Assembly (NCBI RefSeq): GCF_030028105.1
Contig: NC_092399.1
Location: 9,920,001-9,984,000, forward strand
Length of the DNA stretch: 64,000 bases
Direction of reading: 5' to 3'
Source: Mobula birostris
Lineage: Eukaryota
The notes beneath the pieces are model-generated. The model made no database searches and was not told where the DNA came from. It saw only the letters and a list, made by a program, of their open reading frames with translations. The translations under genes and the position numbers were made by a program. Of the stretch, positions 1 through 64,000 are shown in pieces. Numbering within the stretch: position 1 is the first letter of the stretch; every line of letters begins with the position of its first letter.

Positions 1-239
1 AAAGGAAGATGGCTTTTGTGGTTAGAAGTTAGTCAGTCAGGACCCAGGACATCACTGCAGGAGTTTCTCAGGAACGTCCTGTAATTATACTTAAGGAACA
101 AACAATAAATAACATTGGCTCCATCAGAACGTTTTCTAAAACATAAGGAACTCCTGAAGCAATTAAGCTTTAGCAATGTAGGTGATGGCTTTATGAACTG
201 CTAGTCACTATAGAAAGCAATAATATGCAGTTTGCTATA

Positions 240-915
240 AACAACTTAACAACAATCTCTTATTTAATGTCAGCAAGTCCAAGGAGCTGATTTTGACTTG
301 AGGAGGAGGAGGAAATCGGAGGTCCATGAGCCAGTTCTCAGTGGAGATCAGAGGTGCACAGGGGCTGCAACCTGAAACTCCTCGTTGTTATTACTATTTC
401 AGAGAATCCGTCCTGGGCTCAGCATACAAGTGCACTTACGAAGAAAGCAGAGCAGCGTCTCTAATTCCATAGGAAGCTGCAAAGACTTGGTTTGACATCT
501 AAACCTTTGACAAACCTCTATAGATGTGTAGTACAGAGTATATTGACTGGCTGCATCACAGCCAATGCCCTTGAATGGAAAATCCTACAAAAAGTAGTGG
601 ACATGGTCCAGCCTACCACAGGTAGAACTCTGCTCACCGCTGAGCACATCTACGCAAAACATTGTTGCAGGAAAGCAGCATCCATCGTCAGGAACATCAA
701 CCACACAGGCCATGCTCTCTTCTCACTGTCGCCATCAGGAAGAATGTACAGGAGCCACTGGACTCTCACCAACAGGTCCAGGAACAGTTATTACCCCTCA
801 GCCATCAGTCTCTTGAACCAAATGGGATAACTTCACTCAACTTCACTTGATCCATTATTGAAATGCTCCCACAACCTTTGGACTCACTTTCAAGGACTCT
901 TCATCTCATGGTTGT
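240..915 (+). mobile_element. Rex/Babar-type LINE 3' fragment (decayed RT C-terminus)
   Basis: HTGHALFSLSPSGRMYRS...RSRNSYYPSAISLLN motif; related fragments at about 14110-14555(-), 15560-15935(+), 48590-49145(-), 54420-54590(+), 54885-55100(+), 58145-58620(-). Confidence 0.75.
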
Positions 916-1049
916 TTTTGATATGTTATGATCAGGATTCTGACCAGGTGGTGTGATCTGTTTGAAGCCTAGTCAAGAAAATGATCTTAGCTATCAAACC
1001 TCAGAACGCAGGTCACCTGCAATTAAGCTTAGGTTACAACAGTGGCTAA

Positions 1050-1712
1050 GAGTTATTATTTATTTAGAGATAGAGCACGGAACAGGCCTTTCAGCCCAAC
1101 GAGCTGCACTGCCCAGCAACTGCCTACTTAACCCAAGCCTCATCACAGCTCAACTTACACAATGACCAACTGATCCACTGGAAGACCAGCCCTGTGTTAT
1201 ACGGATGCCTGGGAGCACGAGATGAAAGCGGGGACATTAACCAAACAACCTGGGAAGTCGTGGCAGCCGACCGCAGGTGAAGACAGTCCTTCGAGGCAGG
1301 TGTAAAGAGGAGCAGGCAGAAGAGATAAGAGCAGCGGGAAGCAAAGAGAAAGTGCAGACAACTAAGGGAAGCATTGACATCAGCACTTCCACAGCCTGGC
1401 ACCACATTCACTTGATGAAAATATAGCAAGATGTGCTGCTCCAAAATTGGACTGTTCAGCCATAGCAGCTCTACAATGGACTGACACACAGTGCACACTA
1501 CATATCTATTGTCCTTTCAGACAGACTGATGTCATCATCAATCACAGGACAATTTACACAATGACCATTTAACCTACTAACTGATACTGTACATCTTTGG
1601 ACTGTGGGATGAAACCGGAGCACAGGCAGGAAATCCATGCAGAAGAACAAACTCCTTACAGAAGATGCCAGAATTGAACTCTGAACTCCAACATTTCGAG
1701 CTGTAGTAGTGT
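1050..1712 (-). mobile_element. tRNA-derived SINE (shark HE1/V-SINE-like) interrupted by an RTE-like 3' fragment at about 1170-1540
   Basis: SINE body GGTTTCATCCCACAGTCCAAAGA on minus; the insert is flanked by an approximately 27-bp duplication (1142-1168 vs 1541-1567). Confidence 0.6.
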
Positions 1713-2105
1713 TGTGCTAACTGCTACATTTAATTAAACAGGTCCTTGCACATGCTCAAATTAGTTAACAAACTTGAATTTTGACAATTATTGCAGGAGG
1801 TAGAAGAGTGACCATATGGCACAACAGATGTTAAATATCAAAAAAGGTGATGTGTATTCAAGAATAATTCTGTCAACAGCATAAGTGTGTTTGAATTGAT
1901 GGAGGTTCAGTCACTGATAAATTGTTAAGAGAAATCAGTAAACTCAGGTTTGTACAGAAAAGCTTAATCCAAAAAAAACAGTAAACATTTCTTCGCAGTA
2001 ACACAAATGTGATCAAACTACATTTCTTTTTAATCTTTATAAAGCATTGACAAAAGAAGCAATTAATCATACACAACTCTTTCAGATATAGTCTGCATGG
2101 GACTA

Positions 2106-2252
<147 letters not shown>

Positions 2253-2455
2253 CTACTACTCATGAGGGCATGGCGCATATTTACAACAAAAACATCTATT
2301 TTATTAAAATAATTGGTAGCAACTTCTTTAAAATGTCATCTTTAGAAAAGTTCCAAGTAGTACATAAAGATGGACATTACCTTAATGATTCTCTTAGTAA
2401 GATTGATATTACTTAATTGATTCTCTATCAGCAAAGTTGTAAGTAATGAATGTTA

Positions 2456-2773
<318 letters not shown>

Positions 2774-3977
2774 CTATTTACTGTTGTAAATGAAACAAAA
2801 AAAAATCTGAAACAACTGCAGAAAATTCCAGAAACACATAGCAGGGAGCATCGGTGGGGAGAAAAAACACGGCTTGCTGAATGATTCTAACATGTTGTAT
2901 TTTTATTTCCTTTGGGCAGATAAGAAAACAGTTCAACATCCACTTTGTGTGAACAAAGCAGATAACTAAAGTTTCTGCAGTCCCAGGAACTGTGCTGTTT
3001 GAATAGAAACTACAACAAAAGAAACAGCGAAGAGAAACGGTTTGAGAAATAATTCATAAACTACATGGAGTATTGTGTTCGCTTCATTATAAGGAGGAAG
3101 CGGAAGATTTAGAGCAGGTGCAGAGAAAAGTCACCAGTATGTTATACTGTTCTACATTCAATGTACATAATGTTCTGAAGCGCTCACTGAGACTTCAGAA
3201 AGGTTTAGAGTCCGAGGCAGTTTAGAGGAAAGACTTGAAATTGATCAAGTTACACAAGAAACAAAGACTTGTGGTTTTAGACCAGGAGTTCCCAACCTTC
3301 TTTACGTAATTAACTGAGGGGTCTGTGTTGGGAAACCCTGTTTTAGAAGGAAGAGGTGGGCTCACGCTGAATTCAAACACAAGACATCTCCAACGAATTA
3401 CAAATTTAGAGTTATAAAGCTGCTTCATTTAGTTGGATCAGGAGATGAACCTGGTTATAACAATAAGTAAAATATTTCAGCATCATTATGACAGTCAAAG
3501 TAAACCATGTTCTTTTTACTTTCCATTAAAAAAGTTCACAATCTCAGAAAATGACATCAGAAAATTTCTGAAAACTGGAAAAATAAGGAAAGATTGAATA
3601 GGTTGAGACTTAATTCCTTGGAATGTAGAAGATTGAGAGGAGATTTGATAGAGGTATACAAAATTATAAGGGGTATCAACAGGATAAATGCAAGCAGACT
3701 TTTTCCACTGAGGTTGGGTGGGACTCCAACTAGAGGCCATGGGTTAAGGGTGAAAGATGAAAAGTTTAAGGGGAACACAAGGTGAAACTTCTTCACTCAG
3801 AGTCAGTGAGCGTGTGGAACAAGCTGCCAGCACAATGTGAGTTCGATTTCAATGTTTCAGAGGAGTTTGGATAGATACATGGAAGGTAGGAGTTTGGAAG
3901 GTTATGGTCCAAGTGCAGTGCAGGTCAATGGGAGTAGGCAGTTTAAATCAGGGGTCCCCAACCTTTTTTTGCACCGT

Positions 3978-4347
3978 GGACTCTCCGATGGTGGTGTCTG
4001 AAAAGAGGATGCAGTTCAAGTTGCATGCCATCTTGGACAATGTCTCCCATCCACTACATAATGTACTGGGTGGGCACAGGAGTACATTCAGCCAGAGACT
4101 CATTCCTCCAAGATGCAGCACAGAGCGTCATAGGAAGTCATTCCTGCCTGTGGCCATCAAACTTTACAGTTCCCCCCTTGGAGGGTCAGACACCCTGAGC
4201 CAATAGGCTGGTCCTGGACTTATTTCCTGGCATAATTTACATATTACTATTTAACTATTTATGGTTTTATTACTATTTAATTATTTATGGTGCAACTGTA
4301 ACGAAAACCAATTTCCCCCGGGATCAATAAAGCATGACTATGACTAT
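3978..4347 (+). mobile_element. Rex-type LINE 3' end nested in the hAT element
   Basis: Near-identical to 50810-51170; AATAAA followed by an (ATGACT)n tail. Confidence 0.85.
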
Positions 4348-4562
4348 GGACCAGTTTAATATTGACAATACTCTTGCGGACCGGCCTGGGGCGGGGGGTG
4401 TCTGTTAATCACGACCAGAATATAGGTGATAAGTCAACTGTAAGTCACTTATAAGTGGCTAATACATTCAATTTCGTTTCTAAAAAGGGTTTATCTAATG
4501 AATTTAATATTAAACACAGCGCATATTTTCCTCGCATGAATATAGTGATAAGTCAATTATAA

Positions 4563-4784
4563 CAGTGGTTCCCAACCTCCGGGCTACGAACCGATACATT
4601 GCCATGAAGAATGATGCAGCGGTACAGCGGTGGCTGGAACGCACCCAGCACATCATTAAGAAAAAAACCGAAATAAACGAGATAATTAATTAGATGCCAC
4701 CTGGCACGTAAATGTCGGCCCAGATCAGAGGCACATTCTTCGCGGCAATGTTTCGGTCCGCGGCCCGAAGGTTAGGGACCACTG
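4563..4784. mobile_element. hAT MITE nested in the hAT element
   Basis: TIRs CAGTGGTTCCCAACC / GGTTAGGGACCACTG; TSD AATTATAA / AACTATAA. Confidence 0.85.
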
Positions 4785-5642
4785 AACTATAAGTCACTTA
4801 TAAGTCAATAGCATCATAACATTTTAAGTAATGTTTGGATATTAAAAACATAGCGCATATTTTTCTTGTATGAACATATAAAATCATTGCAACACATCAA
4901 TATCGCTGAATCAGTGAGAGCCCTGAGCTTGTTTCCCTGCAACAAGACGGACCCATCAAATGGTGATGGGAGACAGCGATACTCGAAGGGGGTTCCTTAT
5001 GTCCAGTCTATTCCGCAATTTAGTTTTTGTTGCATTCATTGCAGAAAACTCTGCTTCATAGCGATATGATGTTGGAAATGGAAGCAACGTTTTCAGTGCT
5101 TTCGTGGCTGTCTCAGGATACTCAGCCTGGCCTTTGATCCAGAATGCCGGCAGAGATATTATGTCAAACATACTTTTCAGCCCACCATCATTTGCAAGCT
5201 CGAGGAGTTGATCTTTTTCCCGCGCTGACAAAGATGATTCACCGGGGACATTCACAGGTGGGTCACGGAACCATTCCTTTGCACGTCTTGGGTCACTGAT
5301 GACCTCGCCTGCGTTCAAGTTCAACAGCAGGCATGACAGGGAATGAGGAAAGGTGCAGCTGATTCATATCGCCAAATCATATTGCTTCCTCGCGGCCCGG
5401 TAGCACATGCTTTGCGACCCGGTGGTTGGGGACCACTGGTTTAAATGGCTTGTCATGGAGCAGATGGGCCAGAGGGCTTGTTTCTATGCTGTACTTTTCT
5501 CAGGCTCCATGGTCAATGAGGTTTCAAACAATCTGACTTAGGGCAGGAGTGCAGCCCTAACTACAGCAATATTGGAGGCAGTGACATATTCAAAGTCCAG
5601 GAAACAAACACAAATCTCATTGCTAAAATTCATCTCTACCTA

Positions 5643-5756
<114 letters not shown>

Positions 5757-6724
5757 CTACAAAGGCACCAAAATTGTGTTAGTCAATCCAGAATTAGTTT
5801 TAACTTATTCACAGTAATGTCTGACAGTTCAAGGATACAGAATATTTTCCTTCAAACCAATAAAAGGCACTAAAGATAATTCACCCAAAGTCAGTGAGAG
5901 CAAGTGGCACCAAATGAGGTGCCTGCCGACCCCGTCTCTCAGCCACGACAGCAAGCGCTGAAAGGCAAGGCAGTAAGAACACCCATCCGTTTCAGTCTGT
6001 GAGGCTGGGATAATCAGCCTTGGTCCCTGATCACATCATCCAGCTAATTATGTACAGGCTGAGATTAGGTTTGACTGTTAATATCCCAAATTCAAACCAT
6101 TCAAACTGTGTTATCATCTTGAATGAAGGAGCAGAAAAGACAGCAAAGTCCATTTTGAGCTGAGTGGGGAGGATGGCGGGGTGGGTGGGTGGAAAGAGAT
6201 GGGATGCCTGTACATTTTCCTCAGGGTAGAAGGTATCATGGAGTCTATAGTAACTCTCAGAACAATCCCAGTCCACTATTTCCCAGCAACCATTTTTTCT
6301 CATTGACACCTTCTATCTACATTAGGGGCAGTTTATAGTCGCTAACAGCCAGCATACTTCTTAAGGTGTGGAAAGATACCAGAGCACGCAGAAGAACTTA
6401 TGGAGTCACAAGAAGAATATATAAGCTCTACATGGAAAGCAACAGAAGTCAGGATTGACCTTGGGTTACAAGAGTTACAAGATAAATCAGAATCAGGTTT
6501 ATTACCACCAGCATGCGCATGAAATTTGTTAACTTGCAGAAACTTGTGACTGACAAATGCAGCATCGGTGACATCAAAGTGCTTGTTGAAGAGTGAAGAT
6601 GGGAAAAAATATACATTTACTTACATGCTGTAAGGGATTCAACGTTAACAGAAATACAGCAGGCATTGATTCAAACAAACACCAGACTTCAATTCTCAAT
6701 GTAAATTACAAGGAGTAATCAGTT

Positions 6725-7090
6725 TGATGGGTGATGGGGTGGAGATACGTCTCTACCAAAGGAGGTGTAAGGTGCTCCTTCCCTCTGCTAGCCTGCAGGT
6801 CACCTTTGGCAAGGTGTAACACCTACTTAGCCCCCAAAGTCACGTGAAGCCATGGGAGACGGCGGTGGATGGTCATATGAGCAACTAGTGCATATCACAA
6901 GCCCAGTTTATGTGACACCAGGCAGACAATCTCCGAAGATTATTGATAATGGCTAAGGCCACCCACACGTCTTGTAAAGACATTGCCCAGGTGGCAACAG
7001 CAATCCACCTCTGTAGAAGAATTTGCCAAAAACAATCATGGTCATGGAAAGACCATGATCGTCCCAGTGATATGACATGGCACATAACGA
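6725..7090 (+). repeat. Unclassified interspersed repeat (possibly an RTE-related SINE); other copies at about 22930-23300(-), 29320-29660(-) and 30078-30270(+)
   Basis: Shared blocks such as CCAGGCAGACAATCTC and CATGGTCATGGAAAGACCATGAT occur in four places. Confidence 0.7.
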
Positions 7091-7358
7091 ACAAACAAAT
7101 CAGTCTGAAATTAAAAGGGTACTTTAGTAAGCAAACTATGCTATTACACTGAATAGGCGACTTGCCCACAAGAAATATGACTTGAAAAGTGATACAACTG
7201 TGAGATGTTCTTGTTGTATCAGCCAAGACAAGGAGCATCTTAATTAGACTACATAAGTCAGGCAACACTGACCAAGTTATTTTGTACCACTGTGACCGAG
7301 ATCAAGGAAGCTTCCAGACCAGATCAACTTTGTCACACCAAACAGGTCACAGGCGTCA

Positions 7359-7499
<141 letters not shown>

Positions 7500-7639
7500 T
7501 CAAAAGTGCAATACTTAGACTTTAACTTAAATGCAAAGTTTAAGCAAGGATTTAATAACTTTGGAGGTAATTCAGAATAAATTCACAAGGCTACATCCAA
7601 ATACTTTAGTTTTAGAAGAATGAGGAGTGATTGCCACTG

Positions 7640-7925
7640 TTGGCGAGGTGGCTAGCGTGGCGCTATTACAGTTTGGTGGTATTCTCAAGTTCAATTCCAG
7701 CACAGTTCTGCCAGAAGTCTCTGACCATCCCCCCCGCCTTAGAATGTGTGGGGTTTTCCCCAAGTGCTCTGGTTTCCTCCCCACAGTCTAAAGACACACT
7801 GGGTAGGTCAATTGGTGGTTATAAATTGTCTCGTGAATAGGTTAGGGTTAACCGAATTTGCTGGGGATTGCTGGGGTGGGGCATCTCAAAAGGGCTGGAA
7901 GGACCTACTCCACAGTGTATCACCA
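7640..7925 (+). mobile_element. tRNA-derived SINE (HE1/V-SINE-like); further copies at about 18440-18715, 53260-53535, 61315-61535 and 6320-6480(-)
   Basis: A/B-box-like head plus the GTGCTCTGGTTTCCTCCCACAGTC body. Confidence 0.7.
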
Positions 7926-9029
7926 GTTCATTGGTGAGACAGGAGAGCTTGATCCCTCAGTTGTTGTGCAGACAAGCCCCCCGTGCCTCGTGGTTGCTGG
8001 TGGAGGTGAGGCCAAGCCTGCTGTGTGCCGCTGGACCCCGTACTGGGTTGGGGGCTTGCCCCTCCTGTTGGTACTGCCCTCTAGTGTTCGCTCCTGAGAA
8101 GACAAGCTTCAGTCTGCAGGCCATGATGCTCAGGGAATTGGGATATGTTATTACTGTTTGATTTTTTTTTTGTAACTGTGTTTTTCTGCTATCATAATTA
8201 TTTGTGCCATATGTGCTGTATGTGACTGTTGGTACTGTGCTTTACACATTGGCACCAGAAGAGTGCTGTTGTTTGGCTGAATTCCTGTGTATGGTTGAAT
8301 GACAATTAAACTTAAACCTGTTGGTAGGTATCAGATAGGAAAATAGAGGGTGAGATTAATCAGTCATGATCTTATTCCTCGTCATATTTTTACCCATTTA
8401 TTTATCTCATCTTTTTACATACTCTGGATTCTTTCCACATGACTTTCTACCACTTTTGGTGCTCAGCTACAACTGCAATCTTATTTTGTGTTCTTAAGAG
8501 CTGGAATTTAAAATAAAAACAAAAAAATGGAAATATCCAGCATATCAGGCAATAGCCAAGGAGGGAGAAAGTTAATATTTACAGTCTGCAACAGGGAAAG
8601 TTGAGAGCGAAGCAGCTTTAAGCTACAATGAAGGCAGGCAAGAAAGATTCAAAGGTTTATTTTAATATCAGAGAATGTATGCTGTATACAATTTAAGTGC
8701 ATTAGTGTTTACAATGATTAAACAAAGTGTTGCTCCACAGTTTGAGGGTAGAATCCTAATTATGTTATATTTTTAAAGAACACATACAGTACTCAACCTA
8801 AGTCAATACCTTTTCCACCTTAAAATACTCACAATTCTCAGTTAACCAAATAATCCACAGAACACTCAGAATGCTCATTTATTTAGTGATGAGCATTCCC
8901 TTTACCCTTTTGTGCATCGCATGAAAGATCCTGAATAAATTAATCACAGGCTGTTCTTACCACAAAAAGCCATTCAGTTTGTTGACATCCTTACCAGCTC
9001 TATTTGTAAAGAATGAATGAGAACAGAAA

Positions 9030-9366
9030 AGCCGTTTCCACTGATAGGTGAGACTAGAACTAGTGGGCATAGCCCCAAGATTTGGGGAGTAGATTTAAGA
9101 CCGAGATGAGGAGGAACTGCTTTTCCCAGGGAGTGGTGAACCTGTGGAAATCTCTGCCCAGTGATGCACTGGAGGCTACCCCAGAAAATATATTTAAGAT
9201 AAGGTTGGATGGATTTTTTGCATAGTAGGGGCATTAAGGGTTATGGGGAAAAAGGTAGGTAGGTGGAGATGATTCCTGGCAGGATGAGCCATGATCTTAT
9301 TGAATGGCAGAACAGACTTGATGGGTCAGATGGCCTACTCCTGCTCCTATTCCTTATGTTCTTATG
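9030..9366 (+). mobile_element. CR1 LINE 3' end
   Basis: CR1-type 3' coding remnant and (TCTTATG)n-like tail. Confidence 0.7.
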
Positions 9367-9499
9367 ATAATTCTCAAGCAGCTCGACACCATCTAGGACA
9401 AACCTACCCACTTGACTGCAACTTTACCCACTAGTTTAAATATTCATTTTCTCCACTAATGTACACAGGCACAACAGCATGTAGTAACAGTGCAATCAT

Positions 9500-10260
9500 T
9501 CGAGTTGAATATATTTTCCCAAGGGATGGTCTGTTAGTGGGTCTTCGGGTGGCTGAGGAGGCCAATGCAGGATCTACATGTTCTGGTGCAGGGTGGGCAG
9601 GAATAAGTGGGGGCTGCGGTTCATGGTGGGGTCTTTTGGTCGTTCAGTCTCTCCTTTCGCAGCTGCCGCTTGTCCTCTGCAGCACAATGGAGGCCGTTCT
9701 CACATAGTACAGTTCCCTCTTGAACAGAATTCCTCCAGGTGTATCTACTGGGTGCAATGTCTTCCCTGTTTTTAGATGTGATATTGAATTTCTTCAGGCT
9801 GATTTTGATGTTACCTTTGAAGTATTTCCTTTGCCCACCGGGGGCTTGCTGAGCTTCCTTCAAGTGGGAGTAAGGGATCCGTTTGGGGAGGAGCGAGTTA
9901 GACATCTGGACAATGTTACCTATCCGTCGGAGTTGGTGTAGCCTTATCACGGTGGAGATGCTGTTCATGTTGGCCTCCTCCAGTACGCTGGTGTTAGTCC
10001 TTCCAGCTGATCCACAAAATCTTTCATCAGGATCTTTGGTGGATTTGTTCCAGAGATTTCAGGTGTCTCCTGAAGGTGATTCAGCTCCATACAGTAATGT
10101 AGGAAGGACAACTGCTCGACAGAGTTTGGATCTGTGGGTTGTGCTCTTCAAAGACTCTTTCTCAAATCTTGCATAGGCTTCACTAGTACCACTCAAGCGA
10201 CAGCCTGCAGTTTCACACCCAGGATACATGTTAGCACCTCTCAAACCTTTGACCTCCTTG
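9500..10260 (-). mobile_element. RTE-clade LINE RT C-terminal fragment
   Basis: AVVLPTLLYGAE, LPKRI.YS.LK...GGQRKYFK and terminal motifs typical of RTE. Confidence 0.75.
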
Positions 10261-13041
10261 GAAACTCCCGAAAGGCAGATTCCCTTGTAATTCACACTCA
10301 ATAATGATTTAGAAATATATTACACCACTGCATTTAAAGACAAATAGGGCCAGACTCTAAATGCTGGGTTTGCCAGCCACATTCTGATCCTGAAAAACAA
10401 AATCCTTTTTAGAAACTCCACTTCTCATCCTCCCTCTATAGTCCAGCAAATTCTTTCTGCTTCCGTTATAATACCTCAATTGAATTTGCATTCCCCACTT
10501 TAACCATGTGAATTTTTTTTTGCCAATTGTTTTCATTCTCTGTCCATTTGTTCTTGAGCCCTAGGCTGAACAGAATAATTATCTCTGCCTTCTCAATCTT
10601 TATCCTTTATGATTTTATTACTTTTATCCCAGCTTCTCCCATTTATGTACAAAGCCAAAGTTTGCCTTCCCTGGAGATGTGTTTCAAAATCATTACTGCA
10701 CTTTTCATAAGCCTTCCCACCTCTCTTCAAATGTACCAATCACAACCAGGGTTTAATATCACCGGCATATTAATATCACAGCAGTACTTTATAATTTCCT
10801 GTCAGTCACCTTATGTATAGATCTGTGCCTAGCACCACCTTATTGACATACATTGTACACAAGCTATCTTTATGTATTCACATGTGTTTTTTTATTATTA
10901 TTGTATTTTTTATCTTTTGTGTTTGTTTGGTGCTGTATCGGATCTGGAGTGACAATTGTTTCATTCTCCTTTACACGTGTACAGGAAATGACATCAAACA
11001 ATCTTGAATCTTGAAGAACTTCACAAAATGTCTTCAAATTTGTTGTTTTGCAGCAGCAGTACATTGCAACACATAATAATAAGTGTAATTTAGAGTATAT
11101 ATATATTTTAAAAAGTTAAAGGTTGTTCAGGCTTATTCCCTGCCTCATTTCCTTTCTTACTTCTCTGAACACATTGGAATTGACCTGCTTCTCATTTGCA
11201 TCAATCTTTCAGTTGCTCTTCCCCCACTCCCACTATTTTGATCTTTATTATTTTTGCAACTATGGAGTTCCCTTTGTTTCTCCCTCATGGCAAAGTACCT
11301 AGATGTGCAGATATAACACCTCCCAATGTAAATGGTGTGCTGTTGTTCAATTAGGGCTTTAATTCCAGTTTATTCACGTTAGCTCTGTTCTTACTAGCTC
11401 TTCTCCAATTGAATACGTTTATTTTAGTGTTACTCAAGCCCCTGATCACTGGTCATAACAAGTACTGCACGGTCCATAACTGATAAAAGTGAAGCAATTT
11501 GCCTTTAAATAGACTCATATCCAACTCAGGCAAGGTCAAGTTCCTCTCGGGCTGGAAACATGCTGATCGAGGCTTTTAACACACTGAGGAACTCCTCTCA
11601 CTCTTCAACCCTGAAATTACTGCAATCTCAGTTGAAGTTAACAAGTGAAGAGCCCTTGGTATTACAGGAAAGATACTAGCACAGATACTAGTACTAGCAG
11701 CCACACCACTTTGACAGGCAGTTAAACCAGGCGAGGGTCACTGGCGGCCTCATAGCCCAGTGAGATAGGGACATTCCTGTCCTAGCATGTGAAGTCAGCT
11801 CTGCAGGACCGGGCAGATGAGATCTACAGTGAGATCCAATAGCTAGGAAGGCAGCACTGCAACACTCCATGGAGAGGGAAGGGCACGACAAAGCATACAA
11901 GATATCATGGTCATGCACTGAAACCGAAGATGACCCCAGTTTGTATCACTGGTCTCGGACTTCTGAGGTGAAGAGTGTGGAACTGCCCTCCTTTTTCCAT
12001 TTTAAAAACTCTACCGCACTGGTTTCCCGCCATCGTTGGACTCGATGAACAGCCACCATCCATCCAAGCTTATGCATATCTTTGCAATGTGCCACAAGTT
12101 TTCTCCTCAATATCCTATTCAGGTCTGCAAGTGAGAAAATAAACCATCTATTCCAACCATTTGCCTTTTGCCCATTAACTAATTGTAAATTTATTACCCC
12201 AGTATTGTAGTTTTATTTAATACCCTCATATGATACCTTTTGAAAGTCAAAATACACAAGATCCCTGAGAATTGTCCCAATGCCAATCTAATGCACTCCC
12301 TCTTCTACTTTCTCTGAGCACATAGTTATTTAGAATATCTTATTTTGATTCTTATTGGCATGTGACATAGGGAGCAATCCTAATACTACCATTCTGAGTT
12401 CCATCTCCTTAAAATCTGTCTGGTGAACCTCCTTTTGTTTTCTATTTACATTGTTGGTTCCAATATGGGGGTACACTCAACCTTCCTGAATTTCCTACAG
12501 TAACTTCAGTAAAATCCTTAGTTCTAAAATCACAGAAGCATCATACTATACCACAACCACATCTGCAAACACCAGGTTGCTTTCCCACCCAAGAACATTC
12601 TTACTCACTTGACCTTTCACCTCCTTCCCTATATCATTAAGCCAACCATGGTCGAGGTCCTGTCTGCATTCCTTCATCAGAACTTTAATGAATACCAGCT
12701 ACAAAGATTTAAGAACATAAAATGTGTATGCATACGCAAAACGATGACGTTCAATTTGCACTCCTGGGTATCTGCCAGTCCATTTTCCACGGCTACAAGC
12801 CCATTCTGCCACGAAGCGGGATAATTTCCCCCACCGCGAGCAGAGTGCCCGTCATCATTCCAAACTGGTGTGCGGTTACCACAGACCTCTGCCAATCCAA
12901 CACCGGCCGGGGCAATAAAACCCCAATTTTAGAACCGCATCCATGGCCGTAATGTGTGCGCCACGTTCATAGTAGGAAAAGAACAAAACCATCAACGCTA
13001 ACTTTCGGCTTACCAAAACAAAAAAACCCCTCACAATCCGT

Positions 13042-13310
13042 ACTTACTTCACAAGCCACAAATCCGGCCACAAACAATAGACAGCTGCCCCGTCCGAGCA
13101 AGAGAGCGATGCGCATGCCCGCTAGGAGCTGACCGTCACGTGATCGGTGGCGTCATCCCCATGACGCAATCCTCCCGTCTCCAGCGCATAACAAGCGGAG
13201 GGAGGGAGGGAGTAGTGCGCATGCGCACCAGTGAAAGTTTAGGGACAGCTCCACCTTTGAGTGACTTTTCCTTTAGATATATATAAAAAAAGGAGGGGCG
13301 GGGAACCACT
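13042..13310 (-). promoter_or_regulatory. TMEM50A: TMEM50A CpG-rich promoter and probable non-coding exon 1
   Basis: GTAAGT donor on minus at 13047-13042; perfect NRF1 palindrome TGCGCATGCGCA 13216-13227; second GCGCATGC near 13111; GTCACGTGAT E-box/CLEAR-like motif 13135-13144; inverted TGACG half-sites 13150-13167; GC box near 13295. Confidence 0.75.
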
Positions 13311-14584
13311 GTCTTGCTAAACAAGTTGGTCTGCCAGCGCATCGAGATTTCTGTGGAAGAATGCTGCCGCCTGATACATTTCAGAATGGGGAGGGACATA
13401 GAGGCAATGAAACATGGGGTTGTCTCCACAAGAGCTCGGTGGGGAAGGTCCAGACTGTGGCGTTCTTCTCCTACTGGAGAGCGAGGGGCCAGGTTGGGGG
13501 AGAAAGCCCCTCAATTATATCTGGAACAGTATACCACCCCAGAGTGGTAGCAGTGCCATGGATGTGCATTGACTATGAATGCAAATAATGAAAACGGTTT
13601 ATTCTTGTAAACATATTCCATTAATATATACAGTACTTATAAAAGTTTATATCGTTAAATGTGGGGAGCAACAGTCCGAGTGCAAGGTTTCGAGAGCAAT
13701 GCACACAAGTTCTGGAGGAACTCAGCAGGTCGGGCAGCACCTATGGAGAGGAATAAAGAGCCGACCATGGGGTTCACAGGACGCCTCTGTTAACGGTAGG
13801 GGTCCACGGCATAAAAATGGTTGGGAACCCCTATAGCTGACGGGCGTTTCAGACCGCCGCCCTTCATCAGGACAGTTTCGATCCGTGACGTTTGCAATTC
13901 CTTCCTTCCCTCCCACGCAGTTGCTGCTGAACCCGCTGAGCCCCCCCAGTAAAACAGATACAAGAGACTGCTGATACAAACACACACAACATCAGTGGAG
14001 GGAAATGGATGGTTGCTATTTCAACGGCTTGAACACGGTTTCAGGTTTCAGTTCTCTTGTATCTCGCCAGCGGATTACTCCCTACTGCTGCAACAAAGAA
14101 ATGTGCAGAATCAAATTTAATATCATCAGCATATGTCGTGACATTTGCTAACTTTACGGCAGCAGTACAATGCAATACATGATAAATATGGAGAAAAAAG
14201 ACTGAGTTACATTAAGTATACATATGTCTATTAAGTAGTAAGTTAAAGTAAGTAATGCAAAATAATAGAAATAATAAAAGTAGTGAGATAATGTTCATGG
14301 GTTCAATATCCGTTTAGGAATCGGATGGCAGAGGGGGAGAAGCTGTTTCTGAATCGCTGAGTGTGTACATTCAGGCTTCTGTACCTCCTTCCTGACGGTA
14401 ACAGCGTGAAGAGAGCATGTCCTGGGTGGTGAGGGTCGTTAATAATGGCCCCCACCTTCCTAAGGCACCGCTCCTTGAAGACGTCTTGGATACTACGGAG
14501 GCGAGTACCCACGACAGAGCCGACTAATTTTACAAGTTTCTGCAACTTTTTGGTGACTTTTGAAACAGTAATGTCATCATCCGG

Positions 14585-15475
14585 TATAGATAGAAAGATA
14601 CTTTATTAATCCCAAAGGAAATTACAGTATCACAGTGGCTTTACAGGTGCACAGATATACAAATATTAGAAGTAAGAAAGTATTAAAAAAAGTTGCCTCA
14701 AACAGTCGAACGGGGGGGGGGGGGTCATCACTTGCCCTGGCCGAGGGTTGGAATGGCCTCATACAGCGCTCTTTGGAGCAGCGCAGTTGTCTTTAGTCTA
14801 TTACAAAAAGCACTCCTCTGTTCAGCCAAGGTGGCATGCAGAGGGTGAGAATCATTGTCCAGAATTGTCAGGATTTTCCGTAGGGTCCTTTGTTCTGCCA
14901 CAGCCTCCAGTGTGTCCAGTTTGACTCCTATAACAGAACCAACCTTTCTAATTAGTTTGTTGGCATCACCCTTGCTGATGCCATTGCCCCAGCACATCGC
15001 TGCATAGAAGATTGTACTGGCGACAACAGACGAGTAGGACACGTGAAGGAGAGGCCTGCATACTTCAAAGGACCTCAGTCTCCTCAGGAAGTAGAGGTGA
15101 CTCTGGCCCTTCTTGTACACAGACTCTGTGTTGGTGGTCCACTCAGGTGCACCCCCAGGTCCTCACCACCGACAGTAACAGGGGCAGTGCTTCGTCTTCC
15201 TAAAGTCCATCATCATCTCCGTTGTCTCACTGATGTTCAGCTGCAGATGATTCAGCTTGCACCATTTGACAAAGTCCTGCACTAGGGCCTCATCCTCCCG
15301 CCCTCCCTGTATACATCCAACTATTGCTGAGTCATCAGAGAATTTCTGCAGATGACATGACTCAGTATGGGATCTAAAGTCCAAGGTATACAGGGCAAAC
15401 AGGAAGGGAGCCAATACAGTCCCCTGTGGGGTCCCAGTGCTGCTTATAACCATGTCTGACACACGGCTCTGAAGC
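14585..15475 (-). mobile_element. Rex-type LINE RT fragment
   Basis: TGTPQGTVLAPFLFALYT, LQKFSDDSAIVG, LYFLRRLRSF. Confidence 0.88.
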
Positions 15476-16140
15476 CTTGAGTATGGGGGGGGGGGGTTGC
15501 AGCTACTGCAAGGATCGAAATAAGCTGCAGAGAACTGTAAACGTAGTCATCTCCATTCGTAGTACATTTTCAAGGAGCAATGCCTCAAAAGGGCGGCGTC
15601 CATCATTAAGGACCCTGATTGCCACCATCGGGAAGGAAGTACAGAACTAAAGGCACAGAGTCAACGATTCGGGAACAGCTTCTTCCCCTTTTGCCATCAA
15701 ATTTCTGAATGGACATTGAACCCATGAACACTACCTCACTACTTTTTTTTATTTCTAGTTTTGCACTACTCTTTAAACTAATATATATTGTATAATATGC
15801 AAAACACGAATTCTAGTAAATATATATGTACACTTCCTGTAATTCTTGTTTTTTTTATTATTAGAAAACATTGTGCTGCTATTGTAAAGACAATAAATTG
15901 CACGGCATACGCCGGTGAAATGAAACCTGATTCTTAATTGCTGACACAACAATTCAGGCAAAGAAAACAGTTCACATATTGCATTAAAGACACTCAGTTA
16001 AAACCTGTAGCGTTAACTTTATATATCCCTGCACGGATCACTGCGTCTGTATTTCACCTTTCCAGGATTTTCCCCATCGATTTAATTCTAAATTGTGGCA
16101 AAACCACATGGCTTGAGGCTGGGACAAGCTACTGTACATG

Positions 16141-16410
16141 CCTGGCGGCGGGTAGTCACGTGTGCTGCGAGGCGGCCTGGCGGCGGGTAGTCACGTGTGC
16201 TGCGAGGCGGCCTGGCGGCGGGTAGTCACGTGTGCTGCGAGGCGGCCTGGCGGCGGGTGGTCACGTGTGCTGCGAGGCGGTCTGGCGGCGGGTGGTCACG
16301 TGTGTTGCGAGGCGGTCTGGCGGCGGGTGGTCACGTGTGCTGCGAGGCGGTCTGGCGGCTGGTAGTCACGTGTGCTGCGAGGCGGTCTGACGGCGGGTAG
16401 TCACGTGTGC
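16141..16410. repeat. 35-bp GC-rich minisatellite, about 7.7 copies, each with a GTCACGTG E-box
   Basis: Unit CCTGGCGGCGGGTAGTCACGTGTGCTGCGAGGCGG starts at 16141, 16176, 16211, 16246, 16281, 16316, 16351 and 16386 (partial). Confidence 0.98.
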
Positions 16411-16471
16411 CGTGACGCAGCCGCGCTCTCGGACTCGGAGACGGACGCCAGGCCCGGGCGGAGGAGACAAG

Positions 16472-16957
16472 ATGCCGAAGTATTACTGCGATTACTGTGA
16501 CACCTACCTCACTCACGACTCCCCGTCCGTCCGCAAGACGCACTGTGAGGGGCGCAAGCACAAGGAGAACGTCAAAGACTACTATCAGAAATGGATGGAG
16601 GAGCAGGCCCAGAGCCTCATCGACAAGACCACGGCCGCCTTCCGCCAGGGCAAAATCCCGCCCACGGCCCCCTTCCCGGCGCCGGCCGGGCCGCCCCCGG
16701 CTGGGGCCGCCATCCCACCTCCGCCTGGGAACATCGGAGTGCCGCCGCCGCGGCCCGCCATCCTGCCCGGACCCCCAATGGGAGGGCCGCCCATGATGCC
16801 GATGATGGGCCCGGCGCCTCCTGGTATGATGCTGGTGGGCCCGGGGATGAGACCGCCCATCAGCGGCCCGGTGCCCATGATGCCCGGCCCGATGATGGGG
16901 CCTCACCGGCCGATGGTGGTGCCTTCACGACCTGGATTAGTACGCTCGACCAGATAA
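16472..16957 (+). CDS. SNRPC: U1 snRNP protein C (U1C), intronless intact copy, probable retrogene, 161 aa
   Basis: [57 protein letters not shown] matrin-type zinc finger plus Pro/Met/Gly tail. The real ATG is at 16472 (the track starts at an upstream GTG). No introns, CpG-rich. Confidence 0.95.
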
Positions 16958-17579
16958 GCAACGCCTGGACCAGGGACATTAGCCAGGGCGAAGTTTCACG
17001 CACCCTGAACCGAGACAATCGGACGGCAGCGCCGCCGTTTCAAAATCAGTTCTTTGACTCTTTTGTTACAGGGTCGAAGCAGGTCCTATGTATGTCGCCA
17101 TCTTCATTAAACAACCGAACTGTGAGCGGATTTCCAACTTGCAAGTTTGAATTAACGTGTACTGTCCAGTTCAGGGATTTACTGACGGACTGGAGGAAAG
17201 GGCTGGGTTGTGTGTTACTTTTTTAAGAAGCTGTACAATTGCTATTTCCCCCAGTGTATTTTTGAGATTCTAATTGTCCATTTATTCGGTGCCACATTAT
17301 TTTAGCCTGAAAATTTTAAAAAAATGTATGGTTGAAAATCCTTGTTCTGTTCAGGGTTTAAAACTTATACAGAGTTGAAGACCCCCAAATCCACAGGAAG
17401 TGATTTGACCCAACTATATAAGGCAATTAGTCAAAATATTGACGTTTTAAATTTGCCTTTTAAGCAGATGAATCAACTGACTGGAAAGCGTTGCTTGAAG
17501 TACACTGTTGTTGAAAGACACGAATTGGTTATACTTTGTTTTGAAATCTTGTAACATTGGATATAATTTTTTAGTTTGT

Positions 17580-17585
17580 AATAAA
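17580..17585 (+). terminator. Probable polyadenylation signal of the SNRPC copy
   Basis: AATAAA about 620 nt after the stop, preceded by TGTA and followed by GT/T-rich sequence. Confidence 0.55.
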
Positions 17586-20500
17586 CATTGTTTGGTTGAC
17601 CTAATTTTCTTTAACTGCTTGATATTTTGGCAGAAACTTGACTGGAACCATTAACCAATCGAAACAGCTTTGAATGAAGTGACAAGTGGGGATGGTAATC
17701 TCTGCTTTGGCAGTTGAACCCACAATCTTCCAGCACCGCATGATAAGTTGTTTAAAACAGTACCAATTCTCATCTGATTGTTTATGTATGAGATTCCCTC
17801 TTTATGAAGTGTATTTGAATTTCTAGCACTTGTATTTAACTGAAAGGGTAGTTTCTTCTGCTAAAAATGTGCAGAAAGTTCAACCATGCCATCAAAATTA
17901 AGGCATCTAGAGGAATGTTTCCAGCCAATATTTATTGTGGAACATTCTAATTAGTGTACCATGCTGTTTCCAATGAAATATGTTCATGCTTGACTCAATC
18001 ATAGCATCCACTTAAATCTACATCATCACAGTTCAAATCCAACTTCTGTTGAACGGTTGAATGAAATCTAGCCTGATAATGACATTGTGTTTGTTTGATG
18101 TAATGGAGATGGGAAGATTGTTATTCTTTGTCACTGACGTTCATATTTGAAGTTCGATAGAAAATCTTAACTTTAGTTAGATTTAAAATGGAAAAAAACA
18201 ACATTGCCATGAAACTCTTTGCTCTGCCATTCTTGCTGAAGCAATGTTGTATTTGAACAGGGGTTCCACCAAACTTTTATGCCACAGACCCCAAGTTGGG
18301 AAACCCTGTATTAGAAAAATATGGGCTCATTCCTTTGGAAACCAGGATTTGGTTGGCAAGAAACATGCATTTCCAGCAGCTGCAGACATTCTCTTGTTTG
18401 TGATTTGGTTGGCAAGAATTTGTTTTTGAGCTTTCACGAAGAGCGCAGTGGTTAGTGCAGCGTGATTACTGCTCGGGGCATTGACGTTCAATCCCGGCAA
18501 AGGAGTATGTGCTTCCTTCCCATGGATCATATGGGTTTTCTCTGGGGTGCTCCAGTCTCCTCCCACAGTCCAAAGATGTACCTATCAGTGGATTAATTGG
18601 TCATTGTAAACTGTCCTGTGATTAAGTTAGGGTTAAATTGGATGCCATTGGGAGTTGCTGAGTGACATGGCTTGAAGGGCCAGAAGGACCTATTCCGCAC
18701 TGTATCTAATTAAATAAGCAGCAGTACCTTATCAAGGCCACTTCTGAACCCTTTCTATAGTTAGTGAAATAGGATAACATTCTGAACAAAGATAAACTGT
18801 ACCATATTGAATTTACTTGTTAGCATTACATGCTTCACTTCATATTTAAGGCTTCTCATGAAATCTGTAGTCCTTTTCCCCCAATAATGAAATATATTAA
18901 TATTAAAAGTCAACTTTCCTAATGTATGTCACTAGATTGCATTTTCTTGTGGCTACTCCTGTGAGATAGTTAGCAAGGTACCAACATGGCTTGGGAAGAA
19001 TATTGTTCACTTTGTCTCTTGAGCACAATTCATTTCAACTGTTGGACCACCAGACCATGCAAAGAATGAATCAAAGCCTATCCCTGGTGTTTGCACTGTG
19101 ACTTGGTGCTCTTGACAGTTAAATGTATTCCCATTTAATCAGGTATTTGATGATTAACCAGTAGTTTTGGGTGTAGTGCTAGAGATGATGAACCAGAAGG
19201 CAAAGAGGTTGTTGAGTAGGTATATAAACATATGTAGAAAAAGGTACTGTAATTAAAAAAACATATTTTAATTTTGCTGTTCTTGATGCCTTGACTACTA
19301 GGATTGTAATAACAAAGGGGACACTAATAGGCAAAAGAAGATAAATATTTTTATGATGGCAAAAAACATCCCTTCTGACACTTTTTGCAAATAACGGAAT
19401 TAACATTACCAGAGGTTGCTCAGTACATTTTCTTCTCTAGAATGCTGTGGGTGATGGGCACTTTTCCTTTGCCCAAATGTTGGACTATTTGTCCATGTGG
19501 AGTCCTGCTGGGTCTTGTGCGTTGCTGTCTACACAGGTATTTCCACCATTGGTTAGCAAATGCAAAAGGGATTCTACTTACAATTATTTTTGGAAATTTC
19601 TAACATTGCTTTTGCATATTTTTAACAGCAGATTGGGCTGTAGCAATTGGAACTCACATGATGAAGGTACAAACAGCTTATGAGGGTAGTGTGAGCATGA
19701 AGCCTCACTATTGAGGGGGAAAAATAACTTAAAGGTTCAAAGTAAATTTATTATCAAAGTACATATGCCACTGGAAACAGCCCTAAGATTCATTTCCTTG
19801 TGGGCATAATCGTTAAATCTAATAACCATAGTAGAATCAATGAAAGGTTGCACCACCAGGGTGGACAACCGGTGTGTGAAAGACAAGAAACTGTTAATGC
19901 AAAAAGAAAATAAGTATTGAGAACATGAGATTAAAGGTCCTTGAAAGTGAATCTAGGTTGTTAGAACAGGTCAGTGATGAAACTTCAGTGAAGAAAAACT
20001 TTAAAATGATTTAAAAATGGAGTACGCATTTAAAACCATTGTCACTGGTAGCCATTATGTTTCTTTTTAACTCCTGGACAGGGTGTTGGTTATTGTAGTG
20101 TGAAGAATTTTTTGTTGCAACCTATGAAGGTTGTATCCTGTTACTTCAGCATTTTTCTGCAAAGTATTGGATGGTTTGTTGCTGTCCATTTATACATTAC
20201 ACAACTTTTTAATTTATAGTTTTTGTACCACAAAAATAACTCAAACCAACGTTAGTTTTAAAGTTGATATTTATTTAGAAATTAAATCGGGAACAACCAC
20301 ATCAAGAATTGTACATTAAAAATGCACTTTTGAGGAAATAATTGACTAGTTGGATCCTGATGAATGGTTACAACAAGATGCATGAAGTTTAAGACAAAAT
20401 TACACTTAAAGCCATTCCATTATTTGATTTGAATGAAGTTTAAAATGGATAACATTTAATGGTTTTGAAAATCTGTCAAACACGTAATATACAAGTCAGT

Positions 20501-21095
20501 GAACATATGAAAAGTGTATACTTGTTTCAGTTGTCACTGTCAGGGCATTCATTGATGAATCACAGCCTTGCCTTTCCCTAGCTTTCTCTTTCAATGGTTG
20601 ATATGTTCCTATCAGCAGAATTATAACTTAACATTCTTTCACCAGTTCTGTACATTTATATTTTCTACTTGTAATCTTTCGTCAGATTTAAATTCAACCC
20701 ATAATATAAACTGAGGCTGTTAGATTAAAATTTTGAAATAACTTTAGTGACCATCTTGAAAGATGAAAAATATTAAACTCAGTTGAATATTACTTCAACA
20801 AGAATCACAGAATTTAGCTAAAAAGTAAAAGTTAAAATTTAGCCTAAAGATTTTTTAAAAATGAAATTTGGAATTTAATCTTGTTTCCCAGTATACCATT
20901 TGATTAAATATAACAAAACTGTAGTGCATAACATAGCTGGAAGAAAACTCTACCGCATGTTGGCAATATTTAAACCAGTTGATAAACAAGGAGCAGGAAG
21001 AAGTTCAGAGCTGGTGTCCATTTCAAAATGGCTGGCTACGTTGAATGCCTGACAACTTTTTTTTAAACCTTTCACAACCCATTGTTGTAGTTTTA

Positions 21096-21196
21096 TCACT
21101 GTGAAACAAGGGTTTTAAAAGCAATGAATATGGACAGGAAAATGACTCCCAGAAGGCCAATGTATCCGTAGGACCCAGTCATTCTTCTCTCTGGCA
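21096..21196 (-). CDS. MGST3: MGST3-like exon 4 (VPERRMTGSYGYIGLLGVIFLSIFIAFKTLVSQ*)
   Basis: Phase-compatible with exon 3, TGA at 21098-21096. Spliced CDS is 453 nt (150 aa). Candidate AATAAA on minus at 20270-20275. Confidence 0.9.
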
Positions 21197-21458
21197 CTGT
21201 AAAGAAAAAGCAGATACTGGATGAACCACCATCTGTATTCTTAAACGTTTAATTATTTTTTTAAAATATAAATTGCAAGTTTTAGATGGTGTATGCTGAA
21301 TAGTTGGTGTTGTACGAAAATAGGAGCTTTATGGCTTGTGGACCAGTGTAGATCACTCTTTCGAAGCTACATACTGACCAAAGAGTGGGTAAAGAATCAA
21401 AGGCTACAGAATGGTTGGTGAATGTTTGGCAAAAAGGCTAGAATCACAATTACAAATA

Positions 21459-22497
21459 CAGTAGATTCTGGTTAATTGGGCCATTAGTTAATAGAGGCAG
21501 TCACTTATTTGGGCCAACAAGCTTCGGTCACATGCACTGGTGTGGCCACTTTGCCATGCTTAGAGTGAACAGTACTTAAATACCCTAAGTTGTGAGTGTT
21601 TGTGTTCAAAAAGCACTGATTTTATCACATAGTTGGCAAGAAATAAACAGTAAGAAAATTCAGAACTATTTTGGTCGCTGGTTTTCAGCATTCACATTTG
21701 GAGATGTCAAAAGTGTCCAGAAGTGAAAATTAAACTATTACAAGAGGTGACAACCAATGCACAAGTGGGGGACCCCATGGACACGTAGAGATAGGAGCGT
21801 GAAGACAAGGAGAGCCTGACCATTGTAGACTCCTCTCCCGGGTAATACCTTTTCTCTTCATTAACTGTTCATGAAGGGTCAGGGAATACTAGTGGGGGTG
21901 CACAGCTGTAGTCAGTTTGTGAACCCACGAGCATTTTAGTTGAGACAATAAAGGTTACTTGTTGGTATATAGAAACTCTCTGTGCTTCGATTATTATTAC
22001 TAAAGGGGTAGATCCTTATAATGAACGATTTCACTACTTCAACAAGCATGAAGAATTCGACAAAGATCCTTAAATTCTATGAAGATTTTAAAAGGTATTG
22101 ACGATCTTGAACATTACAATGAAAATAAAGATTAGAGGATGCAACCAATGGAAGGATTATATGAAGGTAGTCTTATCTACATGAGATGTCTATGATTGTT
22201 TATATACAGTCAAAAGAACACGGTGGTATACACTGGATGAATTCCATCGATAATTATTAGGAACTACTATAGTTTTGTAGCATTATTAGTCTCCAAATTT
22301 GTTTTACAGTTTTATAGCACTAGTAGCATTATTAGTCTCCAAATTTGTTTGTTCTTTTAATTTAAATACATAATCTGTTACCCAGTTAAATGGTTTTTTG
22401 AAAACTATTTCCATAAAAGTTCAGCTAAATGGGGCAGCTGCTTTATTGGGCCAAAATGCACTGGTCTCGATTTGTCTCAATTAACTGGAATCCACCA
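21459..22497. mobile_element. Tigger/pogo-like non-autonomous element in MGST3-like intron 3
   Basis: TA-flanked, imperfect TIRs CAGTAGATTCTGGTTAATTGGG / CTCAATTAACTGGAATCCACCA. Confidence 0.6.
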
Positions 22498-23391
22498 TAT
22501 TACGCATGTAGACTAGGAAAGGAAAATAAATTAAAATTGGCCAGATTAAAAATAACCACGAAAATATTTGTAAACACCAAAAAGACCAATAAATGGACAT
22601 TTTAGTATTACAAAAGGAAAAGAAACAAGAAAAAAACTTGATAAGTACTCTCAAGGTGATTAATACAATTTGAGTTTGATATCAATTTATCAATGTCAAT
22701 GATACAGAGATGGGAATGGGCAAATGTAACACAAGAAGTTGGAGGGAAACAACAAAAATAAGAGCTGATGAAATTGGGAGTAACTCAATGGCTGAAACAA
22801 GGAATAAATAAGCAGGGATAACAACCAATGGATAATTGGTATGTGCTCAGTTTGGATCAATGTGTGACCAATGATAATCTTTGGAGATGATGAATTTCAC
22901 CTTTTCATATTTATTTACGTTCATTCAATTGTTATCTGCTGTATTGTATGTATGATGTGGGAAATCATGGTCCTTACATGACCATGAGTGTTCTTGGCAA
23001 ATTTTTCTACCGAAGTGGTTTGCCATCTTCTGGGCAGTGTCTTTACAAGGGTGACCCCAGCCATTATCAATACTGTTCAGAGATTGTCTGCCTGGCATCA
23101 GTGATCGCATAACCAGGACTTGTGATGTGCACCAGCTGCTCATATGACCGCCACCTGCTCCCATGGCTTTACCTGACCATAATCCGGGAGGGCTAGGCAG
23201 GTACTACACCTTGCCCAAGGGTGACCTGCAGGCTCGCAGAGGTAAGGAGAGCCTTACATTTCCTTTGGTAAAGACACATTTGCTCCCTGCCACCCCACCT
23301 CTGGTATTAAGACATTTCAACCCTTGGAAAAACAGACTGTCTATCTATGCTGCTCAATCTTATAAACCTTTATCAGATCTCCCCTCAGCCA

Positions 23392-26300
23392 GTGCAGGGG
23401 GCAGGGATTCAGATTTCTGGAACTCTTTTGGGGCAGGTGTGACCTGTACAAAAAGGATGGGTTGCACTTGAATATGAGGGGGGCCAATATCCTGGCAGGG
23501 ACGTTTGCTACGGCTATTGGGGAGAGTTTAAACTTCACCGAACTGAAGAGACGGAGAAAGAGGCAGCTGGCTCACGAATAGAGAAAGCTTGTAGACCGTG
23601 CGAGAGGGAGGATAGGCAAGTGATAGAGAAGGGATGTGCTCAGTCCAATAGTTTGAGATGTGGCTATTTTAATGCAAGGAGTATTATGAACAAAGCAGAT
23701 GACCTTACAGCGTGGATCAGTACTTGGAGCTATGATGTTGTGGCCATTACAGAAACTTGGATGGCTCAGGGGCAGGAATGGTTACATAGAGTGCCAGGCT
23801 TTAGATGTTTCAGAATGGACAGGGAGGGAGGCAAAAGAGGCTGGGGTGCGGCACTGTCATTCAGAGATAGTGTCACAGCTGAGAAAAGGAGGGAGTCACG
23901 GAGGGATTATCTACGGAGTCTCTGTGGGTGGAACAGGAAAGGGTCAATAACTCTGAGTATTTTTTATAGACCACCCAATAGCAACAGGGACATCAAGGAG
24001 CAGATAGGGAGACAGATTCTGGAAAGGGGTAATAATAATAGGGTTGTCATGGTGGGAGATTTTAATTTCTCAAATATTGATTGGTATCTCCCTAGAGCAA
24101 GGGGTTTAGATGGCGTGGAGTTTGTTAGGTGTGTTCAGAAAGGTATCCTGACACAATATGTAGGTCTGTATTTGATCTGATATTGGGAAATGAACCTGGT
24201 CAGGTGTCAGATCTCTCAGTGGGAGAGCATTTTGGAGATAGTGATCACAATTCTATCTCCTTTACCATAGCACTGGAGAGGGATAGGCACCGACAAGTTA
24301 GGAAAGCGTTTAATTGGAGTAAGGGGAAATATGAGGCTCTCAGGCAGGCACTTGGAAGCATAAATTGGGAACAGATGTTCTCATGGAAATGTATGGAAGA
24401 AATGTGGCAATTATTCAGGGGATATTTGCGTGGAGTTCTGCATAGGTACGTTCCAATGAGACAGGGAAAGGATGGTAGGGTACAGGAACCGTGGTGTACA
24501 AAGGCTGTTGTAATTCTAGTCAAGAAGAAAAGCTTACGAAAGGTTAAAAAAACTAGGTAATGATAGAGATCTAGAGGATTATAAGGCTAGCAGGAAGGAG
24601 TTTAAGAATAACATTAGGAGAGCCAGAAGGGGCCATGAGAAGGCCTTGGCAGACAGGATTAAGGAAAAGCCCGAGGCATTCTACAAGTATGTGAAGAGCA
24701 AGAGAATAAGACGTGAGAGAATAGGACCAATTGAGTGTGACAGTGGAAAAGTGTGTATGGAACCGGAGGAGACAGCATAGGTACTTAATGAATACTTCGC
24801 TTCAGTATTCACTACGGAAAAGGATCTTGGTGATTGTCGGGATGACTTACAGCGGATGGAAAAGCTTGAGCATATAGACATTAAGAAAGAGGATGTGCTG
24901 GAGCATTTGGAGAGCATCAAGTTGAATAAGTCACCGGGACTGGACGAGATGTATCCCAGGCTGCTGTGGGAGGTGAGGGAGGAGATTGCTGAGCCTCTGG
25001 CGATGATCTTTGCATCATCAGTGGGGACAGGATAGGTTCCAGAAGATTGGAGGGTTGCAGGTATTGTTCCGTTAATCAAGAAAGCGAGTAGAGATAGCCC
25101 AGGAAATTATAGACTAGTGAGTCTTTCTTCAGTGGTTGGTAAGTTGATGGAAAAGATCCTGAGAGGCAGGATTTATGAACATTTGGAGAAGCATAATATG
25201 ATTAGGAATAGTCAGCATAGCTTTGTCAAAGGCAGGTTGTGCCTTACGAGCCTGATTGAATTTTTTGAAACACATTGATGAAGGTAGAGCAGTAGATGTA
25301 GTGTATATGGATTTCAGCAAGGCATTTAATAAGGTACCCCATGCAAGGCTTATTGAGAAAGTAAGGAGGCATGGGATCCAAGGGAACATTGCTTTGTGGA
25401 TCCAGTATTGGCTTTCTCATAGAAAGCATAGAGTGGTTTTAGACAAGTCATATCCTGCATGGAGGTCAGTCACCAGTGGTGTGTCTCAGGGATTTGTTCT
25501 GGGATCCCTACTCTTCGTGATTTTTATAAATCACCTGGATAAGGAAGTGGAGGGATGGGTTAGTAAATTTGCTGATGACACAAAGGTTGGGGGTGTTGTG
25601 GATAGTGTGGAGGGCTGTCAGAGGTTACAGTGGGACATCGACAGGATGCAAAACTGGGCTGAGAAGTGGCAGATGGGAGTTCAACCCAGATAAGTGTGAG
25701 GTGGTTCATTCTGGTAGGTCAAATATAATTGCAGAATATAATATTAATGGTAAGACTCCTGGCAGTATGGAGGATCAGAGGGATCTCGGGGTCCAAGTCC
25801 ATAGGACACTCAAAGCTGCTGTGCAGGTTGACTCTGTGGTTAAGAAGGCATTTGGTGCATTGGCCTTCATCAATCTTGGGATTGAGTTTAGGAGCCGGGA
25901 GGTAATGTTGCAGCTATATAGGACCCTGGTCAGATCCCACTTGGAGTACTGTGCTCATTTCTGGTCGCCTCACTACAGGAAGGATGTGGAAATCGTAGAA
26001 AGGGTGCACAGGTGATTTAAAAGGATGTTGCCAGGACTGGGGAGCATGCCTTATGAGAATAGGTTGAGTTTTCTTCTTGGAGTGATGGAGGATGAGAGGT
26101 GACCTGATAGAGGTGTACAAGATGATGAAAGGCATTGATCGTGTGGATAGTCAGAGGCTTTTTCCCCAGGGCTGAAAAGGAGAGGGCACGGTTTTAAGGT
26201 GCTTGGAAGTAGGTACAGAGGAGATGTAGGTTTTTTATGCAGAGAGTGGTGAGTGCGTGGAATGGGCTACCGGCAACGGTGGTGGAGGCGGATATGATAG

Positions 26301-26452
26301 GGTCTTTTAAGAGACTCCTGGATAGGTACATGGAGCTTAGAAAAATAGAGGGCTATGGGTAACCCTAGGTAATTTCTAAAGTAAAGACATGTTCAGCACA
26401 GCTTCGTGGGCCGAAGGGCCTGTATAGTGCTGTAGACTTTCTATGTTTTAGA
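23392..26452 (+). mobile_element. Long decayed CR1 LINE (ORF1 esterase remnant, APE endonuclease, RT) inserted in an older minus-strand CR1
   Basis: YFNARSI..K, VVAITETW, YRPPN, GDFN, DVVYMDFSKAF, KFADDTK, with frameshifts and stops; host CR1 remnants at about 23300-23391 and 26455-26790. Confidence 0.92.
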
Positions 26453-27415
26453 AAGCCACTGCTCCAGAGAAGAAAACCCAAGTTCGTCCAACCTCTCATT
26501 ATATTACGCACCCTCTGATCCTGGTGAACCTATTCTGTACCCTCTCCAAAGCCTCGACATCCTTCCCATATTGGGGTGATCAGAACTGTATGCAGTACAC
26601 CTGGTATGGCCTAACTAGTTTTATAAAGTTGTAAAGTAACTTGCTGACTTTTGAACTGAATGCCTCAATGAATAAAAGCAAGCACACCATATGCGTTCTT
26701 AACCACCTATCAACCTGTGCAGATACTTTCAGGGAGTTATGAACTTGGACCTCAAGATCCCTCTGCTCATCAACACTGTTCAGGGTCTTGCCATATTAAA
26801 TGTATTTTTCTTGTGTTCGCTTTTCTGAAACTAAGGACCATTTTTGTTAGTTTTTACCTATGTACATTTATATAATTGTTTTGACTGACACCAAGCTATG
26901 TCACTTCCTTTAAAACTTTCTTTATAATTATTTTGGATATAAAAACACTTATTGCTGCTTCATTTTTTGTTTACACTGACTCTAGATGACAGTGGTCACT
27001 GGTTGGTAATGCCTACCTTTGCATCGGTAAGTAAATTCCAATTTCCTTGCAGAATCTTGTCTGTTATTGCTGCATTACTGGGAGTGTCATCCTTTCTAAG
27101 AGATGCTATGTTGAGATATCGTCAAAATGATCCATTGGTTTTGATAAGTATTAACAATCCTGGGTATTTTCTAGATTTCTCCCTCAAATGATATTACTAA
27201 AAGTTTTCTTTGCTGAATGTGGATATACCTGCTGAATTTACATTGTACTTGAACAATATACTGCTTTGATAAGTTAGAGTCCTGTGATGCAAAAAGTGCA
27301 TCTTTCTTTCCTGCTGGCACTATGGTATTGTACTTTAACATTATTAAACAAATTCATTAATCTATTGAATATTTAAGTGATATATTTGTACAGACATAAT
27401 TTACATAATACCTAC

Positions 27416-27488
27416 CCCCTGTGTAATATCCCCATGCATAAGTAAATCGACTGGTTACCCAAATGACACCAAGCACAGAAGCAGTGAT
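27416..27488 (-). CDS. MGST3: MGST3-like exon 3 (ITASVLGVIWVTSRFTYAWGYYTG)
   Basis: 73 nt, CAG acceptor, GTAGGT donor; RxxYAxGYYTG motif. Confidence 0.93.
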
Positions 27489-28524
27489 CTGTGAAATATT
27501 AAGTACACTATATTATCCCCATGTTCAGAGTGAGAAACATTAAGAAAGACTTAACATATTCAATATTGTTTACTTACTAACATTTTAACAGCTTTTGTTC
27601 TTGTACTGAAAGTTGCTACTCAGAATTTTACAAAAATCACAGATTTTAAAGTTAAGGCACTGCAATATTTCTGATTAAGATGTACAGTACACAGTATTTA
27701 GAGTAAAATTTCTTGTAAATCTATATATTTTTTCATAGATATCAGTCACAATAGGGAATTCATGAGAAACCTCAATCTAAAGAGAAACAAGAATATATGA
27801 TGGCACACATTCTGCCCAATTTTACCTTGTCTGTAACATAGTTTTGTACCAATAGATTCAAGGCACAGTTAAGCACATAATTGGTCTGTGGGGAGGGTCA
27901 AGATTAGAAAATGGTCATTTTACACATAAACAAGGAAAAATATGCTGCTAGAGGAAGAGTATTTCTTTCCTCTATGAAAACGAGTTGGACAGAGTTAAGT
28001 ATTATAGAATTTATACAGTGAAATGCATTTTGATCAAACAGATGTCAACCGGGTGATAATAATCTATTTCTTAGCCTGAAATTTTAATAATTGTAAAAGT
28101 TCATTGATCCAGCACTTCACCAACGGGCACTTCCAAGTGTAAAATTGGCTCACTGTCAAGGGAATTCTCTGGCCAATATTACGGCAGTGCTGAGGGAGGA
28201 CTCAAGACAAATGGGTGCAGCACCTAAAGGAATATTTGGACATCTGTTGTTGCTGTGCAATGCTTGTATTTTTTTTTCTTGCCTGCTGAGTAATACTCAT
28301 TGACAAGTACTGCAGAATACTGTCTTTCGCTTCCCTTATTTTACAATCTTTAGGATTGCAGATTATGTGAAAAGATATTTAACTCTTGACTCTCAGGCAA
28401 CTCCCCCATTCCCCCTAGGATTCTGCACGATAATTTTTTATGAGTAATCATGTTAAAAATATCGCTTTCATTTTTGGGAGCAAGACTGTGTTAGTTACAT
28501 CTTAATTTAAATCTTGTAGACCTT

Positions 28525-28925
28525 TAGATGCTTCAAGAGGACCACAATCCTCTTGTGGTTTGGAGGCCTGTTTGCCTCAGTGACCCAGAGAGCTAAGTTG
28601 GCTGGAGTAAGGGGTTATGGTTTGGTTCTTGGTAGGGTCACCCATGCCAAACAGGTCAAAGGGTAGTGGTCCACTGGTCCTCCAGGTCTGGGGGAATCAG
28701 TTCAAGGCCAACAACCTGACTGGTAAACCAAAATTATTACGGAAACAGCAATGAAGATTCCTTCTAAATCTGAGTACGATGGTATTCCTGAGACTCCACC
28801 CTCAGCTTGCATGACTGACAGTAGTGAAAACCAAGAGGAAAATAATGACATGAAGACCACTACCAGAGTTGGAAGACTTTCATTACTGCTCTAAACAGCA
28901 GTGGCATTATGGGCTGGAAGTAAGG
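28525..28925 (+). mobile_element. RTE/Rex3-like 5' region fragment
   Basis: GGTAGGGTCACCCATGCCAAACAGGTC resembles the RTE/Rex3 5' UTR; possibly related remnants at about 11700-12060, 55100-55700 and 62280-62740. Confidence 0.45.
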
Positions 28926-29042
28926 AAGAGCTTTAGACAAAAGCTGAAGAAATTATACTGTAATACCCATCACCTGACTGGAAACAGCAATGAGATTGTA
29001 TATGGCAGAATATCCCCATTAACTACACTGCCATTTTCTTAC

Positions 29043-29165
29043 CGGATAGACAACTCCAGCTATCAGTTGGAAGATCAGCCATTGAGGATATATCTCCAAT
29101 GTGTTTTGATGTGCATGTTGGATGCAGTTGAATATGGGTTCTTTATCACTATACATGTTTGGATA
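29043..29165 (-). CDS. MGST3: MGST3-like exon 2 (YPNMYSDKEPIFNCIQHAHQNTLEIYPQWLIFQLIAGVVYP)
   Basis: 123 nt, phase 0/0, CAG acceptor, GTAAGA donor; MAPEG motif FNCIQxAHQNTLE. Confidence 0.93.
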
Positions 29166-31614
29166 CTGGAAGGAAATTGGAAGATACTGTCACAAAACTA
29201 ATAACAAACACAGTCCCATAACTTTTGTGAATGCCTCAGCTTCAAAAATCCACCATCAATGTTCACCAATGGAAAATTAATCCGCAAAAGTTCCATTTCA
29301 AATAACATAGCGTTTGTTCATTCATTCTGAGCCTCGTTGTATGACATGGGCGATGATGGTCTTTCAACATGTGACCATGATTGTCCTTGGCCAAGTTTTT
29401 TGGTTTGCTATTGCCTTCTTATGGGTAGTGTCTTTACAAGACGGGCCATTATCAATACTCTTCAGAGACTGTCTGCCTAGTGTCAGTGGTCGCATAGCCA
29501 GGACATGTGATATGCACCAGCTCTCATAGGATCATCCACCACCTGCTCCGATGGCTCCACGTGGCCCTGATTGGGAGGTGGGGGCTAAGCAGGTGCTACC
29601 CAAGGGCGAGCTGCAGGCTACTGGAGGGAAGGAGCGCCTTGAATCTCCACCCAGCCACACACAAATAATATATTATTCTTTAATGAATGTTTCTAAATAC
29701 ATTGCCAAATAATATACAGAGTGTGAATTTTGTTGAGTGAAAGGGTTTGGTGAGGTAATGACAACAGTGAAGATATGTATTTAAAGGATTAAGCAGATTA
29801 ATTAAATCAAATGAATCAGTCAATGGATCAAAACATGTTGTTGGATGAAACAAAGTACTTGCCTGAAAGGGAACAGTGACAGCTCACTAGAATGGTTTGG
29901 TGAGATGGTGGGTTTGACATGAGAGATTGAGTAAAATGGTATTTATTTTTTAAAGTTTACATAAATGAGGAGAGTTATCTTGTAATTTATACAATTACTA
30001 CAAGTTTCAACATGTGAAACTGAGAGAAGTTTTTCTCTGTCTAAGCAGAACCAAGAGGCACGATTTCTAGAAAAGTTATGTGACCCCTGATGCCAGGCAG
30101 ACAATCTCTGAAGAGTACTGATAATGGCTGGGGGGGGGGGTCACCCATCTTTAAAGACACTGCCCAGAAGAAGGCGATAGCAAACCACTTCTGTAGAAAA
30201 CAAAATTTGCCAATAACATTCATGGTAACCATGATCGTCCACATCATATGACACAGCACGTGCTGATGATAGAAAATATAAAGACCTGATATGATAATAT
30301 AATCGTTGCTTTTCTGCCACTTACATGCTGGGGGGGGGGGACTTTGGGGTTCTCACATTTAACTTTTGTTCATTCTTTGGGCACTTCTCTGTTTTAATGG
30401 ATGTTTTGTGAAGAAAAAGCATTTCAGAATGTATATTGTATACATTTCTGACATTAAATTGAACCTTTGATAACAATCCCTAAAAGTGAACAAAAATGAT
30501 TAAAAATATTCATGCAATACCCCCCAAGCAACTATAAGCAGCATTTGTTGAAATGGCAGAAGTGAAAAGATGACAGCAAAATTGGTGCAGTAGGTTTAAA
30601 AAAAAGGCAAAGAAACTGTAGAGCAGTTTGCAAATATGGGATTGTCTAAAATAAAAATGAAAGTTACCCATGAACAAGAACGTAGGATGTAGCTGTTCGA
30701 ATTGGTTGTGTTTTGTATTTTTAACAAGATTTTTAGCAAGACTAAAATCATCAGTTTTACCAACACACAATTTATGTTTAAATAAGTATATTTTCACAAT
30801 TATGTAGTGTTTGGCTCCGTCTACTGGTGGAAAGGGGGTAAAGCAGTTTCACAACAGTTTGTTCTTTTTCACTGGCTAAGTGTTAGCACATGACACGTGC
30901 TGTGACTGTGTATCTTTTAATTGGTTCTTCCTTATCTCAGGAATTTGCATTTTCTTAAGTACAAAACTGTCAGGCTCTGCAAATATCACCATCTTGTTCT
31001 TTGTATTTTCCTGAGGATCTTTGGTTTCATATATTCTGCATCTGGTCCTATGTTTAAGCTCTAAAATAAACGATCATGAAGCAATAAGTTTTTGCGCATT
31101 CTTGGATGCCTAAAAGAACCTGGGGATCGAAAAAAATCGCCAGATTCCAGGCTGGTAATATTGGTATGAATGTTCAAAATTGAAGGTAGTTGTCATGTAG
31201 AAAACGGAAACAGAATCAGATAATAAATTAAAATAAATCAAAGTCTGCAAATATTAATGTAATTAGACCACAAAATAGCAGTCAGGGTCCTAGAGTCAAG
31301 CAAAAGAATTTAGGTGCACAGAATGCCTCTATCTGAAATGGATAGTCTTTTGTGATTTTTTTTAAACATATGATGAGGAATAATTAGGACTTTGTGAGTA
31401 ATACATAATTAATACCAACTGTATGACCATATCCTGATTACTTCTCTCTGCTCATTTTAGCTAAAATACATATTGTAAATTCTAGTACCAATATTTACAT
31501 ATTGTACGTTCTAGTGCCAATTGTTTGGCGACAATAAAGTATAAAGTAAAGAATTTTAAATACCACTTGTTTTTTTCATTCAAAATTTTTGAAAAAATCA
31601 GTAATATAAGCCCA

Positions 31615-33661
31615 TAGTGGCCTGAAAATGTATTCTGCCCCCACAAATATTTTCACATGTTACTGTCTCATTTTCTAAATTTTAAATTAAAGGCATCCGT
31701 TAGTCTTGCGAGACCATGGATCTGCGCCCGGAAAGTCTTCACTCTCCACGGCGCAGGCCTGGGCAAGGTTGTATGGAAGACCACCAGTTCTAAATTTAAA
31801 ACATATTTAAGTATAACTTTTTGAGCTAATCTACAAAACATTGTGCATCATGTCAAATCAAAAGAAAAATTCCCCAAACCTATCAACAACGTACCAAAAA
31901 TCCAAAAACCAAAATGGTGAGGTATACATCCCCTTTGTAACTACTCCACTGACTTTGGTCAGGTGCAATATACTGTGCATTACCTTACTAACTCATCCAA
32001 TCTGTTGATGTAGAAAATTGGAGGATCACCTGAATAAACACCCCTCTTTCTGTAAGGTCCAACAGCACGGTAGATATTCAACAGACCAAACCAAAATGAA
32101 GATAAAAGAGCATTCAAGGCAAGTCAGAGAAATAATACAGATCTGGAGATGGGCACAAGACCATCTCAAAGGCACTGAACACACTTTGGAGCTCAGAGCA
32201 ATCCATTGTGGAAAAATATGAAACCATAGCCACACTGCCTAGGTCAGGCTACACCTCTAAACATAGTTGCTGGAGAAGAATAGACTTGTAAGAGAGGCTA
32301 CTGTGATGCGAACAGTCACTCTGAGTGAGCTGCAACTGGAGATGACTCCAGTTCATGGCTCCACAATCTAGAAACATAGAAAACCAGAACAATACAGACC
32401 CTTCAGCCCACAAAGCTGTGCCAAATACGTCCTGTCCTCAGAAATTACCTAGGGTTACCCATAGCCCTCTATTTTTCTCAGCTGCTTGTACCTGTCCAGG
32501 AATGTCTTAAAGGACCCTATTGTATCCGCCTCCACCACTGTCACCAGCAGCCCATTCCACACACTCACCACTCTGCGTAAAAAAACTTACCCCTGACATC
32601 TCCTCTGTACCTACTTCCAAGCACCTTAAAACCGTGTCCTCTTGTGCTAGCCATTTCAGCCTTGGGGAAAAGCTTCTGACCATCCACACGATCAATGCCT
32701 CTCATCATCTTGTATACCTCTATCAGGTCACCTCTCATCTCTAAGGCCTTGCAAAAAAAAAAAAAGGGAATTTGTGGAAGAGTGGCAAGGAAGAAGCTCT
32801 GGCTTATTTTAAAAAAAGCATACGCTTGTCCATAAAGGCTTTCAAAGCATCACTTAGAAGATACTATAAAGATGTGGAAGAAGGTCTTCATGCCGTATGA
32901 GACTAAAGTTTTACTTTTTGACCTCAACACTAAGCAGTACGTGTGGTGTAAATCTAATACTGCGCATCAGCCTGGTAACACCATCCCTACTGTAAAGTAT
33001 GGTAGAGGTAGCATCATGCTATGGGATGCTTTTCAGCAGCAGGGACTGGAGATCCAGTCAGGATTGATGGAAGATAAACACTGCTAAATACATAGAGATC
33101 CTGGATTTAAAAAAAACTTCTAGCTTCTGCTAGAAAGCGTTAACTGGGGAAGTTAGTCTTTCAGCAGGCCAGAGCAACCATAGAGTGGCTTCAAGTGGAA
33201 GAATATTGATGTTCTTGAGTGACTCAGTCAGTCTTGACCCTAACCTGATCAAACATCTCTGGCAAGACCTCAAGACTGCTGTCCACTAACACTCCCCAAC
33301 TAGCCTGGCACAGCGTGAGCAATTTTGCAAGGAGTAAAGGACAAATCTTGTTCCATCACATTGTGCAAAGCTAACAGAGACTTATCCAAAAAGACTGCTG
33401 GCTGTGATATCCTCTGGAGCAGGTCGACTAAGTATTGAGCAATGGGGGATGAATACTTTTTGAACAACAGACATTTCAGTTTTTGAAGTTTTAGATTTCC
33501 ATATTTTACAATTTTCTGGTTTTTTTTGGGCTCTACTGTGAAGAAAGGAGTATGTGATTTACAAATAACAATTCTCAGTTAAATTAATCAAAATCCCTGG
33601 TTGTAATACTCATTTATGCAAGCAAAGGGTTGGGGGCTGAACACTTTTTTTCAAGGCACTG
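31615..33661 (+). mobile_element. Decayed Tc1 transposon in MGST3-like intron 1, interrupted by a SINE fragment (about 31690-31787) and a minus-strand CR1 3' end (about 32370-32740)
   Basis: Right TIR ...GGGGGCTGAACACTTTTTTTCAAGGCACTG|TA, degenerate left TIR; transposase remnants MKIKEHSRQVRE, WKKV...[17 protein letters not shown]. Confidence 0.85.
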
Positions 33662-33950
33662 TAGGTATATTTTGATGAAAATTTATGGTTGTGAAAAAGA
33701 CTCCCCTTTGAGAAAAATGGAGCCATGGGCCTTGTCACCAAGAGGGAGCCTCCCTCCAATTTCAGGAACCAAAACCCACGGGAGAATTCAAAGGAACTTT
33801 AAATGTTAACCAGGTGGATAGACAACGGATGGATGAACAACGCAACCAGAACAGTGTTTGCTGAAAACCTTCAGCTGATAAAGAAGTAAACCCAAGTTCT
33901 GGTGTTTGGAATGGAACTAACCCTAGATAAGGGTTTTGATTTCTCCTTAC

Positions 33951-34106
33951 CTTGACGTTGTATTTCTTCCTGGCGAAGCCCACTTTGGCTCCCAGGTAAG
34001 CCAGCATGACCCAGCTGTAAATGAACACCAGGATCACGTAGCCGAACTGAGGGGGTATGAGTTGAGTGGGGTGGGCTTTCGCACTCTGCGGCGGCACGTA
34101 CTGCAT
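33951..34106 (-). CDS. MGST3: MGST3-like (mgst3b-type) exon 1 (MQYVPPQSAKAHPTQLIPPQFGYVILVFIYSWVMLAYLGAKVGFARKKYNVK)
   Basis: ATG 34106-34104 in a CpG island, GTAAGG donor at 33950; FGYV...ARKKY motif of MGST3. Confidence 0.88.
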
Positions 34107-35579
34107 AGGGGCGGCGGGCAGGCCTGGCCCCGGAGGCGGGGTGAGCTGGAGGCTGGCTCTGGACACTGGCACACGGCGAGGCCGAAGCCAAGGATCGGAA
34201 CAGCGCGCCCTCCTGCTACCAAAGGCGCGACCGCTGTGCGCCCCACCCTCTGGGGCACCGGCTCACCCTCCCCCCCTCCCCTCCAACTCAAAACCTGTTG
34301 CTGCACCCCCTCTGCAAAGAGGGTTGGATTGTCCGTCCTCTGCATGAAAATTATTGCTTTACTTTGTAGATAAGTCTTTGCAGAAAAAAAAATGTTCGAT
34401 TTTTTTTTCTCTTTAGGTGAAAACTGCTCTCTTTTGGGGAAAAAAAGATCGATCTTTCCTTTTCTGTAAGGGAAAAATGTTGGCTTCTCATCTCTAGGTT
34501 AAAAACATGATGCTGATGAAAATCGAAGCCCCGTGCTTTCTCTTTAGGAAGAGAGATGTTTCCCCCCCCCCCTCCCAATTTCCCTACTTATAGTTAACAA
34601 TTGTTACTCCGTTCTCCCGAAAATTGTTTCTTTCCATCCATGTTGACAGCTGTTCTCTATCGGTAGATATATATTGTCGGCTCTCTCTATTATATTTGAT
34701 TTTTTTTCTTTCCCTCTAATTGGTTAAAATCTTTACATTGGAGAAATGTATGGGTTCCCTCTTGTAATTTTACCTTTACTTAAATGTCTGGAATTGTTTA
34801 CTGCACTCCTCGAGTTATAAATTAGGAATTTTCGAAATTGTCAATGCTGCTGAAATTACAGAGTAATTAACTATTTGGCTCAAGTGGTCTATACTAATAT
34901 AATTGCAATTCCCCCAAACTATTTTATTACTCTTATCACCATATTCTATATTTTTCCTTGTGTTTATTTCACTTTCTCTTGGAAATATTAACTTTACCTA
35001 ATTCAATGATTTTGGTATTTAGGGCAAGTCTGTCTTTCTATTTCCTGCTGGATTTATTCACATATCTTATCTTCACATATTTAAGATAAAATTTGTTTTA
35101 TTTGTCGAGTGTACATCAAGGCATACAGTTAAATAACGTCGTTACTATCAGCGACAGTCACACGATCACAGGGTGAACGCTCAAACTCATTAAGGACAGT
35201 GGCGGGAATTGAACCCCGATCAATTCGTAGTTTTGGGCTACCCTGCGAGTGGAATTACCATACAGGCATCTTTTTTTTGTCAGAGAATGGAACCCTCATC
35301 TTAACCTTTCCCGGTAATATTTTTTAAAAAAACAGGCGGTGTTTCTGCATCTGGACCAGCACAAGGGTTAGAGGTAATGAAGCAGCAATGACGTAAAGCG
35401 AGCTGAAATGTTGCCCTTAGTTGGAGATATTGCAGACTTCCATTCAAATGTTATTGTTGTTTTTCTCTGTTTCTTCCAAATGCTATTCAATATGGAGAAA
35501 AGCTTATTCTTCATCTAAAATATGTTTAGTATGTGTATAGTTATTCTTATGCTATTTTTGGTTAAAATAAATTGTATAT

Positions 35580-35889
35580 ACTGTATAGGCATCCTTTAGT
35601 CTCGTGAGACCATGGATTTGCGCCTTGGAAGGTTTCCAGGTTGCAGGCCTGGGCAAGGTTGTATGGAAGACCAGCAGTTGCCCATGCTGCAAGTCTCCCC
35701 TCTCCACGACACCAATGTTGTCCAAGGGAAGGGCATTAGGACCCATACAACTTGGCACCGGTGTCGTCGCAGAGCAATGTGTGATTAAGTGCCTTGCTCA
35801 AGGACACAACACGTTGCCTCGGCCAAGCCTCGAACTAGCGACCTTCAAATCACTAGAGGAATGCCTTAACCACTTGGCCACACGCCAAC
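35580..35889 (-). mobile_element. tRNA-derived CORE-like SINE, full length
   Basis: Minus strand A box TGGCCAAGTGG, B box GTTCGAGGC and CORE-like GTGTCCTTGAGCAAGGCACTTAA; 11-bp TSD AAATTGTATAT. Confidence 0.8.
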
Positions 35890-36661
35890 AAATTGTATAT
35901 GTGCTTTGAAAATTTGCATATAGTTCTGAATTGTAACCATTACTCTGGGTGTAGAAAAGACTAGCAACTTGTAATCTGCATTGTGTAGTGAGTTTATCTA
36001 ATTAATCACTGCCCGATTGCATTTTCCAGCATTCTGTGTGTGTGTTATTCTAATGAGAATGGGATATGAACCCACGTTTGCACCGTTTATGTGGGGCGGT
36101 AGATGGTAAGAGGGTTCCTTGCTTATGTTTGACCTAATCCTAAGAGATTTTGACCAGACGCCTGCACCATCACTTCTGGTCCGATGGAAAAATCTGGCAT
36201 ATCGTTTGTGACATACCAGTGCAACTGCTGGACTGGTCTGTTCTAGTACTAGTTCCAGATCTTCCTAGGGACATTGTATGGTCAGTTCTACTGAAGGATC
36301 CTCCTGGATCTGAGCAGGTTGTTGAAGCTTAAATCGGATGGCCGTAACCATCTTGCTTGTCTGGTGACGTCACTGAGTTTTGCTAAAGAAGGGAACAACA
36401 TGGAAGCAAGGAGATAATCTTAAATCAAGACTTCAGAAATTTTCCAAATTTAAGGGACAAAATATTAATTCATCACAATTTATTTCTGGAAAAAAGTACA
36501 TATTGATTGACCAAAAGAAAAGCCCAAGTCTGCACCTATGAAATAAAACGACAAATATAATTCAAACACGAGGAAATCTGCAGATGCTGGAATTTCAAGC
36601 AACAGACATAAAAGTTGCTGGTGAACGCAGCTGGCCAGGCAGCATCTCTAGGAAGAGGTAC

Positions 36662-36697
36662 AGTCGACGTTTCAGGCCGAGACCCTTCGTCAGGACT
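36662..36697 (-). ncRNA. Minimal type I hammerhead ribozyme motif
   Basis: AGTC-CTGACGA-AGGGTCTCGGCCT-GAAACGTC-GACT: full core, stem I AGTC/GACT, stem II AGG/CCT, palindromic ACGT stem III, GUC cleavage triplet. Confidence 0.8.
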
Positions 36698-38358
36698 AAC
36701 TGAAAGAAGAACTAGTAAGAGATTTGAAAGTGGGAGGGGGAGGGGGAGATTCAAAATGATAGGAGAAGACAGGAGGGGGAGGGATGGAGCCAAGAGCTGG
36801 ACAGGTGATTGGCAAAAGGGATATGAGAGGAACATGGAACAGGAGGCCTAGGGAGAAAGAAAAGGTGGGGGGAGCCCAGAGGATGGGCAAGGGGTATAGT
36901 CAGAGGGACAGAGGGAGAAAAAGGAGAGAGAGATAAAGAATGTGTGTATATAAATAAATAACGGATGGGGTACTGCATTGGACGACTGCATTGGCGCTGC
37001 TTCCTGCGTGCATGCTGAGCTCGTTGACTTCATTAACTTTGCCTCCAACTTTCACCCTGCCCTCAGGTTTACCTGGTCCATTTCCAACACCCGCCTCCCC
37101 TGTCTAGATCTTTCTGTCTCTATCTCTGGAGACAGCTTATCTACTGATGTCTACTATAAGCCTACTGACTCTCACAGCTATCTGGACTATTCCTCTTCTC
37201 ACCCTGTCTCTTGCAAAAATGCCATCACCTTCTCACAATTCCTCCAGCTCTGCCGCATCTGCTGTCAGGATGAGGCTTTTCTCAGGACAAGGGAGATGTC
37301 CTTTTTTAAACAGAGGGGCTTCCCTTCCTCCACCATCAACTCTGCTCTCAAAGGCATCTCCCCCATTTCACGCATATCTGCTCTCACTCCATCCTCCCGC
37401 CACCCCACTAGGAATAGGGTTCCCCTTGTCCTCACCTACCACCCCACCAGCCTCCGGGTCCAACATATAATTCTCCGTAACTTCCGCCACCTCCAACGGG
37501 ATCCCACCACTAAACACATCTTTCCCTCTCCCCCCCTCTTTCTGCTTTCCGCAGGGATCGCTCCCTACGCGACTCCCTTGTCTATTCATCCCCCCCATCC
37601 CTCCTCACCGATCTCCCTCCTGGCACTTATCCTTGTAAGTGGAACAAGTGCTACACATGCCCTTATACTTCCTCCCTCACCACCATTCAGGGCCCCAGAC
37701 AGTCCTTCCAGGTGAGGCGACACTTCACTTGTGAGTCGGCTGGGGTGATATACTGCGTCCGGTGCTCCCGATGTGGCCTTCTATATATTGGCGAGACCCG
37801 ACGCAGACTGGGAGATCGTTTTGTTGAACACCTACGCTCTGTCCACCAGAGAAAGCAGGATCTCCCAGTGGCCACACATTTCAATTCCACGTCCCATTCC
37901 CATTCTGATATGTCTATCCACGGCCTCCTCTACTGTAAAGATGAAGCCACACTCAGGTTGGAGGAACAACACTTTATATTCCGTCTGGGTAGCCTCCAAC
38001 CTGATGGCATGAACATTGACATCTCAAACTTCTGCTAATACCCCATCCGTTATTTATTTATATACACACATTCTTTTTCTCTCTCTCCTTTTCCTTTCTC
38101 TCCTTTTTCTCCCTCTGTCCCTCTAACTATACCCCTTGCCCATCCTCTGGGTTTTTCCCCCCTCCCTCTTTTCCTTCTCCCTGGGCCTCCTGTCCCATGA
38201 TCCTCTCATATCCCTTTTGCCAATCACCTGTCCAGCTCTTGGCTCCATCCCTCCCCCTCCTGTCTTCTCCTATCATTTTGGACCTCCCCCTCCCCCTCCC
38301 CCTCCCCCTCCCCCTCCCCCTCCCACTTTCAAATCTCTCACTAGCTCTCCTTTCAGTT

Positions 38359-38394
38359 AGTCCTGACGAAGGGTCTCGGCCTGAAACGTCAACT
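38359..38394 (+). ncRNA. Minimal type I hammerhead ribozyme motif (one stem I mismatch)
   Basis: AGTC-CTGACGA-AGGGTCTCGGCCT-GAAACGTC-AACT. Confidence 0.72.
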
Positions 38395-38859
38395 ATTACC
38401 TCTTCCTAGAGATGCTGCCTGGCCTGCTGCATTCACCAGCAACTTTTATGTGCGTTGACAAATAAAATTAACAGGCAAAAAAAAATGCGGAAGGAACTCA
38501 TCAAATCAGGCAGCATCTATGGAGGGAAATAAAACCGAGGACGTTTCTGGTCGAGACCCTTCACCAGGACTGGAAAGGAAGGGCAGAAGCCAGATATGAA
38601 GGTGGAGGAAGGCATAGGATTACTTTTTGGCATGTAAATTTGATTAGTGTTTTGGGCTGGAAGATCCTCATCCAAGATACTGATATTGCCTTATGATGAA
38701 GCAGCCAGGCAGCATCAGTTGACAATTGCTCCCTAACCGCCTCATCATCATCTGCTCATATTCTACCTTTCTTCAGTCTCTGTATTTAACTGTTTCTCCT
38801 TTGGCCATCGCTCTTGATTGACAGCCGTTCTGCCCATTCGTGCTTCGAATAGACAGAAA

Positions 38860-39124
38860 CAGCCGGGACCAAGCGCCGATTAAACGCCTCCCTGCTTTCT
38901 GATAGGCTGAATTTTCAGTCATTCTCCACATCAGCCAATGGGAATAAGGTCATGCGGAAGAGAGCCAATAACAGTGAAGTGAAGGCGGACCCCCCGGTGT
39001 CACAATGGTGATAAAAGGAGAGAAGCGCCTGTTTAGCTGCAGTTCATAAGATGGTGGCGACGGGTAGCAGGGGAGTTAGTGCCCTTGTGGAGTCCTCGGC
39101 GATTAAAGGCAATAATTGTAAACG
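38860..39124 (+). promoter_or_regulatory. RSRP1: RSRP1 promoter and first exon
   Basis: CpG-enriched; two AGCCAAT boxes (about 38932 and 38963); GC-box-like GGCGGA; YY1-like AAGATGGTGGCG at 39048; GTAAGA donor at 39125. Confidence 0.65.
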
Positions 39125-41903
39125 GTAAGATCTGAAGTGACATTTTTTTTTAAATGTAGAGGTTTCGATTTAAATTACTTGCTTTTTTTTGGAAGTCTTA
39201 ATTTATAAGGTCATTTTATGCGCTGTTGTTGAGTATGACGCAGTCTTTTATTGAAGGTGGACGGGGGCTTAGTCACGCAGCCAAACTCAGTTTTTGAGGT
39301 AGTTTTGGAAACAAAAAATACTGGCAAGGACAATAAAGATTTAGTCAGTGTTTCTGTCGGTGTCATTTTATCTGAGGCTAAAATGTCTTCGTCACTCTCA
39401 CAACCGCCTGCCTGACCTGTTGAGCGTTTCTAACAGTTTCTGGTCATAGTTAAATATAACGTACCCGCGGTTTCTGGAATTTGTTTAAAAAAACTTTTGT
39501 ACCTGAGGTATTTTGTTGTTTAGGTCGCAGAGTCAGCAGCTAAATTCGAGGGTCAACGTCTATAGGTCGGGTTCATAAAATACAGATGAGATTGGGGTCA
39601 AAGTCATTGCTTGGGCGTGCTTGGAGAGAGTGGACAGACCCAGGGTATTTGACATCGAAATGTTTAATTTCGTGAAACAATCACTATAAATCGGTAATCT
39701 ATCAGTACCGAATTGTTCCTTTAACTTTTTTTTAAACCGTTGACGACAATTTGCATGACTATAGGAAGTAGAGGCTGAACCTCTAGGATCTGATGACCTT
39801 TGTCATTAAGATTATGTTAATCCTTTTATTACTTAATCGGACTGCCCCACCCTCCAACCGTTTTAGTTTCGTGAACCCTCAAGCATTGAAATGTTCTGGA
39901 AAAAGTCCTAATTCGCCATTGGATGGCAGTGGTGAGTTAATAAGATGCTCACGTAGGGACTCTTATGCTGATCCTTGGGCAAGCATTCCCTAATTGCTTC
40001 TCAAGATAGCAACTTGGTCACTTTTTGTATTGGCAGTTTCAATTTAATAAGGAAAAATGTTTTCTTAATGGGTCCAATCTAAAAATGAATGTAGCACTTC
40101 TTAAAAAGTGAACTATGATAGAGTCCAGGTAAGTTGATGGGGCCAATAGGATGGAGGTACTTGAGTATTTTCCCCTAGTGTGAAGAGAAAGTAGCACAGG
40201 TATTGCTATCCAGCATGCAAATCAAAGGACAGGATTCACTGAATTGAACTATTGCCTGGATTTTGTGGTAATGGTCAATATACAATGAAGCTTTTAGCTG
40301 GAAACATCTAGAATGCAACTGACCAATTAAATACTGTCACAAAAATCTAATAAGATGGAGTATAATGAACTGTATAGCTGCAGTTACTGGTTAGCAATCT
40401 ATGGCTGTATAAAACAAAAGTCTTGTAAACTTCTAGGAGAAATATCCTACTTAAAAATTAATTCTAAAAAAATTAAAATATTTTTAATCCTGTCTAATTT
40501 GCCTTCAACTTTAATCGCATGCATATGTTACCAGTCTACCACTTTCTAAAAGTTTAAAATCTGTATAGCGTTTACTTGTACTGTTAGAATATTGTTGTTT
40601 GGCTTCCCATCCAATTTACTAATATTGTAAGTCAGACTTCCATTTAAACAAGGTCTTGACCACCTTGACAAAAGGTGGAGGTGGTGGGAAGAGTCCATTT
40701 CGGTTCTGGATCTTGAGGTAGTGTTTTGTTTAAGAAAATTGAATTTCAGTGATTTAGATTGCAGTATCAAATTTGAGCTGCAATAAGGTCAATGACTTGT
40801 TTTAAACTGGGAATTTAAAAAAAAAGTGTCTTTGACCTGGAGGCAGTGTTGGCAGTGAGTGGACTTTGGTATTGATGAAAGTAGAGTCTATGAAAGTCTG
40901 TGATTTGGGTATTGAATGTATATGGAAATAGTTATTGGAAAGGGTTTTGTGGCATACAGAGATGGATAATCAGGTTCATTTTTCAATAAGTAGGATATAA
41001 ACTTTTGCGAGTTGAGTCCTCGATGGAACTTTAATTACTGTAAATTGAACTACAGATAGTATCTGCACTTTAGCAGTGTGATAATAAAAATTGCTCACTT
41101 GAAATTGTCAATTTTAACTTGTAACTTTTATTTCTTTGTGTGTGTGTATATATATCTGATGTATCTACACATGGAGAGAATTGTGTTGCAGATCAGCAGC
41201 CTCCCTGTAATTGCATAAACATAAGTGTCCCATGTTTCAATTTAATTTTTCTATGTGTTAGCAGGCCAGATTCAACTGATTTATCCTGGGAACTGATGAA
41301 AAAGAAATCCAGCTTTGGTAAGTTTGGTATTGATGTATTTTTTCCCTTCAATGCAAAGAAGGTTAAGGATTCAATTAAAATTCAGTCTCATCTATTTGAT
41401 ACAATAAAAAAAATCTGTACAGTACTTGGAAATTGTCCTAACTAAGGGGTTTAATTGAAATTATTTGGCCAAGAGAACCAGAAGAAAAATGGAAGATTTT
41501 GTATGTTCAATTGATCATAACATTGCTTGAAAAGAAAATCTAATATATAGCAGTTACAGTACTTTTGAAGCAGAATAAGATCTACTTGCAGTGAACTAGG
41601 AATTACTTGGAAAAGGAGATCTGTGCAGGAGAATGGAGCACTTGAACTAATATAAAGATTTTAGAGCCAGCATAGCCAAATGAGTAAGGGACTTCCTGTG
41701 TGTTAAAGTTCGAAGAAATAAAGTTGTATTTCATTTTTAGTTACTGAATTTGACTATAAATGCAGTACTAGAAAATAGCAGCTGAAATTTGTACCATTTG
41801 AATTAATTCAGTTTGTGTAAGTACTTGAAATATGGCGTTGGTATCTGGTGACTCTGCGCATGCTCTCCCGAGCAAACTGCCCTCTATGCTATCCTATACT
41901 GAC

Positions 41904-41905
41904 TT

Positions 41906-41941
<36 letters not shown>

Positions 41942-41965
41942 CTCTTTCCCCCCCCCCCCCACCCC
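41904..41965. repeat. (CT)n plus poly-C tract forming the polypyrimidine tract of the RSRP1 exon 2 acceptor
   Basis: Seen directly. Confidence 0.9.
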
Positions 41966-41972
41966 AGGTAAA

Positions 41973-42792
41973 ATGCATTTGCATAATCTGGAACGTGAAC
42001 AAATGTCTGAAATGAAGTGGGGAAAAGATAGGTGCAGTATACAGAAGAAGAAGGCTGAGAAAATTGCAATTGGTGTGGATGAATTGTGTCTTGCTTCAGA
42101 TAAGCCTCAAAAGTGTAAGAGAGTGTCACGGTCCAGAACTCCAGGCTATCAGAAATGCAAAATCTTGAAGTCAGGTTCAGTATCATCTTTGGGAAGTTGT
42201 TGTTCATCTTCTGCTACCTCTCGGTCAGATTCTGTTTCATCCTCTGCCAGCTCACGATCTGGTTCGATGTCATCATCGAGTTGCTCTCGATCGAGTTCGG
42301 TATCGTCATCCTGTAGCTCTCGTTCCAGTTCAGTCTCATCTTCTGGTAGCTCTCAGTCAGATTCAATGTCCTCTTCTGGCAGTTCCAGATCAAGTTCGGT
42401 GTCCTCGTCAGGCAGTTCCTATTTGGGTTCTGTGTCCCCATTAAAAAGGTACCGATCAAGTTCAAAATACACTAATTCGGCTTCAAGGTCAAGATGTGTA
42501 TCACGTGAGAAGAGATACAAAAGATTAAGAGGAACCCATTCAAGATCCCGGTCTCGAAGCTGCTCAAGGTCTTGTTACCGAAGATCAAGATATCATATGT
42601 CGTATCGGTCAGCCCTCGGGTACCGATCAAGATCTAGGTCTAGCTTGAGGTACAGAAGATCCCGCTCAGGATCAAGGTCAAGATATTCATCCAGGCGTCC
42701 AAGGAACTACCATAGTTTTATGTACAGAACCCATTCTCCACACAGAAGTCGAAGCAGATCAAGGGGAAGATCTATTCACTTAACACAAAAAG
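41973..42792 (+). CDS. RSRP1: RSRP1 large Ser/Arg-rich coding exon (start ATG uncertain: 41973, 42003 or 42012)
   Basis: Acceptor after a long pyrimidine tract (AG 41966-41967), RS-rich ORF, AAAG|GTAGAA donor, phase 1 into the next exon. Confidence 0.85.
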
Positions 42793-43883
42793 GTAGAATA
42801 TATTGAAATTATAAGGAATATGAATAATCATGAATGGATGTGGGAGTAACCATTTGATCTCTTGATTTCTAGTCTTTATTCAACTGCATAAGTACTTTCC
42901 CTGAAATTTCATGATTCCTATGTCCAAAAATCCTTTGATCTGATGTTAATGAAGTTTAATGACCCTTAGTTTTCAATAGTGAAGTCCAAAAATTTACCAG
43001 AGGAAAATACTTAGTCCCAAATGGCGAAGCGATTATTTTGAGATTTCTCAATCAGAGCATCTTCCAATATATACCCTGTCTAAGTTCTTACGATTTTTGA
43101 CTTTTCAGTAAGGTCTATTCATTCCTCTAAACTAAAAGCCTGGCTGTCTTGACACTCCTGCCATGCCAGGGATCAGTTCATTCCCTCTAACAAACATATG
43201 CAAGATGTGGTCTTGTTAAAGACAGATGTAATTGTAGTGAAACATCTTTACACTAGTCTATAAATAAGGCAAATGTTATCACGCTCCTTTCTGTTTACCT
43301 GCTGTAGCTACATGTTGACGTTCAGTGAGTTATTCAACGCATCCAGGTCGTTGAACATGAGCATTTCCCAACTTCTCATTCAAAGTATCCCATTTTTGTG
43401 TAAATCATTGAAGTGGCTCGCCTTGTATTTTCTAAACTAACTATTTGTCTATGTTGCTTTCTGTTTCAGCTCTTGTACAATCCTGCTAAAGCCTATATAC
43501 ATTTTCGTTACTTCACATTAGTTTTGTCTTTAGCAAGCTTGAAAACATTGCTTTTGATCTCTTCAGACTAACTTGTAGATAGGGAATAGATGTTGCCCCA
43601 GCACTAATCCCTAGTGGCCCACTAGTTTATCTTCCCTAAATGTTCTTGGTTAACTTGCTGTGTCCTCCAATTCCATGTGCTCTTTTCAGCAATTTTAATG
43701 GCCCCTTGTGAAAATAATTGGTATATCACATCCACAAGTTTTCCTCCTTGCAGCTTTTGCCATTTAGTTTTAGGTATTATCCTCAAAGCTCCCAATTGCC
43801 CATCAACATTTTGCATTTGGTCATGTGTTTTTCTAAGTTTGAAGGGTAGCAACCTAAAGTTTATTAATGCTGTGTTCTTTCAG

Positions 43884-44047
43884 ATAAAAATACTTTGCTT
43901 GAAATAGCAAAGGCAAATGCTGATAAATTATTTGGAAAAAGCAATATTCAGATGCCACCTAGCCTGAAGCCTACCAATCCTTTCAGAGATGAGAATTATA
44001 ATTTTGGGAAGTCCAACATTGATGCAGCTAAAGAGATGATCAGAAGG
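43884..44047 (+). CDS. RSRP1: RSRP1 exon (DKNTLLEIAKANADKLFGKSNIQMPPSLKP...EMIRR)
   Basis: TTTCAG acceptor, GTGAGT donor; conserved LLEIAKxNA motif of RSRP1. Confidence 0.92.
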
Positions 44048-47000
44048 GTGAGTGATAACATTTCATTACATTGAAGAAATTTCTTTTTGCATGTTTGAAT
44101 GTAGAAGGTTACTTCTGTCCAAATATTTGAACACCAACTCCTGCACTATTAGTTGTGTGATCTTAGCTATGAAGTCACCGTTGTCCATTTAAGTACATTT
44201 TGACTCTTTCATACTGGTGTTCCTGTGTTCGGGTAGAATAAATTGAGTTGTACTCCTTTTGTAACTTGGCTTTTAATTGCATTGGTTTGTTATCCAAATT
44301 GTTTTGAGCAAACTCAGTTTTACTCTAATTTCTAATGAGAAATGTAAGATACTTACAATTGTAGTCATTCCTAGATTAACATAGAAATGTTTTCTCGGCT
44401 AGGCAATGAGGAATTTCCAATTTATAGTTCTTTACAAATTCTGGACATTCCCTAAAGTGAATTCTTGGTCCTCAAGTATATTAATCATAATTGGGAGATT
44501 GTATTGTGCAGTAATGATTCAGCCAGCTTGTTTTACTCAACATGTCATTCAAACACTTTCCATATAAAAGCTATAAATTTGGTTTGTATGACTTGATTTA
44601 TTTCTGTTTTATAGAAGCCTTGAAATGGACTGCACTTCTTGGAAGATATGAGGTGGTATCTTTGTATCTGCATGTGTGCAGTTATTAGGGGCAGCTTGGC
44701 CAGTGTAATAACTAAAGATGGCTTTAAAAGATGTGATTATAAATGAACCTATGGCACTATCTACACCGTAAACAAATGCATTTTATCATTATGAAAACGA
44801 TGGCTTTCCATATCTGTGCGTGAGGGATGAAGCATTCTGTTTTGTATTTTTTCTTCTGATCAGGGAGCTTGTGACCTCTATCAAGCCATCTTGTAGAAGT
44901 AAGGGGAGAATGGAGAAGCTTGGTGTATTTCTTCCCAGTCAAAAGTCAAGGCAGTGCTATATTTGGTACTTCATTATACTGCATTGTCTCCTAATTAGTT
45001 TTGTCATGATACATTTTAATTCCAGCAGGCCAAATGATATTTAGTTAATCTTGATGGGAATCGAGTGACATGTGAACCATTTGCCTATGTCCATTTCATT
45101 TAAGAAGTCTGGCAGCTGACAGAATTTTGGATGGAAATAAGCAGCTTCATTGATGTTGCTGTTTGTGTAAATATACTGTTCAGCCCAGCTGCAAATTGCA
45201 TTGCACACGAGCCTCTTTCCATTCACCTGTTGTAGCCCTTTTGTACATTTTCCTTTTCTCTTGTGTATTATTTCTCTTGAAAGCTATTTAACTGGGCTAC
45301 TTGGGTGGTGCTATGAATAAAACAATCCATTATGCTGGTGCCATCTTTTCCCCAACTCCTCCCCTTCCATGGTGATTGCACTGTCCTTCATCTAAGATGG
45401 AGGTGACTATCCTGCACTCAAATCTGGCTTGTCCTGTATAAATCTGATTCTGTTCTTTCTGTTGGCACTTTTAACTGTGCCTATTTTCATGTCTGTAGTC
45501 TGAAATTCTTTACTCTTCTATCCATTATTTTTTTTCTGAATATGTAGGTGATATTTCTATTCCCAACTTTCCTACCAAAGTAAATCACAGATTCAATGAA
45601 TTTAATTTGCCATCTAAGTGGTTAACTTTCAATATTTCATTGTTACTACTTCTAATGTGTATGTTTTGATACTATAATATTTCCAGAACCAATATTTTCA
45701 ATATTGATCATTGTAGAACATTGCTTTCTAATATCTTTATCCAGTAACTCTGCATTACACCTGCTAATTTGCCTTCCATTGTTACTTCCTTGCTCCATAT
45801 CATCTGATCTTTGAGAATCCCAGATCAAACTTCAGTTTACATTATGTGGATGGGAAAGAGCCATTTGTTTTTTTTTAATAATTACTTTTTATGGACTCTA
45901 GAGGCTACTTTAAACTTAGCAATTGAAAGAAATGCCAGTATAATAAGGAAAGGTTTTTGCCGTGATTGATTGCAACAGTAGGTAGGCATGGTGTTACTTC
46001 TATTAGCACTAACACTGTCAACAGTTCAACACAACTGACTTTGCTTTTCAAACTTAGGCAATCCATGTTAACCAAATTGTTCATCCAGATGACCCATCAA
46101 TAACTAGTTAAGTATAAACTTACATTTTTAGTAAAAACCATTTATATAGACAAGAATCAGCCTTGAACTTGATAGTTTGGATCATAAGATGCAATTGTAC
46201 AAAGATCAGTTTGCTAAGGGAACACTAACTACCTGCTCTCTGTAGGGTTGAGCCATAAATAAAATTAATGTTTGCACATTTTAATAGCATTGCACTACCC
46301 CTGCTTTGGCCTATGATCCAAGAAACCTGTCGTGTTTCAGACACCTGTTTCCTAGCGGAATTTAATGTTCAAATTGGCTTGAATTTAAACAGCTCACAGC
46401 CCAGCTTTAATTGGAATGTGTCTTGCTACTACCTCAGTTTTGTTCAGAGCAGGAGTCTACCCTCAAAAGATACTGAATTGACTGATAATAGCTATGTAAT
46501 AGCTGAAGTTAAGGTATGAGGCATTATTGGATGCAGAATGGAGGGTGCTTTGCTCTGCATGTTAATAGTGCACTTGACCTTGGAGTGATAGATCTAATAC
46601 TGGGCCAGAAAGCCCACTTGTTACTCATAAACAGAAGGTAAACAAAACTATCATGCCATGCTTTATGCAGCAATGATGTATTTTACTTGGAATAACATTT
46701 TTAGTTCGCAATGTCTGGAACACAGTTAAAGTATTAAGTAGTTTAAATAATGACACTCAAGTCTACATAACTTGGATCAGTCCTTGATGTTGGTTATCTA
46801 TGATTTCCCATTGATAAATCACTTAGTTCCTTCAAGGGCACTGAGGCATATGAAGCTGAGGTTTGACTAATTTCTGCTGTTGGATTTGGTATTGTCCATG
46901 CATAACTTCTGTTCTAGGATTTTCTTGTCCTCATAACTTATTCACTGTGTTCCAGGAGGTTTTGAATATCAGATCATTGCCGAAGAAGAGGCCAACGTTT

Positions 47001-47522
47001 TTTGAAGATAAGTTCATTGGCTTTATAGCCTAGAATATGTTATCAACATGGCTGCATTCAGTTGTACACTCAAATATCATTTGACACATTACAGAAAGTG
47101 CTTGAAAGCATTTGTGCTCTTAATGGGAATTACCATGGAACCAAATAAATGCTTATGGTAATTCAGACTGGTGTAAATCTTGTTACAGATTTCAAGTAAT
47201 TTGTACTCAAACTTGATTAGAAATTTTAGAACCTCAGCATTACAAATTTCAATCTTTATTCTTTGTTGAATATGCTAAAGTGAGGTTCATGTTTTCTGAA
47301 TTGTTGGCCATTTGGTGCACATTTTCAGAGCTAGTATAGTGCCAAGCTGCAAGAATCAGTATCAACTTTCCTGCAGATTCTACCACAACAGGTAGAATGA
47401 TAGTGACATGTATTTTGAAATCTACTGATAGAGTAATGGGTTTGTCCAACCAGTGCTACATGTTTTAACTCTGATTGTTAATCACAGTTTTCATTGGATT
47501 GGACTTTGTTTTTCTAATGCAG

Positions 47523-47621
47523 AAACAAGCAAATGAAGATGAAGAGGATGAACCAGTTCAGAAGTTAGGAAGTGCCCCTTCTAGATCGGAAACAAACCAC
47601 TGGATAGCCTTCAGTGTTAAA
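47523..47621 (+). CDS. RSRP1: RSRP1 exon (KQANEDEEDEPVQKLGSAPSRSETNHWIAFSVK)
   Basis: 99 nt, phase 0/0, GTAAGT donor, IAFS motif. Confidence 0.88.
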
Positions 47622-48038
47622 GTAAGTAGACACTTTAAAATAAAGAATATTGATTGAATATTAAGCAAAATTTACTAAAACAGTAGCAACTTCTCATTCA
47701 ATGGTGTTCTCCTTGTCTGATGCTGGAGATTATACACTGTATGTAATTTAAATTTTGACTGGTTTCCTGCCCATGAAGCATTGCTTTGTGTATTGAGTGA
47801 TGGGCTTCAGCTCAAGACTACCTCAGTTATTTTTGAAACCTGTGGTAGCTTGCATTTCTACGTATCACTTCTGTGTAATTAGATCAAATTGATAAATCTA
47901 TTGCATTGTGGTTCTGGAGCAATGTTGGCATAGGCTGACAAACTTGTGTATTTAAATTCCTGTAGTTAAAATGTAACTTCCATGCAGACTATTACGATGA
48001 CCCTTGGAATTTACTTACGTAGTCTCATTATTTTGCAG

Positions 48039-48185
48039 AATGCGGTAGCAAAACCATTGAATCAAAAGTCACCAAGTGGCCCTGTTAAAGGGTCTCCTGA
48101 GAATAAACAGAAAAGAAGCCCATATGGACAGTGGGTACCGGTACAGAGTGGTCATAAGAGTGGTGGTAGAACAAAGATACAGTGA
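48039..48185 (+). CDS. RSRP1: RSRP1 last coding exon (NAVAKP...KRSPYGQWVPV...*)
   Basis: TTTTGCAG acceptor; NxVAKP and SPYGxWxP motifs; AATAAA at 48510-48515. Confidence 0.92.
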   Translation, partial: NAVAKPLNQKSPSGPVKGSPENKQKRSPYGQWVPVQSGHKSGGRTKIQ

Positions 48186-50429
48186 AGGTTCAGAATAGTG
48201 TTTAAAATTTAAAGTGCATTTGTAATCAGTTATTTTAAGCCAGCTGGATTGAATTTTGTCATGAAACTTGGCATGATTTGTGAAACTTGTATCATAAATG
48301 TGAAACTTTGGAGCCAGTTAAAGTTTTGTATAAATGTTATGCATTTATTTGGATTAACACTTCTCTGTAACATGTTGTGCAGATACTGAGCAATGTTTAG
48401 TATATGATAAATCTTCTGAAATAATACACAGGTAAGGGAAGTAATTTACCAAGATTTCACATGGGGCTTTGTGACAAAATACTTTTTTGTAAATTTTTTT
48501 TCAGAATTCAATAAAGATAATTTATAAATGACTTTTTCTGACTTGGCCTGCAAGTTAATTATGAGAAATCTACATGAAGGTCAAAGAGAAATTTAGAGTA
48601 CATGCATGTCGCCATGTACAACCCCAAGATATTTTTCTGCAGGTATACTTAGCAATTCCATGGAGTGGTGACTCTGAATAGGATCAATGGATAACAAACT
48701 GCCAATACAAATGTAAATAAATAATAAATGAGCATGAAATAACATGATAAAGAGACCTTGGAGTGAGGCCATTAGTTGTGGGAATGCCAGAAGTAGAAGT
48801 ACTGTAGTTATCCCTTTTTGTTCAAGAGCCTGGTGGTTGAGGGGTAGTAACTGTTCTGAACCAGGTGGTCTGAGTCCTGAGGCACTTGTACCTGCTATCT
48901 GATGGCAGCAGCAAGAAGAAGAGCATAGCCTGGGTGGTGAGGATCTTTTCATGGATCCTGCTTTTCTATGGCAGTGCTTCATGTAGATATGCTCAATGCT
49001 TGGGAGGAATTTACTTGTGATGGACTGGGCTAAATCTGCCACCTTGTGTAGGACTTGCTGCTGAAAGGCTTTGGTGTTCCCATACCAGGCTATAATGTAG
49101 TCAGCACATTGTCCACCACACATCTATAGAAGTTTGCCAAGGGTTTTACTGGAGGATCTGGAGAGTTGGGCAGCATCTGTGGAGGGGAATAAACAGTTTG
49201 GTGCTAAGACGCTTCAGATGGAAAGGAAGGGAGCATAAGCCAGAATAAAGTGAGGGGGAGATTGTACATTGGCAGATGATAGGTGGGGGGGGGTGGTCAG
49301 ATGAAGTTGGAAGCTAGGAGGTGATGAAGTGCTGAAGATGGGATCTGATAAGAGTGGGTCAGGGTAGGAAGGGCACCAGAGGGAGATGATGGGCAGGTGA
49401 AAATTGAGGGGAAAGCAACCTATTCTCTCAGACCAACCCCACAGTAAAATACTCCATTCACACACTTCAAGATCGTTAATTTGCACATCCACTGAGACGG
49501 ATCCTTGTGTAGACAAATGCATCTGTAGGACTACATTCTGATTTTAAGTTTAATGGAAATGATGTTTGAAGGAGTTGGCTTGAAAACAGGATACTGCATC
49601 ACTTGTGATTTTTGATATAAATTTCAACATGGACCACAATATTCTTAAAAATGAGCCTTGCACAAATAAGGCTTTGTTATCCTTTTCTGTGAAGATATCC
49701 TGTAACTGTGCAAGCAAGCTCTTTGTTTTGGTGAAATTACAGAAATTAAATATAGGTGAGTACTTGGTCAAATCTCGTATCCCTGTTTTCTCCTTTGTAT
49801 TGCTTCACATTCACTTAGTTGAGGTACCTGATTTCTGACTGCAGCCTCTGTCCAATGAAAGGTGTGAATGTCTTTATTTTTCTTGTGATCACAAGACTCT
49901 TGGATATTGATAATGCAAAATACTGCAAGTCTAGTTCTTTGGTTTATTGATGACCAATGGTAGGTGAGCTGTGCAGCCTTGGTTGCGACATCGACCAGTC
50001 CCTCCTGTTGAGGTGTCGCCTGTTACAGCTACCTAGGGAAGGAGGTGGTGTGTGCACTGGAATTGCAGCCTGAAGATCAGGTCCTCAGGCTGTGACATCA
50101 CCTGTTAAAGCCATACGGGAAGGAGGCAGTGTGGGAGTGAACAGAGGCATGAGGGGTGAATGGGAATCCATACGGGGTTGGAGTCTGGCCATTATAGGCC
50201 AGCTACCCAGTGGGTGCTGCTCTCATGTGTTTTTCTCAATGGAAGATGAGCAGGATTTCCTTCGGCTGCAGGAGATGAGGAACTGCTGCATGCTTATTCT
50301 TTCAAGAACATGGCTAAGCGCAACATCCCATGCACCATCAATCTTCTAGCTGTGCCACTAGGGCTTTTCTGCTAATATTTTGTGATTATGTGCTTTCATA
50401 ACAGTGTGTGCTGTGTGACTGTATGTATG

Positions 50430-51195
50430 TATGCAGCTTAATGTGAAAAAGACTAAGGAGCTGGTGGTAGACCTGAGGAGAGCTAAGGTACCGGTGACCC
50501 CTGTTTCCATCCAGGGGGTCAGGGTGAACATGGAGGATTACAAATACCTGGGGATACGAATTGACAATTAACTGGACTGGTCAAAGAACACTGAGGCTGT
50601 CTACAAGAAGGGTCAGAGGCGTCTCTATTTCCTGAGGAGACTGAGGTCCTTTAACATCTGCTGGAGGATGCTGAGGATGTTCTACGAGTCTGTGGTGGCC
50701 AGTGCTATCATGTTTGCTGTTGTGTGCTGGGGCAGCAGGCTGAGGGTAGCAGACACCAACAGAATCAACAAACTCCTTCGTAAGGCCAGTGATGTTGTGG
50801 GGATGAAACTGGACTCTCTCACGGTGGTGTCTGAAAAGAGGATGCTGTCCAAGTTGCATGCCATCTCGGACAATGTCTCCCATCCACTACATAATGTACT
50901 GGTTGGGCACAGGAGTACATTCAGCCAGAGACTCATTCCACCGAGATGCAACACAGAGCATCATAGGAAGGCATTCCTGCCTGTGGCCATCAAACCTTAC
51001 AACTCCTCCCTTGGAGGGTCAGACACCCTGAGCCGATAAGCTGGTCCTGGACTTATTTCCTGGCATAATTTACATATTACTATTTAACTATTTATGGTGT
51101 TATTACTATATTATTTATGGTGCAACTGTAACGAAAACCAATTTACCCCAGGATCAATAAAGTATGACTAATACTAATAATAATAATACTAATGT
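50430..51195 (+). mobile_element. Rex-type LINE 3' portion, relatively young
   Basis: YKKGQRRLYFLRRLRSF...SHPLH...FLPVAIK; AATAAA plus (TAA)n tail. Confidence 0.88.
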
Positions 51196-51570
51196 ACATT
51201 TAGTTGTATGCATGCGTATGGTTGAATGGCAATTGAACCTGAGTCTGAGTTCTGTGTAGTTTGCTGTGCTTCAGTTCTGGAAGACTACCCTTACACAACG
51301 GCTCATCCGCTGCTACCTCAGTGCTAATAACCAAGGCCAAATCTCACTTGAACGATATGTGCCAGGAAAGTCGTAAGGTTTGTCCATTTATTGCCTGTTT
51401 TCTTTTGGAGACTCCATCATTAATTACTAATGTTAAAAGCATGTAAAGATTTTCCTCTTCTTTGTCAAATATTTCTGAGTTACAGTATTTAGTTCATGGA
51501 AGAACACCGGTTTTTTTTGTGAGATTATATGACTTTGGATGTGATTGCACTCAACAATGCTGCTCCATTT

Positions 51571-51790
51571 TGTTGTGTATTTAATATTTGAGTAATCTTA
51601 TATATTGTTTGATTAAGCATTCTTATTCATTTAAAGAGGTAATTATGGGTTATATGTTTTAATACGTCAACACGCTACCACGTGACACGTGCGCGGCTCA
51701 CTTAAAGTAAACACGAAGTCGGGTCACATTTCGGACTCCCGTGTCTTCCTTTGAATAAGTTTTAATGTTTTGAAATTACAAAACATAACA
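51571..51790 (+). mobile_element. Solo LTR of a Gypsy-like family
   Basis: TGTT...AACA ends, TSD CATTT / CACTT, similar to the LTRs at 56462 and about 57925. Confidence 0.65.
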
Positions 51791-51934
51791 CACTTCCCTG
51801 CTTTTGAACATTTACAAACTTGGGCGTTGCTTCTGGCTGACAGTTTTCTTCCTTTGCTGTTCTCTAAGCGGGGGTACCCAGGACTCCCACTAGATGGCAG
51901 CAACAGAACAACACACAACTTGCTTTTACCATAA

Positions 51935-52950
51935 CTGTTTAACCATAGAACAATTACAGCAGGGAAACAGGCCATCTCGGCCCTTCTAGTCCGTGCCGAA
52001 CTCTTACTCTCACCTAGTCCCACCGACCTGCACTCAGCCCATAACCCTCCATTCCTTTCCTGTCCATATATCTATCCAATTTAACTTTAAACAACAACAT
52101 CGATCCTGCCTCAACCACTTCTGCTGGAAGCTCGTTCCACACAGCTACCACTCTCTGAGTAAAGAAGTTCCCCCTCATGTTACCCCTAAACTTTTGCCCT
52201 TTAACTCTCAACTCATGTCCTCTTGTTTGAATCTCCCCCACTCTCAATGGAAAAAGCCTATCCCCGTCAACTCTTATCAATCCCCCTCATAATTTTAAAT
52301 ACCTCTATTAAGTCCCCTCTCAACCTTCTACATTCCAAAGAATATAGACCCAACTTGTTCAACCTTTCTTTGTAACTTGGGTGATGAAACCCAGGTAACA
52401 TTCTAGTAAACCCTTTCTGTACTCTCTTTATTTTGTTGACATCTTTCCTATAATTCGGTGACCAAAACTGCACACAATACTCCAAATTTGGCCTCACCAA
52501 TGCCTTGTACAATTTCAACATTACATCCCAACTCCTATACTCAATGCTTTGATTTATAAAGGCCAGCATACCAAAAGCTTTCTTCACCGCCTTATCCACA
52601 TGAGATTCCGCCTTCAGGGAGCATTATTCCTAGATCCCTCTGTTCTACTGCATTCTTCAATGCCCTACCGTTTACCATGTATGTCCTATTGTGATTAGTC
52701 CTACCAAAACGTAGCACCTCAACATTTATAAGCATTAAACTCCATCTGCCATCTTTCAGCCCACTCTTCTAACAGGCCTACATCTCTCTGCAAGCTTTGA
52801 AAACCTAGTTCACTATCCACAACTCCACCTACAAGGATGATCTGCATACTTACTCATCCAATTTACCACCCCATCATCCAGATCATTAATGTATATGACA
52901 AACAACATTGGACCCGGTACAGATCCCTGAGGCACACCACTAGTCACCGG
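51935..52950 (-). mobile_element. CR1 LINE 3' fragment
   Basis: LVRPNLEYCVQFWSP, LECRRLRGDLIEVFKI, FFTQRVV..WN.LP. Confidence 0.9.
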
Positions 52951-55900
52951 CTAATCTATTTTTTTCAAACTCAGATTTTTAGAAATAAATGTGTCCAAAA
53001 AATCACTGAGTGCTATTTAAATAATTTCAGAATGCTTTATATATATATTTATATATATATACAGCACAGAATCTGGCCCTTTTGGCCCACTATGTTTGTC
53101 GAACATGGACTACTGTAATTTCACTAACCAGCATTCGGTCTGTATCCTGCTATACCTTGCCATTTTAAGTGCTCATCCAAATACTGATTAAATATTGTGA
53201 GAGTACCCGTCTCCACTGTCCTCTTGGACACTGCATTCTAGATTGCGACTACCCTTGCATGGGTGGCACTGTGTAGTGTAGTTGTTAGCACAGCACTTTA
53301 CAGTCCATTTGACACAGGTTCAGTTCTCGCTGCGGCCAGTAAGGAGTTTGTATGTTCTCCCTGTAACCACATTGGTTTCCTCCGGGTGCTCCAGTTTCCT
53401 CCCACAGTCCAAATTCGTACCGGTTGGTAGGTTAATTTTCATTGTAAATTGTCCCTTGATTAGGCTAGGATTAAATTGGGGGGGTGGTTTGCTGGGAGGC
53501 ACGGCTCAAAGGGCCACACTGTATCTCAATGCAAAAAAAATCCTCCTTTAGTCGCCCCTCTAATTTCTTGCCACTCACCATAAACCCTCTGTTCTTAATC
53601 ACCTCTGCCAGCAGAAGATTCTGACTACCTCCCCCGACAGGCTGTCAGTTTTGTAGTCAAATATCAGGTTTTCAATCTTCCACCCACAGCTCCACTGAGT
53701 TTCCTGCACTCCAAGCTCAGCCATGTGCTCTCTTCTCAGAATGGGACCATTGCACTCCTGGAAAATCTCCTCGGCACCCGTCTCCCATGCAATCACTCCA
53801 TTCCTATAGCATATTGAAAAGTGTGCACAATATTCTAGCTGTGACCAAATCGACATTTCACGCAGAGTACTATGACCACAATGCTCTTTTATTCTATCCT
53901 CTGGCCAATGAAGGCCAATATCCCAAGTGCCTCAATGGATGCACCTCGGTCCCTCTGTCCTTCAGTGTTCTCCAGGGTTCGACCATTCGTGCTATATGAT
54001 CTAACCTTATTTGATCCACATCTTGGTTGGCATAGACCAGCTGAGCCACAGGGTCTTTTCCTTTCTGTGTAACTATGATTCACCTGCCCCAACACTGGCG
54101 CTCCCCCTCTGCCACCTGTCCCGTAGCATTCCACCTTCACCATTCCCAACATCCTCTGCTCCCGCCAGATTTACAAACTCACTCTCTGCCCCACTTTGAC
54201 AAATACAGTACTGTGCAAAAGTCTTGGGCACCTGAGCTATATACATTTCTATGACTCTAAGTCATTTGGACAGTACTGTGTGTACGGATGAAGGGTATTG
54301 CATGTTTGCAATAAATTACTCTCTATTTAGTTTTCCTTCATACTTATTGCGGACACTTTGTTGGGGAGTAAGTTACAGAGGTTGTAAATTCAAATGCAAT
54401 TACAGCTATGATTATCAAGAGCTCCTGCTTCCATCGGGAAGAAGGTCCCACACCAGCAGGTTCAGGAACAGTTTTTACCCTTCAACTGTCAGGTGCCTAA
54501 ATTAGCATGGATATCTCCACACACTTCAACTCTGAACCGACTCAACAACCTATGGACTCACTTTCACTCTGCGCCTCATGTTCTCAGTATTTAATGAGCT
54601 GCACATTCTGACATCTGTGGTCTCTTGCATCTCCAGTACTGTACTGTAGTTTCTAATTTTCTATGCACCTATACTTCCAGCAGGGGGCAGACGCTGGCTG
54701 TTCTTGCTTGATGCAGTCCCTCATTTTTACAACAGGACCCTCCCACATCATTCAAATGAAGCACAATGAGAAACAGGGTGGCAAGGATCTGAAAGCTGAC
54801 TAACTGCACACACCATATGAGCTGAGCCTAATCTTAACTTCACCTAGGATTTATGGATGTATATTTCTTAGTAATGATCTCTTCTCATTGCTACCATCAG
54901 TCATAGTCTAAGTCATAGTCATACTTTATTGATCCTGGGGGAAATTGGTTAAGATTTTCCAGGAAGCCTGAAGGCACACACTCAGCGATTCAGGAACAGC
55001 TTCTTCCCCTCTGCCATCCGGTTTTTGAACCCATGAACACTACCTCACTACTTTTTAATTTCTGATTTTGCACGACTTATTTAACTTAACTATTTAATAG
55101 GTGCCAAAACGGTTTTGCTGTGATGCGTCTAGTGTGGCAGTGTAGTGAGCAGTGCTTGTCAGTCTCACTTTCAGGTTCCACTGCTGGCTAGCAAAAAGGA
55201 GAGCTGAATATGTGGGTCTCTCCCTGCCAGTACATAGCCACTCCAACAGCAAGCCTCATGTAGTGCTTCCTCGCTGGCGATACACGGAAACGTGCCTCCT
55301 TTCAGACGCGGGCTGAACTACAGAGGATGGGGAGGAGGTCTGGCCCCTGCACACGGAGCACACAGGCCCACTAGTGTGTGGACATGCCCCGGTGCTCGTG
55401 AACCAGATCCCCAGTTATGGACAAGTAACCCCACTACCTTGGGAGAGATGAAGGCTACGGGAGTAAACCCAGACAACAGATCCAGAGTGGAGCCCCTAAG
55501 GCTGCTAGAAGTCAATGAACATCCTTCTGGCAGCTCCTGCAGCCAAATGCATTACTTCATAAGCTTTCCTTTGGACTACACTGGTGAGGCCGAGAGGGGA
55601 ATCTAGACAACTGGGCATCTCAGGATCTCCATACCTTCCACCCAGGCTTGTGATGATGATCACCATCACCCCATTGTCCTCCCAGACAGACGGATGCCAA
55701 CCACAATATCTATATTCACTGTTTTTTTTCCCTATTATTGGGTATTATATTGTACTGGTGCCACAGAGTTAACAAAATTCCACTTCATAAGCTGGTAATA
55801 CTAAACCGGATTCTGATTCAGGAACAGTGCCCTGTTCTCAAGAGGGAGAGTAAGCAGCCAGAGGTCAAGGTGAATAGGTAGGAGTGCGCTGGGGGGGGGG

Positions 55901-56461
55901 GGGGAAGAGGCCCTGTGCAGTGAGTGTTCGGAGTTAGGGAAGAACCTGAAGAGCAGGACCTCTATAGGACTAATGTCTGGATTCCTCCCAGCGCCAGATG
56001 CTAGTCAGGGCAGGAATATGATAACAGCACAGATGAATAAGTGGCTGAGGAACTGGTGCTGGGGGCAGGGTAGAAGATCGGCTGACTGGCAGGAGGCAAG
56101 GAGAGGGAATACAAAGGGACTTTAATGGTTGGCTTCCAGTGACTAGTGGTGTCCCGCAGCGGTCAGTATTGGGACGACAGCTTTCCATGTTATATGTCAG
56201 CAGTCTGGATGATGGAATTGGTGGCTTTGTGGCCACATTTGCAGATGATACGAAGGTAAGTGGAGGGGCAGGTAGCATTGAGGAAGCAGGGAATTTGCAG
56301 AAGGACTTGGACAGATAGGGAGAATGGGCAACGTGGCAGATGGCAAATAGTGTAAGGAACTATATGCTCATGCACGTTGATAGAAGGAAAAAAGGTGCAG
56401 AATATTTTCTAAATGGAGAGAAAATTCAGAGTAGATTTAATATCAAAGTACATATACAGTA

Positions 56462-58141
56462 TGTAGTGTATTTAATATTTCAGTAATATCGCAAATATAT
56501 TGTTTGATTAAGCATTGTTTGTTGTTTACGTAATTCATTATGGCTTATATGTAAAAGTACATGAATGGCATACGTCATTACACCACCATGTCAAAAGTGA
56601 GTGCCTCACTAAAGAAAAAGTTAGTAGACCATCATCCCAGCCAATGGGGTGTGTTTTTCTTTCAATTAGCTCCTGGAGTTACAAACATAAAGTGGTGATG
56701 AGGAAGTTTTACAACGAACCTGAAACGATGATCTATCTGTTGAAGAGCAGCATGTTTTTCTTCAGAAGGGGGAGAGAGAGAAAAACGTTTGAGTTTAAAG
56801 AAAGCGCAGCAGATCGAGCAGCTTGTTGTACACTGTTCCGGACGCTAGAGATGCAGAAAAGCACCACTCCGTCTCTGGGAACGGCCTGCATTGCCTTGGC
56901 AGAGGATTCATGTGGATTTTTCCAGACCATTCATGGGCACAAATTTCATGGTAGTAGTGGATGCTGCTACAAAGTGGCCAGAAGTATTCCAATAGTCTCC
57001 CTTGTACACTGCTGATGTGTTGAGAAGTCTCCTCTCAAGGACTGGCATTCCAAAGCACCTAGTTAGTCACAATGGACCACAGTTTGTTGTGGAACAGTTT
57101 CAATTATTCCTGAAAATGAATGGAATAAGACATCTTACATCTGCACCGTACCACCCAGCTACAAATGGCTCGGCGGAAAGGTTTTTCCAGTCTAATGAAC
57201 ACACTGTGAGCAATGTCAGGAGAACACACGACACAGACACAGAATCAGAAGCTCACCAATTTCCTCCTTGCGTATCGCAATGCAGCACACTCCACAGCCA
57301 ACAACTCACCAGCTGTGCTGTTCCTGGGCCGTCCCTTGTGCTCACGCTTCGGCCTCCTCCAACCCAATCTTGGAGTATGCTGGATAAACAGTGAGACAAA
57401 CTGAGGGCTCCTCAAATAAGGAAGTTTGATGTTTCATTGGTAAAGGACTACAGAGGAGATCAAAAGTGGGGATTTGGAAAGATTGAAGACAGAACTGGAC
57501 CACTCTCCTACACAGTGAGGATGTTATCTGGATCAGCAGAGGAGAGCAGAATCAATTGGTAGAGAAGAAAGTTGTCCAGAGTTGTTAGAACTACTTCCTG
57601 CAGTCCCAGAGTCAACTCGTGCAATGACCACGGAGGAGGCCCCAGGACCTGAGGTTGTTTCACAGCCGCAAGTCTCACCTGCCAAGCAGAGTGAACCCCC
57701 CCTTGTCAGGAAAGACATTATCCCACTGAAGAAACCCTCAACAATTAAATCTTTAGGCCTGAATGGGACAATTTAAAATTTCCTGTTCTGTGGATGTCTC
57801 TATATTAGTTGTATTATACAGTATACTCTGTATTAATAAGATGACTAGAGAGCAATATGTTACATATTTGAGTTAAGATGCATTCTATATTGAGTAGCAG
57901 TTTATAGCTAAGCAGGGAGAAGAGTTGAGTATTTAATATTACAGTAATATTTGAGTAATATTGTAAATATATTGTTTCATTAAGCATCCTTTGTTGTTTA
58001 CAGATTATATTTAAAAATACATGAATAGCATATGTCATTATGCAAGGACATTGTAAGAGAACACCTCACTAAAGAAAAAGTAAAGAGACATTCATGTGGA
58101 CTCCTGTTTTTCTTTCAATTAGTTTCTGTAGTTTCAAAACA
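56462..58141 (+). mobile_element. Internally deleted Gypsy LTR retrotransposon with an integrase remnant
   Basis: Two diverged LTRs (about 56462-56687 and 57925-58141); PBS-like TGGTGATGAGGA; PPT AGCAGGGAGAAGAG; integrase GIPKHLVSHNGPQF...SAPYHPATNGSAERF. Confidence 0.82.
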
Positions 58142-59116
58142 TGTCACCATATACAACCCTTATTTATGTTGCAACTAATCATAATGACTACAAGAAACAC
58201 AGTAGAATCAATGAAATCCAACAAGATGGACAACAACCAATATGTAAAAAAAATCAAAACCAGACCATACAAATACAAATGGAAAGAGAAAAAAAGAATA
58301 AAATAAATAACAAATATCCAGAACGTGAGATGAATAGTCCTTAAAGTGAGTCCATTGGTTGTGAGAACAGCTCAGTGATGGGGTAAGTGAACATATCCCC
58401 TCTGGTTCAAGAACCTATTGGTTGAAGGGTAATAACTGTTCCTAAACCTGGTGGTCTGGGTCCTGAGGCTCCTGTATCTTCTCCCTGATGCCAACAGCAG
58501 GAGAGCATGGCCTGGGTGCTGAGTGTCCCTGATGTTGGATGCTGCTTTCCTGCGATAGCACTCCATGTAGATGTGTTCAATAGAGGTCTGTACCCATGAT
58601 GGACTGTGTTAGATCCACTACAGAGCTGCAAAGGGACTTAGTTGTCCTTGTGCAAGATTCCCTAAAGGTTAACCTGTGATTTGATTTAGTGGTAAGGAAG
58701 GCAACTGCAATGTTAGCATTCATTTTGAGTGGACACAACTATAAGACTAAGGATTATGTTATAGCCTTATAAGACATGCAGTGCCTAGGGTTCAAGTGAG
58801 TCAGAGGCTTTATGTGGCAGGTGCTTTAGAAATTTGAGATAACATATGATTTGAATCTTCATGAAGCGGCTTCTAAATTAAACTGTAATTCTACAGGGAA
58901 GAAAATAAGACTACCGCTGACGAATTCTCCCAAATTGTCCCTATGCAGAAGCAGAGTGGTGGGTGGCTCTGCATTTTCTTAGGAGCCCAATTTTCAAAGC
59001 GCAAACCCATAAACAGATGTTACTTACGCTCAAGAGAAAATTCTTCAAAATGGGCAAATCTCTTGTGGAAATGTAGTTTACTTGTAGTAACAAAATGGAA
59101 CCTGTATTGTACCAGA

Positions 59117-59280
59117 CACGAGGAAATCTGCAGATGCTGGAACTTCAAGCAACACACATAAAAATTGCTGGTGAACGCAGCAGGCCAGGCAGCAGACCCT
59201 TCATCCGAAACGTCGACAGTACCTCTTCCTATAGATGCTGCCTGGCCTGCTGCACTCACCAGCAATTTTTATGTGTGTTG
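59117..59280. mobile_element. Miniature fold-back Penelope-like element
   Basis: Perfect 16-bp TSD CCTGTATTGTACCAGA; inverted arms 59150-59194 / 59236-59280; same termini as 36563-38456. Confidence 0.85.
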
Positions 59281-60469
59281 CCTGTATTGTACCAGAGGGC
59301 TTTGCTAATAGTGTTTGTGCGACATTATGCCGATGAACCTTCAGCAGAAAGACAAGTGGATTTTGGTTATTGGAAGAATGCCACGTACACTAATTGAGGA
59401 GAATAACAGAATGTACCATCCTTGAACTCACACTGGTGTATAAGAGTGACTATGCTGTCTGTTTTTTCAAAGCTATCACCAGCTCTTGTACACTGCTAGC
59501 CTTCCCTTGCTGCAAATAAATGCACTTATGATTGATCTATTCTGAGTTATTTGTTGTTTGTTATAAGATTTAGCAAAATGGTGCTCGACACCCTCATACA
59601 GATGTAACAAACAATGTTATCATTTCTTGAACTTCTCATCTTTTTGCATTACACCCAAAGTTCTTCAATGATGCTTGTCGCTGTTTTTGTAGTGTTTCTC
59701 TTGATCTCTGCAATTTTTGGCTTTTCTCTAATCTGCAAAAGAGAATTTATTTGAGCTGGTGCTGATTAACGTACCAGCCCTGTGCAAACTGAAGTGTAAT
59801 TATCATGGTCTCCAATACCAGTGGTGTAGCTTTGGACAGATATGGAATTACAAATTAGACAGTTTAATCTGAGCACTTTTTAATGTCAAGATATGTAAAT
59901 AGCACATAAACAGGGAACATTTTAAATGAAGCTCATTTTATCTATACAATCTGCACAAGGTATTTACAGTTAGAAAAAAAATCTGCTTTGGCAGGGTGTT
60001 GTATCCAAGTAATCAGTTTACTAACTGATCAAAATCTTCACAGAAACCATGCATCAGATTACTAACCTGCAAAATAAACAAGCAAAAACTACCTTGTATA
60101 TGTCGGCACATGTTTGAATTTAAAAATGCTCCTTAGTGATAAAAATGTCAGCTCTACTCAGTAAATCTTAAATCTTAAGAGAAACAAATGTGCACCTAAG
60201 GAACTGAGATGATACTACTAATGGCTAATATTTGTTCCTCAAAAATACAGGAAAAGACTGCATGGAGCCATATTAATTCACCTAACAATATATAAATCAC
60301 ATTAGTAATTAAAAAGCAAGTTGCATCCAACTGATGTGACATGGCTTCAGTCAGTGATGGATCCCTTATTGCATGAAAGTTCCTCCAGCACTCGTTGCAA
60401 ACCAGATTTACGGAGTACAAAGGTATAAAACTTAGTCTCTGCATAAGTTGTCCATACGAAGGTGTCATA

Positions 60470-60635
60470 TTAAACAGCTGTTCCTCGCTCCAAATTCTGC
60501 TTGATCTCTGCAGTATACTTTCCATAGAAGCGTTCTGCCTTCTTATTGAAGTTGGCATTTCTCTCATTAATATAATCAATATCAGCATCGTCATTGTAAC
60601 GGCGTCGTCTGCTGTACTTGGCACGCTTCTCGATT
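60470..60635 (-). CDS. SYF2: SYF2 last coding exon ([54 protein letters not shown])
   Basis: Unmistakable SYF2 C-terminus; TTTCAG acceptor at 60636-60637. Confidence 0.97.
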
Positions 60636-61978
60636 CTGAAAACAAGGAATTTAAACTTTATACTGCTGCTTATGGCCAAACAACACAAAAGTCTTGCATT
60701 TACACAGTGATTGTCACATCTCCTCCAAAATATTTAAAAGCACGTTACACCTAACGAATTACTTGCTGAAGCCAATCACTGCTGAATGTGGAACAAAAAA
60801 AAATTAAGCCACAACTCCAACTGAAGTTGCACTTACTTGCTATGACACAGCAAGGTAGGTTGTGCTGGAGAATCCTACACTTCAACCTATCCTGCTGTGA
60901 GAATGATAATGAAAAGTTCACTGCTCTCAAGGGTATTTTTGTCATTTTGAATATCCCTGATATTCAGAGGCTTTTAAAAGTTTAAAAGATTATTTTCAAA
61001 AGTAAAGAAATAAATTTAGTAAATCCATGTTAGATTAAAAGCAGATAGAAAATAAACAATGAAAATATTTAACTAAACGCCACATTTAATAATGTCACTG
61101 ACTCCACTTGTAGGCTAACCATGGCTACTAAAGAGACCAGATACAAAGTGCACCTGGTTGTGCAACTGAGAATGCTCTGGAGCCAGCACTGGACTCCGTG
61201 GAAGCCAAAGATGCACTGAACAGCAGATGGCAGAAATTCTTAATCTGCTTCAAAGTTTTTGTACGTTGATTGAAAGATACACAATGAACAGAACAAAATA
61301 ATCATTTAACTGGGGTCGCTTGTAGTGTATCAGTTAGTGAAACGCTATTACAGTGCTAGCGATTTGGGTTCAAATCTGTTGCTGTCTCTAAGGTGTGGGG
61401 TTCCTCCAGACGTTTTGGTTTCATACGGGTTAGTAGGTTCATTGGTCACATCGGTGTAACTGGGCAACATGGGATCATTGCGCTTGCAGGCCTGTTACCG
61501 AGCCGTATCTATCTCTAATTAAAAAATAAATAAATATCTAAAGTGGCAGTCAGACTCTTGGACTACCAACTTACCCACAAGATGGCATTCCTGAATGCAC
61601 AACCTTCTACAATAATGGACTGAAGCATCAGTCTAGATATCATTCATGTTCAAGTCTGCAGTGTAACTTCAATCCACAACCTTTTGACTCCAATTTGAGA
61701 ATGCTACCAACGTAGCCACAACTTCGAGTAATTTGTTAGCTTCCCAATTTGAAATAGGTTATTGGTAATGACAAAGACCATATTTTTCTTGGTTCCTTAA
61801 GATTATTATACCCAGGGGAGGGGTTAGTGCGAATAAACTCCCAATTCGTGTATCTCAAGAAGCCTCTGAGAACCAAATCCACCACAAACACAAAATACTC
61901 TGCAGATGCTGGGGTCAAAGCATCACGCACAACATACTGGAGGAACTCAGCAGGTCGGGCAGCATCTGCGGAAACGAA

Positions 61979-62016
61979 CAGTCAACATTTCGGGCCGAGA
62001 CCCTTCATCAGGACTG
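61979..62016 (-). ncRNA. Hammerhead ribozyme motif in a Penelope-like pLTR fragment (about 61885-62280) in the last SYF2 intron
   Basis: CAGTC-CTGATGA-AGGGTCTCGGCCC-GAAATGTT-GACTG. Confidence 0.6.
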
Positions 62017-63680
62017 AAGAGGGAGGGGGCAGGGGCCCTATAAAGAAGGTGGGGGGAGGGTGGGAAAGAGAAGGCTGGTAGGTGCCAGGTGAAAAACCAG
62101 TAAGGGGAAAGATCAAGGGGTGGGGGAGGGGAAAGGTGAAGGAGGAACAGAAGAAAGCACAATGGGTAGTAGAAGGAGACGGCACCATGAGGGAGGTGAT
62201 AGGCAGCTGGAGGAGGGGGCAGAGTGAAACTGGGATGGGGGAAGAGAGGGGGAGGGAATTACTGGAAGTTGGAGAATCCACTACCTGGCCTTCACGTGTG
62301 GCTTAGCTACTAAGCCTGGAGGACTGTTTCTACTGACAGGAGAAGGGGCATAGACGGGTTGCTGATGTCTTAAAACCAGCTGCTTTCGGCAGATGGGGCT
62401 TGTCAGCCGTGGCTGGAAGCTCCTGTAGGAGAAGGAAAACTCTGATCTCAAACCTCCGCTGCCTTGCAGTTATACCCACTCATATTGAACCCTGAGGAAA
62501 AATCCACAGAGCTGGAGTCCCTAAGGTAGTTCTACGTCGAGTTCAATGTCCACTGGCAACGATGCCACTGGTGCCAAACTGTATCGGTCTCTGTGCCAGT
62601 CCTTTGGACTCATCAGTTATCTGAAGAGGGGGAGCAGCTTGCTCTCCATATCGCACTGCCTAGGCTTGCATACCATGGAGGCAGCTTGGACGCAACATCC
62701 AAAGTCGACCCCAACCAACGGAGGAGCCTCAAATCTTTTCTGATGTACTTAGGCACTAATATTTCAATATTTGTTAATTTCACTTAATACATCAGGGATA
62801 CATGGGGACCAGAGGCTGCAGTATCCCAAAGGAATGTAGATTTCCACTTGATCCTATTAGTTACATAGAATTCAAAAATACTGCGTAGTATGATAGCTGT
62901 ATATTCTGACAGCTTGCTTAGCCCTTGAAGTGTCTGTAATTAGAACTTTAAAAAGGAAAACTCACTACAGCATGAGTTCTCAGAAAAAGTCCACCTCTTA
63001 ATGAGACAGTAAAAGAACAACCTTATTTGTTCCAGTTCAGTTAACGTACTCAAGGAGACCTACTGTGCTGGGTTCCCTGCCTGGGCTAGGCAAACTTAGA
63101 TAATGCATTCAATGGATTTGTCTCCTGACAGCTGTCACTGAGGCAAGAGTTGGAATTAGCTCCTTCCAAAGTTTTGGATGACTTTCTTGGCATCACAAAA
63201 CAATTCCAACATTCAGAATCAGCCAAAAGTCCTGCAGGGTCAGTCCAGAAATTTGATGCACATTCTTCAGTGGTCTTAGATCAGAATAACTTGAAAATTG
63301 TGACTCTTCAAGCTAAAGGACACGTAACAGGTATGCTACCTAATTATAACTAAACTTGTCACTAACCCCCAGCAGCACTTTAGAATGCAATTTAAAAATG
63401 TGAACTTATTTGAAATTATCTAGCATTTGTCCTAGTACAGATCCATCTGTTTAATATGAACAGGAATCACTGTAAAATGATTGACTCAAATTGGTAGCCA
63501 AGTAATTAAAGCAAATTTCCAATAAAACATTATTATAATTTTGCAAGGTAACCAATAGTCTCTAACAGGGTGTGTGGAAAGGAAGGTAAAACTCCACCCT
63601 TCTGCAAGATGTATTTTCCTACTCCGTGAAGTGCATCTGAGAACCATGCAACAGGCAATGTAAATTTAAAAAAAACTTAC

Positions 63681-63779
63681 TGCTTATCGACATCTGCCAC
63701 CAGTCTGTCCACTCCCTCCTTGGTAGGAACATGTGTGCCGTGCATTAGACTATTTGCAGTGGCATAGAACTCTTCTCCG
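63681..63779 (-). CDS. SYF2: SYF2 penultimate coding exon ([33 protein letters not shown])
   Basis: 99 nt, TAG acceptor, GTAAGT donor, phase 2 matches the last exon; upstream exons lie beyond the window. Confidence 0.93.
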
Positions 63780-64000
63780 CTATCCACAGGTATAAAAACA
63801 AACGTTTAGCGTGGAAGAAAGATGCTTTATATTCCCAAAATTAATAACAATAATGCAAATGTTATCAGTAACTGCTCTGTGATATGAAGGACTTTTTTTT
63901 TGTAAGCTAAGCAATCAAGTGAAGTACATAGTTGAAATAGAAATCTAAACAATCAGGTTTTATTTGTGTGTTTTTTTTCTTTCACATCTGCAACATTAAT

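What the first reader, a model, noticed from the sequence alone, without database searches (positions are those of the whole stretch)
16141..16410. E-box VNTR as a copy-number dial for expression
Seen: GTCACGTG at 16155, 16190, 16225, 16260, 16295, 16330, 16365 and 16400. All 8 are intact although other unit positions vary and CpG is normally hypermutable. Variation is polar: units 1-3 are identical, unit 4 is a hybrid, and 5-8 diverge, which suggests recent expansion at the distal end. Known: GTCACGTG is bound by USF1/2 and TFEB/MITF, and the CACGTG core by MYC:MAX and CLOCK:BMAL1. Inference: an amplified promoter element, probably polymorphic, that may also act on the divergent TMEM50A promoter 3 kb away.
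Basis: partly seen in the sequence, partly recalled or inferred. Interest (0 to 1): 0.7.

Follow-up and report, generated by a model that had tools for sequence, protein, structure and literature searches.

The report
E-box minisatellite in ray SNRPC promoter
Eight tandem copies of a 35-base piece, each carrying a classic gene-activator binding word, sit directly in front of a ray's only intact gene for the splicing protein U1-C; they likely act as a redundant, shifting cluster of activator sites of a kind already known from human genes, and nothing here shows that copy number sets expression.

Summary
The array is real: 8 x 35 bp (16140-16419), GTCACGTG in every unit, single-copy in this 4-Gb ray genome. 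It lies 72-317 bp upstream of the start codon of an intronless SNRPC (U1-C) gene, the only intact copy found. SNRPC neighbours MGST3b in sharks and skates too and is missing from the human-type locus, so it is likely an old orphan retrogene. A related species has the same array (about 6-7 units, a different homogenised variant); a low-depth contig of the window's species shows a second allele with altered units and a broken last E-box. The array therefore turns over, but length polymorphism is not shown. E-box conservation here is only suggestive (P 0.07-0.26 in most tests, 0.02 at best). At least 29 loci in the genome hold triple GTCACGTG runs, a density close to control 8-mers; similar arrays precede DOHH and NOPCHAP1. 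Best reading: a promoter minisatellite like the human TYMS/USF1 repeat, with redundant sites and a modest, saturating effect. A selected 'dial' is possible (about 0.2); action on TMEM50A, which has its own E-box promoter, is unsupported.

The parts
16140..16419 (+). Minisatellite, 8 x 35 bp, single-copy in the genome; GC 0.73, CpG o/e 1.17
16155..16407 (+). Eight GTCACGTG E-boxes at 35-bp spacing, 317 to 72 bp upstream of the SNRPC ATG
16385..16419 (+). Unit 8, likely the original promoter module: E-box plus TGACGCA (16413-16419, CRE/ATF-like half site, label recalled); units 1-7 carry a diverged tail without that motif (5 of 9 letters shared)
   Evidence: inference
16420..16422 (+). GCC, the same three letters that open unit 1 (16140-16142): likely microhomology at the founding duplication
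   Evidence: inference
16394..16471 (+). Likely transcription-start zone and 5' leader of SNRPC (RNA-type contigs begin at 16394 in organism C, 16404 in B, 16460-16490 in A; contigs cannot fix a start)
16472..16957 (+). Intronless SNRPC (U1-C) ORF, 161 aa, zf-U1; first 63 aa identical to six chondrichthyan U1-C proteins; only intact copy found in the genome
16958..17585 (+). Likely 3' UTR, AATAAA at 17580; RNA-type contigs colinear with the DNA to 17482-17527 and beyond
13700..15870 (.). Block of high-copy interspersed repeats between the two promoters
   Evidence: (summed contig depth 10^4-10^5 against about 10)
12900..13350 (-). Likely TMEM50A promoter and non-coding first exon: own GTCACGTG (13135), TGACGCA (13162), GCGCATGCGC (13217), CpG o/e 0.94, donor-like site near 13050; coding exons at 7490 and 5646-5756
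   Evidence: promoter status inferred

Best explanation
The array is a single-locus promoter minisatellite of eight 35-bp units in front of the ray's only intact, intronless SNRPC gene; it likely arose by tandem duplication of one E-box-bearing promoter module, likely turns over by unequal exchange and gene conversion, and likely works as a redundant cluster of USF/MYC-MAX/TFE-type sites with a modest, saturating effect on transcription. Shown: position, unit structure, single copy, presence in a second species with other unit variants. Inferred: origin at a GCC microhomology, unit 8 as the original, an unmethylated state, factor binding, size of the effect. Repeat number is probably drifting within a tolerated range rather than being set by selection.
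For: Position next to the RNA 5' ends and the ATG. Unit 8's tail is homologous to the tail of units 1-7 (5 of 9 letters; the left flank matches 1 of 9) and is followed by GCC. Organism B: left contig ends at 16198, right contig starts at 16347, and a 62-bp contig of one unit has depth 48.8 against 13.1-14.6 on the flanks, which gives about 6.5 E-boxes with a variant absent from the window: turnover since a split of about 2% flank divergence (6 substitutions in 260 bp). A contig of the window's species has four other letters in units 7-8 and just behind; its start at 16341 and the break at 16435 in a second run fit two alleles. No E-box change in B's contigs; all 8 intact in the assembly. Triple GTCACGTG runs occur at 29 or more loci, close to control 8-mers where the lists can be compared. 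Human precedent: TYMS repeats with USF1 sites, effect in vivo inconclusive (PMC7712088); 6-7% of tested UTR/regulatory VNTRs track expression, twice that within 100 bp of a start (PMC8024321). U1-C protein is coupled to U1-70K by feedback (PMC3798272), which would blunt an mRNA dial.
Against: No binding, methylation or expression data. E-box sparing may be real: with B's variants 12 of 35 columns vary and none in the 8-mer (P=0.021; 0.086 by the window-share test; 0.11 and 0.20 with the broken allele); three of the four tail differences are CpG/TpG-type; at DOHH and NOPCHAP1 1 of 12 E-box columns vary against 31 of 67 others (Fisher 0.012, window-share test 0.11). That would favour selection on many copies. 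The second allele rests on one contig of depth 4.6; B's copy number on contig depth.
Confidence: 0.5

Rival explanations
1. Selected copy-number dial: each unit adds a bound bHLH-ZIP dimer, SNRPC output scales with unit number, and selection keeps the E-boxes and a range of lengths; the same happens at other growth-gene promoters of this ray.
For: All E-boxes within about 320 bp of the ATG; intact in the assembly and in B while 12 of 35 columns vary. Like arrays end just before the ATG of DOHH and NOPCHAP1; 8 of 29 GTCACGTG loci have a CpG-island-like flank against 0 of 13 control arrays (Fisher 0.043; 0.077 without this locus). 65% of human eVNTRs correlate positively with length.
Against: Length polymorphism not shown; a second allele appears to lose the start-proximal E-box; tests that respect clustering of variable columns are not significant (0.09-0.30 per locus, 0.11-0.12 combined); loci were found by demanding intact E-boxes; E-boxes are common in CpG-island promoters anyway (one each at TMEM50A and BLTP3A among the 5 other promoters checked); U1-C/U1-70K feedback; hTERT VNTR reporters showed no relation to repeat number (PMC2915984).
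Confidence: 0.2
2. Inert passenger: only unit 8 (E-box plus TGACGCA) drives the gene; units 1-7 are a by-product of slippage in a GC-rich island and add nothing.
For: Arrays around an arbitrary CpG-bearing 8-mer are about as frequent (5 loci against 6 in C1-C5; 8 against 12 in C1-C12; both control lists cut short). Units 1-7 lack the TGACGCA motif. No significant E-box sparing in the window alone.
Against: Intact CACGTG sites in a CpG-rich patch within 300 bp of a start are normally bound (established knowledge, recalled); the second allele seems to lose the unit-8 E-box, which is easier to bear if upstream copies work (low depth).
Confidence: 0.2
3. Boundary element: the array extends the CpG island and recruits USF to keep silencing from the adjacent retroelement block off the only SNRPC gene, so it guards stability of expression rather than its level.
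For: The array is the outer edge of the island (GC 0.34 to its left) and faces about 2.2 kb of high-copy repeats. USF-dependent barrier activity at the chicken HS4 insulator is recalled, not read here.
Against: No methylation or chromatin data; skates and sharks keep the gene at this place and it is unknown whether they have an array.
Confidence: 0.1

Closest known systems
Human TYMS enhancer-region VNTR (TSER, 28-bp repeats with USF1 sites; PMC7712088, passages read)
   Same: Short GC-rich tandem repeat at a housekeeping gene's 5' end, one E-box-type site per unit, unit variants that keep or break the site
   Different: Here 8 units with canonical CACGTG, upstream of the apparent start; TSER sites are CACTTG and few; no functional or population data for the ray
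Human eVNTRs near transcription starts (PMC8024321, passages read)
   Same: Promoter-proximal VNTR with factor sites
   Different: eVNTR status needs genotype-expression association, not testable here
hTERT intronic VNTR2-1 with CACGTG in many repeats (PMC2915984, passages read)
   Same: Canonical E-box carried in a minisatellite unit
   Different: Intronic; reporter data in that paper concern the neighbouring VNTR2-2 and show no relation to repeat number
Orphan retrogenes with CpG-island promoters (PMC4772013, passages read)
   Same: Intronless copy, parent not found, broad housekeeping role, CpG-island promoter head-to-head with another gene
   Different: Described in mammals; this one appears shared by sharks and batoids; distance to TMEM50A (3 kb) exceeds their 2-kb head-to-head rule

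Membership tests
Promoter minisatellite (VNTR) | Head-to-tail units of 10-100 bp at a single locus | tested here: met
   35 bp x 8, one match in the genome
Promoter minisatellite (VNTR) | Lies in the proximal promoter or 5' leader of an expressed gene | tested here: met
   72-317 bp before the ATG; RNA-type contigs cover the ORF and begin at the array's end; RNA status of the runs is the tool's guess
Promoter minisatellite (VNTR) | Number of units varies among alleles of the species | tested here: inconclusive
   A second allele differs in unit make-up and B has about 6.5 units, but contigs cannot count units
Expression VNTR (TYMS type) | Factor binds the site in the repeat | not testable with these tools
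   Motif match only; factor names for GTCACGTG are recalled
Expression VNTR (TYMS type) | Expression follows the number of sites | not testable with these tools
   No genotype-expression or reporter data
Expression VNTR (TYMS type) | Sites spared relative to the rest of the unit | tested here: inconclusive
   P from 0.021 to 0.37 by column set, motif length and test
Orphan retrogene (SNRPC) | Intronless, intact, expressed | tested here: met
   Continuous ORF; RNA-type contigs without gaps; that other vertebrates have introns in SNRPC is recalled
Orphan retrogene (SNRPC) | Parent gene absent | tested here: met
   Only other hit is a decayed intronless copy on C11; no SNRPC exon in the 340 kb from ILRUN through BLTP3A to TAF11; assembly gaps elsewhere cannot be excluded
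Orphan retrogene (SNRPC) | Insertion scars (poly-A tract, target-site duplication) or intronless state in all lineages sharing the site | not tested
   Intronless over codons 1-76 in organism B's DNA contig; shark and skate gene structures not available

The most novel reading that the evidence does not exclude
Rays repeatedly multiply E-box modules at the promoters of growth and RNA-processing genes (SNRPC, DOHH, NOPCHAP1, probably an otubain gene), selection spares the E-boxes while the spacers churn, and unit number tunes these genes' response to MYC/USF/TFE factors; at SNRPC the dial sits on an ancient orphan retrogene that is the animal's sole source of U1-C.
Probability: 0.15. Interest if true: 0.65.

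Novelty: new member of a known kind. Interest (0 to 1): 0.36.

Why it matters
As a kind it is known: promoter repeats with E-box-type sites exist at human TYMS and hTERT. If the dial reading held, it would give a clean natural series (1-8 or more identical sites, fixed spacing) for testing how site number maps to output at an essential splicing gene, and a fast-mutating regulatory marker in a ray. The side results may matter more: an essential spliceosome gene that appears to have moved and lost its introns before sharks and rays split, and several more E-box arrays at growth-gene promoters in the same genome. No paper describing either turned up in searches (open-access library only).

Tried and rejected
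Assembly artefact: rejected, raw-data contigs break where the array predicts. Mobile-element origin: the 361-bp region has one match in the genome (the tool skips very common words). Common origin of the SNRPC and TMEM50A promoters: local alignment no better than shuffles. Intron-bearing SNRPC parent: none among 4 and 132 candidates scored (the four weaker hits are other zinc-finger genes or noise) nor in 340 kb of the human-type locus. One search was run out of frame and replaced. TMEM50A as synteny anchor: the search returned 3 proteins, none from a cartilaginous fish by name; MGST3b was used instead. ETS-motif control: no locus listed before C11, then one satellite filled the list (100 of 297 shown), so not usable beyond C1-C10. 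The pooled P=0.0008 was dropped: two of its four arrays have only 3-4 units, so intact E-boxes were forced by the search. The 'outer unit included' label is wrong (the 40-bp units were filtered out); one search replaces it. Gene naming at other loci: 150 of 180 candidate ORFs scanned; C13, C17, C6 and C34 loci stayed unnamed. Bacterial promoter scan is irrelevant to this genome. RNA contigs did not cover the TMEM50A first exon, which proves nothing. SNRPC not found in 3 supplementary files of PMC13320880 or the main text of bioRxiv 10.64898/2026.06.26.734816 (its supplements were not seen and may list this retrocopy).

Full report
Observation. The eight GTCACGTG sites are at the stated coordinates in a 35-bp array that has eight full units from 16140 to 16419. 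The region has one match in the 4.01-Gb own genome. A k=31 graph of the window predicts that the unique left flank ends at 16169; contigs of runs X1 and X2 end exactly there, so the array exists in raw data. The eight sites are one word copied, so the shuffle test says only that a repeat is present.

Context. The array ends 52 bp before the ATG of an intronless 161-aa ORF with a zf-U1 domain, 95% identical to bamboo-shark U1-C. MGST3b exon 1 in the window is 52 of 52 residues identical to a Mobula protein, so this is a devil or manta ray or a close relative. RNA-type contigs of three of three runs laid cover the ORF without gaps (RNA status is the tool's guess); in organisms B and C they begin at 16404 and 16394. 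The array is therefore the proximal promoter of SNRPC. The only other SNRPC-like hit is a decayed intronless copy on C11. ILRUN, BLTP3A and TAF11, which flank SNRPC in human (one table row of PMC5704537), lie in that order on C18, and 340 kb across them hold no SNRPC exon (BLTP3A located with a recalled N-terminal motif). In five of five sharks and skates for which both proteins were returned, SNRPC and MGST3b share a contig length, with accession numbers 1, 1, 2, 2 and 31 apart, an indirect sign of the same neighbourhood. SNRPC is thus likely an orphan retrogene older than the shark-batoid split; that other vertebrates have introns in SNRPC is recalled, and shark gene structures were not seen.

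Origin and turnover. Unit 8 carries GTCACGTG followed by TGACGCA; units 1-7 carry a diverged version of that tail (5 of 9 letters), the left flank does not match it (1 of 9), and GCC both opens unit 1 and follows unit 8. A single module duplicated at a 3-bp microhomology explains this (inference). Organism B, about 2% diverged in the flank, has the array too: its left contig stops at 16198, its right contig starts at 16347, and a 62-bp one-unit contig has 3.3-3.7 times the flank depth, about 6.5 E-boxes in all, with a variant not present in the window and no listed change in an E-box (differences near contig ends are not listed). B's homogenised block is internal, so 'distal expansion' describes this allele only. 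In run X2 of the window's species one contig (depth 4.6, under the tool's error warning) has T at 16375, A at 16407, T at 16430 and T at 16434; 16407 turns the last E-box into GTCACGTA. Run X1, same sample, breaks at 16435, where two such alleles would merge, which supports the 16434 site; the X2 contig starts at 16341 rather than the predicted 16330, right after the variable column 26, which points to further differences in unit make-up. Unit number of that allele cannot be read.

Are the E-boxes spared? Leaving out unit 8's tail, 5 of 35 columns vary and the chance that none hits the 8-mer is 0.25; no CpG transition occurs at any of the five CpGs of units 1-7. With the tail, 9 columns vary (P=0.066; 0.14 for CACGTG), three of the four tail differences being CpG/TpG-type; with B, 12 columns (0.021; 0.062); with the broken allele 0.11 and 0.26; a test that keeps the clustering of columns gives 0.09-0.26. 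The signal is suggestive, not established.

How common is this? At least 29 loci hold three GTCACGTG at 28-48 bp spacing (100 of 106 matches listed). Two control 8-mers give 5 loci against 6 in C1-C5 and 8 against 12 in C1-C12, both lists cut short. Eight of 29 E-box loci (three of them clusters without a TRF repeat) have a CpG-island-like flank, against 0 of 13 control loci (Fisher 0.043, 0.077 without this locus). True arrays end just before the ATG of DOHH and of a gene whose next exon matches NOPCHAP1; a three-unit one precedes a probable first exon with otubain exons 20-25 kb on. At DOHH and NOPCHAP1, 1 of 12 E-box columns varies against 31 of 67 others (Fisher 0.012; clustering-aware 0.11); nine non-promoter arrays of 5-20 units give 7 of 54 against 59 of 281 (0.12). 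All these loci were found by demanding intact E-boxes. An earlier AI note (e1-9809248, unchecked) reports another E-box cluster in this genome's fucosidase intron; it is a lead, not support.

Mechanism. Most likely (0.5) several of the sites are bound by bHLH-ZIP factors (names recalled) and act redundantly with a modest, saturating effect while the array drifts. A selected dial (0.2), an inert passenger (0.2) and a methylation boundary (0.1) are the rivals. Base rates: 163 of 10,264 genotyped human VNTRs were eVNTRs, 6.0-6.8% of tested regulatory and UTR ones, twice as many within 100 bp of a start (PMC8024321, passages). At TYMS the number of USF1 sites varies with repeats and a SNP, but a 29-patient study found no conclusive link to activity (PMC7712088, passages). 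U1-C and U1-70K are tied by feedback in human, mouse and zebrafish (PMC3798272, passages), which would damp an mRNA-level dial. TMEM50A has its own E-box, TGACGCA and GCGCATGCGC in a separate CpG-rich patch, behind about 2.2 kb of high-copy repeats; nothing here supports action of the array on it.

Verdict. Observation confirmed; interpretation partly supported. A new member of a known kind (promoter minisatellite with E-box sites, TYMS type); membership as an expression VNTR is untested. Searches (listings; open-access library) found no description of this array or of an intronless elasmobranch SNRPC; supplements of one bioRxiv retrocopy survey were not seen. Interest 0.36.

Noticed in passing
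window 16472-16957; G000 C18:52.17-52.51 Mb; L004: SNRPC looks like an orphan retrogene: intronless, sole intact copy, absent from the ILRUN-BLTP3A-TAF11 locus, next to MGST3b in five sharks and skates by accession and contig length; a decayed processed copy lies on C11.
   Followed up: partly
L086 (G000 C30:4.675 Mb): DOHH promoter: about ten 39-40-bp units with CACGTG ending some 20 bp before the ATG; the outermost unit has AACGTG.
   Followed up: partly
L084 (G000 C27:63.87 Mb): Twelve CACGTG in a 78-bp (2 x 39) higher-order array before the likely NOPCHAP1 start; every second unit holds an ATG in the same GATGGCGG context as the real start, so upstream ATGs would arise if transcription begins inside the array.
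   Followed up: partly
L078 (G000 C17:111.997 Mb): Fourteen CACGTG in about 600 bp with diverged spacers (no TRF repeat) before a CCAAT/ETS-like promoter of an unnamed gene: possibly an old array in which only the E-boxes survived.
   Followed up: partly
L075 (C13:29.76 Mb), L065 (C1:250.42 Mb): Smaller E-box arrays in CpG-rich 5' regions: 76-bp higher-order unit at an unnamed gene; 34-bp x 3 upstream of otubain exons.
   Followed up: partly
L068 (C4:103.37 Mb), L076 (C13:45.67 Mb): Two copies of one dispersed repeat, each with an internal 33-bp E-box array.
   Followed up: no
window 16440-16462: Organism B lacks 22 bp of the 5' leader; one RNA-type contig of the window's species (X7) has 23 unaligned letters before 16460, unexplained.
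   Followed up: no
window 33951-34106 (-), 41829-42806 (+), 2200-13100 (-): Gene order in the window: TMEM50A (-), SNRPC (+), MGST3b (-), an RS-rich exon that looks like RSRP1 (+; name recalled).
   Followed up: partly
G000 C11:81.29-81.36 Mb and beyond: A large 31-bp satellite with CCGGAAGT (ETS-like) in many units.
   Followed up: no
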